64,000 bases of DNA from Candidatus Woesearchaeota archaeon. Its GTDB lineage: Archaea; Nanobdellota; Nanobdellia; Woesearchaeales; ARS49. The stretch is taken from the NCBI GenBank assembly GCA_030750765.1, contig JASMHM010000002.1, positions 21,772 through 85,771 of the forward strand. The letters run 5' to 3'. Positions 1 to 64,000 of this stretch are shown one piece after another. The notes under the pieces were generated by a model. The model saw only the letters and a program-made list of their open reading frames with translations, had not been told where the DNA came from and made no database searches. The number at the start of each line of letters is the position of its first letter. Position 1 is the stretch's first letter. The translations under genes and the position numbers were made by a program.

Positions 1-8
1 GAGCTGGA

Positions 9-821
9 TTACGGCATTTGGTTCTTGAAAAACTCGTACATGTTAACCGCCTCTGCAGTGATGTGCAAATCATCAACTTCGGTGAGGTACTCGGCAAGAT
101 GGGGGAGTGTACAATGCCTTCTTGCGAGCGCTTGTAGAGGTGGGTATTTCCATCCGTGTTCGTCAACGATGACCTCCGAGATGTCATGCGCGTACGCTGC
201 ACCCATCATGAAGCACGCATGACGATTCCAGTCCTTATTCGCAGGAAAGTACGCAACAATGAGGTCAAAGCGGGGCATGTGGCGAGACTCCTGGTAAGCA
301 TCTTCAGAGAACAACACCGTTCTATCTGGTCGTGCCTCTCGAACTTCTGTGTAGGTATTATCTATTGCCTCGTCCACCTCGCCGCATATCAAGACGGTGT
401 TGACAAGCAAACGCTCATCCGTGCCTGCGGGGTACTTGCTTTCGATGTATGCATCCTTTTTCTCAAGATTTGGGTTTGTTTTCAGAAAGTCAATGGCTTC
501 GTCCAAGCTAGAAAAATGGCTGTCTGCCAATTGTTCAAGTAAGGGATCGGGGGTGTCCTCATCCACCACGATGAGATGGTTGCCATGCGCTTGTGCCACC
601 CCAATCTCTGCGTAGCTCATCACACCCCTGCTTTTTCCTTTGGGGAAAACAGCGAGAGCGACGGGGCACTCTTCTGCTTCCTTCAAGTCATCATACGCAA
701 GCTTGAGTACCGAGGATTGTCGATGTTTTCTAGGATCGGAAAAGGAAAGATTAGGTAACGCTTGGATGATGCCATCCCGGAAGCCATGAAAAGAACCAAT
801 CAGATACACTTTGTTGGACAT
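9..821 (-). CDS. Tandem nucleoside 2-deoxyribosyltransferase/N-glycosidase-like (NDT/DNPH1 fold) protein
   Basis: KVYLIGS...DDLKEAEEC...SYAEIGVA first domain; second repeat FDLIVAYFP...ACFMMGAAYA. Start moved to MSNKVYL (ATG 821). Confidence 0.6.
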   Translation of the reverse strand: MSNKVYLIGSFHGFRDGIIQALPNLSFSDPRKHRQSSVLKLAYDDLKEAEECPVALAVFPKGKSRGVMSYAEIGVAQAHGNHLIVVDEDTPDPLLEQLADSHFSSLDEAIDFLKTNPNLEKKDAYIESKYPAGTDERLLVNTVLICGEVDEAIDNTYTEVREARPDRTVLFSEDAYQESRHMPRFDLIVAYFPANKDWNRHACFMMGAAYAHDISEVIVDEHGWKYPPLQALARRHCTLPHLAEYLTEVDDLHITAEAVNMYEFFKNQMP

Positions 822-855
822 CGTGGGAAAGATGGAGCTTGGCTTAAGAAGATAG

Positions 856-1131
856 TTATTCTGTACTATGATACATCGAATCAATACCATTCTGGAGGAA
901 ATAACCCTCGCCGTTGGGGTCGAAGACCTTTTTTATGGCAACACCTTGATCGTTCTTAACAATGTCGTAACTACCCAAGAATTTCTTTCCATCAGGTCGG
1001 ACACCCACTGCTAGTGGCGTTTCAACAACTGTGGTAGGGAGGGTAACTTTGGATTTTATCTCGGACGTGCATCCTGCAATGATTACGGCGAGTGCTGTAC
1101 TTCCCAAGATTCCAAGTATACGTAACCTCAT
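856..1131 (-). CDS. Small putative lipoprotein
   Basis: MRLRILGILGSTALAVIIAGC signal peptide with lipobox. Confidence 0.6.
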   Translation of the reverse strand: MRLRILGILGSTALAVIIAGCTSEIKSKVTLPTTVVETPLAVGVRPDGKKFLGSYDIVKNDQGVAIKKVFDPNGEGYFLQNGIDSMYHSTE

Positions 1132-1270
1132 ATTCTTCTCAATAAGTTCGAGATATATAAATGTGTCCACATATGGCTATTTCACTTCCATAAAGTTAAT
1201 AAACAAGTTCTTCTCTGAGTATTACTCTAGGTGAGCAAAGATAACGAGCTATCTCAGGAACGTAGTCCCG

Positions 1271-1636
1271 ATGTTCATGATGTTGTTGACGATTGGTTGT
1301 CATACTGTAAACAGCGTGCGTTCTGTCGTGCTTCCCTACCGATCAACCTACTTTCCTAACACGTTTTTCCAGAGCCAAGAAACCGAAAAAGTAGCTTCCC
1401 GAGTCTTCCAGTCTCTCTATGATTCTGAAGGGACGGCGTTGAGCCCAGAGCAGGCAGCAACCTACATCCGCACCAAGTGGAACCTTCGAACAGACAGAAG
1501 AGGAGACGAGTTCGCCCTCGAGAAGGGTGGCACGTACATTGAAATGTGGGAGGCCAGACGCGTCCACCAAATTTGGGACAAGGCAGACCACATGAGAGCG
1601 ATAGAAAATATTGTCAAAAAAGATGCTGACAAGTAA
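1271..1636 (+). CDS. Hypothetical protein, possible lipoprotein
   Basis: 121-aa ORF with LLTIGC lipobox-like N-terminus; start uncertain. Confidence 0.5.
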   Translation: MFMMLLTIGCHTVNSVRSVVLPYRSTYFPNTFFQSQETEKVASRVFQSLYDSEGTALSPEQAATYIRTKWNLRTDRRGDEFALEKGGTYIEMWEARRVHQIWDKADHMRAIENIVKKDADK

Positions 1637-1667
1637 GTTTATATTCTAGAACGTTTTGCTCAAGATT

Positions 1668-2141
1668 ATGGAACTCTTAGTTGCCCCGGAACAACAATGG
1701 CAAACGCTCAAGAAGTACGCAGTCATCCCTACAGTTGACTTAATAATAGAATGGGGAGACAAAGGAATACTCTTTGTACGACGTAAGATAGAGCCGTACA
1801 AAGGACTTTGGGGCTTTCCTGGATTGCGCGTGTACAAGCCAGAAGACATCCCTGATGCGATAAGAAGGATTGCTAACGAACAAGTAGGTTTAGATGTTAC
1901 TGGCTGTGTAGCTATACCGCTAGCGCCATTTGTTGGCAAGTTTAAAGATAGACAAGACATCAGCTCTGGGTATTATATCAAACTCTTAGACACTGACCAA
2001 CACATACAATTAAACGCAGACCATCTAGCAGGGTACGAATTCTTCAAAGACGTTCCTGAGGGAACGGGAAGCATGTACAAACACTTCTTTGAGGAATACT
2101 TAAAGTTAAAACATGGAGAGATCTCTAAGATCGAACTATAA
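1668..2141 (+). CDS. NUDIX hydrolase (GDP-mannose mannosyl hydrolase-like, atypical box)
   Basis: PTVDLII...RKIEPYKGLWGFPGLRVYKPEDIPDAIRRIANEQVGL. Confidence 0.8.
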   Translation: MELLVAPEQQWQTLKKYAVIPTVDLIIEWGDKGILFVRRKIEPYKGLWGFPGLRVYKPEDIPDAIRRIANEQVGLDVTGCVAIPLAPFVGKFKDRQDISSGYYIKLLDTDQHIQLNADHLAGYEFFKDVPEGTGSMYKHFFEEYLKLKHGEISKIEL

Positions 2142-2494
2142 TGTCAGTGCTTTCTATGGATTTTGATGGGGTGTTATCTGAGTATCATGGTTATCAAGGG
2201 AGAGGAAAGTTCGGCAAGCCCCTTCCAGGTGTGAAAGAATTCTTAGAACGTGTAAAGAACGCAGGCCACAGTTTTGTTGTGCTCACCACGAGAAAGGAAG
2301 TAGAATTGGTCAAGGAATGGTTTGTGAAGAACGAGCTACCTATGCCTACCAAGATAACAAGCGAAAAGGTGGCAGCGTCTGCATATGTGGATGACAGGGC
2401 GGTTAATTTTTCTGGAGATTTTGACAAGCTTGCTAAAGACTTGCAAATCTTTACCGTCCACTGGCGAGACAAGAAAGTGTTCAAAGACTTATAA
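2141..2494 (+). CDS. Small HAD-family phosphatase
   Basis: Motif I DFDGVL, motif II LTTR, motif IV YVDDRA; TAATG overlap with the NUDIX gene. Confidence 0.8.
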   Translation: MSVLSMDFDGVLSEYHGYQGRGKFGKPLPGVKEFLERVKNAGHSFVVLTTRKEVELVKEWFVKNELPMPTKITSEKVAASAYVDDRAVNFSGDFDKLAKDLQIFTVHWRDKKVFKDL

Positions 2495-2695
2495 GATTCC
2501 TAATCTGAGCAAAGCGCAGCCAACCCATGCCACCATGATGAGGTACCATACTCCAAACGCTTTGGTTACTGGAAACCATTTGGACATGATGGGGAAGTAT
2601 TTTTTGTAACATTTTTGCTCTCTCCACGCAACAATATTGGCGCATAAACTGTCAGCAAGCACAAGATACCACAATATTGCTTCCCAAGGGATCAT
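2489..2695 (-). CDS. Small two-TM membrane protein
   Basis: 68 aa with two hydrophobic helices. Confidence 0.65.
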   Translation of the reverse strand: MIPWEAILWYLVLADSLCANIVAWREQKCYKKYFPIMSKWFPVTKAFGVWYLIMVAWVGCALLRLGIL

Positions 2696-2726
2696 ACTCT
2701 TGTCGAAGTCTTCACCTTAATAAGAA

Positions 2727-4256
2727 TTACCTTTTTTTCAAGTACTGTAGTGCTTTCTTGGCACCGTTGTGGCCGGGGATGCAGGTGGCGCCTCCGCCGG
2801 GGTGTGCGCCGCTTCCTGCCAAGAATATTCCTTCACTGGGTGTGGTGTAGTCTGCAAAGCCAGGAACAGGTCGACTAGGTCCTAGGTTTGCGATGTTCAT
2901 CGCTCCATGGAAGAGGTTGCCGCCAGGCATTCTTGTGATTTCTTCAATATCTTTTGGACTCAAGATCTCGTGGTGTAGGATACTCTCTCTAAAACGAGGT
3001 GCGTGCTGCTCTATGGCATCTATAACTGCGTCGTAGAACGCTTCCTTTTGGTGATGGCTATCGTAGGGCAAGTATTGGACGAAGATGTTCATGACTTGTT
3101 TTCCTTCCGGAGCAACCGAAGGATCTACAATGCTAGGAATGGTCATCTCAATCATAGGTTTTCTAGAGTGACCATACACTTTTGCTTCGTCAAAAGCATC
3201 TTGGATGTACTGTACGGTGGGTGAGATGTGGATGGTTCCGCGTAATGCTTCTGCTGGAGGTTGACAGGTGAATTCCGGAAGCCCACTCAGGGCTAGATTG
3301 ATTTTGGCACTGCCACTAAGGTGGCTCGTTCCTTGTACGCGGCTATCGTACTCGTGACCCATGCTTATGAGATCGCAAAGCACTTTTGGTGCTGCAGCGC
3401 AAATTACTGCATCTGCTATCTCGCTGCCGCCGTCATCAAGCGTTATCATATATCGGGACCCATAAGGAATTATCCTCTTGGCTGTGGCGTTAGTTCTAAC
3501 CTCCAAGCCATTGGCTTGACCTGAACTAAGTAATGCTTCGCTTATGCCGCCCATGCCTCCTTCGACGAATCCCCACACTCCTGCTTTACCGTTTACGCCT
3601 CCCATGACGTGGTGTAGGAGTACGTAGCCTGTTCCTTGGTCCATAGGGCCTGCCCAGGCTCCGATTACTCCGTCTGTTGCTAGCGTGCTTTTGATGGCTT
3701 CGCTCTCAAAGAATTGGTTAAGGTATTCAGATGCGCTCATACCCATCAGGTCAGTAAGTCCAAATCGATGTTTCCATAAGGCACGATCGCGGAAGGCAGA
3801 TACTCCTGCGGTCCACCAAGTGCTTAGGTTTGCCGGAGGTCGTAGGAGTGTCGCTTCAAGATCTCTTCCGATCTCTGCAAGATTGTCTTCGTACTCTCCA
3901 AACGCGTCTGCATCACGCGGTGAGAACTTGGATATCTGCTCGTGAAGCCTGTGCTCATCGCCGTAGAACACCAAGAACTCATCGTTAGGGAAGAGGGAAA
4001 GACCGCTAGGATTCCTTTCCAGAACGTTATAGCCGTGTGCGTGGAGTTCTAAATCTTGGATGATTTTTTCAGGCAAAAGACTGACGACGTAAGAAAATCG
4101 GGAGATTCTAAAGCCGGGCCACAATTCTTCTGTAACAGTTGCGCCACCAACCATTTCTCTGCTTTCCAGAACGGTGACATCTATGCCTTCCTTGGTAAGG
4201 TACGTTCCGCAGGCTAGACCGTTATGGCCTCCACCGATGATGACTGCTCTTGGCAT
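2727..4256 (-). CDS. FAD-dependent oxidoreductase, phytoene desaturase/PYROXD2 family
   Basis: GGGHNGL Rossmann motif, GYVLLHHVMG, GGMGGIS, C-terminal GSGAHPGGGATCIPGHN. Confidence 0.9.
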   Translation of the reverse strand: MPRAVIIGGGHNGLACGTYLTKEGIDVTVLESREMVGGATVTEELWPGFRISRFSYVVSLLPEKIIQDLELHAHGYNVLERNPSGLSLFPNDEFLVFYGDEHRLHEQISKFSPRDADAFGEYEDNLAEIGRDLEATLLRPPANLSTWWTAGVSAFRDRALWKHRFGLTDLMGMSASEYLNQFFESEAIKSTLATDGVIGAWAGPMDQGTGYVLLHHVMGGVNGKAGVWGFVEGGMGGISEALLSSGQANGLEVRTNATAKRIIPYGSRYMITLDDGGSEIADAVICAAAPKVLCDLISMGHEYDSRVQGTSHLSGSAKINLALSGLPEFTCQPPAEALRGTIHISPTVQYIQDAFDEAKVYGHSRKPMIEMTIPSIVDPSVAPEGKQVMNIFVQYLPYDSHHQKEAFYDAVIDAIEQHAPRFRESILHHEILSPKDIEEITRMPGGNLFHGAMNIANLGPSRPVPGFADYTTPSEGIFLAGSGAHPGGGATCIPGHNGAKKALQYLKKR

Positions 4257-4279
4257 ATTGCATAACTTCCGACGACAAC

Positions 4280-5359
4280 TTATAAAGTTGCTCCTCTGGA
4301 GGAGTTACGGGGCTTTCCGGCGTAGACTCCATGCGCCCAAAAAAAGCGAGCTCGCCAGTCCCGCCAAGGTAGCTTGCTGTTAGCGCTGCCGTGCCATTGA
4401 TCGTAATCTAAGTCATGAAACCCTGCATCAAGGATCTGGGTGGGTAACTTCTCTGTCGAGTGCCACTCCCAATAGTCCAAAATTCCTTTGAACGGACCAA
4501 CTGAAGGATCGGTTATTACTTGTCGTTCCATAACATGATTATGGAGGAACATAAGCGCGCGACACACGTATTGTGTTAGTCTATCGCCATGTGGTTCTCC
4601 TGTCAGAGCAAACTCTTCCCGTGGGTCGTCATCTCCCCATTTCCTGTTGATGTCGCTATCAAGAGAGTGGCGAGAGTATTCGGAATTTCTGATTCCTCTT
4701 TGCTGTGAATACATCTCAAAGCTCTCACGGCGGCCGCACCAGGACCACACCGCTCCCCAGAACATGGTGTTCAACCACTTACTTACGGGCATGATAATGT
4801 CCCTGCACGGTGGAAGTATGTCTAAGGTGTATATTCTTCCTCCTGGGCGGAGAACACGATAGCATTCAGCCAATGCTTCTTCTCGCGTGTCATTGTCTAA
4901 ACATCCTGGTCCGAAGGCCCAGGTGATGCCCTCCACACTGTTGTCGGCAAGAGACAGGTCAGTGATGTCTCCATTGATGGTGCTCACCGCATCCAAGCCG
5001 GCCCTTCGCGCGTTTTCGTCCGCCAAGTCTGCCATGGGTTTGGATCTATCGCACTGTATGATACGTGATTTGAGCGCCTTTCCCGCTAGGATTGAGGTAT
5101 GACCTGGCCCTGTTGCAAGATCCAGCACTGTATGGCTGGAGTCATATCCGTCTTCTTTCATCCTTGACACAAGGCGGTTCCTCAAGGGCCAATCTAGTCC
5201 GCCCGTGTGGCGGCCGTGACGAAGATCATAAACCGTACAAGGTAGCTTGAAATGTCGTAAATAATCACGATTCCTGACCAAGAGCTTCCACCATGGAGGT
5301 AACTCTTCTGTCACCAAATCATACATGCTTGCCACGTTAGGTTTATTGTTGACTCGCAT
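4280..5359 (-). CDS. Class I SAM-dependent methyltransferase (UbiE-like core with extensions)
   Basis: VLDLATGPG motif I, GDITDL, ECYRVLRPGG. Confidence 0.8.
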   Translation of the reverse strand: MRVNNKPNVASMYDLVTEELPPWWKLLVRNRDYLRHFKLPCTVYDLRHGRHTGGLDWPLRNRLVSRMKEDGYDSSHTVLDLATGPGHTSILAGKALKSRIIQCDRSKPMADLADENARRAGLDAVSTINGDITDLSLADNSVEGITWAFGPGCLDNDTREEALAECYRVLRPGGRIYTLDILPPCRDIIMPVSKWLNTMFWGAVWSWCGRRESFEMYSQQRGIRNSEYSRHSLDSDINRKWGDDDPREEFALTGEPHGDRLTQYVCRALMFLHNHVMERQVITDPSVGPFKGILDYWEWHSTEKLPTQILDAGFHDLDYDQWHGSANSKLPWRDWRARFFWAHGVYAGKPRNSSRGATL

Positions 5360-5373
5360 AAAAGGCTAAGGGT

Positions 5374-6051
5374 CTAAGCCCGTCTGGCAAGATCTGCGCC
5401 AAACTCTGTGGTGGGCTGGAAGTGTGTGTCGAAAAGAGTGTGTAGAGCTTCGCTAGCCTCGCGCAGATTTTCAATAGGGACGTTATCTTTTGCCATGTAC
5501 TCCAGCTCACACATGATGTATGCGTGCGCCTCATCAAGCATTACGTGTTCGGCATACGTCTGTCTGCGAAGATGTTCCATAACGGGTTCTCGATCAGCTT
5601 GAGGAATGCTCCTTACCACGGCATCAACTTTTGCTCGGTACCTTTCGTTGGTGTGTCTCAACCCGTGAGCAGTCTCATGCCTGCCATCAGACTTGTCTGA
5701 TTCTTTGCATACACCAATGATGTAGGATTTGTTGGGTAGGGGCATGCACAGTCGCAGCAAAATCTTTTCTTCTGGCGTTAAGGGGTTGAATTCGCCCATG
5801 ATGAGCGGTTTCAGTGCAATTTTAGGGAAATTCCAGGCCTTGAATTCTTCTAGGAAGACGTTTCTTCCGGTATCAATACATTTTTGGTATGTTCTCATAA
5901 ACCAATCTTGGTGTTCTTCAACGGTGAAAACGCGGTCACTAAACTCTTGAGTTTCATACCGTTCTGAGGCTCTCAGAAAGGCGTTCATTTGTGATACTAA
6001 ATCAGTGCCATACACTAACTGCACGTCTTTGCACACTTCAATAAGTCGCAT
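5374..6051 (-). CDS. Hypothetical HExxH metalloprotein
   Basis: RHETAHG plus downstream DEAHAY; start set at MRLIEV. Confidence 0.55.
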   Translation of the reverse strand: MRLIEVCKDVQLVYGTDLVSQMNAFLRASERYETQEFSDRVFTVEEHQDWFMRTYQKCIDTGRNVFLEEFKAWNFPKIALKPLIMGEFNPLTPEEKILLRLCMPLPNKSYIIGVCKESDKSDGRHETAHGLRHTNERYRAKVDAVVRSIPQADREPVMEHLRRQTYAEHVMLDEAHAYIMCELEYMAKDNVPIENLREASEALHTLFDTHFQPTTEFGADLARRA

Positions 6052-6129
6052 TTTGATACGATGACTGCTTTGCCTATAAACCTGAGCAAAAACCAAAAGC
6101 CATATAAAGAGTCAGCAACCCTGCATGCT

Positions 6130-6351
6130 ATGGCAAAAGATCAGAAACGAAAGGTTAACTGGGTGCTTTGCTTGGTGATGTCCATCATGTTCGGTAGCAT
6201 GGGTGTGGACCGTTTCCTCTTGGGTCATGTTGGCTTAGGCATTCTTAAGCTCATAACTATGGGTGGTCTAGGCATCTGGTGGTTGGTAGACGTCATACTA
6301 ATCGCTACTAAACATCCGTTCGAAAACATCGAATGGGTAGAAGAACGCTAA
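6130..6351 (+). CDS. TM2 domain membrane protein
   Basis: FGSMGVDRFLLGHVGLGILKLITMGGLGIWWLVD signature. Confidence 0.9.
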   Translation: MAKDQKRKVNWVLCLVMSIMFGSMGVDRFLLGHVGLGILKLITMGGLGIWWLVDVILIATKHPFENIEWVEER

Positions 6352-6396
6352 CATATGTATCGTAAAGGTTATTATGTAAACGTTGTTTTGCAACCT

Positions 6397-6717
6397 CTAT
6401 TTTTTACCCACTTTTTCCATCTTGAGGACTTTTTTAGCAATGATGAATACTAACACTGCTAAGATAAGAAAATTCAACAATTCTGCCACAAACGGACCCC
6501 ATTTGAAAACAAACGGCCCTATAACTAGCTGAGACGTCGCCCAGCCACCCTCAGGTACAAAAGGTGTGATGATGGGCATGATGATGTTTGTCACCAAACT
6601 CTTCATTAAATCTTTAGAAGCAGCACCCATGACAAAACCCATAGCCATGCCGATGATGGCATACTGGTTGAGGAATTCCTTAAATTCGTCACGTACTGCT
6701 ATAACCTTTGCCCTCAT
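6397..6717 (-). CDS. mscL: Large-conductance mechanosensitive channel family protein
   Basis: EFKEFL..IIGMAMGFVMGAA..SLVTNIIMP..WGPFV..LLNFLI. Confidence 0.85.
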   Translation of the reverse strand: MRAKVIAVRDEFKEFLNQYAIIGMAMGFVMGAASKDLMKSLVTNIIMPIITPFVPEGGWATSQLVIGPFVFKWGPFVAELLNFLILAVLVFIIAKKVLKMEKVGKK

Positions 6718-6790
6718 AGAATAATTTCCTTATGATGTAGTATATAATGCTATCGCACCAATTAATATATGAAGAAAGCTTCCTAATAGC

Positions 6791-7303
6791 ATGCAAGAAG
6801 TAGAAGTAAAGATTTTGGATGTTGACGTGAAAGCAGTACAACAGAAGCTGGCCGACCTTGGAGCAAGGAAAGTCTTTGATGGTGAGTTAGACATCGCTAT
6901 CTTTGACACAGAAGACAACCAGATTCGGAAGGCAAAAAGCCTCTTACGCCTACGTTCAGATGGTGAGAAAACAGTGCTGTGCCATAAGAGACTGATAACC
7001 AAACAAGGAGCAAAAATCATGGACGAGAATGAGGTAGAAGTCCAAGACAAGGAGCGAGCAAAACTAGTCCTGCAAAGCCTAGGTTATACCAAGATTCGCA
7101 CCCAGACCAAACACCGAACCTCTTACTTACTAGGCGAGGTTCGCTACGAGCTAGACACGCTGCCAGGAATTCCTACGTTTCTTGAGATCGAAGCCAAAGA
7201 CGTACAAACACTCCAAAAGGCAGTAAAGCAATTAGGCTACGCCCCTCAAGATACAAAACCTTGGACAGGTGGGGAGGTGTTAGAACATTATGAGAAACAT
7301 TAA
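6791..7303 (+). CDS. cyaB: CYTH/class IV adenylate cyclase family protein
   Basis: N-terminal EVEVK, LRLR, ENEVEV, FLEIE motifs. Confidence 0.85.
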   Translation: MQEVEVKILDVDVKAVQQKLADLGARKVFDGELDIAIFDTEDNQIRKAKSLLRLRSDGEKTVLCHKRLITKQGAKIMDENEVEVQDKERAKLVLQSLGYTKIRTQTKHRTSYLLGEVRYELDTLPGIPTFLEIEAKDVQTLQKAVKQLGYAPQDTKPWTGGEVLEHYEKH

Positions 7304-7328
7304 TAAATTTCAAGACTCTCCTAGGCCT

Positions 7329-7610
7329 ATGTTGCGGCAAGCAAACGTGAATGCTCTGGTGTTGCTTTCTTACAAATGGCAACACAACGCTATAGTTGAA
7401 CAGCATCCAGAGCTTCAAAATGCGTATAGGCGGGGGGCCCACCACTTTAGGCGAGCTGCGGAGTTTGCAGAAAGGGGATACTAATTTGGCGAAAAACAGG
7501 AATCCTGGTTTGCTTATTTCGGACTGAGACAAGCGTGTGTTGGCATAAAGATAGATGCGCTCAGCGCACACCGACAAGAAGTCACAGACACGCTCAATGA
7601 AGATATTTAG
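7329..7610 (+). pseudogene. Possible small gene interrupted by an in-frame TAA
   Basis: 51 codons, TAA at 7482-7484, then 41 further open codons in the same frame to TAG 7608-7610; fills the intergenic gap. Confidence 0.35.
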
Positions 7611-7649
7611 TCGAAAGGTATTTAAACGAGCACATTTTTCTCGACGACA

Positions 7650-8144
7650 ATGGATGACCATAAGCTGCAAGCATACATCGATGAGGTACGAAGTCAGGGC
7701 CACAAAGATGATGAGCTAAAATCACACTTGTTAGAGCACGGTTACGATACAAAAGCGGTTGATGAGGCCCTAGGTCCAGGACCTGCAGCACCACCCACCA
7801 CCGCACACCCACCCTTGCCAGGCATGAGTGGAGGATTCAAACACCGAAATCCTGCGCTAGTACTGGTCTTTACAATTATTACTTTAGGAATCTACGGCGT
7901 TTATTGGCTTGCCTCAACAACCAATGAGCTCAAGGCAAAGACGCCCTTAGCGCCTAGTCCCTACCTTTTGATACTGTTTGTGGTTCCACTAGTGGGCCTC
8001 ATAGCCGCCATTGTCTACTGCTGGAAGTACGGCAAGGCCCTAGAAGAGGTCACCAAGTTTAGCGGCATAGGCATGCTAGTGTTGTTATTGTTCGTGTTCC
8101 CGGTAGCCCAAGTGATAGCACAGATGCAGTTGAACAAGCATTAA
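7650..8144 (+). CDS. DUF4234-like membrane protein
   Basis: RNPALVLVFTIITLGIYGVYW...NEL, N-terminal helical domain and Pro-rich linker. Confidence 0.75.
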   Translation: MDDHKLQAYIDEVRSQGHKDDELKSHLLEHGYDTKAVDEALGPGPAAPPTTAHPPLPGMSGGFKHRNPALVLVFTIITLGIYGVYWLASTTNELKAKTPLAPSPYLLILFVVPLVGLIAAIVYCWKYGKALEEVTKFSGIGMLVLLLFVFPVAQVIAQMQLNKH

Positions 8145-8203
8145 CTCTGTCCTTGCATTTCTGAGTACTAATATTTTTATACTTCTTGATCATTCATGCG
8201 CCC

Positions 8204-8509
8204 ATGGTCAGGGATTGCGAGCAAGCCAGAGAAATAATGAGACGCTACGTTAATCTCACCAAAGAGGCCCATGCAGAATGGAACGCAGGAGGAGAGGCGT
8301 ATGAAATGGGTAACGCAAGGGTGCAGTTCGGGATCGAGGATACGACGCTTGATGACGAGGAGTTTGTAGGCGTTATGTGGGTGAGAAAGAACGCTGACAA
8401 AATGCCAGAGCGAGATGTCTCCGAGGGGATGCATGTTTTCTATGTTGATCGTTCTCAGTCCAAAACTCTCAAGGCGCGCCCTATATTCACTGCCCCTTCT
8501 ACTTCATGA
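8204..8509 (+). CDS. Hypothetical protein
   Basis: ORF with ATGA overlap into the downstream NUDIX gene. Confidence 0.55.
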   Translation: MVRDCEQAREIMRRYVNLTKEAHAEWNAGGEAYEMGNARVQFGIEDTTLDDEEFVGVMWVRKNADKMPERDVSEGMHVFYVDRSQSKTLKARPIFTAPSTS

Positions 8510-8910
8510 GGACCATCCACAAAGTGGTAGGTATAGTGATCCAAAACAATGAGCTACTCATGGTGAGAAACGTTGGCAAAAACATCTGGACAGGTCTAGG
8601 TGGCAAACCAGAACAAGGGGAAAGCGAAGAGCAAGCACTTGTTCGCGAAATCCAAGAAGAGATAGGGTGCGAGGCAACTATTGGGAAAAAGATTGGTGAC
8701 TTTACTGATAAAGCAATCTTTGATGACGCCATGGTCAAACTATCTGTCTACATGGTAAACTTAGAAGGGATGCCTACCCTGCAGGATGGCGAGTTGGAGG
8801 AGATGATGTTCATGCCTCACGATTACCGCGACCAAGACATTACGCTGTCACCTTCCATAACGAACGATGTCATTCCAAAACTTATCCAAGATGGACATCT
8901 AACGTGGTAG
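8506..8910 (+). CDS. NUDIX hydrolase
   Basis: GGKPEQGESEEQALVREIQEEIG Nudix box. Confidence 0.9.
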   Translation: MRTIHKVVGIVIQNNELLMVRNVGKNIWTGLGGKPEQGESEEQALVREIQEEIGCEATIGKKIGDFTDKAIFDDAMVKLSVYMVNLEGMPTLQDGELEEMMFMPHDYRDQDITLSPSITNDVIPKLIQDGHLTW

Positions 8911-9660
8911 TTACTTGCTTCGCTTCCAAAATTCTTCAAAGTACGCTTTGAACGAGTCAGCAATGTGTTTGTTGACGATTTCTACCGCGATAGCTTCAGG
9001 GTGTTGCAGCACTATGGTGACGGTGTCTGCATAGATTAGGAATGTTGCCGGAGTTTGGATGTCCGAATCCATAACTCTTGTGACTCCATTTTTGTAGCTG
9101 TTCCTGTCCTTCAACGTAGGAAGATCAATACCTTTATTGAACAAGGCACGAAACTTTATCCCTTCTCTCACTCTTTTGACATGGTCTTTTTTCCAGTACG
9201 CGTGCTGTTCTTCTGGCTGGAAGATGGGCACGCCAAGGTACACCCACTCGTCTCCTTTCCCTAGCTTATTGTAAAGATGCTCGTGCGCTGTCCTAATCCC
9301 TTTGAAACCGATATAGACGCTAGCCTGGCTTTTCGCAGCGCTTGCTTGCTTTAGCAATAATTGTGGAATAACATCTGCCACCTTTTTTCGGTGGTCTGCG
9401 AGCGTGCTCGCTCGCTGATCCATATACTCTAACAATTTTGTGGGCGCCGCAGCCTGATAGTATTTTGTCTTATCTTTTGTGATGAACGACGCCAGCCCTT
9501 TTTCCATCAATCTCTCAAGAATTTGGTAGATGATGGATCTGGCAACGCCTGACCGGTCAACAATAGGTCCGGTAGTGGATGCTCCCAACTCTAGCAAGGA
9601 TAGATAGACTTTGGATTCTCCTTCCGTAAGGTCGGCATGCTGGAGTAGGGTGGTGTCCAT
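8911..9660 (-). CDS. TrmB-family transcriptional regulator
   Basis: LTEGESKVYLSLLELG..SGVARSIIYQILERLMEKGL wHTH plus C-terminal effector domain. Confidence 0.85.
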   Translation of the reverse strand: MDTTLLQHADLTEGESKVYLSLLELGASTTGPIVDRSGVARSIIYQILERLMEKGLASFITKDKTKYYQAAAPTKLLEYMDQRASTLADHRKKVADVIPQLLLKQASAAKSQASVYIGFKGIRTAHEHLYNKLGKGDEWVYLGVPIFQPEEQHAYWKKDHVKRVREGIKFRALFNKGIDLPTLKDRNSYKNGVTRVMDSDIQTPATFLIYADTVTIVLQHPEAIAVEIVNKHIADSFKAYFEEFWKRSK

Positions 9661-9699
9661 AGATGCTATAGCGTGAGATACTATAAAAATCTTACTATT

Positions 9700-9720
9700 G
9701 CCCTACCACTACTGGTGGGC
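9700..9720. promoter_or_regulatory. Inverted repeat between the divergent TrmB and SBP genes (candidate operator)
   Basis: GCCC(T)ACCA-CTAC-TGGTGGGC. Confidence 0.4.
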
Positions 9721-9754
9721 GTATGGTTAAGTAGGTAGTTTATCTCTAGAGAAC

Positions 9755-10822
9755 ATGAAAAACACGCTTATACTTACGCTCATCCTGCTGTCAGCCTGCA
9801 CCATGCACGCGGCAGTACCCTTTGAATCACAACCCATCGTGATAGGTTATATTGGCCCATTTACCGGTGATGCAGCCAGTTTTGGCCTCATAGAGCAGCA
9901 CGTGATGGACATGCTTGTTGAGGATCTCAACAAAGAAGGCGGCATCCATGGCAGGCCGATCAAAGTAATCTATGAAGACGGGAGATGCCAAGGAAAGGAT
10001 GCGGTTACCGCAGCTAACAAGCTCATCTTTGTGGACAAGGTCAAAATACTCTCCGTGGTGTGCAGCGAGGAAAACCTCGTGGTAGCTCCGCTAGCAGAGG
10101 CCAACAAGGTCTTGCAGTACAGCGCGTGGCCCACCCACGCAGACATTTCTCATGCTGGAGATTACATCTTCAGAAATGGCTACTCTGATGCAGACACTGC
10201 CGAGGTCGCAGCCAAACTCTTACAACAACATGACACGGCAGGTATGCTGTACGAACAGACAGGCTATCCTGAAGGTATCAAACGAACATTGGTTGAGCTC
10301 CTACCCGACGTGGTAGTAGAAGGATATGGGGTAGACGCCGTAGACATGCGCACCCAGATTACCAAACTCATAGCACAGGACGTAGGAGCTATTTTCCTCA
10401 ATCCTAACACTCCGGCCTCAGGCCTTGCAGCCTTGCAACAAATCCGGGAGCTAGGCTTTGAGGGTGCGATATATGGCAACTACTTTGGGGGTTATGCTGC
10501 GGTCAAGGACTATCCCGAAGCAAAAGGAATGCAGTACGTTGCAGATCCGCTGGTTCCCGACTCGCCACTCAAAGACCAGCTATGGCAGCGTTATGAAGAA
10601 AGGTATGGTGAAGAACCAGGCTTTGAGTTCGCTGCTGCAGCAAGATACGACGCCGCCATGATACTCTTCCAAGCCTTACGTGAGGTGGGCGACGATCCTG
10701 ACAAGCTAAGAGATTGGTTGTATGCCATGCCTGACTACACAGGCATGCTAGGCACGTATCATTTTGATGAAAATGGTGATATTACAGGTGTAGAGCCTGC
10801 CGTACGAATCGTTGGCGAATAA
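9755..10822 (+). CDS. LivJ/LivK-type ABC substrate-binding lipoprotein
   Basis: LSAC lipobox; IGYIGPFTGDAASFG, GGIHGRPIKVIYEDG, YIFRN, YDAA, G.YHFDENGD. Confidence 0.9.
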   Translation: MKNTLILTLILLSACTMHAAVPFESQPIVIGYIGPFTGDAASFGLIEQHVMDMLVEDLNKEGGIHGRPIKVIYEDGRCQGKDAVTAANKLIFVDKVKILSVVCSEENLVVAPLAEANKVLQYSAWPTHADISHAGDYIFRNGYSDADTAEVAAKLLQQHDTAGMLYEQTGYPEGIKRTLVELLPDVVVEGYGVDAVDMRTQITKLIAQDVGAIFLNPNTPASGLAALQQIRELGFEGAIYGNYFGGYAAVKDYPEAKGMQYVADPLVPDSPLKDQLWQRYEERYGEEPGFEFAAAARYDAAMILFQALREVGDDPDKLRDWLYAMPDYTGMLGTYHFDENGDITGVEPAVRIVGE

Positions 10823-10823
10823 C

Positions 10824-10967
10824 TTACTTGCGCGCCATCACTTTTCCAAGAATAAAGCATAACAATGCTATACACCAAAACCAAAGCCAGGGTATCTTTC
10901 CCATGGCAGCCATGGTTAGGCTTGCTATGAGGAGGACGCTGAGGAGGACTGAGGTGCTTTTTTTCAT
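10824..10967 (-). CDS. 47-aa two-TM microprotein (absent from the ORF track)
   Basis: MKKSTSVLLSVLLIASLTMAAMGKIPWLWFWCIALLCFILGKVMARK; ATGA overlap with the DUF1385 stop. Confidence 0.7.
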   Translation of the reverse strand: MKKSTSVLLSVLLIASLTMAAMGKIPWLWFWCIALLCFILGKVMARK

Positions 10968-11794
10968 GTGACCTTCTTGATGGCAGCGATGGCTACCTCG
11001 AGCTGTTTGGCGTTAGGTTCTCTTGTCGTAAGACTTTGCGTCCACTGTCCAGGTGTGCTCAGCCAGCGAACAAACTTCTTATCATAATGGTTTGCCGTGA
11101 ACATCAATAATTCGTAAGATAACCCTACAATAACGGGTACGAGCACTAATCTTGCTAAAATATTGTAGTACCAGTGCGGTGTTCGTACGACGGCAAAGAT
11201 AAAAATGCTGATAAACACGACATACAACAACAAACTCGTTCCACACCTAGGATGGAAGATGTTTGCTTTCTTGCAATTCTGTACAGTTAACTTCTTCTTA
11301 CTCTCAAAGCAGTTCACTGCTTTGTGTTCTGCTCCGTGATACTGGAAGACGGTCTTGATGTCTCCCCACATACCTATCCCAAGTAAGTATGCTACAAAGA
11401 TTACTAAACGAAACAATCCATCCCAAAGATTGAAGGCCACGGTCTTTGCTGGAGCAAGGAAAGTAGAAAGCCAGTACGGTAGCAAAATAAACAGGCCGAG
11501 TCCGATTAAGAGTGATACTATGACTGTGACGCTTGCCTCAACGTCTGAAATCTCTCCTTCATCGTCTTGCTGGCCTGCACTCCAGAGAAGGCTTCGCATG
11601 CCGATGACGACCATCTCGATGAGGAAGACAAAGCCTCTTACTAAAGGAATCTTGAGTATCGGATGTTTTTTGGTTACGCTTGTGGCTTTTTGATTATGAA
11701 AGATGATTTTTCCTTTTTTTCTGACTGCCGTGCTTACTTTTTCCTTGCAGCGCATCATGACGCCTTCGATGACTGCTTGACCGCCCACTCTCAT
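10964..11794 (-). CDS. DUF1385 membrane protein (putative metal-dependent)
   Basis: VGGQAVIEGVMM, YHGAEHK, HPRCGTS, TTREP motifs. Confidence 0.9.
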   Translation of the reverse strand: MRVGGQAVIEGVMMRCKEKVSTAVRKKGKIIFHNQKATSVTKKHPILKIPLVRGFVFLIEMVVIGMRSLLWSAGQQDDEGEISDVEASVTVIVSLLIGLGLFILLPYWLSTFLAPAKTVAFNLWDGLFRLVIFVAYLLGIGMWGDIKTVFQYHGAEHKAVNCFESKKKLTVQNCKKANIFHPRCGTSLLLYVVFISIFIFAVVRTPHWYYNILARLVLVPVIVGLSYELLMFTANHYDKKFVRWLSTPGQWTQSLTTREPNAKQLEVAIAAIKKVT

Positions 11795-12516
11795 AGCTTC
11801 CACAATCCTCCGTAGAATTCTCTACGAGCCTGCTCTAGATGTTCTACCGTGCCTATGTCGACCCATCTTCCGTTTAGTACCACGCTGTGGACTTCTCCTT
11901 TTTCCATTAAGTGTCTGATGAGTTCGCCGGAGTTGTCGTGTCCTTGTTCGGCAAACTCGCGCACGTGTTTCAGGGTTTCTTTCGGAATATAATAAACTAG
12001 CGTGCTGATGAGCGTGCTTTCTGGCTCTTCCGGTTTTTCCACAAACTTTACCACTTGGTTTTCTTTGACACTCACAACACCGAAACGTTTTGCTTCAGAG
12101 GTTTCTTTAACATCGTACAACCCGATAACGACTCCTTTTTGTTTGGTGGCCATGGCTAGTAGATTTTGGAGATTATCCTCAAAGAGGTTATCTCCTCCTA
12201 TGATCAAAACATCCTCATCATCGCCCACGCAATCAAGTCCAAGAACGCAATCTCCCACTGCTCCTTTTCGATCCTCATTACTTACGCTGCCATCATCAAC
12301 AACATCGATCTCTTGGTGTTTTCCCCAGTCTGCAAACACGGGGAAAAAGCGGTGGTTGGTTACCGCACAAATTTTGGTCATGCCCAATCCCTTAACTTTG
12401 TCAACAATATGGTCAATAATGGGTTTTCCGCCAACGTCTAAGAACGGTTTTGGGACGTGCATGGCCAAAGGATGCATCCTAGTGGCATATCCTGCAGCAA
12501 GAATCACACATTTCAT
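11791..12516 (-). CDS. Sugar-phosphate nucleotidyltransferase
   Basis: LAAGYATRM.P...PKP, GDN, FVEKP, WVDIG. Confidence 0.9.
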   Translation of the reverse strand: MKCVILAAGYATRMHPLAMHVPKPFLDVGGKPIIDHIVDKVKGLGMTKICAVTNHRFFPVFADWGKHQEIDVVDDGSVSNEDRKGAVGDCVLGLDCVGDDEDVLIIGGDNLFEDNLQNLLAMATKQKGVVIGLYDVKETSEAKRFGVVSVKENQVVKFVEKPEEPESTLISTLVYYIPKETLKHVREFAEQGHDNSGELIRHLMEKGEVHSVVLNGRWVDIGTVEHLEQARREFYGGLWKL

Positions 12517-12539
12517 AAGTCATAAAAACGAACAAGCTT

Positions 12540-12547
12540 TTTAAATA
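12540..12547 (+). promoter_or_regulatory. Archaeal TATA box of srp54 (likely near-leaderless transcript)
   Basis: TTTAAATA preceded by A-rich BRE-like bases, about 20 nt before ATG 12567; the same arrangement precedes many genes. Confidence 0.55.
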
Positions 12548-12566
12548 CTTTCACGATTCCAGTTCT

Positions 12567-13904
12567 ATGTTAGAGAAACTAGGGCTAGGAATACGAGGAA
12601 CACTCAAAAAGCTAGCCAAATCCTTGTTTGTAGACCAAAAGCTGATAGATGAGCTCATCAAGGACATCCAGAGGGCACTTCTTGCGTCTGACGTGAATGT
12701 ACAGCTAGTGTTCGACCTTAGCAAGAGCATCAAAGAACGCGCCAAAGAAGAGGCTGCTAAAGGTTTAACCAAGAAAGAACAGCTCATCAACATTGTGTAT
12801 GAGGAGTTAACCACCTTCCTAGGTGGGGAAGGCACAGAGCTCAAGATTCCGGAAAGCAAACCCTTCAAGATCCTACTAGTGGGCTTGTACGGAAGCGGAA
12901 AGACAACCGCTTCTGGAAAGCTAGCCAAATACTTCACCAAACGCGGAAAAACCGTCTCTATCGTTGGCTTGGACACCATGCGTCCAGCAGCCATGGACCA
13001 AATATCTCAGTTAGTGAAGGGAACGAGTGTCAAGGCAATCGTAGACAGAGATAATAAAGATCCTGTGGCCATCTACAAGAATGCTGAGGCCACCATTAGC
13101 AAGCAAGACGTAGCAATCATAGACACTGCAGGAAGGGATGCCTTAAGCGATGACCTTATTGAAGAAATTTCCAAGATCAAAGAAGCCGTAGACCCAGATG
13201 AGATCATCCTCGTCATGAGCGCAGACATTGGGCAGACCGCAAAGAAGCAAGCAGACTCCTTCCACGACAACTGTGGAGTTACTGGAGTCATCATCACCAA
13301 GATGGACGGTACTGCAAGAGGCGGAGGAGCGTTAAGTGCTTGTGCTGCCACAGAAGCACCCGTACTCTTTCTAGGGGTAGGAGAAAAGATAGATGATCTA
13401 GAAAAGTTTGATGGTAAGCGCTTTGTAGGCAGACTCCTAGGAATGGGAGATCTTGCCAGTCTTGTCGAGAAAGCACAAGGTGCTGTTACTGAGGAAGATG
13501 CCAAGGTCATGGAGAATCGTTTGCTCAAGGGAGAGTTCAATCTTTTAGATTTGTACAATCAGATGGAAGCCATGAACAAGATGGGGACACTAGGAAACCT
13601 TATGGAGATGATTCCAGGCATGGGACAATTAAAGTTGCCTAAAGATGCCATCAACGTCCAAGAAGGCAAGCTCGTACAGTGGAAAAGAGCGATGGACAGC
13701 ATGACCAAGAAAGAACTCGAAGAACCAGATGTTATCGATTCTAACCGTGTAAAACGCATCGCTACCGGAAGCGGGGTCAAGCAAGATGACATAAGAGGAT
13801 TGATCAAGCAATACAAGCAATCAAAGAAAATGGTCAAGCTCCTGAAGGGCGATGTGAATCCTGACAAATTGTTAAAGAAGTTGAAACATCAATACAAGGG
13901 TTAG
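12567..13904 (+). CDS. srp54: Signal recognition particle protein SRP54
   Basis: GLYGSGKTT, DTAGR, TKMDGTARGGG, Met-rich M domain with SMT and RIATGSG. Confidence 0.97.
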   Translation: MLEKLGLGIRGTLKKLAKSLFVDQKLIDELIKDIQRALLASDVNVQLVFDLSKSIKERAKEEAAKGLTKKEQLINIVYEELTTFLGGEGTELKIPESKPFKILLVGLYGSGKTTASGKLAKYFTKRGKTVSIVGLDTMRPAAMDQISQLVKGTSVKAIVDRDNKDPVAIYKNAEATISKQDVAIIDTAGRDALSDDLIEEISKIKEAVDPDEIILVMSADIGQTAKKQADSFHDNCGVTGVIITKMDGTARGGGALSACAATEAPVLFLGVGEKIDDLEKFDGKRFVGRLLGMGDLASLVEKAQGAVTEEDAKVMENRLLKGEFNLLDLYNQMEAMNKMGTLGNLMEMIPGMGQLKLPKDAINVQEGKLVQWKRAMDSMTKKELEEPDVIDSNRVKRIATGSGVKQDDIRGLIKQYKQSKKMVKLLKGDVNPDKLLKKLKHQYKG

Positions 13905-14377
13905 TCAATACTATCAATACTCTGGACGACGCCGTCCTTGTACTGTCTTGCTTTGAAGTGCGTGAATCTGAAGAATTCTTTTTCTTCAACCGTTCCATTA
14001 GTATCCCAGTATCCCTGCAGCACAACGGGATCGCGGTCTGTATCATGCAGCTCACTGTTGTAGGCTTTCCTCCAAGATGATAGCTTCCGCGTGTCTGTTT
14101 GGTTATTGCGTGCAGCTCTTGCTCTGGCCACTACCGGCATGCCGTTTCGGTCATATGCGGGCAGTTTAAGTTCTAACCAACCGCCGCGTGCATACCCTAG
14201 GCTTGCCTCTTCTCTTGGCTCCCAGGCCATTGTTTCTGATCCTGCAACAGGTGGGGTGAATGTTTTTTTGAAAGCATTCCCTACAATGCGTTTACCCATA
14301 GGGTTGGTTTGGAGAAAGGCAGCAAAGAAACCTGCGCAAATCAATGCTAGCAGAACATTCTGACTCTTTTTGCTCAT
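13901..14377 (-). CDS. Hypothetical membrane-anchored/secreted protein
   Basis: N-terminal hydrophobic helix. Confidence 0.6.
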   Translation of the reverse strand: MSKKSQNVLLALICAGFFAAFLQTNPMGKRIVGNAFKKTFTPPVAGSETMAWEPREEASLGYARGGWLELKLPAYDRNGMPVVARARAARNNQTDTRKLSSWRKAYNSELHDTDRDPVVLQGYWDTNGTVEEKEFFRFTHFKARQYKDGVVQSIDSID

Positions 14378-14408
14378 GAGCTCACGAAAACCATCAGAAC
14401 TTAAAAAA

Positions 14409-15866
14409 CTACTGCTTCATGAACGGGAATAACACTACATCTCTTATGCTTTGCTTGTTCGTGAGCAACATCGTCATGCGATCTATGCCGATGCCTAGTC
14501 CGCCTGCAGGTGGCATGCCGTGCTCCAAGGCTTTGATGTAGTCTGCATCAAAAGGATGGGCTTCTTCATCGCCTTTCTGTCTTTTCTCTTCTCCTGCTTT
14601 GAAGAGTTCTTCTTGTCTTTGCGGATCATTCAACTCAGAATAACCATTAGCGAGTTCCATGCCGCAAGCAAACGGTTCAAAGCGCTCTATGGCGTATTCC
14701 GGGTCCTCTCTGCATTTCTTTGCTAGAGGACAGGTCTCCCAAGGATGGTGGGTGATGAAGATGGGTTGGATTAGGTGTTCTTCTACTTTGGCTTCAAAGA
14801 TTGCGTTGATTAGTTCCCCTCTACTTGCGCCTGCTTTCACATCATCCGCTTTTGCAATCTGCATTAACTCTTCCTTGCTCATGCTTGCTGCATCGATGTT
14901 GGCAAACTTTTTGATTGCTTCCAACATTGTCATCTTTGGCCAGGGCTTTTTGAATTCTAACTCGTGATCTCCGTACTTTACTTTTGTTTTTCCATTCAGC
15001 GCAAGCGCACACGCTTCATAGATGTCTTCTGTGACGCCCATCATGGTCTCATAATCTCCATACGCGCAGTAGCATTCCATCATGGTAAACTCTGGATTGT
15101 GGGAACGATCGATATCTTCGTTTCTGAACACTTTACCTATCTCGAAGACCTTGTCAAAGCCTCCTACTAACAATTTCTTTAGAGGAAGCTCTAGAGCGAT
15201 ACGCAGGTAGACGTTCGTTTTGTGAGCGTTCAGGAACGTTTTGAAGGGTCTTGCTTCTGCGCCACCGTAGATGGGTTCTAGGACTGGAATCTCTACCTCT
15301 AGGTATCCTTTGTCTCTAAGCACTTTCCTTGTAGTGTCCAGGATTGTTTGGCGTTGTTTGAACACTTCTTTGACATCAGGATTCATGGTAAGATCTAGAT
15401 AGCGTTGTCTGTATCTTTGTTCAACATCTTTCAAACCGTGCCATTTTTCTGGTAGGGGTCTTAAGCTTTTGGAGAGTAGTTGGAAGCTGGAGACGTTTAC
15501 AGAGAGTTCGCCTGCTTTGCTTTTGAAGATGGTTCCTTTCGCGCCTATCCAGTCGCCTCCATCAAACATTTTCAAAAGGTCGTACTGTTTGAGATCGTCC
15601 TTTCTGAAATATAATTGTATTTTCCCCGTACTATCTTGGATGTGGGCAAAGGTGATCTTGCCTAAGTTCCTAAATCCTAGCAATCTGCCTGCTACGCTGA
15701 CCTCATCTTGGGTCTTGCCTTCTGCTGGTAAGCTTTCGTACTGTTCCTGAAGTGCTGCAGCGGTGTTCTTGACATCGTACCCATGAGGATAGGGTTCTAT
15801 ACCTTGCTCTCGTAAGGTTGCCAGCTTTTTCTTTCGTTCTGCTATGAGCTCTTCTTCACTTGGCAT
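14409..15866 (-). CDS. lysS: Lysyl-tRNA synthetase, class II
   Basis: OB-fold N-terminus, RYRQRYLDL, motif 2 FRNE..HNPEFTMME, motif 3 GLGIGIDR. Confidence 0.97.
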   Translation of the reverse strand: MPSEEELIAERKKKLATLREQGIEPYPHGYDVKNTAAALQEQYESLPAEGKTQDEVSVAGRLLGFRNLGKITFAHIQDSTGKIQLYFRKDDLKQYDLLKMFDGGDWIGAKGTIFKSKAGELSVNVSSFQLLSKSLRPLPEKWHGLKDVEQRYRQRYLDLTMNPDVKEVFKQRQTILDTTRKVLRDKGYLEVEIPVLEPIYGGAEARPFKTFLNAHKTNVYLRIALELPLKKLLVGGFDKVFEIGKVFRNEDIDRSHNPEFTMMECYCAYGDYETMMGVTEDIYEACALALNGKTKVKYGDHELEFKKPWPKMTMLEAIKKFANIDAASMSKEELMQIAKADDVKAGASRGELINAIFEAKVEEHLIQPIFITHHPWETCPLAKKCREDPEYAIERFEPFACGMELANGYSELNDPQRQEELFKAGEEKRQKGDEEAHPFDADYIKALEHGMPPAGGLGIGIDRMTMLLTNKQSIRDVVLFPFMKQ

Positions 15867-16009
15867 GGTCTAGATTTCGTGCATAAGGCATATAAAGCTT
15901 TGCCCTCCACTGGCCAGGCAGGATTAAACCTTGTCTTTAATCAGTGAACGTATTACACCAAAACCTTTTTAAGTCTAGTGTGTGTGCTTAGACGTGGAGT
16001 GAAGTAAAG

Positions 16010-16246
16010 ATGAATGGTACAATGGCGGGCAATTTGGGCGTTTTTGGTAATTTGGGCGTTGTGAGGCAGTACGTTGAAACCGCGTACGAACGCCGTGAAA
16101 AGCAATTGAGAGCTCGAGAAGATATCCAAAAGTTTATCCGTGATAAGGTAGATACAAACTGGCGTGGAAGAGATAGAGATGATGTTGTGTCTCCAAGACC
16201 GGAAAATTCTTCTGGTGTCTCTGGTGATTACGAAGTCGTTAATTAG
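16010..16246 (+). CDS. Hypothetical protein
   Basis: 78-aa ORF, GGAG-like SD upstream, probable operon with the kinase-like gene. Confidence 0.5.
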   Translation: MNGTMAGNLGVFGNLGVVRQYVETAYERREKQLRAREDIQKFIRDKVDTNWRGRDRDDVVSPRPENSSGVSGDYEVVN

Positions 16247-16300
16247 CAGCGTCGAGAGGGTACCTTTTTAAATGGAACGACGCTTTTTGTCTTTACGAGT

Positions 16301-17986
16301 ATGGCAACTATAGGTGCGTTTGTGAATGATTTCCATATGTGGCTAGATGAACGACTAACGCGGTTGGAGAGTAAGGCTGCATCGTCGCGCGAGGATGCAG
16401 AGGAAGATTTACAGAAACTCTTAGGGTATCCCAGAATTTTGTACGAGATTGCTAGCGGCACTCATACTGTTCCTGATAATGTCTCACGCGCTTCTAGCGA
16501 AGACCACGAATTTTCCCCTGAAGTAGCGTTGGCTGACGGTGCAGAGAAATATTTGCCAGGGGGCATAGATCCCCGTTTGCAGCAAGGTATGCACCTTTGG
16601 GCCAGTGTTGGTGAAGATTCTGACAGATTACAAGAGCTGATACCCTACATCTATGCGTGTTTCCATGATGCGTTCCAGATGTCAACAGTTGGTCCTTTCG
16701 CCCCGCTGGCTTTGGAGGCACAGACTAAAGCTGTTGGGAAACTGAATGATTCTTTTCCCGTAACTCGAATACGTATCAACGATGATCCTCATTACGCAAT
16801 TAAATGTTATCCCAAGGGAGATCCTCGACCGGCTACTCAGGCTGCAAATTGTACTGCGTTAGGCAAGACGTATCAGAACTGGGATTTGACCAGAATCCCT
16901 ATTCCTTGTGTTCTCGGAACCATCGAGCTCCCTGATGAAGATTATGTCTTTATGGGAATGACTGGCGAGCCTGGAGTTCCCCTCAACCGCGAGCTCGGGG
17001 TCGCGGACCTTAGTGATGAAGCGCGAATGCATCACCTCAGAGAACTTGTAGGGATGTCTGTGCATATGGGTTATCAATTGGCAGGTCAACTAGGAAGTAA
17101 AGAAAAAGATTTGGATTATGCGCGTAGGTCATTCAGCACGCCAAGAGGAACCCGGGCTCACATCGGGGCAAAGACAGTCCGTGCCATTGAGGAAAGCGGT
17201 TTCCAAGATAGAGATACCGACTTGTATGCCTATCTTCTTAGCTTTTTGGAAAATATTGATCATCTTCGAGATCAAATAAACGATGATTCGCTTTGTGTGA
17301 TGGTTGATGGAAGTCCTGAAAATATCAGTCTGAACGGTGGTGAATACCGCCTTATCGATTTTGAGAACAGACTAGGATACTTTTTTGCTAGTGAGGTGTG
17401 GGCGGGATTACTGCATCCGGATTCGGGATATGATTTTTCACCAAAAAATGAAGGCATGACTAAAGCATACGTCGCTTTTGCTGCAGGTGTTGGAGCGCTA
17501 TACAATGAGCAACTATCTGGGAAGATGTTGATGGACCTTGATTGGGAGGATCCTGCCTCAATATATCGTGAAATTGGACGAGTAAAGAGCGAGAATGGCC
17601 AGGATCTAGATATTATTTACCGACATTCTCTGGGCTGTGCGGTCAAGAGTGCTTTCGAGAATCTGCGAATGGGAATATCCCGTCGGAAAGCGGCTAATGA
17701 TTACACAGATGATCTATGGGTTGCAAACTCTTCCTTCTTACAAGCTCTTGATGATGTTGAACGCACTTCGGGTTCACTCATGAACCGACTTCAGCAAGAA
17801 TGGACTCCAGACACCACACAAAACTGGGATTGTTTTAGTACGCGCACACGATGGCTTGGCTTTCAAATAATCAAGAATGAGTTTGAGAGAGGAATAGAAC
17901 ATTACGGGGCAGTTTGTGAGAGCGCATTGACCATGCTTGGTTTTGACGAAGCTTCTCAAGTAAGAGAAACTTATTTCAAAATCTGA
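16301..17986 (+). CDS. Large protein with APH/choline-kinase-like (protein kinase-like fold) domain
   Basis: YAIKCY, IPIPCVL, GVPL, catalytic-loop-like DGSPENI, LIDFE. Confidence 0.55.
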   Translation: MATIGAFVNDFHMWLDERLTRLESKAASSREDAEEDLQKLLGYPRILYEIASGTHTVPDNVSRASSEDHEFSPEVALADGAEKYLPGGIDPRLQQGMHLWASVGEDSDRLQELIPYIYACFHDAFQMSTVGPFAPLALEAQTKAVGKLNDSFPVTRIRINDDPHYAIKCYPKGDPRPATQAANCTALGKTYQNWDLTRIPIPCVLGTIELPDEDYVFMGMTGEPGVPLNRELGVADLSDEARMHHLRELVGMSVHMGYQLAGQLGSKEKDLDYARRSFSTPRGTRAHIGAKTVRAIEESGFQDRDTDLYAYLLSFLENIDHLRDQINDDSLCVMVDGSPENISLNGGEYRLIDFENRLGYFFASEVWAGLLHPDSGYDFSPKNEGMTKAYVAFAAGVGALYNEQLSGKMLMDLDWEDPASIYREIGRVKSENGQDLDIIYRHSLGCAVKSAFENLRMGISRRKAANDYTDDLWVANSSFLQALDDVERTSGSLMNRLQQEWTPDTTQNWDCFSTRTRWLGFQIIKNEFERGIEHYGAVCESALTMLGFDEASQVRETYFKI

Positions 17987-18888
17987 TCATCAAAGCACAT
18001 TTGAATGGTCGGGATGGCCAGACTTCTAATGCTTATCAATAAGTCATGAACAAACGCAACATGAACGGTTATCTGGCCTTTTTTACTAACGAGCGAGTCG
18101 ACAATATCCTTTGTCTGCTTACTATGCAAAACCAATCGAGGGATGTGTTCTTGCTTGCGTGATCTCAACAGACTCAATATTTCATCCAGAAAGGAATCTA
18201 GGCTTTTTAGTGCATTAACCGTCGCCTTACTAGGAGCCCTAGGTGCAAACGATCTTGCCAAATGTTTATACGCGTCTCCGATACCTTCCAGCTGATCGAC
18301 AATATCGTACATAGGCCCTATTGATTCTTTTATTGTTTCTGGATGTTTTGTGATGAGGCGTAGACAGAAGAAAGAAAACTTGTTAACGTTAACATCCATT
18401 AACACTATGTTGGCGTATCCTGCTGCGTCGTGGTTTGCTGCTGCATCAGTCATTTCCTTAGCCATGTTACCTATGAATACTAGCAAGCGTTTGAGCACGT
18501 GCCCAAATTCTTCAGGAATACTGTCGCTGAGTTTTCGTACGACGAGGTGATTCCTTCCCTGGTCTACAACACCAAATCCAACACAGGTGTGGCTGACGAA
18601 ATCTTGAATGGTGGCGATCTGTTCTGGGCCAGACACGTCTAGTCTCATTTCGTCATATCCTGCTTTGTATAGTGAGCTTAGGATGGCCAAACTGGAATAG
18701 TTGTCAGTTATTTTGAGAGATATTGTTCGAGTTTCCTTTCTTATTTCTTCAACAGAAACCAGCAAGCCTCTTGGACCGGGGGTTACCTCGAGCTCATCTC
18801 CTTTAGCTATGTTGTTTTTCTTTGCCCACTCTCTAGGCAGTGAAATGAGCTGCGTACTATTCGCTATTTGTATAACTTTTCGTTTCAT
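17971..18888 (-). CDS. Archaeal AbrB-PhoU phosphate-uptake regulator family protein
   Basis: N-terminal RKVIQIANSTQLISLPREWAKKN..KGDELEV (AbrB), YKAGYDE, PhoU-like DVNVNKF..CLR, LEGIGD. Confidence 0.85.
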   Translation of the reverse strand: MKRKVIQIANSTQLISLPREWAKKNNIAKGDELEVTPGPRGLLVSVEEIRKETRTISLKITDNYSSLAILSSLYKAGYDEMRLDVSGPEQIATIQDFVSHTCVGFGVVDQGRNHLVVRKLSDSIPEEFGHVLKRLLVFIGNMAKEMTDAAANHDAAGYANIVLMDVNVNKFSFFCLRLITKHPETIKESIGPMYDIVDQLEGIGDAYKHLARSFAPRAPSKATVNALKSLDSFLDEILSLLRSRKQEHIPRLVLHSKQTKDIVDSLVSKKGQITVHVAFVHDLLISIRSLAIPTIQMCFDDQILK

Positions 18889-18906
18889 CCACTAGGCATA
18901 GCGTCT

Positions 18907-18950
18907 GATTATATAAAAAGGTTGCGATTATATAAAGATTATAAATTATA
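18907..18950. promoter_or_regulatory. ATTATATAA repeat array 1
   Basis: TTATATAA at 18909 and 18928 plus TTATAA half copies. Confidence 0.55.
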
Positions 18951-19005
18951 AGGAATAACTATATTAAAACCCTTTGTACGGTATTTCTTAGAGGAAACCC
19001 GAAAT

Positions 19006-19143
19006 ATGGGGAGTACGCGAAAGATAAACGAGCCGCATCTGAACCGCCGCCAATGGGATGAAGATCTCTGGGAGGAGGAGTTGGATGACGACGAAATCAT
19101 GGAGGAAAGCAACAATGGAAAACGAAACACCAATGGTAATTGA
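19006..19143 (+). CDS. Acidic Trp-containing microprotein A1 (45 aa)
   Basis: MGSTRKINEPHLNRRQWDEDLWEEELDDDEIMEESNNGKRNTNGN; similar to A2. Confidence 0.6.
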   Translation: MGSTRKINEPHLNRRQWDEDLWEEELDDDEIMEESNNGKRNTNGN

Positions 19144-19231
19144 AGACGTCGGAGATCTCCAGGCTTTTCTGTGTAACAACTTACAAGACAGAAAGAAGCG
19201 TGCGAGATTCCAGCGCGCATCACTGCAATAA
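19115..19231 (+). CDS. Microprotein B1 (38 aa)
   Basis: MENETPMVIEDVGDLQAFLCNNLQDRKKRARFQRASLQ; GGAGG SD at 19101-19105; clear paralogue of B2. Confidence 0.75.
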   Translation: MENETPMVIEDVGDLQAFLCNNLQDRKKRARFQRASLQ

Positions 19232-19254
19232 CGCGTCTTCACTCACTTGAGACT

Positions 19255-19321
19255 ACCCCGTCCCTCTCACGAGGGATGGGGTCTATTTCTACATTTTTTT
19301 TATTATCTTTTTTCTTTATTT
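19255..19321 (+). terminator. GC-rich hairpin followed by T-rich tract
   Basis: ACCCCGTCCCTC-TCAC-GAGGGATGGGGT 12-bp stem (one G-U), then T-runs. Confidence 0.6.
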
Positions 19322-19330
19322 GTCACTCCA

Positions 19331-19388
19331 ATTATATAAAATTCAACAATTATATAATTATTATAAAGTTTAAAGCATAATTATATAA
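19331..19388. promoter_or_regulatory. ATTATATAA repeat array 2
   Basis: TTATATAA at 19332, 19350 and 19381. Confidence 0.55.
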
Positions 19389-19435
19389 TCTTAATATGGT
19401 GCATACTTGTTATCAACACCAAGGGGGTTAGAACC

Positions 19436-19561
19436 ATGAACGAAGAAGAATGGATGGACGACACCGTATGGGAGAACGACATGGATGAAGGGTCGCTATG
19501 GGAAGAGGCCTTCATGCAGGGCGTACGCGAAGCCGAAGAAGAAGGCTTTGGGGGGGCATGA
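19436..19561 (+). CDS. Acidic Trp-containing microprotein A2 (41 aa)
   Basis: MNEEEWMDDTVWENDMDEGSLWEEAFMQGVREAEEEGFGGA; GGGGGT SD upstream. Confidence 0.7.
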   Translation: MNEEEWMDDTVWENDMDEGSLWEEAFMQGVREAEEEGFGGA

Positions 19562-19563
19562 AC

Positions 19564-19674
19564 ATGGATGACATACCCTTTATTGTTACAGACATTGAGG
19601 ATGTACGCGCTTTCCTCATGAACGAGGCACTTGACAGAAAGCGTCGCACCAAATACCAACAACACCTAGACTAG
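19564..19674 (+). CDS. Microprotein B2 (36 aa; alternative in-frame start 19558)
   Basis: MDDIPFIVTDIEDVRAFLMNEALDRKRRTKYQQHLD; G-rich SD and ATGA coupling to A2. Confidence 0.75.
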   Translation: MDDIPFIVTDIEDVRAFLMNEALDRKRRTKYQQHLD

Positions 19675-20349
19675 GTCGGCCAGCCTGCCAAACGGTAGCA
19701 CTTGTTTGTCTACCACGAACACTTCTGTTTTGGCGGGCACGGCTAGATCTGGAGGGTTGTTGATGACATCTGAACCTTCCTTAAGTGTATTGAAAGAGGG
19801 TTGTACAATAATCGTGGATTTTCCTTGCGTGATCTTAAGAAAGCATTTGTACAGTTCACTCTTTCTATCTTCACGAAGACGCACCGCAGGATGGTAGTGT
19901 CCGATGATCAGCACCTTAGGCAGTGGGTCTGGAAGCGTGTCTCCGTGCATGATCGTCATACCTCCTGCGTTGTAGGATGTGACTAAGGAGAGATTGCGAT
20001 CTTTGGCAATCGGGTCAAGAACGGTGTCATGATTGCCTTTCACGACCACAAGCTTTGCTTTTTGTTGGATATAATCAATAAGTTTTTTCACGTTTCTCCA
20101 TTCTTGTGGTCCTATGCTGCCGAACTGGTCCTTGATGTCCCCATTAAGCACGACGGTGGTGGGCTTGGCCACGTCCATTATTGTTTGTAGCCGGTCAAGC
20201 ACCTCTGTAAAAGGGCGTTTGGGTACGAGCACGCCCTGCTTGTTGAGACTTTCCTCTAGCCCAATATGGACGTCAGAGATGACTAATGTTTTTGACGCTT
20301 CAATGTAGCAAGCTACGTCAACAGCCACCACACCCTCGCATAGTTTCAT
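19666..20349 (-). CDS. Calcineurin-like metallophosphoesterase (SbcD/Mre11-related, Lhr-associated MPE type)
   Basis: ISDVHIG, NGDIKD, GNHD, HGD, GHYHPAV, PSFN; start MKLCEG. Confidence 0.85.
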   Translation of the reverse strand: MKLCEGVVAVDVACYIEASKTLVISDVHIGLEESLNKQGVLVPKRPFTEVLDRLQTIMDVAKPTTVVLNGDIKDQFGSIGPQEWRNVKKLIDYIQQKAKLVVVKGNHDTVLDPIAKDRNLSLVTSYNAGGMTIMHGDTLPDPLPKVLIIGHYHPAVRLREDRKSELYKCFLKITQGKSTIIVQPSFNTLKEGSDVINNPPDLAVPAKTEVFVVDKQVLPFGRLADLV

Positions 20350-20424
20350 GGTGGTGAAATCTATCTTGAGTACAAAAAGATATCCTATAGGGAACTTTAT
20401 AAGTCGCGTTCTACTGTGCAATCC

Positions 20425-21219
20425 ATGGATCTTGAGGGTGCTCTCATTTTTGGAATGGGTGTTGTTGAAGAGGCTGGAAGAGCGATTCAAGCGGTAAGAC
20501 GATCTGGTTTTATTGAGCTTGATTACAAAGCTGACAATTCGCCTGTCACAAAAGCAGATCACCTAAGTGAGGAGATCATAAGAGATCGACTACTAGGGCG
20601 ATTTCCTGACACTGGTTTTTGCGGTGAGGAGAGAGATGCACAAAATCCTGGGGCGCCGTTCCTTTGGTATTGCGATCCTTTGTGCGGAACCTCCTCGTTC
20701 ATCAGGTACGAGAACACCATCGCCATCAGCCTGGCATTAGTTAACGAGGGTAAAACGGTGCTTGGCATAGTACACAATCCGTTTACCGGCGAGTCGTGGT
20801 ATGCTGCTGATGGTACGAGACCTGTTTACAACAAGGGGACCATGCCTTCGCAGTCTCCAGAAAAATGCTCAGAGGCAATATGTAACTATGGGGTTCCTTC
20901 AGACGACTACGATACCGTACGTAAGCTCATGGAACTGAGACATGAGGAGAAATTGGGTAAGTTAGTAAGTCCTGGAGGCTCAGCAGGCCTCGCCCTTGCC
21001 CAGGTTGCCCAGGGTGTTTACAGCATTCTCTTCGTGAACTCTGCCAAAAATGGAAAGCCGGCAGATCTTGCAGCAGGAATTTACCTCGTTGATAAGGTGG
21101 GCGGTATTACAACTCAGACAGATGGTAGCGACTTTGATATTTTTGGTGGCCCAACAACGGTGCTGTCTGTTAACAATCGTAAACTCCATGAGGATGCGCT
21201 GAACGTATTGTGTGGGTAG
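20425..21219 (+). CDS. Inositol monophosphatase family protein
   Basis: SPVTKAD, GEE, W.CDPLCGT, DLAAG. Confidence 0.85.
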   Translation: MDLEGALIFGMGVVEEAGRAIQAVRRSGFIELDYKADNSPVTKADHLSEEIIRDRLLGRFPDTGFCGEERDAQNPGAPFLWYCDPLCGTSSFIRYENTIAISLALVNEGKTVLGIVHNPFTGESWYAADGTRPVYNKGTMPSQSPEKCSEAICNYGVPSDDYDTVRKLMELRHEEKLGKLVSPGGSAGLALAQVAQGVYSILFVNSAKNGKPADLAAGIYLVDKVGGITTQTDGSDFDIFGGPTTVLSVNNRKLHEDALNVLCG

Positions 21220-21272
21220 CACGAAAGCTTTTTATACTCGTATTCGGGCGTTTTACAAAAGAGGTGATGCGC

Positions 21273-21488
21273 ATGGCAAAACGAGGATTATCCTGTACTT
21301 GCAACGCACCAAAACTGGCAGCAGGAGTGCTGTCTGTAGCGGTGGGCATATACTTGATAGTGCTAGGTTGGGCAACGCAAGGACTAGGCCAAACGTTCTG
21401 GAGTGTATTGTGGTATTTCTTAGGAGTGTTTGCTATAACGCTAGGAAATGCTATTAAGAGCAAGGCCCTAGTGTGCGAGATCCATTGA
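21273..21488 (+). CDS. Small two-TM protein with terminal CxC and CxxH
   Basis: GAGGTGA SD; MAKRGLSCTC...VCEIH. Confidence 0.7.
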   Translation: MAKRGLSCTCNAPKLAAGVLSVAVGIYLIVLGWATQGLGQTFWSVLWYFLGVFAITLGNAIKSKALVCEIH

Positions 21489-21499
21489 ACAAGCAATTA

Positions 21500-22135
21500 A
21501 TGTCCTACTTCGAGAACCTACGAGGGGTTCTCCAACAGCAAGGATATGATCAAACAGACATAGACCAAGCCTCAGTCAAAGAGAGCGTTCCCTTACTACT
21601 TGTGGTTAGCTGGGGATTGAGCGCAGCCTACTTCTTCCTTACGCTTACCTTCATCCTGCTTTCCTTGTTAGGGGGCGGAATGATTGCATGGATGGTGTTG
21701 ATCGTAGGAGCCTTCATCATTGGTTGTGTGAGTGGCTTTGGTTTAGTGCGAGCCACGACCCGACCTTGGAAGGTAGCAACCATGGCGGGGTTAGCACCCT
21801 TCTTATCCATGATCTTGCTTCCGGTGATGACGTTGATGGAATTGTTGCTCGAGAAGGTGAGGTTAGCCTTAGAACCCTTTGCATCTGCAGGAGGGAAGGC
21901 GGCAGCAGGCCTTACGTCCATCTCTTTCCTTCCTGAGGCTTTGCCAGGAAGGCTGCCTGTGGCGTTTCTCATCTTCATGTCTGCCATATTCATCCCTACA
22001 CTATTCTTAATCAAACGTAAGAAGTTCAAATCGCTAGCTTGCTTGTTTATAGGAGTCATAGTATGCTTTGTAGGATACCAAATATCGCACACTGCGTTAT
22101 TATTCGTCTTCGAGAGTATTGCAGGAAAATTCTAA
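21500..22135 (+). CDS. Hypothetical multi-pass membrane protein
   Basis: About 5 hydrophobic segments. Confidence 0.65.
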   Translation: MSYFENLRGVLQQQGYDQTDIDQASVKESVPLLLVVSWGLSAAYFFLTLTFILLSLLGGGMIAWMVLIVGAFIIGCVSGFGLVRATTRPWKVATMAGLAPFLSMILLPVMTLMELLLEKVRLALEPFASAGGKAAAGLTSISFLPEALPGRLPVAFLIFMSAIFIPTLFLIKRKKFKSLACLFIGVIVCFVGYQISHTALLFVFESIAGKF

Positions 22136-23020
22136 CTACATCTTTTCCAAGCGAGAAATCCTTTCCTCGATAGGAGGGTGGGTGGCAAACAATGCTATTG
22201 TCTTTCCTTTAGTTTTCCTGAAAGGGGTGGAGATGAACAAGTGTGCAGTGGCACGGTTAGCTCTGTCCACTAATGGGTCGGGATCGCTTTGGATCTTCTT
22301 GAGTGCGCCGCTTAACCCTGGAGGGTATCTTGTCAACGCTGCTCCTGTAGCGTCTGCTAAGTATTCTCTTTGTCTACTTATCGCGAGGCGCATCAAATGC
22401 CCGATGATGGGTGCAAGTATGGCTAGGACGATGGCAAGTATGAGGAGCGCAGGGTGTCCTTTCCTGTCTCTTCCTCCTCCAAACCAAAGACTGCGGAGGA
22501 AGAAGTCTCCTAACAAGGTAATGACACCTATCAACACCGTGGTTAGCATCATTAACCTAATGTCATAGTTCTTTATGTGTGCCATCTCGTGAGCGATAAC
22601 GCCTTCTAACTCTTGACGGTTGAGCTTGTCTAGCAATCCAGTAGTTACTGTTACGGATGAATGTTTGGGATCTTTGCCTGTTGCAAAAGCATTCAGCGCA
22701 GTATCATCGATGACGTACACCTTTGGGGTGGGTATGCCTGCAGCAACCGCTAGCCCTTCTAGGGTGTGCCATAAGTGTGGGAACTCTTTCTTGGTCACCG
22801 GTCTTGCACCGGTCATACCCAAGATCATACTCCCTCCTGTATTGAAAACGATCAAGAAGTATATAGCTCCCACTACGGTGGACATGATAACACCAAACCA
22901 GACGTTGCCATAGTACGATCCTAGAACGCTTCCTAGTAATCCTACTATGATAACAAAGAGTATGACTAAGACGACGGATTTGATGTTGTTAGACCGAATT
23001 TGCTGGAATAGCGTAGCCAT
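22136..23020 (-). CDS. htpX: Membrane zinc metalloprotease HtpX (M48)
   Basis: NAFATG, HEMAH, SRQREYLAD, FATHPP. Confidence 0.93.
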   Translation of the reverse strand: MATLFQQIRSNNIKSVVLVILFVIIVGLLGSVLGSYYGNVWFGVIMSTVVGAIYFLIVFNTGGSMILGMTGARPVTKKEFPHLWHTLEGLAVAAGIPTPKVYVIDDTALNAFATGKDPKHSSVTVTTGLLDKLNRQELEGVIAHEMAHIKNYDIRLMMLTTVLIGVITLLGDFFLRSLWFGGGRDRKGHPALLILAIVLAILAPIIGHLMRLAISRQREYLADATGAALTRYPPGLSGALKKIQSDPDPLVDRANRATAHLFISTPFRKTKGKTIALFATHPPIEERISRLEKM

Positions 23021-23572
23021 TTAAAACTCAACTTTGACGTTCTTCTTTTCTGCTTCATCAACTTCAAAGGTTTCTGCTTGTTTGAAGCCCAAGCTGTTAG
23101 CAATAAGATTGTTGGGAAATACTTGTATCTTGTTGTTGAAGGTCATGACAACATCATTGTAGTGTTGTCGGGAATAGCTGATCTTGTTCTCTGTTCCGGT
23201 TAGCTCTTCTTGCAATTGTAGGAAGTTTTCGTTAGCTTTCAGTTGTGGATAGTTCTCTACCTGCACCATCAAGCTTCCTAAAGCATTGCTGAGTTTTGAG
23301 CTTGCTTGTGCTTTAGCTCCCATAGTTGCAGCCTTCATAACTGCGGTTCTTTCTTTGGTAATCTCGGTGAGCAAATTCTTTTCGTGCTTTGCATACCCTT
23401 TTACCGTGTTGATAAGGTTAGGAATCAAGTCATGGCGTCTCTTCAACTGCACGTCAATCTGTGCTAGACTGTTCTTGATCTCATTTTTTAGCCTGATAAG
23501 GCTGTTGTACAAGAAAATGACTGCTAAAATGATAATTCCAAGAATGATCGCAATCCAAATCCCTATACTCAT
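23021..23572 (-). CDS. lemA: LemA family protein
   Basis: IDVQLKRRHDLIPNL, ENYPQLKA, TENKISYSRQ.YN; adjacent to htpX. Confidence 0.95.
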   Translation of the reverse strand: MSIGIWIAIILGIIILAVIFLYNSLIRLKNEIKNSLAQIDVQLKRRHDLIPNLINTVKGYAKHEKNLLTEITKERTAVMKAATMGAKAQASSKLSNALGSLMVQVENYPQLKANENFLQLQEELTGTENKISYSRQHYNDVVMTFNNKIQVFPNNLIANSLGFKQAETFEVDEAEKKNVKVEF

Positions 23573-24138
23573 GCAGTTTCAGATTTCTTAGCTCTTTTTA
23601 AAGCTTCCTGAAAGGCAGGGCGGTCCCGTACGCCCTTAAAACTGGCGCCATTCCATGACGTGAGTCTTTCTGTCCATGCTTGGGCGCCCGGCAACTCTCG
23701 AGGTTCTTCCTGGTATCTTCCATGGGTGTGATCAACCTGCCATTTGACAGTTGTGAAAGCTAGTTCTGAGGCCAGTCTTTGGTCATCTGTGCGTAAGATA
23801 AGATCGCCATAACTCCCGAGGCAGTGGTCGCTAACCACGTTGTACGGAGTCTTGTCCCAAGGTTCTGTTCCGTGGCCATCCAAGCCTACCCTATCAAAAC
23901 AGAGCCAGGTATCATCCCAAAATAGTGCCACAGATCGCTCAAGAACTTCCAGCAAGGATGTTGTTTCCTCAGGTTCTTTATGGTGATAGTGGATAAGAAC
24001 CGTGCCTATTCTGACGGCCTTGTAAGCAGCTCCTTTTTCATTGCTTCCTCCACCCCAGATAATCTGGTGGTAAGGATTGATAACTTCCCAGTTTTTCCTT
24101 CCGATCAGGGGAATGCCACTTGTAGCTCTACTTGACAT
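23569..24138 (-). CDS. Hypothetical protein
   Basis: 189-aa ORF with ATGA overlap to lemA. Confidence 0.6.
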   Translation of the reverse strand: MSSRATSGIPLIGRKNWEVINPYHQIIWGGGSNEKGAAYKAVRIGTVLIHYHHKEPEETTSLLEVLERSVALFWDDTWLCFDRVGLDGHGTEPWDKTPYNVVSDHCLGSYGDLILRTDDQRLASELAFTTVKWQVDHTHGRYQEEPRELPGAQAWTERLTSWNGASFKGVRDRPAFQEALKRAKKSETA

Positions 24139-24180
24139 ATAGTTTACAGTAAAATAAGACTTATAAAGGTGGCCACGGTA

Positions 24181-25025
24181 TTACTTTTCAGCGTAGATCA
24201 TGCCGTGCTTCCACAATCCTTTCTGCATGGCCTCATGTCCCCATATGCCGGACATCATGTTTGCATCGTTTATCTTGTTTCTTAAACCTGCTCTTCTTAA
24301 GAGAAAGGCCAGGGGTCGGAATGCGTGGCATGTGTGCTTCAATCTTCTTAGTGACGGCTCTGCTAGTTTCGTGGTGTCATAGTGGGTGGCCATGAAACCT
24401 GTTTTTTCTGCTAGCGTGACAAACGTTTGTGGTGTTACGAGTGTGGGCATTGCCCAGGAGTCCATAAAATTTTTCATCAATGCCTTTTCTTCGTCATTTT
24501 TCGATTCTCTTCCTATGAAATAGTCTGCAGTGATCAGTCTGCCGCCTTTTTTCAGCACGCGGTATGCCTCCCTCAAAAACTGTTCCTTGTCTTGCGCGTG
24601 CGGGATGCTTTCTTGTGCCCAAACAACGTCAAAATAGTTGTCAGGAAACCTTGTTTCTGTGTAGTCGCGAATAGAAAATTCCACCAATCCCCTTTGGTCT
24701 CTTGTTAATGCTAATTTTTTTGCGTGATCTATCTGTTTTGGGCTTATGGATATGGCGCTGACTTTTGTTCCTAACGTTTCCGCTAGCCAGAATGACGTTC
24801 CGCCCACGCCGCATCCTGCGTCCAAAATGACGTCTTTTTCGCTGACTTGGCCAAGACACGGACCATCTCTTTGTTTTGCTCCATTAATGATTCAGCGTGC
24901 GTTTTTGTTGTTGGTTGCCAGAATCCTAGATGGGTTCCGAGGCTTTTCTTGTCGCGCCATAGACAGTTGTACGCAATCTCGCAATATCTGTAGTAGTCTA
25001 CAACGTTGGCCGCATTCTTGTCCAT
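24181..25025 (-). pseudogene. Frameshifted sterol/tocopherol C-methyltransferase-like SAM methyltransferase
   Basis: N-half (VVDYY..LW..HLGFW) and C-half (LDAGCGVGG, ES.PH, RVLKKGG) join if a GT duplication at about 24856-24859 is removed, giving EMVRLGQVSEKDVILDAGCG. Confidence 0.8.
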
Positions 25026-25064
25026 TCTTCAGCCTACGATGTTAGTCTGGTTATAAGCGTTGTC

Positions 25065-25565
25065 TTACTTCAACGTGTCAGCTAAGCTTGCGCTCATGCT
25101 TGCTGGAAACGTAACAATTACTGTTCGTTTGAAGGCTAGTAATGCATTCGTTTCCCACGGTGCTTGCTGGATTAAGAAGAGTATCAATCCAACAACGCAA
25201 AAAGATAATACATACGTTAGGATGGTTCGTTTGAGGAACTCATCAAAGTAATGCTTTATCCTGTTTTGTTCTTTGTAGTAATGATAGAAGGCGAATACTG
25301 CCACGAAAGCTAAGGAAAGGGCTAGAATGCCGTAAATGTTGTTCATGGGGAGGGAAGCTCCTAACCTCCATGTTTCTTCTGTGAACGCTACAGGGATGGC
25401 GAGAAGGCTTGCTCCTACAACAACTTGGAAGAGGTCTTTCCAGTGGAACTCAACCATCAAGGGTTGCATGAAGTGATGGACTACTTTGCCTTTAGAATCA
25501 TGGACTGTGATTATTTCTTTTAATTTGCCACCAACCCTCAACACTTCGTGCTTTGTCTTGGCCAT
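25065..25565 (-). CDS. DUF2391 family membrane protein
   Basis: QVVVGASLLAIPVAFTEETW, FPASMSA. Confidence 0.8.
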   Translation of the reverse strand: MAKTKHEVLRVGGKLKEIITVHDSKGKVVHHFMQPLMVEFHWKDLFQVVVGASLLAIPVAFTEETWRLGASLPMNNIYGILALSLAFVAVFAFYHYYKEQNRIKHYFDEFLKRTILTYVLSFCVVGLILFLIQQAPWETNALLAFKRTVIVTFPASMSASLADTLK

Positions 25566-25601
25566 TACCGTCGAGAAAAGTTTGCGGTTATATAAGTGTT
25601 T

Positions 25602-28448
25602 CTAGTCAATAACTTCTGCCTTTTTCTTCATGACAAACTTGATTAACCTGTCAGGGTACGCTTTTGGGATGGTGCCTTCTACGAGTTCGTTAAGATAGCC
25701 TACGAACTCGTTGTTGAACTTTTCTTCTCCATCTATCAATCTTAAGAATTCGTCTGCATACATTCTTGGCAGGCGTAGCTTTCTTGCTACCTCCATGGCG
25801 TCATGTCTTAACTCGTCTTGTGCTGAAAGCTTTTCTTCAACAACTTCTTCCTCTTGTTCTTTCCAATAGTTTTGGTAGTCAAACTCGTGGTCTTCTTGGC
25901 CTATCTTTGCTAGCACTAATTTGTGCATTCTGCGTAGGAATTCGTGCTTGTCCTCGATTTTTAGTACATCTAAATGTCCTTGTAGTGCTAGACTGAAGGC
26001 GAAAGGGCTGGGAGGGTTGGTGTGTATTTCTTTCACCAATATCTTGTTATCTCTGACTCCTTGTAGCACGTTCATGGTGTTTTTGATGTCCATGACGTCT
26101 TCTAGGCATTCTCGTTTGGCTTCTTGGAGGATGCAGAAGTCACGGTCTAGTCTTTCTAGTGCCTTCATGAGTATCATGCTGCTCACTTGTTGTCTGCCAA
26201 CACGCTTTTGTCTTCCTTTGTAGTTTCTTAAAATCATTAAGGCGCGTCCTGCACAGTGTCGGAACCTTCTTTTGTACAATTCTGATCGTTCTATTGCTAG
26301 ATCCATAACTTTTTGGAGTTTGTCTGGTCGTAGGATCTTGAAGGCTTCTTTTGCTTTGACGCGCTTTCCACTGATATAGAAGCCGTTGTCTGATATTCCT
26401 AGTTCTACGTCTCTTTTGTCTTTTTGTGCTAGAACAAACGCTATAGCTCTGCTCAAACAATCATTGACTCTTCTTCCGAAGAGGGAGTGGAAGACGGTTT
26501 TACCGTCTTGCGGGTTCTGTTCTATGATTATGAGCTTGTCATTGCCTAACACTTTGCAATAGTCGTACTGTTCTCGTAAGTAACTATATAGTGCGAGTGC
26601 GGTTGTCTCATCCACTTCTAGGTATTCTCGTATCCATTTGAGGATTTCTTTTTGTGGCTTGTTGTGGAGCATTCTTTCAAACACAAACCTTCTGAACTGT
26701 CCTATATCGGTTGCTAGATCAAAACTTAGCGGGAGCATTTCTGAGAACCATGATGGCACGGTGGGCATTCTTGACACTGCAGATTTGACTTGGGCTACCA
26801 TCCCTCTGCTGAACCTGAACTCGTACGGATCGCCACCTAGCAAGAAGATGTCGCCTTGCTTCAGGTTTTCTACGAACGCCTCATCTAACGTTCCTACAAT
26901 GTCTTCGCGTATTTTGACGGTGATGTGGCTTTGGTCTGGAATAGTACCAATGTTGGTCATGTAGATGACGCGGCTCATGCCGCCGCTTTTTCCTATTCGT
27001 CCTTTCTCTCTCCATAACCTTGCGAAGATGTTTCTGTCTTGTAAGGGTGCGAATTTGCCAGCAAGATAGTCTGCTATTTGTTCGAACTGTGAGCGTTTGA
27101 GATCGTGATAGCAGTAACTCTTCTTGATGAGCTTGTACATGTCGTTCTCATCCCAGTTTTGTTCTAAGGCCATGCCTAAAACATGTTGTGCTAAAACATC
27201 TAGTGCCATTGTGGGGATGTGTAAGCGATCTATCTTTCCTTCTCGTGCGTTTCTGACCAAGCATGCGCATTCTACTAAGTCGTCTCTGTCTAGCACGATG
27301 ATTTTTGCTTTGATGGTTTGGTGAAGTTTGTGGCCTGCACGTCCTGCTCGTTGTAGGAATCTGGCAACACTCTTCGGACTGCCTAGACATATTACTAAAT
27401 CAACAAAGCCGATGTCGATGCCGAGTTCTAAGCTGGTGGAACTGACGCAGGCTTTGAGTTCTCCCTTTCTTAATTGGTTTTCAATCTTTAATCTGGTGGC
27501 TTTGCTCATGCTGCCGTGATGCGCACCGATGTTGTTGACGTACTTTTTTGGGTGGGTGGTTTTTAGATGGTCAACAACTCTTTCTGTCGCAGCTCGCGTG
27601 TTGGTGAAGATGATGGTTGTCCGATGTTTTTGTATCAAGCTATCAATTTTTTTGTACATGGTTGTTTGTAGTTTTCTGTGTGAGGCGTCTATGAGGTTCG
27701 GTACTGGGCACACAACTTCTAGGTCAAGATCTTTGGTGAAGTGTACCTTGACGATCTTACAGTCTCTCTTGCCTACTAGGAATCGCGCTATCTCTTCTAT
27801 GGGTGCTACGGTGGCTGACAATCCTACTCGGGACATGCTGGTTGCTAGGCGGTTTAGTCTTTCTAAGGATAATGATAGATGTACGCCGCGTTTGTTCTCT
27901 GCTAGTGCGTGGACTTCGTCCACGATGCACCATTGCACGTCGTGCAGGTGATCTCGGAACTTCATGCTGGAAAGTACGATGCCTAGACTTTCTGGTGTTG
28001 TTATGAGGATGTGTGGTGGCTTTTTCAGCATCTTTGCCTTTTCTGATGCGGTAGTATCGCCGGTGCGTACGGCTACGCGTACTTGGCTTGCCTTTTCGCT
28101 GATCTTGATCATTTCCTTTAGTGGTTCTAGCAGGTTGACCGCGATATCGTTATTTAGCGCTTTCAAGGGTGAGATGTAGACTGCGTACACCTTGTCTTCG
28201 AGGATTCCTTTCTCTGCACTGTCTACCAACTCGTTAAGTATTGCTAGGAATGCTGTTAACGTTTTGGTACTCCCGGTTGGGGCGCTTACTAATAGGTTCT
28301 CTCTACCGTGGATAAGCTTGACACCATATCTTTGGGGTAAGGAGAAGGAAGGAAACTTATTTTTGAACCATTTCTTAACTGTAGGGGTGAGCACGCGAGC
28401 TACGTCTGTCTGGCTGCTAGGTTTTTCCACATACGAAAGCGTTCCCAC
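25602..28448 (-). CDS. lhr: ATP-dependent helicase Lhr (Lhr-core)
   Basis: ISPLKALNND, ITTPES, DEVH, GLSAT, HHGS, LELGIDIG, QRAGRAGH, NIGTIPD. Confidence 0.93.
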   Translation of the reverse strand: MGTLSYVEKPSSQTDVARVLTPTVKKWFKNKFPSFSLPQRYGVKLIHGRENLLVSAPTGSTKTLTAFLAILNELVDSAEKGILEDKVYAVYISPLKALNNDIAVNLLEPLKEMIKISEKASQVRVAVRTGDTTASEKAKMLKKPPHILITTPESLGIVLSSMKFRDHLHDVQWCIVDEVHALAENKRGVHLSLSLERLNRLATSMSRVGLSATVAPIEEIARFLVGKRDCKIVKVHFTKDLDLEVVCPVPNLIDASHRKLQTTMYKKIDSLIQKHRTTIIFTNTRAATERVVDHLKTTHPKKYVNNIGAHHGSMSKATRLKIENQLRKGELKACVSSTSLELGIDIGFVDLVICLGSPKSVARFLQRAGRAGHKLHQTIKAKIIVLDRDDLVECACLVRNAREGKIDRLHIPTMALDVLAQHVLGMALEQNWDENDMYKLIKKSYCYHDLKRSQFEQIADYLAGKFAPLQDRNIFARLWREKGRIGKSGGMSRVIYMTNIGTIPDQSHITVKIREDIVGTLDEAFVENLKQGDIFLLGGDPYEFRFSRGMVAQVKSAVSRMPTVPSWFSEMLPLSFDLATDIGQFRRFVFERMLHNKPQKEILKWIREYLEVDETTALALYSYLREQYDYCKVLGNDKLIIIEQNPQDGKTVFHSLFGRRVNDCLSRAIAFVLAQKDKRDVELGISDNGFYISGKRVKAKEAFKILRPDKLQKVMDLAIERSELYKRRFRHCAGRALMILRNYKGRQKRVGRQQVSSMILMKALERLDRDFCILQEAKRECLEDVMDIKNTMNVLQGVRDNKILVKEIHTNPPSPFAFSLALQGHLDVLKIEDKHEFLRRMHKLVLAKIGQEDHEFDYQNYWKEQEEEVVEEKLSAQDELRHDAMEVARKLRLPRMYADEFLRLIDGEEKFNNEFVGYLNELVEGTIPKAYPDRLIKFVMKKKAEVID

Positions 28449-28557
28449 TACGGTCTAATGCATGATTTCATCGTATAAAAGGATATGGTTAGTACTATCA
28501 AGGATTGGTGTTGGCGCATCGAAAATGTTAAATAGAGGTTGTTATTTTCTAGTAGTT

Positions 28558-28881
28558 ATGGCATTCCGAGATTTTTTCAAAAGCCAAGAAACGAAGAACG
28601 AAGAACTCTTGACGAATCTTGGTACGTGGGCCACCCAGGTATCTAAGTGGACGGTGGCTTTGAATGGCCTACCGCCTGCTGATAGGGGAAGTGGGATTAG
28701 GTCGCTGCAGACCTTTACCAGAGTGTCTAATGCAACTTCGGCCAAGCTACGGGTAGAACCGAAAGCAGATGTTTCTGGCGATAAGGCGGAAATGACTGTG
28801 GCTTTGACTGATGTGCTAGAGGTCATGAAGGATGAGACCTCACGGGCACAGATAGAAGTGGTCTTAGCTGCCTTGAAGTAG
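28558..28881 (+). CDS. Hypothetical protein
   Basis: 107-aa ORF downstream of a TATA-like TTAAATA. Confidence 0.55.
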   Translation: MAFRDFFKSQETKNEELLTNLGTWATQVSKWTVALNGLPPADRGSGIRSLQTFTRVSNATSAKLRVEPKADVSGDKAEMTVALTDVLEVMKDETSRAQIEVVLAALK

Positions 28882-28936
28882 TTTACGTTTTTTCTTCTAC
28901 CTTATAAATCTGCACAAAGGGTTTAAAAGTAGTTTT

Positions 28937-30064
28937 TCAAGCATGCACGCGGCGAACGTACTCGCCAAGGTCGTCCATGGCGATTTTTACGGCTTCCCTG
29001 TCCCCGACACGAGTGATGAAATCAAGAGATGGGCGTAGTTGAACGTAAGCATCATGTGTTGCTGTGGTTTTGTGCTCTTTTGCCCATCGTTCAGGCTCAG
29101 GAATGCCTAATGTCTTCCCAAAGTGTTGAAGAAGGTAGTTGGCTAGTCCTTCATGCAGGCCTTCTGCTGCTTTCATGCACATGTCTCGCGCCTCGGCAGG
29201 TGGCCTTCCTTGGGTTCGCAACGCCTTTTCGTAATCATCCTCTGAAAACGATGTGTTGAGGGGTATTGTTTCGGAGAACACGGCGAAACTTAAAACATCG
29301 CGTACCGGAAGGAAGATAGCAAACAAGGGGTTCTCTCGTGAGTGGCCACGGCCGAGGGTTACGCTCGCTCCTTGTCGATGTTTGACACGCCAAACGCTTG
29401 CTGACCTCTCTGGCTCTTGTCTGGTAGATCCTGTAAGTTCGGTGACCTGCCACATGTATCTGCCAAGGTACGCCTCATTCATCGCTATTCCGTCTTTTTT
29501 ATCGTTGATACCAATGAACGGTATTGTAAAAGGATGGAACTCGGGGTAACGGGTATACGTGAAATCAAGAGCACGCTCGGCGTAATTCCTTGCGTGTTCT
29601 GTCTGTTCTACCGCCTCAGGACTGACGAAGTAGCTTTTGGAAACATTGGTGAGGACCGTTCCTTGTTTGATGCCCTCTTGTTCCATTTTTTGTGTGAGCG
29701 GGGTCCATCCACTTTGGAGTATTTTGTGGTACTCAGGATCCCCTCCTCTTAGGATGTCAACGCTATGTAGGGTGTTGTATTTTTTTTGGTTCGCAACAAA
29801 CTGATCTACAAATCCTGCTGAGGGATTGCTTAATTCATAACGATCTGGGTGGTCTTCTTGTAAGTACAGAAATTTCCATTCTGGTGGTGTGCGCGGCCAA
29901 AAATTCCAAGCACCCAATGCTGCCCCTGCTCCTCCTAGCACTGATCCGAAAACGAATCCTCTGCGCCCCATCCAGTGGGCTGGAGCTGGGACCTTTGCTG
30001 GCACGGTGGCTGCAGAGTTAGGCCTATTTTTGGCTCTCTTTTTCCTCCGAGTTGGTCTGCTCAT
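28937..30064 (-). CDS. Hypothetical membrane-anchored/secreted protein
   Basis: Basic N-terminus, GRRGFV twin-arginine-like motif followed by a hydrophobic helix. Confidence 0.6.
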   Translation of the reverse strand: MSRPTRRKKRAKNRPNSAATVPAKVPAPAHWMGRRGFVFGSVLGGAGAALGAWNFWPRTPPEWKFLYLQEDHPDRYELSNPSAGFVDQFVANQKKYNTLHSVDILRGGDPEYHKILQSGWTPLTQKMEQEGIKQGTVLTNVSKSYFVSPEAVEQTEHARNYAERALDFTYTRYPEFHPFTIPFIGINDKKDGIAMNEAYLGRYMWQVTELTGSTRQEPERSASVWRVKHRQGASVTLGRGHSRENPLFAIFLPVRDVLSFAVFSETIPLNTSFSEDDYEKALRTQGRPPAEARDMCMKAAEGLHEGLANYLLQHFGKTLGIPEPERWAKEHKTTATHDAYVQLRPSLDFITRVGDREAVKIAMDDLGEYVRRVHA

Positions 30065-30169
30065 CTCTAAAATGGTAAACGTTGCCTTATAAAGACCTCC
30101 TTAGTTATCACGATGGTGGGACGTCGGTCTAGACTAAGCTTAATATATGTCTTCAAGCGTACCATTCCC

Positions 30170-30517
30170 ATGAGCTTACAAAAGAAGTTCGCAACCGGAT
30201 TGGGTGCGTTGTTATTGATTGTAGGTATTTGGGGTTTTGTGGCAGGTAGCGTGTTGATCTTTGATGTCAACACTCCCCACAACATTCTGCACGTCGTTAC
30301 TGGTGTGCTAGGATTGGTGGCAGGGTTGACTGCTGGTGGAGCGCAAGCAAAGACCTTCAACGTGATTTTTGGTATAGTGTATGCTTTAGTCACAGTTGTT
30401 GGCTTGTTGAACATTCCCAGCATGGTTAACTTGCTGAACCTGAATGCTGCAGACAACATCCTGCACTTGGTGATTGCCGTAGCCACGTTAGGTGTGGCGT
30501 TTGGAAGTCACGATTAA
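30170..30517 (+). CDS. DUF4383 membrane protein
   Basis: VN..HNILHVVTG, NAADNILHL; followed by a T-rich tract. Confidence 0.85.
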   Translation: MSLQKKFATGLGALLLIVGIWGFVAGSVLIFDVNTPHNILHVVTGVLGLVAGLTAGGAQAKTFNVIFGIVYALVTVVGLLNIPSMVNLLNLNAADNILHLVIAVATLGVAFGSHD

Positions 30518-30557
30518 TTTTTTTCTTTTTTTTAGAAACCCATAAATACTAAAGAGC

Positions 30558-31061
30558 ATGCGTTACACTATGCGACCACCATTACAGCACATTTTTGAGG
30601 AAGCCCAAAGAAGGGGTACCCAGGTTGCTGCTGCAGAACGAGCGTTTTGTCAGCGTTTTGGAGAAAACTTGGATGTGGCTACGAAAAGACTAGCACCAAG
30701 AAAACAATTCCCCAGAAGCCCTGCACAGATGCGTTCCATACTGTTTGAGGCAAAAAAACAAGAGTTAATGTTGTTGATGCCCTTGGCTGAGACGTTTGCT
30801 TCTTATTCTGCACACCTGAAAGTTGTTGATGCAAGTCTAGCAGAGGATGTTGTTGCGGGCACAAGCACGTTCCATCCTGCGTTGTTACAAAAGCTAGGCG
30901 AGCACATGCGCCTTTTGATGCCAGAAGATCCTGCATCACATATTCAAGGGAATATACAATTTGCAGACACCGAACAAGGACCTCGTGCTAGCATGGCCGA
31001 TCCGTTAAGTGAGCGTATAGCTGATGTGAATGAATTGTTGAAACAATTGCGTGATAAGTAG
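30558..31061 (+). CDS. Hypothetical protein
   Basis: 167-aa ORF. Confidence 0.55.
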   Translation: MRYTMRPPLQHIFEEAQRRGTQVAAAERAFCQRFGENLDVATKRLAPRKQFPRSPAQMRSILFEAKKQELMLLMPLAETFASYSAHLKVVDASLAEDVVAGTSTFHPALLQKLGEHMRLLMPEDPASHIQGNIQFADTEQGPRASMADPLSERIADVNELLKQLRDK

Positions 31062-31069
31062 CTAGATAT

Positions 31070-31771
31070 TTATGGATTGTTTTGACTTTGGGCCATCTCA
31101 ATTTGTGCCCTTTCGGTGTTTATTCGCTTCAATTGCTCTCGCATGGACATAACTAACTTGTTCAAGAGAGGGTCATACTCTAGGTTGCTATTATCCACAA
31201 GTGTTTGCATTGCCTGAACAAGGCCGCTGCCGTCCCTGCCTATCTGCACAAGTATGAGCTTTAACTCTGTAAGGAGTGCCAGAAGTTCCTCTCTCTGGCT
31301 GCCAGAAGCACTTTTTAGGGCTTGCTTCCATGCCGCCTCACTGAAACCTATCTCTGAAATGAAGTCCACCCAGATTTGGTCTTCTTCTTTGCCAGTAATC
31401 TTAGCTAGGAGTGCTATAAGTCCCTTCTCAAGATTTTCTTTTTTCTGGACCTTACCCGTCTCGACTTCCAACAGAGCCAAAACTCTCTCCCTCTCCTCAG
31501 CAGACATGGAATATTGTCCACGCTGCAGCCGGGAGCGAATTTTTACAATGTCGGGTGATCCAAGATAGCTAGCAAGTGATATGGCGAGTCTCCTATCCAG
31601 CATTCCTTCGCCATGCAAACTGCTTACGCTGAGCATTTTTAGTGCCACGTCTTCTGCCCTTTTCTTGTTGTACCTAATTCCGGTGAATCCCAAGACTGTT
31701 GCGATAACCGCAATTGCCAACATAACTTTATTTTTGTTGGATAAGATAGGTATAGAGCTTATGGTGGGCAC
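31070..31771 (-). CDS. Hypothetical membrane-anchored helical protein
   Basis: N-terminal TM segment, helical remainder. Confidence 0.6.
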   Translation of the reverse strand: MPTISSIPILSNKNKVMLAIAVIATVLGFTGIRYNKKRAEDVALKMLSVSSLHGEGMLDRRLAISLASYLGSPDIVKIRSRLQRGQYSMSAEERERVLALLEVETGKVQKKENLEKGLIALLAKITGKEEDQIWVDFISEIGFSEAAWKQALKSASGSQREELLALLTELKLILVQIGRDGSGLVQAMQTLVDNSNLEYDPLLNKLVMSMREQLKRINTERAQIEMAQSQNNP

Positions 31772-31816
31772 GTCATATATATTTCTTTGCCTTTTGCTTA
31801 AAAGCAGCAGAGTTCA

Positions 31817-32221
31817 CTACGCCCAAAATCCTGATTTTCTCAGCACCCATTCTACCCCGTCAACCTTGTCTAATTCTTTGATCTCTGCTATAGAAAAGAA
31901 CTTTGCTTCGGAAATGTCCTCTCTCGCTATCACTTCTGAAGATCGTGGTGAGGCGAGAAAGAAGAACACAATAGAATGGTAGTCTCCTGGAAGGTTTATG
32001 ATTTCCTTATGACATAACAACTTGTGAATTTCTACATCCAAGTTTGTTTCTTCTTTGATCTCTCTTAGTGCTGCGTTTTGCAAGGACTCTCCCCATTGTA
32101 CACCGCCGCCAGGGATGACCCACTTGTTGTTAGCGTTCTTCTTGTTTCTTAGACCAAGCAAGAATTTCCCATCTTTCATCACTAACACTGCTGCGCCAAG
32201 GCGAGGTCGTTGCTTGTCCAT
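31817..32221 (-). CDS. NUDIX hydrolase (ADP-ribose pyrophosphatase-like)
   Basis: PGGGVQWGESLQNAALREIKEETNL. Confidence 0.9.
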   Translation of the reverse strand: MDKQRPRLGAAVLVMKDGKFLLGLRNKKNANNKWVIPGGGVQWGESLQNAALREIKEETNLDVEIHKLLCHKEIINLPGDYHSIVFFFLASPRSSEVIAREDISEAKFFSIAEIKELDKVDGVEWVLRKSGFWA

Positions 32222-32305
32222 GGGTGCGGGATCAGCGTTTGCTATATAAAATGAAGTAGAAAATAGGTCCATCAACCTTTTAAATCATGATTACGAGGTT
32301 AGTTT

Positions 32306-32950
32306 ATGGATTGTGTGATCTTAGCAGGTGGAAAGGGTACTAGAATGGGAGAAGGTCCTCCTAAGGCGTTAGTGCTAGCACAAGGTATCGCCATTCTTGA
32401 CAGGCAGATAAACTATTTTAATGATAAAGTGGAGAACATCATAGTTAGTTTGGGCCATCGTGCTGAAGAAGTGGTAGAACACCTCAAAAAGGAGCACGCT
32501 GACAAGAATGTAACGTGGGTTGTTGAGGAAGAACCTCTTGGTACTGCAGGCGGATTGCGATTAGCGCTGGCTAAAACAGATGCTGACAAGATTGTCGTAC
32601 AAAACTGTGATGATATTGCAGATGTTGATCTCAAAAAGTTAGAAAAGTGTGAAGATCCTACTATTTGTTTGGCGCACCCTCATCTTCCTTTTGGGTTGGT
32701 GGAAGAACATGAAGGGTATGCTAAGTTTACCGAAAAACCTTTGCTGGATACGTATTGCAGCATGGGGTGGTATGTTTTCAAAACCAAAGACATTCTACCG
32801 TTGCTGCCAGTAAACGGCATGCTAGAGTATGATGTCTTCCCTAACATGAAGCTCAAAGTGCATCATCATGAAGGTTTTTGGAGAAGTTTGAACCTAAAGA
32901 AGGATGTTACAGAATTTGAAGATATAGAGCTGCCTTTGGCGTTGAGATGA
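32306..32950 (+). CDS. Nucleotidyltransferase family protein
   Basis: LAGGKGTRM..PKAL, EEPLGTAGGL, FTEKP. Confidence 0.88.
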   Translation: MDCVILAGGKGTRMGEGPPKALVLAQGIAILDRQINYFNDKVENIIVSLGHRAEEVVEHLKKEHADKNVTWVVEEEPLGTAGGLRLALAKTDADKIVVQNCDDIADVDLKKLEKCEDPTICLAHPHLPFGLVEEHEGYAKFTEKPLLDTYCSMGWYVFKTKDILPLLPVNGMLEYDVFPNMKLKVHHHEGFWRSLNLKKDVTEFEDIELPLALR

Positions 32951-32981
32951 GTAGTGCACTAACATCCTACCCTAAAGATTA

Positions 32982-33203
32982 TCATTTCTTATTTATCCAT
33001 TTGTTAACTTTTCTTCTTATTACTTTATTGGTTGAATACGCATAAGTGCTATCTAGTCCTAGAATGACGGTACTGATCGTTGCCGGGACTTCCCCTGCTA
33101 ACGCCTTAGCAGATTTATAAATTAAAACAATCATAACCATTGCCACAAAGATTAGTCGACCGTACTGAACAACATCTTCAGTAGTTTTTTCAGCTGGATG
33201 CAT
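32982..33203 (-). CDS. Small membrane protein
   Basis: 73 aa, hydrophobic helix and basic C-terminus. Confidence 0.45.
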   Translation of the reverse strand: MHPAEKTTEDVVQYGRLIFVAMVMIVLIYKSAKALAGEVPATISTVILGLDSTYAYSTNKVIRRKVNKWINKK

Positions 33204-33243
33204 TACTTAAAACACCCTTTAAGCGTATACAAAATTTATGGAT

Positions 33244-34302
33244 CTAAGAAAACCAACCTTTCTTAGCAGAGCCAGCAAACTCTTTTAGTGCTTCCTTTTG
33301 TTTCTTGGATAAGCGTTTTGGTACGTCTGCGAGTGCGCGAATATGGAGGTCTCCTTGACCGCCACGCACCGAGGGCATGCCTTTGCCATTGAGCTTGAAG
33401 ACGGTGTTGTCTTGGGTGCCTGCAGGAATCTTAAGATCTGCCTTTCCATCTAAGGTTTCTATCTCTACCGTGCCTCCCAAGCATAGTATGGGGAATGGCA
33501 CTCTGTGTTCGGCTAGTAAGTGTGGTCCTCGTCTTTCAAAGCGATCGTCTGTTTGTACATGGATGAAGACGAAAAGGTCTCCATCTCTGCCGCCCTTCAA
33601 TCCTGCTTCGCCTTGTCCTGCTAGGCGTAGGCGCATGCCGTCCTCAACTCCTGCGGGGATGTCTGCTTCTATCTTTCTTTTCTTTTTTGCGCGTCCTTGT
33701 CCTTCACACTCTTTGCATTCGTTTTGGTAGGTAACACCACTTCCAGAGCAGGGCTTGCATGGCCTTTGCGTGGCAAACACTCCTAGAGGTGTTTGGTGGG
33801 CTTGTTGGACGCTTCCTTGGCCTCCACAGTGCTCGCACGCTTCCTCTCCGGTGCCACCTTGACCTTCACATTCTTCGCATGATACAAACGTACTGAGGGA
33901 TATATCTTTTTGGAGGCCTTGGCTGGCTTGTTTTAACGTAATGCTTACTTCTGTTTGTAGGTCATTGCCGTGCTGTCCTTGTCGTTTTCCGAATCCTTTG
34001 AAGCCGAATCCGCCAAAGAAACTGTCTACTAAGTCATCAAAATTGCCAAAGTTAAAGCCACTAAAGTCTTGTCCTTGGAAGTTGGGTGCGTCTGCAGTGC
34101 CGTACGTGTCGTATTGCTGTTTTTTGTTCTCATCCCCTAGCACGGCTGCTGCTTCTGAGATTTCTTTGAAGCGTTCTGCTGCGTTTTCTTCTTTAGAAAT
34201 GTCTGGATGGTACTTTTTTGCGAGCTTTTTGTAGGCTTTCTTGATCTCCTCTTTACTTGCGTCTCTGCCTACACCTAATAGCTCGTAGTAATCCTTACTC
34301 AT
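33244..34302 (-). CDS. dnaJ: Chaperone DnaJ
   Basis: J domain HPD, G/F-rich region, four CxxCxGxG repeats. Confidence 0.97.
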
Positions 34303-34331
34303 TCTTGCGCTTGCTTCCGAATGCCTTTAAA

Positions 34332-36182
34332 TTACTTCTTCTCTTTGAAGTCAGCATCCACTGTTTTTTCTTTGGTTTCCTTCTTGTCTGCCTTTGAGTC
34401 TGCTTTTGGCTTTGCTTTCTCTTGCTCTTTTGCAGCTTTTTCGTACAGCTCGGTAGCCATCTTTTGGGCTACTTCTTTTGCTGCCTCTACTGCCTTTTTC
34501 AGAGCGGGCATGTCCTTAGGATCTTTGGCTAGCTCTTTCTTAACCACTTCTACCTTGTCTTTGACGGCTTTCACTTGGTCTTCTTTGACCTTGCCCTTGA
34601 CGTCACCTAAGGTTTTCTCTGTGGTGTACACTAAGGTTTCGGCTTCGTTTAACAATTCTGCCTCTTCCTTTCGCTTTTTGTCTTGCTCTGCGAACTTTTC
34701 TGCATCCTTCCGCATCTTTTCCACTTCTGCTTCGTCTAGCTTGTTGGGTGCAGTGATCTTGATGCTTTGTTCTTTGCTCGTTCCAAGATCTTTTGCTGAC
34801 ACTTGTAAGATTCCGTTAGCATCTATGTCAAAGGTTACCTCAATCTGTGGTACGCCTCTTGGTGCTGCAGGAATACCTACAAGATCGAACTGTCCGAGGT
34901 TTTTGTTGTCCTCGTACATCGGTCGTTCTCCTTGGCCTACACGTATCGTTACGGCAGGTTGTGAGTCTGCTGCTGTTGAGAAGGTTTGCTTCTTTTTTGC
35001 AGGGATGGTGGTGTTCTTGTCTATCACTTTTGTGAAGACTCCGCCTAACGTTTCGATACCTAGGCTTAGAGGTGTGACATCTAGTAGTAAGACGTCCTTA
35101 ACATCTCCAGACAGCACGCCTGCTTGGATGGCTGCTCCTTGTGCAACACATTCCATAGGGTCTACGCCTCGTTCTGGTTTCTTGCCTAGCCATTCCTCAA
35201 CTTTGCGTTGTACGATGGGCATTCTTGTGGGTCCGCCTACCATGATGACTTTGTCAATGTCTTTTGCAGACAACTTTGCATCTTCTATCGCAGTGTGTAC
35301 GCTCTTGTGACATTTTTCTACGATTTCGTCCACTAATTGTTCTACTTCTGTGCGTTTGAGTGCAAAGCTGCAGCTTATGGGTCCAGAACTTCCTTGTGCG
35401 ATGAACGGAAGGTTTACTTCTGTTTCTACCACTTGGGAAAGTTCGATCTTTCGCTTTTCTGCTTCTTCACGAACTCTTTGCATGGCTGCGTTATCATCAT
35501 TCAGATCCACGTTATGGAGTTCTTTGACTTTTCCCACAATATGGTTGATGATGACATCATCCATGTCTGTTCCGCCTAGTTGTGTGTCTCCAGAGGTGGA
35601 CTTGACTTCAAAAACGTCATCTCCGAATTCCATGATGGTGACGTCTAACGTTCCACCGCCAAGGTCAAACACTAATATTTTTTGTTCTCCGTCTTTCTTG
35701 TCTAACCCGTACGCTAGTGCTGCAGCAGTGGGTTCGTTGATTATTCTTTCTACTTTCAACCCTGCAATTTCACCTGCGTCTTTGGTTGCTTGTCGTTGAT
35801 TATCATCAAAGTATGCCGGTACGGTGATGACTGCTTTCTCTATCTTTTCTCCTAAAAAGGATTCTGCGTCTTGCTTTATCTTTTGGAGGATTAGCGAGCT
35901 TACCTGTTGGGGTGTGTATTCCTTTCCATGGACGGTGTATTTGAAGCTTGATCCCATCTTTCGCTTTGCAGCCATGATGGTTCCATCTGGGTTGGAGATT
36001 GCTTGGCGTTTTGCTGGTTCTCCTACTAATGATTTGCCTTCTTTGTCAAAGCTTACCACAGAGGGGAAGGCTTTGCCGTAGAGGCTTGCGCCTTCTGCTG
36101 AGGGTATGATCTTTGGTCTGCCTGCTTCTAAGATTGCGGCTGCGCTGTTACTAGTTCCTAGGTCTATTCCGATTATTTTCAT
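34332..36182 (-). CDS. dnaK: Chaperone DnaK (Hsp70)
   Basis: [29 protein letters not shown]. Confidence 0.98.
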
Positions 36183-36622
36183 TGTTTTCTCCTGCTAATG
36201 CTCACTTTGGCATAGCGTAGTACTTTGTCTCCGATTATGTATCCAGGTTGGATCTCTTGTACGATGCTTCCTGGGGATTGTTTGCTGTCTACTTCTAAGA
36301 CTACTTCATGTTTGAAGGGGTCTGGTGACCCTTTGCAGGGTATGCATTTGACTCCTTGACTTTCGAGGAACTTGTCAAGGCGTTTTGCTATGGTTACTAC
36401 GCCTTGGGCAAGCTCTTCTTGGGAAGCGTTATTCACGTTGTGTACTGCGTGATGGAAGTCATCTATGATGTGTAGTAAGTCATGGATGACGTTGTGGCGG
36501 ATCTCTTGTTGCATGGATGCTCTTTCTTTCTCAACACGTTTTACGTAGTTTTCAAAGTCTGCTTGGACTCTTTTCAACTGGTCCAACGTGTCGTTCTTTG
36601 GTGTTTTTGGTTTTCCCGCCAT
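36179..36622 (-). CDS. grpE: Nucleotide exchange factor GrpE
   Basis: [19 protein letters not shown]....VLRYAKV. Confidence 0.95.
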
Positions 36623-36630
36623 CGTAAATG

Positions 36631-36647
36631 GTTGACCTTAGGTCAAC
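36631..36647. promoter_or_regulatory. Perfect inverted repeat upstream of grpE (candidate heat-shock operator)
   Basis: GTTGACC-TTA-GGTCAAC, 9-25 nt upstream of the grpE ATG. Confidence 0.6.
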
Positions 36648-36722
36648 ATAATGGTATGTAAGATGCGTTTCATATATAAACCTTTCGGAAAAGCTTAAAT
36701 AGGGGTGTTGGTTAACTACCGT

Positions 36723-37115
36723 ATGATCAAGCGCAAGATCGTTCTTGTGAGAACCGGCACGCCCAGCCGAAACATTAATGCAGAATTGCAATGGTTCGGG
36801 CAAAGCTTAGGATTGTTTGGTCCGAGAGATCGCGATAAGAGCGCATTTAGGCTTTTTTTGGAGTTATTGAAGGCTGCCAAGGCACAAGAGAGCATGAGCT
36901 CAGATGAGCTCGCAAACAGGTTGCTGATTACTCGAGCTACTGTAGTGTACCATCTTAACGAGTTGATGGAACGCGGTCTAGTAGTGCAGCAAAGGAAGAG
37001 ATATTTGCTTCGCGAACAAGAATTACAGCGCTTAATGGATGACTTACAAAGAGATGTGGAAGCAACATTACATCACATGCGTGATGTTGCTAAGGAAATA
37101 GACGAACGCCTATAA
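36723..37115 (+). CDS. Winged-helix (ArsR-like) transcriptional regulator
   Basis: SSDELANRLLITRATVVYHLNELMERGLV with C-terminal coiled coil. Confidence 0.8.
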   Translation: MIKRKIVLVRTGTPSRNINAELQWFGQSLGLFGPRDRDKSAFRLFLELLKAAKAQESMSSDELANRLLITRATVVYHLNELMERGLVVQQRKRYLLREQELQRLMDDLQRDVEATLHHMRDVAKEIDERL

Positions 37116-37617
37116 TCATGTGGATGAAGTATAACACGATAAGTCCAAAAATGAAGACTCCTAACAACACTAGCCATCCTTGTCCTGAGGTTGGCACCTT
37201 CCATTCTGTCTTTGGTGGGGTAGGGACGTCTACCGTAACCTCGACGGGAACGTCGATAACTGGTTCGTTTGTTGCTTCTGGAATGGTGCTGTGAGAGATG
37301 AATAACGTTGCTACCTTGAACGGACTCACATCTAACAGATTAACATTGACGCGTCTGCCCTCCAATTCTAGCTGTTGCAAGGCGTTAATGCTGAGTTCAT
37401 GGCTTACCTGTCCTGGAAAGAGTTCGTAAAAGATGCTTTCATTCGTGATGTCTTTGATGGCAAGGGAAATAGTAGTGCCTTCAATGCGTACGACATCATC
37501 CTTGATGGTTTCTATGGTCGCTGATGTTTCTTTAACGTCGATAAAGTCAGGACTTCTATGTTGATCTGCAGCCATAACTGAGGTGGCTAACAACAACATC
37601 AAAAGTAACCGTCGCAT
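37090..37617 (-). CDS. Secreted protein with C-terminal TM anchor
   Basis: Signal peptide MRRLLLMLLLATSVMA, Pro/Thr/Val linker, C-terminal TM. Confidence 0.65.
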   Translation of the reverse strand: MRRLLLMLLLATSVMAADQHRSPDFIDVKETSATIETIKDDVVRIEGTTISLAIKDITNESIFYELFPGQVSHELSINALQQLELEGRRVNVNLLDVSPFKVATLFISHSTIPEATNEPVIDVPVEVTVDVPTPPKTEWKVPTSGQGWLVLLGVFIFGLIVLYFIHMIIGVRLFP

Positions 37618-37648
37618 GGTGAGGAAAGCAGAAGGTGGGTTAAAAAGG

Positions 37649-37870
37649 TTAGTCAATCTGGTCTACGGAGGGAGATTCTTGCTTGTCCTCCATTCCCGCA
37701 ATACATGGCCACAGACTGTCGAAATTCGCTAAGGCAGAGTCATAAGCTACGTACAAATTGTTTGTTCTAGGAGTCTCTCCATCTGCTGGTTTTTCATGTA
37801 GATTCTGACGTCTCCCTTTCACAAGATACTTTCTGTGCGCCAAAAGAACATTGTCTAATCGTGTAACCAT
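37649..37870 (-). CDS. Hypothetical protein
   Basis: 73-aa ORF with TTTATAAA about 25 nt upstream. Confidence 0.45.
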   Translation of the reverse strand: MVTRLDNVLLAHRKYLVKGRRQNLHEKPADGETPRTNNLYVAYDSALANFDSLWPCIAGMEDKQESPSVDQID

Positions 37871-37902
37871 AGAACTAATAATGCATAGGGAATTTATAAA
37901 CG

Positions 37903-38013
37903 TTAGTTTGGATCAGGGATGGCGCCCTCGTCGTGGCCATCGTCTTCGAAGACGTCTTCTTCGTCGTCATCTTCTGCCTCAGAAAAATCCTTAGGATCGT
38001 ATACTTCTGCCAT
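37903..38013 (-). CDS. 36-aa highly acidic microprotein (absent from the ORF track)
   Basis: MAEVYDPKDFSEAEDDDEEDVFEDDGHDEGAIPDPN; TAATG overlap with the rpl15e stop. Confidence 0.6.
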   Translation of the reverse strand: MAEVYDPKDFSEAEDDDEEDVFEDDGHDEGAIPDPN

Positions 38014-38567
38014 TATTGTTTCCTCTTGTTAGCTCGCCGGCTAGGTCGGGCTTTTTCTCGTCCCTTACCCTTGCCTCGCATGCCTCTTACTTTCTTTCCA
38101 GCACTTGTTAGCCCTCGATTAACTCTGCCTTTCCTGTTCTCTAGGTGTGGCATTCTAGCTTTCACATCTGGACTTTGTGGATCTGCAAGGATGACTTCAT
38201 ACCAAGCATGGATGCCGTCTTGGCCCACCCAGTATGAGTTCAACACTTCAGTATTCGGAAACGCGTTGCCAGCTCTTTGCTCAGCAATCACTTGATAGTT
38301 TTTTCTTAAGTTTAATCTTCCTGTCTTGTTCTTGCTTCTGTGACCGCCAGCAAAGCTCTTCTTGTGCGGTCCTCGAATGACTGTCTGTCGTACAACGAAT
38401 AATCCTTTGATAGGCTTGTAACCAAGACTTCTAGCGCGATCTAATCTTGTAGGTCTTTCTAGACGTACGGTGGAGGCGTCCCGACGCCAGGCCATGATGC
38501 GTTCTCTCCACATCGCCATTTGCTTGGGCTTTTTCCACAATAATCGCATTCTTGTGTATAAAGACAT
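38013..38567 (-). CDS. rpl15e: 50S ribosomal protein L15e
   Basis: RPTRLDRARSLGYK, NTEVLNSYWVGQDG, RGLTSAGKK. Confidence 0.97.
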   Translation of the reverse strand: MSLYTRMRLLWKKPKQMAMWRERIMAWRRDASTVRLERPTRLDRARSLGYKPIKGLFVVRQTVIRGPHKKSFAGGHRSKNKTGRLNLRKNYQVIAEQRAGNAFPNTEVLNSYWVGQDGIHAWYEVILADPQSPDVKARMPHLENRKGRVNRGLTSAGKKVRGMRGKGKGREKARPSRRANKRKQ

Positions 38568-38606
38568 AACTCCAAAAAACAGAGGGCAGTTTAAAAAGGT
38601 TGTGGA

Positions 38607-39284
38607 TTAGATAGCTGCTACACTTCTTAACCAACTAGATATTCTGAAGCGACTTTTTTTGGGTTGAGGGGCAGGAGCCACATGGCGCTCTTCTCGAGGC
38701 GCGTGTGAGTATTCTCTTGTTCCTTTCTGGAAATCATATTGTCTGCTGAAGTTCATCCCGCCAAACAATTGTTGGTTATCCTTAAAGAACAGACTAAATT
38801 GTGGACGCACAACAAGGTTTTCTTCGATCCCTTGCTCATACGCGATTCTTCCTTGTATAAGGTTGAAAACGTGTTTGAAATCGCGGGTGGTAATCTTGGG
38901 ATCTTTGATATTACCTGCTTTTACAGATTGCGCGTAAATTTTTGCTTGTTTTACTAATGCGTTTCTTGCCGTGCGCAAATAGTCAACATTCAGAGTCTCT
39001 TGAGAGTCACGTAAGTCATTTGCGGTCATGTAGAGCGCACTTTCAAGTGTGTCAGCAGGATCGCTAGTATTGTAATTGCAAACGTCTTCTTCTATGGTGT
39101 TGCCTCGAACAGGAAAACATTCTTTTACTTTGCTTTTCATTCTTTGAAACAAAGATTTTTCCACATTGCGACCTTCATTCACCACGCCGAGCCATGCGTC
39201 AGGACTTTTAGATCTGCCCATCATGCGATACGCTATCGCTTTTGAAGTGCTTAACCCGGTCCCATCGTATGTAGCGGTTGTCAC
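38607..39284 (-). CDS. Hypothetical protein
   Basis: 225-aa ORF with GTG start. Confidence 0.6.
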   Translation of the reverse strand: MTTATYDGTGLSTSKAIAYRMMGRSKSPDAWLGVVNEGRNVEKSLFQRMKSKVKECFPVRGNTIEEDVCNYNTSDPADTLESALYMTANDLRDSQETLNVDYLRTARNALVKQAKIYAQSVKAGNIKDPKITTRDFKHVFNLIQGRIAYEQGIEENLVVRPQFSLFFKDNQQLFGGMNFSRQYDFQKGTREYSHAPREERHVAPAPQPKKSRFRISSWLRSVAAI

Positions 39285-39336
39285 GATAGAAGGTGGTAAC
39301 TAACCAAAGAAAAAAATTTCGTGCGTGTTGTACGTG

Positions 39337-40539
39337 TTATCGACGGAAGCTTCCAAATCGTGGACGATCTGTTCTGCGTCGTTGTGGCATTCTTCCTCGG
39401 CCGCCAGGTTTTTCTGCGAACGGGTTGAAGGCTACCTTGTTGAACTTTGGTAGTTCTCCACGAACGATCTTCAACGTCGCGTCTTGTAAGACATTATTGA
39501 AATTGTCATAATCTCTCTCACTTAACAACGTGATAGCATCTCCCTTTTCCCCTGCTCTAGCAGTACGTCCTATCCTGTGGATGTACTCTTCAGAGGTTGG
39601 CGGAACATCATAGTTGTAGACGTGCGTCACGTCTTTGATGTCCAGTCCTCTTGCTGCAACGTCTGTTGCTACAAGAACATCGATCTTTGCGTCATGCAAA
39701 CTTTTGAGTGCGTGTTCTCTTTTGCTTTGTGTCATGCCACCATGGATGCCCATGGCTTTCAACTTGTTGTTTTGCAAGTTCTTAGCAACTAGAGAAACCT
39801 CTCTGCGTGTTGCGCAGAAGACTAATGCTAAACCGTCTGTCTTTTCCTTCAAGAAGTGGGAAAGAGCTGAGAACTTTTCTCGTCTATCAACAACATAGTA
39901 CGCTTGCTTTAGTTGCGTGTGGTCTACCTTGTCTTCTCCCTTGATGGTGGTTGGGTCTCGTAAGTGCTTTTCTGCAAGTTTGTAGATGTGTTGTCCTACG
40001 GTTGCAGAGAACAGTAACGTCTGTCTTTCGCTGGAGACTTCACTGATGATTCTTTCTACATCTTCAATGAATCCCATCTCAAACATGCGATCTGCTTCGT
40101 CTAGGATTAGGTATTTTACAGTTGCTAGGTTGAGTGTGCCTCGTTCGATATGATCGAGCACTCTTCCTGGTGTTCCTACTAAGATTTCTGATGTTTCGAT
40201 ACCGTGCACTTGTGGTTCATACCCCACTCCTCCGTACACTTGTACGACTTTCACGCCTACAGCCTTTCCAAAGTCTTGGAAAACCTCAGCCACTTGAGAA
40301 CAGAGTTCTCTGGTAGGTGTTAATACTAATACTTGTAGTTGTCCTGGTTGTATTCTGTTTAAAACGGGTAGTGAGAAGGCTGCAGTCTTTCCGCTGCCTG
40401 TTTTGCTCTTTCCTACGACGTCTTTGCCTTCTAGGATTAAGGGCATGCACTTCTCTTGGATCATGGTCCACTCTGTGTATCCTGCTTTTTTGACTGCCTG
40501 CTGTAAAGCTGGCTTTAGTTGTATGCTATCTATGTTCAA
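39337..40539 (-). CDS. DEAD-box RNA helicase
   Basis: TGSGKT, PTREL, DEAD, SAT, HRIGRTAR; TTG start at 40539 behind a GAGGAGGT SD. Confidence 0.95.
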   Translation of the reverse strand: MNIDSIQLKPALQQAVKKAGYTEWTMIQEKCMPLILEGKDVVGKSKTGSGKTAAFSLPVLNRIQPGQLQVLVLTPTRELCSQVAEVFQDFGKAVGVKVVQVYGGVGYEPQVHGIETSEILVGTPGRVLDHIERGTLNLATVKYLILDEADRMFEMGFIEDVERIISEVSSERQTLLFSATVGQHIYKLAEKHLRDPTTIKGEDKVDHTQLKQAYYVVDRREKFSALSHFLKEKTDGLALVFCATRREVSLVAKNLQNNKLKAMGIHGGMTQSKREHALKSLHDAKIDVLVATDVAARGLDIKDVTHVYNYDVPPTSEEYIHRIGRTARAGEKGDAITLLSERDYDNFNNVLQDATLKIVRGELPKFNKVAFNPFAEKPGGRGRMPQRRRTDRPRFGSFRR

Positions 40540-40742
40540 TTTAACCTCCTCGGTCAAAAGAATTCGTATTTCCGACCATCTTTATGGTTGGTTAATCCTC
40601 CTAACCTTCTCTCTACCTGTAAGTAGCAGTTTAGCCTTTATAAACCTTGCTATTGATTAAGGAGGGTGTTCCCCCTCGAGAGTTAGAAAACCCAAACGTT
40701 TAAGAAGGGGATCTGAATCAACACCAAAAACGCGAGTAGAGC

Positions 40743-42278
40743 ATGGTAAAAAGAGCTAAGAAAAAGGTAGTAAAGAAAAGGCGAATTTCTAAGCCTAGGG
40801 CTCAAGCGTTTGCAGCTGAAATTTTTGACACAGATCGATCAAGCTCCACCGAAAAATATTGGGCCAAGAGCGCGTGGGATGGACTCTCCCCAGGTGGCGA
40901 GGCTGCTGCGCACGCATTTGGTGAACGATACAGAAAAAGTCTAGCAAACAAGCATACAAGAATGCGTGTAGACTTTATTTGTAAAAAGCTTGAAAGACAT
41001 GGATATTTACGCGTGGGAAGTCTTGAGGACTCCCTAGGCGATCAATGGGATCCGGTTGGAGGAAAGCAAAAATTCTTTGGTGTCAAGGACGAGCAGATGG
41101 TGTATGCCATCCATCTAGGAAGTAGGCCCGGTGAGCACGGCATGCACGTAGCTGGAGCACACATAGATTCTCCTGCATTGATCGCGACAGAACATCCGCT
41201 CCGACAGAATTTCAATCAGGCATTCATGCAATCCATGGTTTATGGAGGCGTGAACCCTGCAGATTTTACGAACATACCTCTGTGCATGTATTTGGTTGGC
41301 GCAATGAGGGACAAGGACAATCTCGAAGCTGATCGTGCAATCCTTCTGGGCGGACGTGCAGGAGGGTCTTCGTTTATTGCACCCACACAATCACTCCATT
41401 TTGACGCGGAGAGCCCAGACATAAGCGAACTTTACGTGTTGCTTGGTAACAAACCCTATCCTTCATTGGATGTCGATGTCAGGAAGAGAATACTCCTCCA
41501 AAGCATTGCCAGCCTTCGAGAGCGAACAGGAATGCAACTCACCGAACAATCATTTGAGGATTTGGACGTGTGGTTCTTCCCTGCTGCACCAGCAAATTAC
41601 GCAGATCTGTCAAAGAGTGTGATTACTGCCTATGGTCAAGATAACTGGGCAAGCGCGTATGCACTGCTCGAAGGTTTAATTGATACTAAGAACCCTTCCT
41701 ACACCAACGTGGCTGTTTGGTACGCTGGTGAAGAGATTGATGATTCAGGCCCAGGAAGTATCAGCAACAATTTCCTCGCGGACGTGGTAACCCCTGCCAT
41801 CACCTATATTTTGAAGGAAGATCTTGCCAGTCACTATGCCGGCCTCATAAACGGCTGGACAATGTTCCTTGATGGCATTGGTCCTGCAAGCCAAAATACG
41901 AAAGGCCACCAAGATATGCACAATGCTGCGTACATGGGTTCAGGCCCAGTCCTTCTCAAACATGGTGGTTCAGAAGGACTCTACGGAGGATACTCGTCTC
42001 ATCCTGCTCATAGAAAGGCTATTAGAGATTTGCTCCGCGACTCAAACGTACCTCACCAGGTAGCCATGATGGGCTCGCAAGACAACAGAATTCCCAACGC
42101 TTCGAGCACGTTTCACACTTCGCTAGGAGCATGGGGTGTGGATTTAGGACCTATAGTGTCATGTATGCACAAAGGAATGGAGGAATCATCTGTTGTTGAT
42201 GTCCACCTCACCGCGCAAGCAGTCAAAGCCTTCTATGGTGTAAAGGATCACTCAGACTACCACATTGGACGTGAGTAA
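40743..42278 (+). CDS. M18-family aminopeptidase-like protein (divergent)
   Basis: GAHIDSP, YGG, AYGQDN, EEI, D, MH metal-ligand pattern. Confidence 0.75.
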   Translation: MVKRAKKKVVKKRRISKPRAQAFAAEIFDTDRSSSTEKYWAKSAWDGLSPGGEAAAHAFGERYRKSLANKHTRMRVDFICKKLERHGYLRVGSLEDSLGDQWDPVGGKQKFFGVKDEQMVYAIHLGSRPGEHGMHVAGAHIDSPALIATEHPLRQNFNQAFMQSMVYGGVNPADFTNIPLCMYLVGAMRDKDNLEADRAILLGGRAGGSSFIAPTQSLHFDAESPDISELYVLLGNKPYPSLDVDVRKRILLQSIASLRERTGMQLTEQSFEDLDVWFFPAAPANYADLSKSVITAYGQDNWASAYALLEGLIDTKNPSYTNVAVWYAGEEIDDSGPGSISNNFLADVVTPAITYILKEDLASHYAGLINGWTMFLDGIGPASQNTKGHQDMHNAAYMGSGPVLLKHGGSEGLYGGYSSHPAHRKAIRDLLRDSNVPHQVAMMGSQDNRIPNASSTFHTSLGAWGVDLGPIVSCMHKGMEESSVVDVHLTAQAVKAFYGVKDHSDYHIGRE

Positions 42279-42701
42279 TCACTGCGAGGCTTTTCTTTCG
42301 CGATAACACTCTAAAACTTTCGCACTAGCTGAGAACAAGTTTTTTGGTGGCATATCGACGGGGAACCATGCCCACTCGGTGATTTCATCAGGTTCTTTGA
42401 CAACGGCTTCACCAGAGAAATCTTCTGCTACCAGACCTATAGTTACGAAATGAGCGTCGTGCACGACATCATTGTTCACGCAGATCACTGAAGCCGAGGT
42501 GAGTTTAATGCCTGTCTCTTCTAGAACCTCTCTCTTAGCTCCTTCTTCAAACGATTCCCTGAAGTGCAACTTACCACCAGGCATGGTCCAGGTTCCCTCA
42601 CCATGGAGTGCGCTACTTGCCTTTGATGGGTCTTCATGACGTTTTCCCAGAAGCATCTTGCCATCTTTAAGCAACAACACTCCAAACCCAACCCCTATCA
42701 T
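42279..42701 (-). CDS. NUDIX hydrolase (MTH2/NUDT15-like)
   Basis: PGGKLHFRESFEEGAKREVLEETG, HFVTI, EPDEITEWAWF. Confidence 0.9.
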   Translation of the reverse strand: MIGVGFGVLLLKDGKMLLGKRHEDPSKASSALHGEGTWTMPGGKLHFRESFEEGAKREVLEETGIKLTSASVICVNNDVVHDAHFVTIGLVAEDFSGEAVVKEPDEITEWAWFPVDMPPKNLFSASAKVLECYRERKASQ

Positions 42702-42749
42702 ACGCTTACCACCACTGCATTATTTATATGAGTTTGTCAAAATAAGTGT

Positions 42750-43163
42750 ATGCGATGGCTATTACTGTTTTTGTTGGTCGGCTGTGGAACGTTTCCGCAT
42801 ATTGATTTTGAGACGAAAGATTCTACGTTAGAGATAGAAGTAGAGTTAGCTATTACGTCTATGGAGCAAACGAAAGGATTGATGTTCCGAGACGGCTTAG
42901 CACCCGACAAGGGAATGCTGTTTGTTTTTGATCATGAAGAAACGCGTGCGTTCTGGATGAAGAATGTGAAGTTTCCTATTGACATTATTTTTATGAATGC
43001 CAACTGGGAAGTCGTCGACATCCAACAAGCAGAACCTTGTGTGGAAGAACCGTGTGAGCATTATGTGAGCAAGCATCCCACCGCCTACGTCTTAGAGGTG
43101 AACGAAGGCTTTGCAAACAAGCACGGCATACTAGAAGGACACTTCGGAAAATTCCACCCCTAG
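42750..43163 (+). CDS. DUF192 family lipoprotein
   Basis: LVGC lipobox; GLMFR, GMLFVF, FWMKN, YVLEVNEG. Confidence 0.9.
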   Translation: MRWLLLFLLVGCGTFPHIDFETKDSTLEIEVELAITSMEQTKGLMFRDGLAPDKGMLFVFDHEETRAFWMKNVKFPIDIIFMNANWEVVDIQQAEPCVEEPCEHYVSKHPTAYVLEVNEGFANKHGILEGHFGKFHP

Positions 43164-43220
43164 AGTACGTACTAAATCGTTTAATACGGCCATCTTAGCT
43201 TGAAGTTCGAGGTGAATATA

Positions 43221-43409
43221 ATGCAAGGATGCGAAAAATGCATGAAAATGTGTGGCACCATGGTTCTTGTTCTAGGTATACTATTCTTACTTAGAGATTT
43301 GAACATATGGCACTTCTGGAATATCCAGTGGTGGACTGCCATGTTTTTAGTAATGGGCTTAGGCAAACTAGGTTCACAAAACTGCAAAGCATGCAAAACC
43401 AAGAAGTAA
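43221..43409 (+). CDS. Small two-TM protein with CxxC at both termini
   Basis: GAGGTGA SD; MQGCEKC...NCKACKTKK. Confidence 0.75.
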   Translation: MQGCEKCMKMCGTMVLVLGILFLLRDLNIWHFWNIQWWTAMFLVMGLGKLGSQNCKACKTKK

Positions 43410-43466
43410 GGTACTACCTTACTTTTCTTGGTCCATGTTTATAAATACACGACAAGATAACAATCT

Positions 43467-44363
43467 ATGCGTGTTTTGGTTACTGGAGGGACTGGCTTCA
43501 TAGGAAGCAATCTCGTCCAAGAACTCATAAAACAAGGACACGAAGTTCTCATTACAGGGCATGATGCCGAACAGACTATTCCTGACTTCTCTGGGACTAT
43601 CTTACAACCCTCTCTTGTGGGTATTGACTTTGAAAGACTAGGGCAGATTGACGTTTGTTTCCACCAAGCAGCCATCAATGACACTACATTAATGGATAGG
43701 GATGAAATGTTCCGAGCCAACGTTACCAGCAGCATACAATTATTCAAGAAGTTGATAGAAAACGGTTGCAAAAGAATTGTTTACGCTTCCTCAACAGCAG
43801 CATACGGTGATGCCGCCGTACCCTTCAAAGAAGATGGGGAGATGCGGCCCATGAATCCTTATGGGGAAAGTAAAAAACGCCTAGAAGAGGAAGCGATGAT
43901 CCTAGCAGCACAGAATCCTGGCGTAGTGTTTGTCGGCTTACGATATTGTAATATTTACGGACCTGGAGAAAACCATAAAGGTCCAAGAGCGAGCATGATC
44001 TACCAGCTAGCACAACAGATGAAAGAAAACAATCCAAAGTTGTTTAAGATGGGCGAACAAAAACGCGAATGGGTATATGTGAAGGATGTTGTCAAAGCAA
44101 ACCTGTTAGCATCCAAAGCAAGAAGGAACAGCATTGTCAACGTGGCAACCGGCACAGCTACAACCTTTAACAAGATCGTGGAAGTACTAAATAACGCCAT
44201 GGGAACCTCACGAACCATAGAGTACATAGATAACCCTCACGAAGCGTACCAAAACCACACAGAATGTGACATGAGTCATGCCAAAGACATGATTGGTTTT
44301 GAGGCAGATTACGACGTGGAAGCAGGCATTAAAGACTATTTTGAGAGCGGCAAACTCTGTTAA
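43467..44363 (+). CDS. NAD-dependent epimerase/dehydratase (HldD/RfaD-like extended SDR)
   Basis: TGGTGFIG, YASS, YGESK, LRYCNIYGPGE.HKG..ASMI. Confidence 0.88.
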   Translation: MRVLVTGGTGFIGSNLVQELIKQGHEVLITGHDAEQTIPDFSGTILQPSLVGIDFERLGQIDVCFHQAAINDTTLMDRDEMFRANVTSSIQLFKKLIENGCKRIVYASSTAAYGDAAVPFKEDGEMRPMNPYGESKKRLEEEAMILAAQNPGVVFVGLRYCNIYGPGENHKGPRASMIYQLAQQMKENNPKLFKMGEQKREWVYVKDVVKANLLASKARRNSIVNVATGTATTFNKIVEVLNNAMGTSRTIEYIDNPHEAYQNHTECDMSHAKDMIGFEADYDVEAGIKDYFESGKLC

Positions 44364-44366
44364 CGT

Positions 44367-45185
44367 TTATTCTGAATCAGGAGAGTCCAAAGGATGTGCT
44401 GGTCGTGCAAAGCGAACGTACATCTCAGAAAACGTGTCGTCCCGTATTTCTCCTGAAAAACCCGTGCTGGGCTGTATGAAGCGGAAGTTTCTCTCACCCC
44501 TTACCAAAGCGTTAGGTCCTTTCAAATTTTTGAAGGTGGGAACGGTCCTATTTGGCTCCAAAGATCCCTCAGTCAAACAACTCACCTCTCTTGCATAGAA
44601 AAGCCCGCAGGGTTTGTCGGTCACCACGGCGTGGGTGCGCGTGAAGCCCTGTGCGTGCTGGATAGCGTCCATGCATGCCTGAAAAGCACTGCGCTGTTTC
44701 GGTATGTCGCGGAGTGCCCGGACATGCTCTAAGGTTTTTGGTGTATAGATTCCTTCTTGAAAACCTTCAAATTTTGTCAGGGGAGGTGCAGAGACGTCTA
44801 TGGCTTCTATACTGCATCGAACGGCAATAGACCAGTCGTTATGTCCTGCTTTGCCTGCGAGTATCTCTCTTCCTGGCCAAAACAACGCGTAGTTTGGGGT
44901 GGTAGGAAGAAGGCCTATCTCTTCGTCTAGATCTCCCACGCATCCATACTTTTCGCGAAGCTCGTCACGCATTGCATCATCTTGTTCTGGATTAGTTGGC
45001 CAGTTGTCAACAACGGCCATGCCTGCTTGGTGTAACCAGTGGTGTGTTGCCGCTTGCCACATGTTCTCACAAAACACATTCGCGCCATATATTGGATCGA
45101 CTAGTTGTTCTTTTAGCTCTTTACGTGTGGCAGCAGAATACAATCGATCATCAACTTCTGTTGGCTGCGCAACTTTGATGGACAT
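44367..45185 (-). CDS. Hypothetical protein
   Basis: 272-aa ORF from MSIKVAQ. Confidence 0.6.
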   Translation of the reverse strand: MSIKVAQPTEVDDRLYSAATRKELKEQLVDPIYGANVFCENMWQAATHHWLHQAGMAVVDNWPTNPEQDDAMRDELREKYGCVGDLDEEIGLLPTTPNYALFWPGREILAGKAGHNDWSIAVRCSIEAIDVSAPPLTKFEGFQEGIYTPKTLEHVRALRDIPKQRSAFQACMDAIQHAQGFTRTHAVVTDKPCGLFYAREVSCLTEGSLEPNRTVPTFKNLKGPNALVRGERNFRFIQPSTGFSGEIRDDTFSEMYVRFARPAHPLDSPDSE

Positions 45186-45310
45186 ATCTGACCTTTGTGT
45201 TGTTAGTGTATAAAGATTGGGATTGGCTGCTTTTGAGCCAAAAGAAAGGCAACCACTATCTAGTAACAATCTAGGTGAAGGTTTATAAGGATGCTCCGCC
45301 TCCCTTTGTC

Positions 45311-45676
45311 ATGTTTAAGGATCGGGATTTGAGAAAGTTATGCGAGGATTCTTTTGAAAATGTCAAGCGTGACATGGAAAACCTCAAAGTAAAGCACACC
45401 GATCAGCAGAAAGAAATCGACCAGCTTAAAGAGAAATTATTGAACCTTTATGGCATTCTAACGGATGTGCAAGCACAAAATGCAGATCCTGTCGCTACAC
45501 CAGAACCTAAACAAGAAAGAAAATCTAAAGATTTTGTGGTTAGCATGAAGTCAGGCAAAGTCCATCAGAGAGAATGCTTCTTTGCAAGAAAGATCGATCC
45601 TAGACACAGACTACTCTTCGACGCCAAAATTGATGCCGTAAATGAAGGCTACGCCGTCTGTAACGCGTGCGCGTGA
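45311..45676 (+). CDS. Coiled-coil protein with C-terminal Ada-like metal-binding domain
   Basis: KVHQRECFFARKI...F....A...GYAVCNAC. Confidence 0.7.
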   Translation: MFKDRDLRKLCEDSFENVKRDMENLKVKHTDQQKEIDQLKEKLLNLYGILTDVQAQNADPVATPEPKQERKSKDFVVSMKSGKVHQRECFFARKIDPRHRLLFDAKIDAVNEGYAVCNACA

Positions 45677-47299
45677 GTCCATCTTTTCGTTGACCTCTTC
45701 TAAAGAATAACCTCCCCAGCATGAATAATAATTATAGTTAGACCATGATGCGCAATTGCTAACACCTAACCGTTCATACTTTCTTTGCAATCGCTTGCAC
45801 CATTCTTCACGAGCCGCGTCACCGATACACAGTTTGCTAGCCAGAGCGTTGGCGTACCGGGGCCGCTTTTCAGCAATCTTATGGAGGATGGTGTACTTGT
45901 CATGGTCTTCACGTAGATCTGGAATGCCATGCATCCCTCTACCTATGTTACGATACATGGCGGTAGCGATGATAGCATAGACGTCCTCATCCTTGAGGTC
46001 TAGTTCAGGAAGCAAATGTTTTTTGGCCACTCGTTGTGCGATCGGCAGAGCCTCCAGGATGGCTTCTACATGTTTTCTATCAAAACGTTTTTCCCATTCT
46101 TCAATGATGCCGTCAAGCATGACCTCACAGAACTCGTTCTTCAATCGTAGAAGCCATGCTAAGCTGTCAAGAGGAACATACTGTTCTATCCAGCGATTGA
46201 CTTGAATAAAGCGGGGTACGATGATGTTGCGCATGCGGTCAGCAGCGAGCAACAACTCGCCTGCATACGCGGCTTCCTTTGCAAAGCCTTGCTGTTCTGC
46301 GTATCTTTCTGCTTCCGCCCATCGATAGTCTTCCATGAGCAAGCCAAGGTAATGTTTTTGCTGTCGCACCCGGTTTGCCATCTCTTCTGGTGACATCTTC
46401 ATTCCTGGTTTGTAAGTGTACTCTCCATGTAATCTGTTCAGGTACTGTCGTGTGACTGCATTTCTTTGGACTGACGAGATAGTTCTTGGATGCGCACTAA
46501 CTTTTTTGTGCAGCATGGCTGCCCTGAACCAGTTCTTTCCCTTTTTTAGGTTGTCAAACGCTCGACCAAAGTCTTTCATCTCCATGTTAATTCTTCCTAT
46601 GCTCGCCCAGTACTTGCAGTCTGCGTGAAGGTGCTCTGCGTGATCATAGAACTTTTTCCATTCAGCAAAGCCGTCATGTTTTGCTCTTCGTGCTAGGCCA
46701 ATAAATATATCAGCTATGCGATGGGGCGCTCGGTATCCCCAAGATCGTGTGCCCTCGTCCATGGCGCGCAGCTCTTCAAGATAAAAGCCTGCGCCAACAT
46801 TGGACATGGCGATACTTTTGGCAGCAGGCCACTCAACTTCCATAAATTTGTTGGCTGCTTTCAGGGCTAGATCAAACTCATGGCTCCACTGGGCAGCAAT
46901 AGCTGCCTCAATCCAGTCTTCTTCAACAAACTTCTTGTCCACCAAATCTTCGTAGATGGGTGCAGAATCCATGCCGTTGTTTTGGAAGGCACGCCCGAGA
47001 TAGTGGTGGTGGCGGTCAACGTTTTCCAACAACTCCTCTAGCGTCCAATCCCCAACATAATAGTGCAAGAATTTTCCTTTGCCGCTATCATTGCCTGGAG
47101 GGATGCAATCGTATATGTTTGCTGCGATAGCGTAGTTCCCAAGACCTTCTGCCACGCGACCTAGCTGACTGATGCTCTTTTCTTTTAAGCGTTGAAAAAA
47201 AGGGTGCTCCCTGTCAAACTCTTCATCCAGCAGCATGAGCTCCCTATAGCGAACCTTGGCAACATGGGTGATCTTACCCACCTTGTGCTCGGTGATCAC
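45611..47299 (-). CDS. Hypothetical alpha-helical repeat (TPR-like) protein
   Basis: Repeated A/W/Y-rich helical pairs; start uncertain. Confidence 0.6.
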   Translation of the reverse strand: MITEHKVGKITHVAKVRYRELMLLDEEFDREHPFFQRLKEKSISQLGRVAEGLGNYAIAANIYDCIPPGNDSGKGKFLHYYVGDWTLEELLENVDRHHHYLGRAFQNNGMDSAPIYEDLVDKKFVEEDWIEAAIAAQWSHEFDLALKAANKFMEVEWPAAKSIAMSNVGAGFYLEELRAMDEGTRSWGYRAPHRIADIFIGLARRAKHDGFAEWKKFYDHAEHLHADCKYWASIGRINMEMKDFGRAFDNLKKGKNWFRAAMLHKKVSAHPRTISSVQRNAVTRQYLNRLHGEYTYKPGMKMSPEEMANRVRQQKHYLGLLMEDYRWAEAERYAEQQGFAKEAAYAGELLLAADRMRNIIVPRFIQVNRWIEQYVPLDSLAWLLRLKNEFCEVMLDGIIEEWEKRFDRKHVEAILEALPIAQRVAKKHLLPELDLKDEDVYAIIATAMYRNIGRGMHGIPDLREDHDKYTILHKIAEKRPRYANALASKLCIGDAAREEWCKRLQRKYERLGVSNCASWSNYNYYSCWGGYSLEEVNEKMDSRARVTDGVAFIYGINFGVEE

Positions 47300-47386
47300 G
47301 CGTTCTTCTTTCCACTGGCTTGAGATAAGTGGTATGCTCGGTGGAAATTGGGCATGAGACGTACAAAAAATGTCGGGATTTAAACC

Positions 47387-47899
47387 TTAGCTCGTCCACG
47401 TGACTGCTTTATATTCTATCTCAACAGGTTTGCCTTCCTTCAGCAAGCTAACAATGCCGGCCCTGCCAGAGGGTGCAATCTTAACATGTACGGTGATGTC
47501 TCTGGTTGGAACATCCGCTTTGTGTTCGAAGAAGAACTGTTCTATGCCAAAGCGTAATCTGCCACCTTCCATCGTTCCTCGGATGAACATTCCTTCGGGT
47601 TTTGTTAACGTGGCTGTCGTGGCTCGAGAGATGCCTTCAGCATCTGCTTGTAGGCCAATGTAGACATGGTCTCCACTTACCAGACCTTCAGGCTTGTCAA
47701 CGGTAGCAATCTCATAATTAACGATCATGTACTGGCCTCGGAACGGATCAAACGGATCTACCGGTCTTGTTGCTAGAACAACATCTTGACCGTTAATCAA
47801 GGGCCAAGATAGGTAGGCCCACATTCCTAATAAGATTACAAGAAGTACGAGTAAACCTATTGCTAACCGCGTCCTCAGATTACGAGCGTTCGTCTCCAT
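47387..47899 (-). CDS. GDYXXLXY domain protein
   Basis: PVDPFDPFRGQYMIVNY, FGIEQFF; follows DUF2157. Confidence 0.88.
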   Translation of the reverse strand: METNARNLRTRLAIGLLVLLVILLGMWAYLSWPLINGQDVVLATRPVDPFDPFRGQYMIVNYEIATVDKPEGLVSGDHVYIGLQADAEGISRATTATLTKPEGMFIRGTMEGGRLRFGIEQFFFEHKADVPTRDITVHVKIAPSGRAGIVSLLKEGKPVEIEYKAVTWTS

Positions 47900-48990
47900 T
47901 TTTCAATAAAGATCCCACCAAGGATAAGAATGATGCCTCCGATGATGAATACCACGGACAATCCTAAGTATCCAGATAGGTTGATGACAAAGCCAACGTA
48001 TCGGGTAATAACGAATAACGCAAAGAAGGCAATGGCCAGGTTGATGATGCTGTTCTTGCCCTCAGCAGTTCCATACCCTACCGTGGCAAGGATGGTGCCG
48101 ATAAGCGTGATGTTGGCAAGTATCCATATCGCCCACATGCCTAAGCCCATCTCTCCGTAACTCATGAAGAAGTTTCCGTCTCGCACAAACCAGGCAAGGC
48201 TCAAGACGAGTGCTAAAACAACGATCACAGAAAGCACACCATGCATTTCTTTACTGTCAACCGTGTGTGCGGCAGCGAAAATGCCTGAGACAAGCGTGAT
48301 TAAGGCAGCAACACCGATGGCTACTAAGAAAATTACGGGTCCTGTAGACATCGCGGTCTCACTGTGCCACAAGAAGGGAAGTAAACTTTGGAAACTTAAG
48401 ATATACGCAAACAACAGGAAGTACAAAGCGCTCCAGAACTCGTAAACGCCTGAAAACGGATGGTCTCTCGAACGGTGCCAAAGACTTAATCCGTACCAGA
48501 GTACTCCTGCCAACAGAACGGTATACGCAAGGATGGCAGGGGTGAACATGTCACGCGCGTTCGATGCAAAAGCAACAAACTGGACACCCATCCACTGCAG
48601 TATTTGGATAAATGCTAAGATTAAACTTAACTTGCTCTCAAAGATGTACGCTGCGAGTAGCACGCCCAACCAGCACAGCAAGCCGAGCCACGCCACACCC
48701 TGAGGGGTGGTGCTTGTCGAAAATATTTGTGCTATCAAGAACACGCTAGACGTGTATAGTAATGAGCCTAGCAACAGCAAACTTGCCGCGCTGACAGAAT
48801 AATGATGGATTTTTAGCTCGATACCAGCCACGTACGCTGCAGCGGTGACCACGATAAGGATGATGATTTTGGCCACGGCAGGGATTTGGTGCCAGTTCTG
48901 TGCCACCAACCAGGCAACACCCAAACCGACAAGAATCACGCCGATGATTCCTACAACAGAACCAAACGATTGACCTTTCTTACCTATCAT
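47875..48990 (-). CDS. DUF2157 membrane protein
   Basis: VAQNWHQIP..K, FLIAQIF, many TM helices, C-terminal EKWRR. Confidence 0.85.
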   Translation of the reverse strand: MIGKKGQSFGSVVGIIGVILVGLGVAWLVAQNWHQIPAVAKIIILIVVTAAAYVAGIELKIHHYSVSAASLLLLGSLLYTSSVFLIAQIFSTSTTPQGVAWLGLLCWLGVLLAAYIFESKLSLILAFIQILQWMGVQFVAFASNARDMFTPAILAYTVLLAGVLWYGLSLWHRSRDHPFSGVYEFWSALYFLLFAYILSFQSLLPFLWHSETAMSTGPVIFLVAIGVAALITLVSGIFAAAHTVDSKEMHGVLSVIVVLALVLSLAWFVRDGNFFMSYGEMGLGMWAIWILANITLIGTILATVGYGTAEGKNSIINLAIAFFALFVITRYVGFVINLSGYLGLSVVFIIGGIILILGGIFIEKWRRTLVI

Positions 48991-49135
48991 AACGCGTACA
49001 ATTCCTTGCTCCTTTATAAGTGTTTACGCTCACGTTGATTTCCTGCGGGAGCATAGAAAGTTGCGTTTCGATTTCTACAAAAAAGCTTTGGTTGAGCCAA
49101 TCTTTATTAGTTGCTGGACAATACATGGTTCCAAG

Positions 49136-50002
49136 ATGCAGTTAGTAGTTGAAGTGGGATACGAAGGGACGATAACGTTTGAGGATGAAGACTTTCCTCG
49201 ATATCGTATTAGAACGCACCTGATGCAGCCAACGAAAAGCTTTGTAGACGTTTACGAAAGAGCCATATGTACGACAAGGTCTACGCCCGAGGACGGAAGA
49301 AATTGGAAGTTTGAGACGGAGTTTAATACTGCCATCTTCACGACGTATCTTGCTAACGCATGGATTGGCGGGCTCATTGTTGATAGTGGTGAAAATGTGG
49401 ATTTGGTACAAAGGGCTAAGTTATGTGATATTGATGATTCGCCAAGAGTAAGGGATGCTCTTCGTGCAGGCGTGGATACTGACGTCCAAGCACCGGTACC
49501 TATCATAAGTCCTGAGAGCACTTGTGACTATAACCTGTTTCTCAATGATCTCACAAACTCTAGGGAGAGCGCTATCGCTCGATCTTTGATTAATCGGCGC
49601 CCTCGTTTCTTGTACACCCAAGACAGAATCGTAACGAATTGTGAATACCAGGCATTTTTTGGTTCGGGAAGGACAAAACTTGTTCCTATTAAGATGGGGA
49701 GTGTTGCAGATCAACTTCGAGAAACCGCATATGCGATGGAGCACGGCTTTGAATTTCAATATGCATGGACGAATGCACTTGGAAAAATTGGCGAGATAAG
49801 AGATAATGAATCTGTGGGCAGGCAATTGGCAGAACTGCGCTCGCAATTTGACCAGGTAGCGGAAAGAGACACCAGAGAGTGGGCAGACGGAGCACACATA
49901 CAAACTGCAACGCCCGAGGATACAAGAAAAAAAGCAGCGTTATTGAGGGCTATGGCTCCCCTTTGCGAGAAGGTAACAATTTTCGACTCTTTGAGAGAAT
50001 AA
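49136..50002 (+). CDS. Hypothetical protein
   Basis: About 288-aa ORF. Confidence 0.6.
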   Translation: MQLVVEVGYEGTITFEDEDFPRYRIRTHLMQPTKSFVDVYERAICTTRSTPEDGRNWKFETEFNTAIFTTYLANAWIGGLIVDSGENVDLVQRAKLCDIDDSPRVRDALRAGVDTDVQAPVPIISPESTCDYNLFLNDLTNSRESAIARSLINRRPRFLYTQDRIVTNCEYQAFFGSGRTKLVPIKMGSVADQLRETAYAMEHGFEFQYAWTNALGKIGEIRDNESVGRQLAELRSQFDQVAERDTREWADGAHIQTATPEDTRKKAALLRAMAPLCEKVTIFDSLRE

Positions 50003-50010
50003 AGGATCAT

Positions 50011-50880
50011 CTAAACAATCAATAGCACGCCCACAATGATGAGAAGTATAGATAAGGACTTTTGTAGGAGTGCTTGCTTGGAGAGCTTTTCTTGGACGAT
50101 GGAAGGGTGGTACTTGCTTATTGCAGTGACCGCAACAAACACGAACATGGGCTCGGCTGCAGGAATGCTGCTCACCAAGGATACAGGTCCTTGCTCAAGC
50201 GCTACCGCAAAGAACATCCAGCCGATGGCTGCTACGGAATTGTTCACAAACAAGTGTTCAACTCCTTTCTTTGCTTTTTTCTTAAGATGAGGATGGTGCA
50301 GCAGGAGAAGTATAAGGGCTACGATGCCAGACCCCACGCCCACCCAGAACAATAGGTTCCAAACGCTCGTTCCAAGAGTTAGGCTTTTCATGAGGGTGTT
50401 GCGAACCGCCCAGAATAGGGTGGCAAGCACGGCCAACATCAACCCTCCGCTGATGAACTTGTGTTTTCCTTTTTCTACAGAAATAAGCACACCTCCCAAC
50501 ACGAGTAATCCGATACCTGCGTAGGTGGTGGTAGCAAATCGCTCTCCTAACCAAAAGAACGCTATCAAGGTAACGTATAAGGGCATAGTAGCAACTAACG
50601 GAATGATCCTGCTGATCTCTGCCTTTTGCACAGCAAAATAGTACAACAACACACCTATACATCCTAGCATGCCCACAAAGATAGGTAGTAACACAGGTCC
50701 TTGTGTGGATATGGTTCCTTGGTATAACGAAGCGATAGTGTACACGCCAAACACGCTGGCACCAAAGGCAAAGCCGGCAAGTATGGGATCTCGCATTTCG
50801 TGGCGCATCACGAACTTGTCAAGAATGGCGACAACGCTCCAGATGAGTGTTGCGGTGAGTGCTAGCGTCAACCAAGCCAT
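50011..50880 (-). CDS. EamA/DMT family transporter
   Basis: Two 5-TM repeats, LGE and GPVSLV motifs. Confidence 0.88.
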   Translation of the reverse strand: MAWLTLALTATLIWSVVAILDKFVMRHEMRDPILAGFAFGASVFGVYTIASLYQGTISTQGPVLLPIFVGMLGCIGVLLYYFAVQKAEISRIIPLVATMPLYVTLIAFFWLGERFATTTYAGIGLLVLGGVLISVEKGKHKFISGGLMLAVLATLFWAVRNTLMKSLTLGTSVWNLLFWVGVGSGIVALILLLLHHPHLKKKAKKGVEHLFVNNSVAAIGWMFFAVALEQGPVSLVSSIPAAEPMFVFVAVTAISKYHPSIVQEKLSKQALLQKSLSILLIIVGVLLIV

Positions 50881-50972
50881 GAAAGAACCTGCTCCTACTT
50901 GTTTAATAATCTTTTGTTGTAATACATCCCTTTCTTAGTTCTTCATCTAAGGTATACTTTCCAAATAGCGTC

Positions 50973-51890
50973 TCAGCCATGACAGGGCATGCTGGTGGTT
51001 GTCATGCTTACTAACTTATAATTTTTACGCTTATTGGGTAAATACATAACTCCTCTCCAGAGCATATGCACACCGCTCACCAAGCAACCATGCTTTGGCT
51101 GTGCTAAGTCCTTGCCGAGCGAGATTAAATCTTTTCTCAACTCTTCCATGGATTGATATCTGTCTTTTGGGCGCAGAGCTGTACATTTTTCAATGATGTG
51201 TACGTACCGACTATCGTGCTGATCGTTCATGATTGGTAGTTTGAAGTCATGGTGTCTCTGTTTGTTTAGTACCTCTGAAACCGATCCGCCCTGGACAAGA
51301 GGGCCGCCAAAGCGTAGGTGGTACATCGTCATACCAAGATTGTAAATGTCTGAGGTAGGGGCCAGAATCCATCCGTGTGATTGTTCTGGAGACATGTATT
51401 GTGGCGTACCATGAATAGGATCTCCCTTGAACGAACGGGTTTGTTTGTCGATGGGAATGGCAAGACCTAAGTCTGAAAGTGCGTACAAATGTTTGTCAAC
51501 CAAAACGTTGGCAGGTTTGATGTCACGATGGAGGATTCCGCTCTTATGGAGCTCGCCACATCCTTCGGCTATGTCCTGGGAGAGTCTAACCACCTCATCT
51601 AGTTTGAACGAAGAACTATCTGCTGAATTATTCCATAACTCCATAACCATGAATGGCTGTCCGTTCCATTCGCCTGAGTCGTACGCATGCACCAAATTAG
51701 AGTGATCAAAGGATGTGCTTAACGTGACTTCCTCTAGAAACTTTGGCCTAAGATTGTCGAATGTTTCGGGCAGTCTTTTGATCGCGCAATTGACTCCATT
51801 GAATTTGTCATAGGCCACAAACGTGACTCCCATGCCTCCTTGACCGATCTTTTCTATTACCTCATACCGGTCTTTTACCGTCTCCCTCAT
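50973..51890 (-). CDS. Hanks-type Ser/Thr protein kinase
   Basis: GQGGMG, AIK, HRDIKPAN, DLG, GTPQYMSPEQ, DIYNLG. Confidence 0.93.
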   Translation of the reverse strand: MRETVKDRYEVIEKIGQGGMGVTFVAYDKFNGVNCAIKRLPETFDNLRPKFLEEVTLSTSFDHSNLVHAYDSGEWNGQPFMVMELWNNSADSSSFKLDEVVRLSQDIAEGCGELHKSGILHRDIKPANVLVDKHLYALSDLGLAIPIDKQTRSFKGDPIHGTPQYMSPEQSHGWILAPTSDIYNLGMTMYHLRFGGPLVQGGSVSEVLNKQRHHDFKLPIMNDQHDSRYVHIIEKCTALRPKDRYQSMEELRKDLISLGKDLAQPKHGCLVSGVHMLWRGVMYLPNKRKNYKLVSMTTTSMPCHG

Positions 51891-51984
51891 CACATCTTCA
51901 GTAGGTGTTCGCTTAAAAGGGTGCAGTGCTTGTCAGATCCCGAAACGCTTAAATAGCTCCACACAGCCCCAAGCATGGGGACAC

Positions 51985-52368
51985 ATGAAGAAAAGATACC
52001 TGCTGTTATTGTTGTTGGTCGCGTGCGGTCAGCTCTTGGAAAATTTAGAGCCAGCAGAGGTAGGAGAACTGTACTACAACGCTATAGGACAGCGCCAGTA
52101 CACAACCTCGTACGCATTGCTATCTTCGGACTATAAAGCAGCAAACGAACATGCCAAGACCATGGCAAAATTCACAGAAGAGGCAGAAAGTCTTCTCAAA
52201 ACAGAAGGCTCCTTGCGCGTGATGGGTGTGCAGGAGCTAACAAACGATGGTGTTGATGCAATCATAGACGTTCGCATACGGAGACAGTGGAAGAGCACAC
52301 AAGCCGTCACCGTACACTTGCATCGTGAAGGAAAAATGTGGCTAATCACTAACGTTAGAGCGCGGTAA
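51985..52368 (+). CDS. Lipoprotein with NTF2-like domain
   Basis: LVAC lipobox; YY.A....Y..AY.LLS; V.L.REG..W.I. Confidence 0.7.
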   Translation: MKKRYLLLLLLVACGQLLENLEPAEVGELYYNAIGQRQYTTSYALLSSDYKAANEHAKTMAKFTEEAESLLKTEGSLRVMGVQELTNDGVDAIIDVRIRRQWKSTQAVTVHLHREGKMWLITNVRAR

Positions 52369-52399
52369 TTATATATACCTCGATGTCTATGACTCTTTC

Positions 52400-52804
52400 A
52401 TGGCTATAAACTACGTTGCTGTGCTGGTAAGCGCTGTAGCAAGTATGGCCGTAGGTTTTGTTTGGTACTCGCCAGGCGTGTTCGGAAAGTAGTGGATGCG
52501 TTTGACGGGTTTGAGCAAGAAAGACATGGAGAAGGGAAAGGCAGACATGCCACAAAAAATGATTGTCGGTCTTATCGCCCAACTCATCATGGTCTACGTC
52601 CTTACGCTGCTGATCGCTGCTACGGGCACAGTCGGAGCAAAGGCCGGAGCAAAATTGGCTGCCTTGGTATGGTTAGGCTTTGTAGCAACCATACTCTTAG
52701 GAAACGTGCTTTGGGAAGGAAAACCATCAAAGTTATGGATTCTCAACAGCGCACAATGGCTAGTCGCTCTTGCTGTCATGGGTGCCATCCTCGCCGCCTG
52801 GTGA
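52400..52804 (+). pseudogene. DUF1761 membrane protein with in-frame TAG at codon 31
   Basis: MAINYVAVLVSAVASMAVGFVWYSPGVFGK-TAG(52490-52492)-WMRLTGL...; family motif WYSP..FGKxW spans the stop. Confidence 0.85.
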
Positions 52805-52915
52805 TTCAATCACTAAAGCGCCGACGTACCCGCACGCCTTACATTGGTACTTGCCAAACTGTCCGCCCATGTACAATGTAATGTCAAAAGACTTGCACAC
52901 AGGGCATTGAAGCAT
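52760..52915 (-). CDS. 51-aa zinc-ribbon microprotein (absent from the ORF track)
   Basis: MLQCPVCKSFDITLYMGGQFGKYQCKACGYVGALVIE... Confidence 0.8.
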   Translation of the reverse strand: MLQCPVCKSFDITLYMGGQFGKYQCKACGYVGALVIESPGGEDGTHDSKSD

Positions 52916-52966
52916 TAATGTTACAAAAATAGTAAAGTATTTATAGGTTTTCTCTCTAGCAACGTC

Positions 52967-53308
52967 ATGAAGCGCGTGCGGGTAGACAAAGTATTTTCTC
53001 CTTTAGAGCATGATGTTTTACAAATCCTTTGGAGGCAAAAAAGTCTACGCGTGAGACAGATCTTTGACCAGCTAAAAAAGAAAAGAAAAGTAGCCCTATC
53101 CTCGGTAGCAGTCATTCTTGATAGATTACACTCCAAAAAGATCGTCACACGTACGATAGAAAAAGCTAGAGGTGGCGTAAGATATGTCTACAGCGTGGCA
53201 GAAGAAAAATCACAGTTCGAACAACAGCAGATAAGCAACGTGGTTGATCAGTTGGTCAAAAAGTTCGGCAACACCGCCGTCGCGTACTTCCAGGAGCGAT
53301 TCAAATGA
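52967..53308 (+). CDS. BlaI/MecI/CopY family transcriptional regulator
   Basis: SPLEHDVLQILW..RVRQI..ALSSVAVILDRL..K..Y.YS..LV.KFG. Confidence 0.88.
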   Translation: MKRVRVDKVFSPLEHDVLQILWRQKSLRVRQIFDQLKKKRKVALSSVAVILDRLHSKKIVTRTIEKARGGVRYVYSVAEEKSQFEQQQISNVVDQLVKKFGNTAVAYFQERFK

Positions 53309-53961
53309 TGGAGACAGCAATGTTAGTGGCAAGCATCTTAGCAGCTTTGTTGTTCTTTTGGTTGTGGAAGCGAACACGAAGCGTGTGGCTAGCGTATGCA
53401 CACCTAAGCATGCTCACTTTTACCGGCTTTATTCTTTCCTTACAATCCTACTGCGCCTGGAGCGGAAACGCCTTAGGCATGTGCACTTGGCTCGTGAGCA
53501 AAATCTTAGGGTATGGCGTGCCCATCGCTGTAGTACTCGCCTTTGTTGTAGGATGGTTGATCCTTCCCTTAATGTACAAAAAAAGATTTGCAGATCTTGG
53601 CTTCACACACAAACTGCTCAAGCTAGTACCTGGAGCGCGTCTATGGATCGTTGACACGGCAAAACCGTATGCATTCGCACTCAAAAAAGATGTCTTCATA
53701 ACCGTAGGAATGTTTGACATTCTTACCATGAAAGAACAAGAAGCAGTGTTGTTACACGAGTTAGGTCACGTACGACAAAAGACTAGCTTACGAAAGTTCA
53801 CCACCGCCATCATGAGATTGGTCAGTCCTATCAGTGCGTTCTACACTCATAAAGTTCTAAATTCAGAGGAAAAAGATGCGGATGCGTACGCTGCAAGAAT
53901 GCAAAAAACCAACAAACACGTGCTGAGCGCAAGAGCAAAGCTCCAAGTTTATAAGGTATGA
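53305..53961 (+). CDS. M56/M48 membrane metallopeptidase (BlaR1-like protease domain)
   Basis: TM helices, PYAFA, EQEAVLLHELGH, EKDADAYA; ATGA coupling to BlaI. Confidence 0.85.
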   Translation: MMETAMLVASILAALLFFWLWKRTRSVWLAYAHLSMLTFTGFILSLQSYCAWSGNALGMCTWLVSKILGYGVPIAVVLAFVVGWLILPLMYKKRFADLGFTHKLLKLVPGARLWIVDTAKPYAFALKKDVFITVGMFDILTMKEQEAVLLHELGHVRQKTSLRKFTTAIMRLVSPISAFYTHKVLNSEEKDADAYAARMQKTNKHVLSARAKLQVYKV

Positions 53962-53976
53962 AATCGCGTTTGGGTA

Positions 53977-54654
53977 ATGGGCCACTTAATCGTGTATGAT
54001 CATGACGGAGTACTTGTCAACCCGTGGAGTAGAAACTTTGAATTTCTCAAAGACCAGTGTAAGAGGCACAAGAAGAAGATGGCCTTCACCACGCAACAAC
54101 AGTACGAGCGGACCCTGAGTGCAGAAGGAATCACTTATTTGTACACGGCGTGCGGCTTTGAGAGGAGTGACATGCAACGCATCTGGAACGCATGGTTGCA
54201 GTACCACACTTCTGCCCCTGTACACGTGTTTAAGGACATGCACGCATTGCTTAATGATCCCAATACTGCGCACGCGATCGTGTCAGGCAATGCAGACACC
54301 ATACTACACTACCAACTCAAGCAGTTCAATTTAGATAGAGACACTGTAGACGGCTTCAATGGGCACACTCCTGAACAACTACCCGTATACGCAGGATTTA
54401 GCAACGGAGCATTCATTCGCAAGGAAGAAGCCTTTGACCTGCTTATGGAATCAGGTGACACTATGGCGTATGTGACAGACGCGGTCAAGGATTGCGATTG
54501 TGTAAGAGCATACAATAAGGACAAAGGAACAAACATCATACTAGTTGGAGTTGGGTGGGGACTGGACGACCCAATGGACATGTGGGGTCATGGGGCTGAT
54601 TACATAGCCAAAGACATACACGAACTCACAAACGCAGTCAATGACCTAAGATAA
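53977..54654 (+). CDS. HAD-family hydrolase
   Basis: YDHDGVL, IVSGN, K, YVTD..KD, VGWG. Confidence 0.8.
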   Translation: MGHLIVYDHDGVLVNPWSRNFEFLKDQCKRHKKKMAFTTQQQYERTLSAEGITYLYTACGFERSDMQRIWNAWLQYHTSAPVHVFKDMHALLNDPNTAHAIVSGNADTILHYQLKQFNLDRDTVDGFNGHTPEQLPVYAGFSNGAFIRKEEAFDLLMESGDTMAYVTDAVKDCDCVRAYNKDKGTNIILVGVGWGLDDPMDMWGHGADYIAKDIHELTNAVNDLR

Positions 54655-54795
54655 ATGTGTGACTCCCTTCCCGTCCTAAAGGACTGGGCTTCCAGCAAAA
54701 ATATTGCTGGATGGTTTCCGCTTCATAGACCGACTTGCCCCGAAGGGTAGAGGTCCAGTCTCCACAGGCGTGAATTCGGGCAAGTCCTGCCCTAC
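54639..54795 (-). ncRNA. TnpB-type right-end (re/omega) RNA scaffold plus about 20-nt flanking guide
   Basis: GTAGGGCAGGACTTGCCCGAATTCACGCCTGTGGAGA...GAAGC..GAAGCCC..TCAC, resembling IS605/IS1341 tnpB 3' ends as I recall them; several hairpins including cUUCGg. Confidence 0.65.
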
Positions 54796-55072
54796 TACTT
54801 ACTCATTACGAAATATTTTTTGGGAACAATTTCAGCCTTCTGGTTTGTCCTAGTTTTTTGCCATTGTATTCTTCAGTTCTTACCTCACATCTCCCATCAC
54901 CTCTTCACATCTGTAGAATTTACATCCTAATAAGCGCTACGCGTCCATGTCCAGTGTCCAGTGGTCATCGACGAGAAAAAACCGGAAATTTTCCGGGAAT
55001 CTCCTTCATCCCCTGCCTACAGACACACACGCTCTCTACGCTCGCGCGTTATGGGATTTCTGGCGGAAAATC
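54659..55072 (-). mobile_element. Non-autonomous IS200/IS605-family mini-element (no tnpA/tnpB)
   Basis: Minus strand: TTTAA target motif, left end GATTTTCCGCCAG-AAAT-CCC...TAGGCAGGGGATGAA; right end GAAG-CCCAGTCCTTTAGGACGGG-AAGGGAG-TCAC. No target duplication, no ORF. Confidence 0.75.
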
Positions 55073-55100
55073 TTAAATAACTCATCTCTTTCAAAGCGGT

Positions 55101-56741
55101 ATGAACATCCGTAAATGGGTCCTGCACAACGCACTACAATTTGATGGCAAAGCTAGTGCTGGCGCGGTCATAGGCAAGGTTGTTCAGGAAGATGCCCAAG
55201 CAAAGAAAGATATGAAGAAGTTAGCCATGCAAGTGCAAGGTATCATCAAGGAAGTCAATCTTTTATCAGTAGTAGAACAAAAGAAAGAGTTAGAAAAACT
55301 AGCGCCAGAATTACTAGAAGAAAAGCCAAAAGAAAAACAAGATCTAAAACCACTACCTAATGCAGAGGGCAAGATAGTCTTCCGAATAGCGCCCGAACCG
55401 AGCAAGTACCTTCATGTGGGTCACGCGTTAATTTTCATGATCCAAAACCTGTACGCAAAAAAGCACAACGGCACGCTCAACCTGCGCATAGAAGATACCA
55501 ACCCTGAGAAGAGCGAAGAAGAGTTCCTTAACGCCATGAAAGAAGACCTGGAATGGTTGGGATTGCGTTTTGACAAGGAAATAGTGGTAAGTGATCACTT
55601 AGAGATATTTTACACTTACGCAGAAAAGCTCATCAAGACAGGAGGGGCGTACGTGTGTAGTTGCAGCCAAGAAGACATCAAAACCTTACGCATGCAAAAA
55701 CGAGCCTGTCCTTGCCGGCAAAACAACAGCATGGACGAGTGGAAGAAGATGTTAGACGGTTCTTACAAAGACGGAGAACGCATACTACGCTTGGTGGGGG
55801 ACATGCAAAGCAACAATGGGGTGCTACGAGACCCCATCATTTTTCGGCTGAGCAGCACTCCTCACTACAAACAAGGCGACAAGTTCAGAGTGTGGCCAAC
55901 CTACGACTTTGAGAACGCGATAGCCGACTCTCACTGGAAGACCACCCACGTCATCAGAAGCAAAGAGTTTGAGCTACGAGAACCCTTACAAGAGATCATA
56001 CGCGAACGTCTAGGGTTGAAAGGACCCACTACCTTAGAAATTGGCAGATTCCGCATTAGCGGAGCAGAAACGCAAGGTAGGGTTATCCGAGCAATGATAG
56101 ATAAGAAGGAAGTGACCGGCTGGGACGATCCACGATTGGTAACTGTGAAGGCTATTCGCAGAAGAGGATTTGTGAAGGAAATGATACAAGAGTTAGCGTT
56201 AGTTGTGGGATTAGGCAAAGCAGGAGGTGCGATTGACATTAAGACATTAGAGGGTATCAACCGCAAGATAGTAGATCCTATAGCACCTCGCTTCTTTTTC
56301 ATCAGCGAACCCACACTCATCACTATTGAAAATGCTCCAGAAAAAAGCGTGGAGTTAGACCTGCATCCTGACGCTAAGAAGGGCGGGAGGAGAATGCAGA
56401 CCACGAACGCGTTCATGGTGGAAAAGAAAGATCTGGAACGCCTTGAGGATGGTCAAGAATATCGATTGATGGATTGTTTAAACTTTAAGAAGGAAGGGAC
56501 AAAATTTGTATTTACCTCAGAAACCAACAAGGAGTTCACCGGCAAGCAACGCATTCACTGGCTGCCAGCAAGAGAGAATGACAAGGCAAGTGTGATGATG
56601 CCTGACGCAAAAATAGTGCATGGCCTTGTAGAGAAAGGAGTCAGCAGTCTGAAAGAGGGAGACATTCTACAGTTCGAACGTTTTGGATTCTGTCGCCTGG
56701 ACAGCAAGAATGAACTACAATTTAGGTATACACACACTTAG
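55101..56741 (+). CDS. gltX: Glutamyl-tRNA synthetase (archaeal type)
   Basis: RIAPEPSKYLHVGH, RIEDTNP, CSC..C.CR, WPTYDF, WDDPRL, QFERFGFCR. Confidence 0.95.
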   Translation: MNIRKWVLHNALQFDGKASAGAVIGKVVQEDAQAKKDMKKLAMQVQGIIKEVNLLSVVEQKKELEKLAPELLEEKPKEKQDLKPLPNAEGKIVFRIAPEPSKYLHVGHALIFMIQNLYAKKHNGTLNLRIEDTNPEKSEEEFLNAMKEDLEWLGLRFDKEIVVSDHLEIFYTYAEKLIKTGGAYVCSCSQEDIKTLRMQKRACPCRQNNSMDEWKKMLDGSYKDGERILRLVGDMQSNNGVLRDPIIFRLSSTPHYKQGDKFRVWPTYDFENAIADSHWKTTHVIRSKEFELREPLQEIIRERLGLKGPTTLEIGRFRISGAETQGRVIRAMIDKKEVTGWDDPRLVTVKAIRRRGFVKEMIQELALVVGLGKAGGAIDIKTLEGINRKIVDPIAPRFFFISEPTLITIENAPEKSVELDLHPDAKKGGRRMQTTNAFMVEKKDLERLEDGQEYRLMDCLNFKKEGTKFVFTSETNKEFTGKQRIHWLPARENDKASVMMPDAKIVHGLVEKGVSSLKEGDILQFERFGFCRLDSKNELQFRYTHT

Positions 56742-58675
56742 AGTAATTGCCGCACTCGAAGTTGTAGCGCGGGTTGGGATTGATTGTGCTCCAATACTTG
56801 TGCTTGCAATGTTGCGATCCTTTCATCCTTCGGCCCAAAAATGTCGCTATAGCTTTGTAGGGCCCCATAATGCTTGAGACGCGGCATCTCAACCTCACCT
56901 AGAATGACGTCTTGCTTGGTTCCTTCGACTGCAACTGCCGTCTTCATAAAGTCACCCTGCGCTTTGAACTGATAGCTGTGGCTCTCCTTAGGGTTGCTAG
57001 GGTCAACCGCGGTAATCTGCATGGAATGTCCGTCCTTCAGGGCTTGTTCCATTATCAGTCTTGAACCTGGCTCCCACACATCATCAATTGTGTCGTACCC
57101 ATAGTTTCCTCGATCTATGCTTACTATTTGGAGTTCAACACGATATGCGTTCTCTTTGTACTTTCCTATGGATCTTGCCTCTGTAATGTTACAATCGTAC
57201 TGGTGATTGTGCTGTTGGACAACTTCTAAAGTAGATAGAAGCTCTTCCTTGGTGAGGCCTATAAGCTCGCGTCCTTCTGTTTGGTCCTTCACATCCCAGC
57301 CCATGGTGACGCTTCCCTCCCAGTGCTTGCGCAGGTATCCTAGGAAGGGTTTTAGATTCTTTCCTTGTCCTGCTACAAAGCGCACTCGGTACAAACACGG
57401 AGCTTCCCCATTTATGTCGGTGGAGGCGTGTACGTCTGCAAGGTGCTCGTTTGGCGTAAAGCTTGCCAAATCATCCAGTGTACTGGGTAACGACGCCCAG
57501 CTTTCCTCTCGTATGGCATGTCGATTTTGGATGCCCTTGCGGGTACGGTCATATAGTTCCTTTCTTGCATCCACATCTTCAACTGAGAAACTATTAGTCT
57601 TACCAATAACTCCCAATGCCGTGTGTTTGGATAACCACGAAGGTCCCACGTGCAAAACGTGCTCTGGCTTAGCATAGACATCTTGAGCGGTGATTACATC
57701 CTCAACATGGATGCGCAATGCTTTATCGTTTTTTTCCTGCCAGCTCTCCATCATGTCAAGCAAACCTTGCCATGCTTCAGATCCTGGTTTTCCTGGAAGC
57801 ATACTGAACGTGCAAGAAGAGAGCACTTCTGAGGGAGCTCTTTGCAGATACCTTCGCATGTGCAGGGTTTCAGTAGATTCCCAACCATGAGGTTTGACCA
57901 TCACACCTATGGCTCTTCCTTCTTGTTTCGCAGTGCGGTAAGCCTCTAGAGAGTCAGGATGGATTAGGTCTTCATCGGACTTGTCTGCTACTTTGGAAAC
58001 TAAATCTTTGATCTCTTGCACCATTTCCGGTTCAAAGTACAAACAATCCTCTCCCTTGATGGCGCGCTCAAGATGCTCCCAAGGAATTTTGCCTCTCACA
58101 TTCTCAGGCACTAGTTTTTGTGCTTCTACCAATTCTTGCAAGTCCTTAACACAACTACCCCCATAGAGTGCTGAGAATTCTAAAAAACTCACAGCCGTTT
58201 CGGGAATGTCTGCTATCGCTTCATGAACCCTTTGGACGGTATATAGGTGAGGGAGGTCTGCAATCGCTTCCAGCTGCCCGTGCATTGCAGTAAGATCGAT
58301 AGTCCCCCCTAGTTCTACATGCGTGGTTTGGAATTCGGGGCGAACATAACATCTTCCTTTTTCCTCTCTTGCTTTGTTTACTAGATTGGTTAATGATTTT
58401 GTTCCCTCAACCTCAACTCCGTACTCTTCGTCCATCTCTGCCTGTTTCGCGGCGGTATCGTCAACAATTTGGTGAGCAAAGGCATACACTTCGTCTACCT
58501 TGTCATTCAAGCGTTGGTCGATCTTTGGTGGGCGCTTTCGCAGGTGTATCTTACGTAAGAGCGCATCCAAACCATTTGGCCCGGCTATCTTGATGGAATT
58601 GGTCATCCTTTGTTCTACCACTTGCTGCCATCCAGGCATGCACAACAATGAGGCTTTCTCAATGAAATCCCTCAT
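56738..58675 (-). CDS. Large hypothetical protein (645 aa)
   Basis: Long ORF with ATGA coupling to the upstream gene; no recognised motif. Confidence 0.7.
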   Translation of the reverse strand: MRDFIEKASLLCMPGWQQVVEQRMTNSIKIAGPNGLDALLRKIHLRKRPPKIDQRLNDKVDEVYAFAHQIVDDTAAKQAEMDEEYGVEVEGTKSLTNLVNKAREEKGRCYVRPEFQTTHVELGGTIDLTAMHGQLEAIADLPHLYTVQRVHEAIADIPETAVSFLEFSALYGGSCVKDLQELVEAQKLVPENVRGKIPWEHLERAIKGEDCLYFEPEMVQEIKDLVSKVADKSDEDLIHPDSLEAYRTAKQEGRAIGVMVKPHGWESTETLHMRRYLQRAPSEVLSSCTFSMLPGKPGSEAWQGLLDMMESWQEKNDKALRIHVEDVITAQDVYAKPEHVLHVGPSWLSKHTALGVIGKTNSFSVEDVDARKELYDRTRKGIQNRHAIREESWASLPSTLDDLASFTPNEHLADVHASTDINGEAPCLYRVRFVAGQGKNLKPFLGYLRKHWEGSVTMGWDVKDQTEGRELIGLTKEELLSTLEVVQQHNHQYDCNITEARSIGKYKENAYRVELQIVSIDRGNYGYDTIDDVWEPGSRLIMEQALKDGHSMQITAVDPSNPKESHSYQFKAQGDFMKTAVAVEGTKQDVILGEVEMPRLKHYGALQSYSDIFGPKDERIATLQAQVLEHNQSQPALQLRVRQLL

Positions 58676-61161
58676 AACGCTTGTGAAGCCTCCAATCTTT
58701 CTGCTTCCTCTTGGTAGGCTGCAGGTTGGGTGTAGCTGATGTTTGCCTTTTTGGTTACATCTGGACGTTCAAAGGTGTAGATCTCGCTCATGACGCTTTC
58801 GCCTCGGATAGTGCAGAGAAGTTCACCGCTGAACACTTTGAGGCCGGTAACCGTTTTGCGTAACTGTTTCAGGTAGGGTGTCAATTGTGCAGGCTCAACA
58901 TCCTTGAAATCTCCCTTGCGTAGGGTAGCATACACATCCTTGATGGCTGCGGATACGCCTGGTGAGACGTACGTGTGACCATTAAGATCTTTCATCTTGA
59001 ATCCTAGGTCTTCTACCTCAAATCGTACGTTTCGATCCCTGGCTAGTTGGTGCAGGTAGGTAAAGGCCGTGCTCAGTTCAGTGCCGGGATGTCTGAAATC
59101 CTCATAGCTAGAAACGGTGTTGAGCGCTTTCTCTAGTTTGGTAGGTGTCTTTCCACGCCTGTGTGCGACTCCCCGTTCCACAATGCCTAACGTGTTGTAG
59201 GTCTCGGCTATGCTGCCTAATTCTTCTTTATACTCGTTGAAGTCTTTGCCGTTCATGGTTTCCCGGATTTTCTTTGCCTCTAACACGTGGCACTGGCCTA
59301 CCCTTTCTATAGCCGCATCAATATTCTCTACGTCGTCGTTCTTGAACACCACGTCCTCCGCAAGCATGTAATCCTTGCGCATGATGGCGGATGCTTCTAG
59401 AGTTTCAGCAGTCACACCATCTTGCGCCTCGACCTTTTGGTGTAGTTGGACTTGCTTGAGTAACAACGCAGCGTTTTGATACCATGCCAATGACTCCTTG
59501 AGTGGTACGTTGCGTATGGCACTGATTCTTCTGGAGAATCCTTCTCGTTCGTTCACCGGAAGCAAGATGCCCTGTCTCTCAAATCCTTGATCAACAAGTT
59601 GTCGTAGCATCTCGTACTGTTCAAAGTCCGCGATGGGTGCTGCTTTGCACGCCACCTTACGGGTGCTTGCTTGTGCGTCTTCCATTTGTTGATGTATGAC
59701 GCCTCCGCATGTGTCTCGTAATAACGTCAACAACTTGTTTGCTTCTTTGAACTCATCATGTTTTCCTAGATATTCGTTGCTGTTGTGAGTGTTGAAGCTC
59801 ATTCGTCCTTTGCGGTATCCTTTGAACATGGCTTGTTTGTACAAGCTGAAGAGCTCTCCACTTGTGAGCCTTTTCTTGGCGAACTTTTCCGCCACAGTCA
59901 TGTGGCTACCATCCTGTTTGGTGTCCTGTTCTTCATGGAATTCTTCCAAGGGGTTGTTTTCGTTTTTTTGGTGGAAGATCTCAGGGTTGAGTAGACGGTA
60001 CCGTTCAAAGGGTGCAGATACGTCAACATCCTTGCCCCAGTATTCAAGAACAGGATGGTCTTCAAGGGTTGAAACCCATGCTGCGTCTTGCTTGAGCAGC
60101 TCAATCCGTCCGTCTTCTTCTGGCCGGGCTTCCATGATGATGGCTTGCAACATGCTCATATCTTCTGTTGTACATGTGGCCGGACTGTTTTGGTATCTTA
60201 ACCACGCGGTTAGCACGTGAGGGTTGGTGAAGAGTTTGTCAGCAGGTTTGTCTCCTGACCTTTTCTTGTGCATCTCTGCGTACAGCCAGTTCATGGGGCT
60301 GCTTCTCTCGCTGTCTTCTCCTTCCATGGCTGCGAGCAAGTACTCGATGCCTGACCTTTCGTGATCTTCTATGCCGTCGGCATGTCTTAGCATACTTAGT
60401 GCTTCTACAAAATTGTCTGCGTAGATGCCGTGCCGATTGAGCAGCTCTTTGGCTTCTTCAGTTAGCCCTCTTTTCTGCTCTTTCTCTACTTCTTCTGCTC
60501 TCTTCCTCTGGACTCGGATTCTCTGTGCAGTGTCTTCCTCAAAATCGCGATAGTTAGGATCGCCTAAGGAGGCGAGTAATGCAGGCAGGCCCATCTCACT
60601 TTTATGCCGTCTTGCATCTACGTGGATGATGTCGTTGCCCAATAACAGACTTCCTCCACACTGTTTGTATTGGTATGGTGCGCCAGCTACCGTTTTTTGG
60701 ACGTCTCCATCTTTTGTTTCATAGTAGACATCAACATAGTGGCCAAATCGTAGCGATCTTCCAGTGATGCTGGTTCCTAGTTTTTCTCCTGCCTTCTTGG
60801 ATACTGGAGGTTGGGAGAAGTCCATGTGCACGCTTCCCCCTATGAGTGTGCCATCTTCCAAAACTTGGTTTGCTAGCTCATCCTGTCTTTGCTTATTGTT
60901 GTATTCGTTATGGGTAAAATTGATCCCTTTCCATCCTGCGGCTATGAATGCAAAAATGTTCTTCATGGCGCTCGTCCATGCTGTGTTGCCTGTCTGGCGA
61001 CAATGGCTGTAGAGGTCGATAAGGTTTCTATTGGCTCGAGTTCGCATGTCTGTGGTCATCTTGGCCATGAGAATCTCGATTGGTCGTACTTCTTTTTCTG
61101 TGATGTCAAATCTGCCTGCTAATTGTTGTCTTATGTTCCTGATTTCTCGTAGTTCTGGCAT
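58672..61161 (-). CDS. Large hypothetical protein (829 aa)
   Basis: Start MPELREIRN behind an AGGAGGAG SD; no recognised motif. Confidence 0.7.
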   Translation of the reverse strand: MPELREIRNIRQQLAGRFDITEKEVRPIEILMAKMTTDMRTRANRNLIDLYSHCRQTGNTAWTSAMKNIFAFIAAGWKGINFTHNEYNNKQRQDELANQVLEDGTLIGGSVHMDFSQPPVSKKAGEKLGTSITGRSLRFGHYVDVYYETKDGDVQKTVAGAPYQYKQCGGSLLLGNDIIHVDARRHKSEMGLPALLASLGDPNYRDFEEDTAQRIRVQRKRAEEVEKEQKRGLTEEAKELLNRHGIYADNFVEALSMLRHADGIEDHERSGIEYLLAAMEGEDSERSSPMNWLYAEMHKKRSGDKPADKLFTNPHVLTAWLRYQNSPATCTTEDMSMLQAIIMEARPEEDGRIELLKQDAAWVSTLEDHPVLEYWGKDVDVSAPFERYRLLNPEIFHQKNENNPLEEFHEEQDTKQDGSHMTVAEKFAKKRLTSGELFSLYKQAMFKGYRKGRMSFNTHNSNEYLGKHDEFKEANKLLTLLRDTCGGVIHQQMEDAQASTRKVACKAAPIADFEQYEMLRQLVDQGFERQGILLPVNEREGFSRRISAIRNVPLKESLAWYQNAALLLKQVQLHQKVEAQDGVTAETLEASAIMRKDYMLAEDVVFKNDDVENIDAAIERVGQCHVLEAKKIRETMNGKDFNEYKEELGSIAETYNTLGIVERGVAHRRGKTPTKLEKALNTVSSYEDFRHPGTELSTAFTYLHQLARDRNVRFEVEDLGFKMKDLNGHTYVSPGVSAAIKDVYATLRKGDFKDVEPAQLTPYLKQLRKTVTGLKVFSGELLCTIRGESVMSEIYTFERPDVTKKANISYTQPAAYQEEAERLEASQAL

Positions 61162-61181
61162 TTTTTTGCTCCTCCTATTGT

Positions 61182-61266
61182 GCCTTGTCGACTTATAAAC
61201 ATTGACGAGGCTATGTAACATGTGTGAAAGGGCCCCTATAACCATTATCCCCCCACCGGAGGGGGA
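61182..61266. promoter_or_regulatory. Two inverted repeats in the divergent promoter region
   Basis: GCCTTGTCGA-(CTTATAAACA)-TTGACGAGGC straddles a TATA box; TCCCCC-N7-GGGGGA lies upstream of the TrmB TATA. Confidence 0.4.
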
Positions 61267-61298
61267 AGATATATAAAGAGAGGATCTCTTAGCCACCT

Positions 61299-62030
61299 AT
61301 GGATATTCCTCTACTTACCACTGGAGAAAGCAAGGTCTACCAAGCGTTGGTAGAGCTAGGAAGTAGCACAATAGGTAACATCATCTCCCACAGCAAAGTC
61401 AGCCACTCAAAAATCTATGACATCCTCAAAAGACTAGAAAGTAAGGGGTTAGTCAGCAGAATCACAAAACAAGGGAGAATGGTCTTTGAAGCAGCACCCC
61501 CATCAAGACTCACGAGCTTGGTGAAGGAGCAACAACAAACTCTAGAAGAGCACAAGCAAACCCTACAAACACTCATCCCCGAGTTGGAGGGCCGCAAAGA
61601 GAATCTTCCCAGCGCACACATCTTCCGCTCCTTTGAAGGGATTAAAGGCATGCAAGCAGTGCTGGATGAAGTTCTGGGCAGTCTCAAAAAGGGAGACGAA
61701 GTGTGCATCCTGGGGACGCCCAAACGCATTGTGATGGAGAGTGGAGGCTTTCTAAAGGAGTGGCAACAACAAAGAATAGAAAAAAAGATACCGTGCAAGA
61801 TACTCGCAGATCCTGATGCCCCCAGCTGGAAGGAAGATTGGTGGGCAAAAAGCAAGAAAGACAAGCTAACCCTCACAAAAAGAGGTCAAGCACCTGCACC
61901 AAGCTTCTTAGTCATCACCAAAGACCGCGTAGCAACAATCTACTATGCCGGAGCCATACTAAGCGTGTTAATCCACCATCCTGACATTGCCAAGCGTTAC
62001 CAAAGCATGTTCAAGCAATTGTGGGCGTAA
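61299..62030 (+). CDS. TrmB-family transcriptional regulator
   Basis: LTTGESKVYQALVELG..SHSKIYDILKRLESKGLV; paralogue of 8911-9660. Confidence 0.85.
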   Translation: MDIPLLTTGESKVYQALVELGSSTIGNIISHSKVSHSKIYDILKRLESKGLVSRITKQGRMVFEAAPPSRLTSLVKEQQQTLEEHKQTLQTLIPELEGRKENLPSAHIFRSFEGIKGMQAVLDEVLGSLKKGDEVCILGTPKRIVMESGGFLKEWQQQRIEKKIPCKILADPDAPSWKEDWWAKSKKDKLTLTKRGQAPAPSFLVITKDRVATIYYAGAILSVLIHHPDIAKRYQSMFKQLWA

Positions 62031-62051
62031 CTTCTTAAGGTAAGCGTAGGT

Positions 62052-62849
62052 ATGACTAACGTGAGATTATTCATCCTTTCAGACATCCATGCCAACCTGA
62101 GTGCCCTCCATGCTGTGGCAGATCACATGATAGGACAAGGGCTAAACACTAAAACTCCGATTATGTACCTAGGCGACCTCGTAGGGTATGGTCCCTTTGT
62201 GAATGAGTGTTGCGACTGGATCTTTGAGAACAGCAAACTAGTCCTACCCGGAAACCATGATGTGGGCACAGTAAAATCATGGCACGAAGCTCATGGAGGA
62301 CCAGAGAAGCCCATGTCGAGTAACGTGCCTGCAGAGTTTGCGATAGGTTACGCTGCAGATAACCTACGTCCAGACAACATGGATCGATTGAAAACCTTGG
62401 TTGCAGGACCTTTTGGCACTGTCGCGGACAACATTGTTTTTGCCCATGCCAATCCCAAGGATCCCGAAGGCATGCGTTACATCAATCACGTAGATGACGC
62501 CAAGGATACTTTTTTTAGAACAAAAATCAAACAAGCACACTGCTTTGTCGGCCACACGCACATACAACAATTGTACTTCCAAGAGCCTGGAGGGCCAGTT
62601 GCCAACTGGATATTTGCGGACGAGCAAACCGAAGAGGTAGCTGTCAAAGGTCTGCGTACAATCACCGTTGTGCCTAGCGTTGGCCAACCAAGAGATCGAA
62701 GACCCCAAACAGGCTACGTTGTCTACGACACTGAAAAAGAAACCATCACCATCCATCGTATTGGCTATCCCATCGAAGACCAACAAGCTAGCTTGCGCAA
62801 TGCAGGATTTCCAGCCTCGCTCGCATCACGACTTGAGGATGGAATCTAA
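62052..62849 (+). CDS. Calcineurin-like metallophosphoesterase
   Basis: SDIHAN, LGDLVGYGP, GNHD, HAN, GHTH, SVGQPRD. Confidence 0.9.
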   Translation: MTNVRLFILSDIHANLSALHAVADHMIGQGLNTKTPIMYLGDLVGYGPFVNECCDWIFENSKLVLPGNHDVGTVKSWHEAHGGPEKPMSSNVPAEFAIGYAADNLRPDNMDRLKTLVAGPFGTVADNIVFAHANPKDPEGMRYINHVDDAKDTFFRTKIKQAHCFVGHTHIQQLYFQEPGGPVANWIFADEQTEEVAVKGLRTITVVPSVGQPRDRRPQTGYVVYDTEKETITIHRIGYPIEDQQASLRNAGFPASLASRLEDGI

Positions 62850-62888
62850 GCATCAACCTTTTTAAACAACCCTACCTCTGCTTTCACC

Positions 62889-64000
62889 ATGTATGAGCCC
62901 ATCAAGGTGGAAACCTCCATCCTGGAATGGTGGAAGAAAAACAGCATCTACCAAAAAAGCAAGGACCAAGGTAAAGGCAAGACCAAGTTCTACTTTCTAG
63001 AGGGGCCTCCCTACACTTCCGGCAACATCCATCTAGGAACGGCGTGGAACAAGAGCATGAAGGACATGGTGCTACGCTTCAAACGCATGGCCGGCTTTGA
63101 GGTGTGGGACCGCGCAGGATATGACATGCATGGCCTACCCACCGAACACAAGGTACAAGACAAGTTCCAAGTAAAACTCAAAGAAGAAATCATACAGTTT
63201 GGTGTGGCCAAGTTCGTCCAAGAATGTGAGAAGTTCTGCCTAGAGAACATGCACACCATGAACAAAGACTTCACACGTTTAGGCGTGTGGATGGACTTTG
63301 AAAACGCGTACATGAGCATAACACCAGAATTCATAGACGGAGTATGGTGGATGATCAAGAAAGCACACGAAAACAAGCGATTATACGAAGGATTACGCAC
63401 GATGACCTGGTGCAGCCACTGCGAGACAAGCGTTGCAAAACACGAGCTCGAATACGAGGAAGTAACCGACCAAAGCATCTACGTGAAGTTTCCATCAGAC
63501 GAAGAAAAAACGTACTACGTCATATGGACCACCACACCTTGGACCATACCCTTCAATCTTTGCATCATGGCAAACCCTACCATAACCTACGCCAAAGTAC
63601 AAGTAGGAGATGAGGTATGGATCATGGCCAAGGAGCTAGCCACCAAGGTTGCTCCAGAAGGAAAAATCCTAGAAGAATTTGTGGGCGCAACATTAGAAGG
63701 GAAGTCCTACACCCACCCACTCAAAGACAAGGTAGAATACGCGCCTCTGAAGAAGAAGTCACCCAAAGTACACACGATCGTCATGTCAGACCAGCATGTC
63801 AACCTGGAGCAAGGCAGCGGTCTTGTACACTGCGCACCCGGAGGCGGACCTGAAGATTACGAAGTAGGGCATCAAAACGGCATACCTCCCTTCAACACGC
63901 TCAACGAACAGGGAAAGTTCACCACATTCTTCAAAGGATGGAAAGCAAGAAAGGACGACAAGCTCTTCACTCAGGAGCTAGACCATAAAAGTGCTCTAGC
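62889..64000 (+). CDS. ileS: Isoleucyl-tRNA synthetase (5' part; runs off the window)
   Basis: FLEGPPYTSG.IHLGTAWNK..KD, GYDMHGLP, WTTTPWT, GSGLVHCAPG.GPED. Confidence 0.95.
   Translation, partial: MYEPIKVETSILEWWKKNSIYQKSKDQGKGKTKFYFLEGPPYTSGNIHLGTAWNKSMKDMVLRFKRMAGFEVWDRAGYDMHGLPTEHKVQDKFQVKLKEEIIQFGVAKFVQECEKFCLENMHTMNKDFTRLGVWMDFENAYMSITPEFIDGVWWMIKKAHENKRLYEGLRTMTWCSHCETSVAKHELEYEEVTDQSIYVKFPSDEEKTYYVIWTTTPWTIPFNLCIMANPTITYAKVQVGDEVWIMAKELATKVAPEGKILEEFVGATLEGKSYTHPLKDKVEYAPLKKKSPKVHTIVMSDQHVNLEQGSGLVHCAPGGGPEDYEVGHQNGIPPFNTLNEQGKFTTFFKGWKARKDDKLFTQELDHKSAL

Follow-up and report, generated by a model that had tools for sequence, protein, structure and literature searches.

Small RNAs derived from the 3′-UTRs of bacterial mRNAs run from a conserved seed through a terminator hairpin to a U tail. 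DPANN archaea have tiny genomes and are almost all uncultivated, and to our knowledge gene regulation in these organisms is essentially unstudied. Among regulators of the AbrB fold, AbrB of Bacillus subtilis is countered by AbbA, a small acidic anti-repressor described as acting as a DNA mimetic (PMC4238804). In the DNA analyzed here (64,000 nucleotides from a Woesearchaeota genome, hereafter the window), a regulator with an AbrB-type domain is encoded beside four very small open reading frames (ORFs) and a structured element (Table 1). As in other archaeal AbrB-PhoU regulators, the N terminus of the window protein is a SpoVT/AbrB domain, and a PhoU-like helical domain is putatively present as well. 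These genomes hold an enlarged AbrB-PhoU family, amounting to as many as eight matches per genome of ~1 Mb; the difference is that one orthologue group alone, comprising the best matches to the window regulator, has the microprotein/RNA cassette described below. A literature search at record level found nothing tying AbrB-PhoU regulators to small-protein operons.

The N-terminal domain of the regulator matched PF04014 (MazE/AbrB) with an E value of 7.5e-7 and 29.5 bits (cut-off 24.7). The PhoU score of the window protein alone was 16.8 bits, under the Pfam cut-off of 23.5; among 10 regulator orthologues, AbrB was detected in all 10 and PhoU in eight at E ≤ 0.1 (best 2.5e-5). The regulator profile also matched solved PhoU structures (4q25, E 1.9e-5; 2i0m; 1t72) at E values of 2e-5 to 1e-3, a range in which designed coiled coils score equally.

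Table 1. Features of the regulator and microprotein locus, in window coordinates.
Feature	Position	Strand	Remarks
AbrB-PhoU regulator	17971..18888	-	305 aa, divergent from module 1
Divergent promoter/operator-like region	18889..19005		four TATA-like AT-rich boxes; composite motif 18928-18951
A1	19006-19143	+	45 aa, acidic; 3′ tail overlaps B1
B1	19115-19231	+	38 aa, basic tail; GGAGG 9 nt upstream
12-nt box GTCTTCACTCAC	19235..19246	+	starts 3 nt past B1 stop codon
12-bp GC-rich hairpin	19255..19282	+	followed by T8 run 19294-19301
Module 2 duplicated promoter	19302..19435		composite motif 19350-19373
A2	19436-19561	+	41 aa, acidic; family motif LWEEAFMQGVREAEEE
B2	19558-19674	+	38 aa, or 36 aa from ATG 19564
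Metallophosphoesterase	19666..20562	-	maximal ORF; true start probably further in

Coding status and families of the microproteins

The original prediction placed four small genes in an apparent intergenic gap next to the regulator, and all four ORFs are present at the positions given for them. A and B overlap or abut, as had been described, with a 29-nt overlap in module 1 and an ATGA overlap or abutting arrangement in module 2; the second ATG of B2 has better Shine-Dalgarno spacing and agrees with the N termini of orthologues. Because the A-to-B frame offset is +1 in one module and −1 in the other, A and B are separate, coupled genes, and a programmed frameshift fusing them is excluded by the same inequality.

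Coding was examined against the syntenic locus of Woesearchaeota MAG G001. In the claimed frames, dN/dS between these homologues was far below 1 for A1 (0.16), B1 (0.07), A2 (0.11), and B2 (0.13), with third-position bias, while the other two same-strand frames of the four genes gave 0.74–1.83 (0.74 and 1.42 for A1). Purifying selection in the claimed frames alone bears out the proposal that these are real genes. Leave-out HMMs, built solely from genomes other than that of the window, recovered A2 at E 1e-10, A1 at 1e-3, B2 at 7e-7, and B1 at 7e-4; A2 with A1, and B2 with B1, were the top two matches of the respective HMMs when all 1843 six-frame segments in the window were scored. All four exact peptides are already gene calls in public collections, where proteins clustering with A1 and A2 are annotated “hypothetical protein”. 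Contigs from four DNA sequencing runs contain near-identical copies, with a single A>G change at 19058 and one weak joint. The very short length of the ORFs, the biased composition of A, and the weak similarity of A1 to A2 could all be expected if these were frames open by chance between two genes. Such an origin is nonetheless exceedingly improbable, in view of the restriction of low dN/dS to the claimed frames, the top ranking of all four ORFs by the leave-out HMMs, and the many genomes holding orthologues with the same order and start signals. Judged from sequence comparison, A1, B1, A2, and B2 are real coding genes.

The A family is acidic and carries a conserved amphipathic helix, (P)WExAFxxG. 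A2 is a full member of the group of A-type (P)WExAFxxG peptides encoded divergently from an AbrB-PhoU orthologue, and A1 is a partial one, which retains W-DEDLWEEELDDDEIMEE but no longer has the helix segment AFxxG; its tail is unconserved, the G001 copy ending five codons sooner. Identity to the A peptides of genome G024 and metagenome contig L025 is 46–48% for A2 and 27–29% for A1. The likeness asserted between A1 and A2 is weak when the pair is taken alone (8/25 identical, E 0.002, acidic composition) and is upheld by the leave-out HMMs. An AlphaFold2 model of A2 consists of a low-confidence N-terminal coil and a predicted helix at residues 18–35. The ESM Atlas model of an A protein has a pLDDT of 0.41, and an Atlas search with an A protein returned only unnamed clusters below 0.9; FlgM and Fil, present among the short-helix structure rows, were considered meaningless matches and given no weight.

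B1 and B2 align without gaps, as originally described, with 12/31 residues identical and 22/31 positive (BLASTP E 2e-10). Identity to the B peptides of G024 and L025 is 49–54% for B2 and 36–42% for B1. B2 was modeled by AlphaFold2 as a short extended N terminus followed by a long helix (residues 13–37; mean pLDDT 84), and Foldseek comparison of this model to the PDB gave 0 matches. The basic tail of B, DRKKRxKYQ, is limited to the near clade of the window; other B peptides end in EEYFxKxMxK. No longer protein with a B-like part was found, in a search that provides weak evidence. Weak B-profile matches were seen in G298 and G261, of which the former lies inside a 364-aa gene and was attributed to chance. 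Neither A nor B matched any family of Pfam, NCBIfam, or PADLOC, toxin and antitoxin families included, consistent with the claim that both are undescribed; A1 and A2, and likewise three A proteins of relatives, had no Pfam family at E ≤ 1.

Distribution and duplication of the cassette

Besides the window, 29 GTDB genomes and a single metagenome contig (L025) were found to carry the cassette. Its order is a divergent AbrB-PhoU gene, a four-box promoter, A, optional B, optional C, and a 12-nt box with a hairpin and a U-rich stretch, often with a PdeM-like phosphoesterase gene convergent at the end. The same order beside the AbrB-PhoU gene is present in G001, G024, and L025, and cassettes of wider content occur in G036, G011, and further genomes. 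A homologue search with a check of gene order yielded orthologues in many genomes with the regulator adjoining, and the proposed linkage to the divergent AbrB-PhoU gene is tight in every relative with the pair. In 23 cassettes (those of the window, L025, and 21 published genomes), A is present in 21, a B-like ORF in 16, and C, a zinc ribbon, in 11. A occurs without B in seven of the 23, and B is just 23–26 aa long in G015, G027, and G033. The family is therefore broader than the A+B pair first described: several relatives have A alone, and many add C as a third gene, which the window does not have.

The predicted two-module layout is present, but it reflects a recent duplication restricted to the window and one sister lineage, from an ancestor with one module. 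The duplicated unit comprises promoter, A, and B; module 2 lies near the single-copy orthologues and module 1 has diverged. By this comparison, the four ORFs represent a single-copy cassette duplicated in tandem in a lineage-specific manner, and the genomes surveyed show that the cassette is single-copy and vertically kept in one Woesearchaeales clade. It is genuinely undescribed and narrowly distributed.

The convergent phosphoesterase matched TIGR00024 (SbcD_rel_arch) at E 4e-41, above the cut-off, and PdeM at E 2e-29, below the cut-off. Although flanks of only ~1.5 kb each were available, the gene was seen directly behind the cassette at 17 of 26 loci, as would be expected if the microproteins and the PdeM-like phosphoesterase cooperated in processing or repairing DNA or RNA ends. 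Acidic A could, for instance, be a nucleic acid mimic or a regulator of the enzyme, and expression of the gene could be tuned by convergent transcription, including antisense read-through from module 2; in the window, the A2-B2 operon enters the 3′ end of the phosphoesterase gene without a terminator, with a 9-nt overlap that takes in the last codons of B2 and the stop codon of that gene. Such a partnership is nevertheless improbable, as the genes are convergent and not co-transcribed and their spacing varies, with a small membrane ORF between them in G024 and gaps of ~600 nt in G036 and G027.

The original prediction also raised a toxin–antitoxin-like or effector–partner pair, in which a harmful, basic-tailed B would be neutralized by acidic A or by the AbrB-fold protein. 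Adjacent or overlapping genes of opposite charge, a neighbor with a MazE/AbrB-type antitoxin-like domain, and duplication of the module are all consistent with this arrangement. However, A is kept in the cassettes where B is absent or very short, the basic tail is specific to the near clade, and no toxin or antitoxin family is matched. The single-copy cassette is also syntenic with the phosphoesterase in the 17 loci above, unlike mobile, multicopy toxin–antitoxin systems, and the 305-aa AbrB protein has a putative PhoU-like domain and is divergent rather than co-operonic. The proposal is weakened because B is not an obligatory partner, and is poorly supported given that B is dispensable and the cassette single-copy; we regard it as very unlikely.

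The 12-nt box, the hairpin, and a possible RNA product

The hairpin predicted between the modules was confirmed by folding of a 74-nt stretch at −27.8 kcal/mol (z −6.8). Rather than merely separating the modules, it is part of a conserved 12-nt box and hairpin, found after B1 and absent after B2. Box and hairpin together are the best-conserved sequence of the cassette, above any peptide: of the 12 box columns, 11 never vary across the 23 aligned cassettes, in which the peptides are just 23–50% identical. The exact box was found in 24 of 60 relatives of G001 (five matches for a reversed control), and a covariance model gave exactly one match per genome in 25 of the 60; the 24 matches that include the exact box are adjacent to the regulator or in the same small-ORF context, and the extra match, in G021, is on the contig of the regulator. 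Compensatory changes affect all eight consensus hairpin pairs, and 93% of alignment cells pair, as compared to 71% upon shuffling and 29–47% upon sliding. In 16 of 23 cassettes the last small-ORF stop codon sits 0–5 nt upstream of the box or takes in its first base, whether A, B, or C is last. In G009 the box is 113 nt from the regulator start with no small ORF between, and a scaffold gap follows. The structure-conserved GC-rich stem and the U-rich stretch after it are traits resembling an intrinsic terminator; U-richness 3′ of the stem varies among relatives. Rfam 15 gave 0 matches in the window at the gathering score and, over eight cassette loci at E ≤ 5, a single unrelated weak match elsewhere. 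Copies of the 12-mer without hairpin or regulator were attributed to chance (G001 C21, G005 C3, G017 C1 and C17, and G018 C8), and the same judgment was made for nine of 14 new phylum-level loci. Pairing of the box with the operon 5′ leader, sought by eye, was also rejected, as module 2 of G001 has a 10-bp match that the window does not share.

These observations raise the alternative that the main product is RNA, with box and hairpin forming a 3′-end-derived small RNA or a cis-acting 3′ element; the upstream small ORFs would mainly bring ribosomes, whose termination beside the box would gate its function. Box invariance above divergent peptides, hairpin covariation, one copy per genome, stop codons at the box, and the G009 box directly after the promoter are all consistent with such a role, and from the conservation of box and hairpin together with G009, RNA rather than A may be the core product. 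Conversely, the peptides are not mere spacers, given the clear purifying selection on them and the persistence of the A helix motif throughout the clade. Module 2 of both the window and G001 lacks the box, although conservation is higher for A2 and B2 than for A1 and B1; since module 2 of the window has no box, box and peptides are separable. A hairpin and U-rich stretch between convergent genes could also be a bidirectional terminator only, and a reverse-strand search of G001 found 0 exact reverse-complement copies of the box. On balance, we consider RNA as the main product unlikely.

Promoters, candidate mechanism, and relation to known systems

Each pair was predicted to have its own AT-rich promoter, in agreement with the boxes of the two upstream regions being more alike than the coding DNA. 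The divergent promoter region is nearly identical in G001, and the AT-rich boxes are alignable across 25 cassettes and both module-2 copies. A composite motif, TTATATAANNNTTATAAANTNTAA, matched the window twice, once per promoter (Table 1), with 0 matches expected by chance, and exact matches in G001, G024, G005, and G036 are in the cassette only. Among five whole genomes, the motif is confined to the locus in three, has one additional weak match in a fourth, and in the fifth leaves the cassette motif unmatched. The suggestion that the microproteins form the regulon of the divergent AbrB-PhoU protein is thus partly sustained: a motif mostly private to the locus would fit a private regulon. Alternatively, the AT-rich boxes may be just strong TATA/BRE elements, with no operator role.

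The best overall explanation of these data is a duplicated small-protein operon within a cassette that would act as an autoregulatory switch, a reading that as a whole falls somewhat short of probable. The component in which the cassette is a self-contained switch, with acidic A acting back on the AbrB-domain regulator, is drawn by analogy and is more tentative, possible rather than likely. In this mechanism, the AbrB-PhoU protein would bind the repeated AT-rich boxes common to both divergent promoters and thereby control its own gene and the microprotein operon. A would feed back on the regulator by anti-repression or DNA mimicry, much as AbbA acts on AbrB in Bacillus, while B and C may be accessory partners tuning this action. 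The 3′ box and hairpin would terminate and stabilize the transcript, the box possibly serving as the seed of a 3′-end-derived small RNA. Prediction of an A+B complex from our own alignments scored 0.00, which makes no call either way. A role in mimicry of phosphate or nucleic acid, also raised originally, would be a further candidate.

A more elaborate, lineage-specific regulatory device built from parts without known relatives, which we consider doubtful, would unite the AbrB-PhoU protein, an antagonizing and probably disordered acidic A, helpers B and C, and a new structured RNA. Its box, located at the last stop codon, would be covered or exposed by terminating ribosomes, such that microprotein translation would be coupled to small RNA or terminator activity, and the duplication in the window could represent a natural rewiring experiment.

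The cassette is compact and conserved with sharply defined parts, no small part belongs to a described family, and microproteins of 36–45 aa in such genomes can evidently be under strong selection. Its narrow taxonomic range restricts its present importance. As the peptides are synthesizable and none of the DNA and RNA elements reaches 120 nt, cheap and concrete tests are available. If A is an anti-repressor, the locus would be an archaeal counterpart of AbrB/AbbA with an independent origin; if the product is RNA, it would be a new RNA motif of archaea with a link to translation termination.

With respect to described systems, type II toxin–antitoxin loci with AbrB/MazE-fold antitoxins are similar in that a PF04014 domain adjoins tiny, tightly coupled genes. 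They differ from the present locus, in which the 305-aa regulator is divergent, no toxin family is found, synteny and single-copy occurrence are the rule, and B can be absent. Bacterial 3′-UTR-derived small RNAs are paralleled by the invariant single-stranded 12-mer, the variable, covarying GC hairpin, and the U-rich mRNA end; here, in contrast, the host is archaeal and Rfam holds no match. Resemblance to AbrB/AbbA lies in the pairing of an AbrB-fold regulator with a very small, strongly acidic protein and would be one of functional analogy only: A matches no Pfam family, that of AbbA included, and is therefore not a relative of AbbA. A is further distinguished by its modeled structure of one helix with a low-confidence coil. 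The regulator here also differs from AbrB in its putative PhoU-like C-terminal domain, and A is encoded divergently beside it, in a cassette that also has B, C, and a 3′ RNA box.

Four small genes in two modules

The 786-nt gap between the start of the divergent AbrB-PhoU regulator gene and the end of the convergent phosphoesterase gene holds four plus-strand ORFs, each of two modules comprising an acidic peptide (A) and a second peptide (B). The predicted arrangement, A1-B1, hairpin, A2-B2, was found intact, with a run of eight T after the 12-bp hairpin. B1 and B2 align without gaps, as had been claimed (12/31 identical, E 2e-10); the proposed likeness of A1 to A2 is present but weak (E 0.002). 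In A1 the family helix no longer has its AFxxG part. The second ATG of B2 (19564) is the more likely start, because a G-run lies 7 nt upstream of it and the predicted N-terminus is orthologue-like (MDAPV..., MGPPV...).

Features of the gap and its borders, with codon-level comparison of the small ORFs between the window and locus L001
Feature	Position	Strand	Product or location	Differences at codon positions 1/2/3	dN/dS
AbrB-PhoU regulator gene	17971-18888	-	left edge of gap		
A1	19006-19143	+	45 aa	6/4/9	0.16
B1	19115-19231	+	38 aa	4/3/11	0.07
Hairpin, 12 bp	19255-19282		between the two pairs; fold -27.8 kcal/mol for 74-nt stretch, z -6.8		
A2	19436-19561	+	41 aa	2/1/9	0.11
B2	19558-19674	+	38 aa; 36 aa from second ATG 19564	5/3/13	0.13
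Phosphoesterase gene	19666-20562	-	right edge of gap		

A scan of one genome per species with the B profile led to a syntenic locus (L001) in a MAG titled Candidatus Woesearchaeota archaeon (G001), whose gene order is that of the window: regulator, A1', B1', hairpin, A2', B2', phosphoesterase. Between the two, dN/dS was 0.07–0.16 in the claimed frames, as compared to 0.74–1.83 in the other two same-strand frames over the same stretches, upholding the claim that the four ORFs are real genes and making chance ORFs barely credible. The peptides are 79–90% identical, the regulator proteins only 44%. Public collections already list all four exact peptide sequences as called genes, and give cluster mates of A1 and A2 the name “hypothetical protein [Candidatus Woesearchaeota archaeon]”; it was only the ORF track behind the original prediction that lacked them. 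One of the A1 cluster mates, in NCBI, is 45 aa long. Relative to A, the frame of B is offset by +1 in module 1 but by -1 in module 2, which rules out a recoding event joining A and B and indicates separate, translationally coupled genes.

Contigs of two sequencing runs (X14 and X15; depth about 3) carry A>G at 19058, which would turn Asp18 of A1 into Gly and also abolishes the ATG of a long alternative B1 frame. On the far side of the regulator, a convergent 561-aa ORF (16301-17986, +) covers the final 16 nt of the regulator gene; it matched no Pfam, NCBIfam or PADLOC family, and the 566-aa ORF at its place in L001 showed no similarity by tblastn at E 1e-5.

A wider cassette beside one AbrB-PhoU orthologue group

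Regulator orthologues carry an AbrB/MazE domain in 10/10 cases and a PhoU domain in 8/10; the window regulator's own PhoU score is below cut-off, and a profile reaches solved PhoU structures. AbrB-PhoU genes are strongly expanded among the 60 relatives of G001 (genomes of about 1 Mb), with matches in 54, up to eight per genome and a common N-terminus, MKRKVIQIA.STQL.SLPR.W. Only one orthologue group has beside it the cassette of promoter boxes, small ORFs and 3' box with hairpin. A1, B1, A2 and B2 are genes of a conserved single-copy cassette tightly linked to one AbrB-PhoU orthologue.

A narrow B profile found four clusters among 1.84 billion representatives, all being copies from the window, genome G024 or metagenome contig L025, with two convincing genomes among the 60 relatives and one of 401 in an order-wide sample. 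Weak matches in genomes G036 (E 0.023) and G011 (E 0.027) each sit upstream of a divergent AbrB-PhoU paralogue, in an operon of an A-like ORF (61–62 aa, ending ...WEDAF.RG....), a B-like ORF at an ATGA overlap and C, a 40–49-aa CxxC...CxxC zinc ribbon, followed by the same DNA box and by a hairpin. The survey then took in each relative's best AbrB-PhoU locus and all exact box copies. “Clade” stands in this text for the nearest 36 of the 60 relatives together with five other genomes and is not a taxonomic assignment. ORFs were readable in 23 cassettes (window, L025 and 21 published genomes): A in 21 (none in G009; the G033 contig begins inside the cassette), a B-like ORF in 16 and C in 11. Homologues in A-B order and linked to AbrB-PhoU genes, as envisaged in the original prediction, were recovered; a toxin-antitoxin pair, also suggested there, is a quite improbable reading of the two peptides. 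Unpublished genomes G010, G025 and G035 have the same cassette and add three to the exact-12-mer and covariance-model tallies below; one G035 C protein was among those scanned for families, and no claim depends on these genomes.

The N-terminus varies among the aligned A peptides (22 sequences), which have an acidic run, the motif (P)WExAFxxG...A and, in many cases, an acidic tail with a terminal aromatic residue. Aligned B peptides (18 sequences) share a helix and (V/F)IxDIxx(I/L)(K/R)(A/E)F(V/I); only those of the window's near clade have the basic DRKKRxKYQ tail. HMMs that excluded the window and G001 ranked the four peptides first among 1843 window segments (A2 E 1e-10, A1 1e-3, B2 7e-7, B1 7e-4). 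When the near clade was also left out, A2 (1e-9) and A1 (1e-3) held and B2 (0.009) and B1 (0.19, rank 3) were weak, so that kinship of near- and far-clade B rests partly on position. The A profile found 29 proteins among 5.8 billion; the names given are all “hypothetical protein” and the organisms, where stated, Woesearchaeota. A and B matched no Pfam, NCBIfam or PADLOC family. AlphaFold2 with custom alignments predicted an extended N-terminus and helix 13-37 for B2 (mean pLDDT 84), and a low-confidence acidic N-terminus and helix 18-35 for A2 (mean pLDDT 69).

C is absent from the window; in relatives it follows B (or A) and precedes the 3' box, and its pattern is C(V/I)SCG..I.KSA..DPY.CR.CE....(R)Y.WLD (L005 1584-1733; L006 1322-1465 (-); L059, L060, L067, L068, L071, L073, L074, L085 and L086); family searches gave only sub-threshold generic zinc-ribbon matches.

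In 17/26 loci the cassette is followed by the convergent phosphoesterase, a TIGR00024 protein with a PdeM-like match below cut-off, although the loci have only about 1.5 kb of flank each. The microproteins are unlikely to be its partner.

Promoter boxes private to the cassette, and its structured 3' element

AT-rich boxes upstream of the pairs are better shared than the DNA of the coding parts. Across the 64-kb window, a 24-nt composite motif, TTATATAANNNTTATAAANTNTAA, has just two sites, 18928 and 19350 (0 expected by chance), one before each pair, in agreement with the predicted promoter region for each. Exact matches in G001, G024, G005 and G036 occur only at the cassette; that of G016 is unmatched within two mismatches. 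Counted outward from the regulator ATG, four TATA-like boxes bring 25 cassettes and the two module-2 copies into register: ..TATATAAA.., ..TTATAAAA.., TTATATAA-N3-TTATAAAnTnTAA and ..A(C/T)TATATAA... Since the TATA box of archaeal promoters precedes the start by about 26 nt, the outer boxes would suit a regulator mRNA that runs leftward without a leader and an operon mRNA that runs rightward from a short leader with a Shine-Dalgarno motif; the two inner boxes are a candidate operator. At 19302-19349, module 2 also duplicates the leftward-facing outer box, which, if active, might speculatively drive transcription antisense to the hairpin, box and B1.

The box, 12-mer GTCTTCACTCAC, is exact in 24/60 relatives, all within the 36 listed first, and at 30 places (reversed control, 5); in every one of the 24 genomes a single copy has a GC-rich hairpin after it, the extra copies having neither hairpin nor regulator. 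The last small ORF (A, B or C) stops 0–5 nt before the box or over its first base in 16/23 cassettes. Across the 23, 11/12 box columns are invariant and the stems differ; RNAalifold gave eight pairs, all with compensatory changes. Pairing held in 93.1% of cells versus 70.8% in shuffles (0/500 reach it) and 29–47% when slid, with a covariation score of 0.695 versus 0.267. The covariance model (R1) had exactly one match per genome in 25/60 relatives, of which 20 contributed to R1; the independent ones are the three unpublished genomes and G021, where the contig also has an AbrB-PhoU match at a distance of about 640 nt. An RNA-centred device, which would be compatible with an anti-repressor role for A, is possible but doubtful. 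No Rfam family matched the window or cassette loci.

Phylum-wide, 46/400 sampled genomes contain the 12-mer. Among 14 new loci read, five (G561, G462, G480, G472 and G483) have box and hairpin (-27 to -30 kcal/mol), four of these with the regulator N-terminus upstream; the other nine were judged chance. In G009 (L065 1387-1580), 113 nt separate the regulator start codon from the box and hairpin, with no small ORF between and no U-run after the hairpin; 70 nt further on stands a run of N marking a scaffold gap. Either this cassette has no ORFs or the assembly is at fault here.

The cassette was recently duplicated in the window's lineage

Single-module lineages, with the order regulator, boxes, A, B, hairpin, are represented by G024 and L025; metagenome contigs L023 and L024 repeat the G001 sequence. 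Identity to these orthologues is 49–54% for B2 versus 36–42% for B1, and 46–48% for A2 versus 27–29% for A1, so by sequence module 2 is the nearer copy. The A1 tail overlapping B1 is unconserved, the G001 copy ending five codons earlier. Module 1 is still beside the regulator and still has the 3' box; module 2 is without the box and extends into the phosphoesterase gene.

A 385-nt contig of run X17 joins the regulator 5' end (18859-18888) to a module-2-type promoter box (19350-19373), with 68 other letters at the joint and three and one mismatches on the two sides, the shorter only 24 nt; it may, weakly, represent a single-module relative. At module 2's place, between hairpin and phosphoesterase, G024 has a 63-aa cysteine-rich hydrophobic ORF (L004 1765-1956, +).

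The part of the literature covered by our search held no description of the cassette, and Pfam and Rfam have no family for it; we therefore take it as not in print. Our tentative reading is autoregulatory: the regulator would bind the promoter boxes and control both divergent promoters, the acidic and largely low-confidence, probably disordered A would be an anti-repressor feeding back on the regulator through its AbrB domain, and B and C would be accessory.
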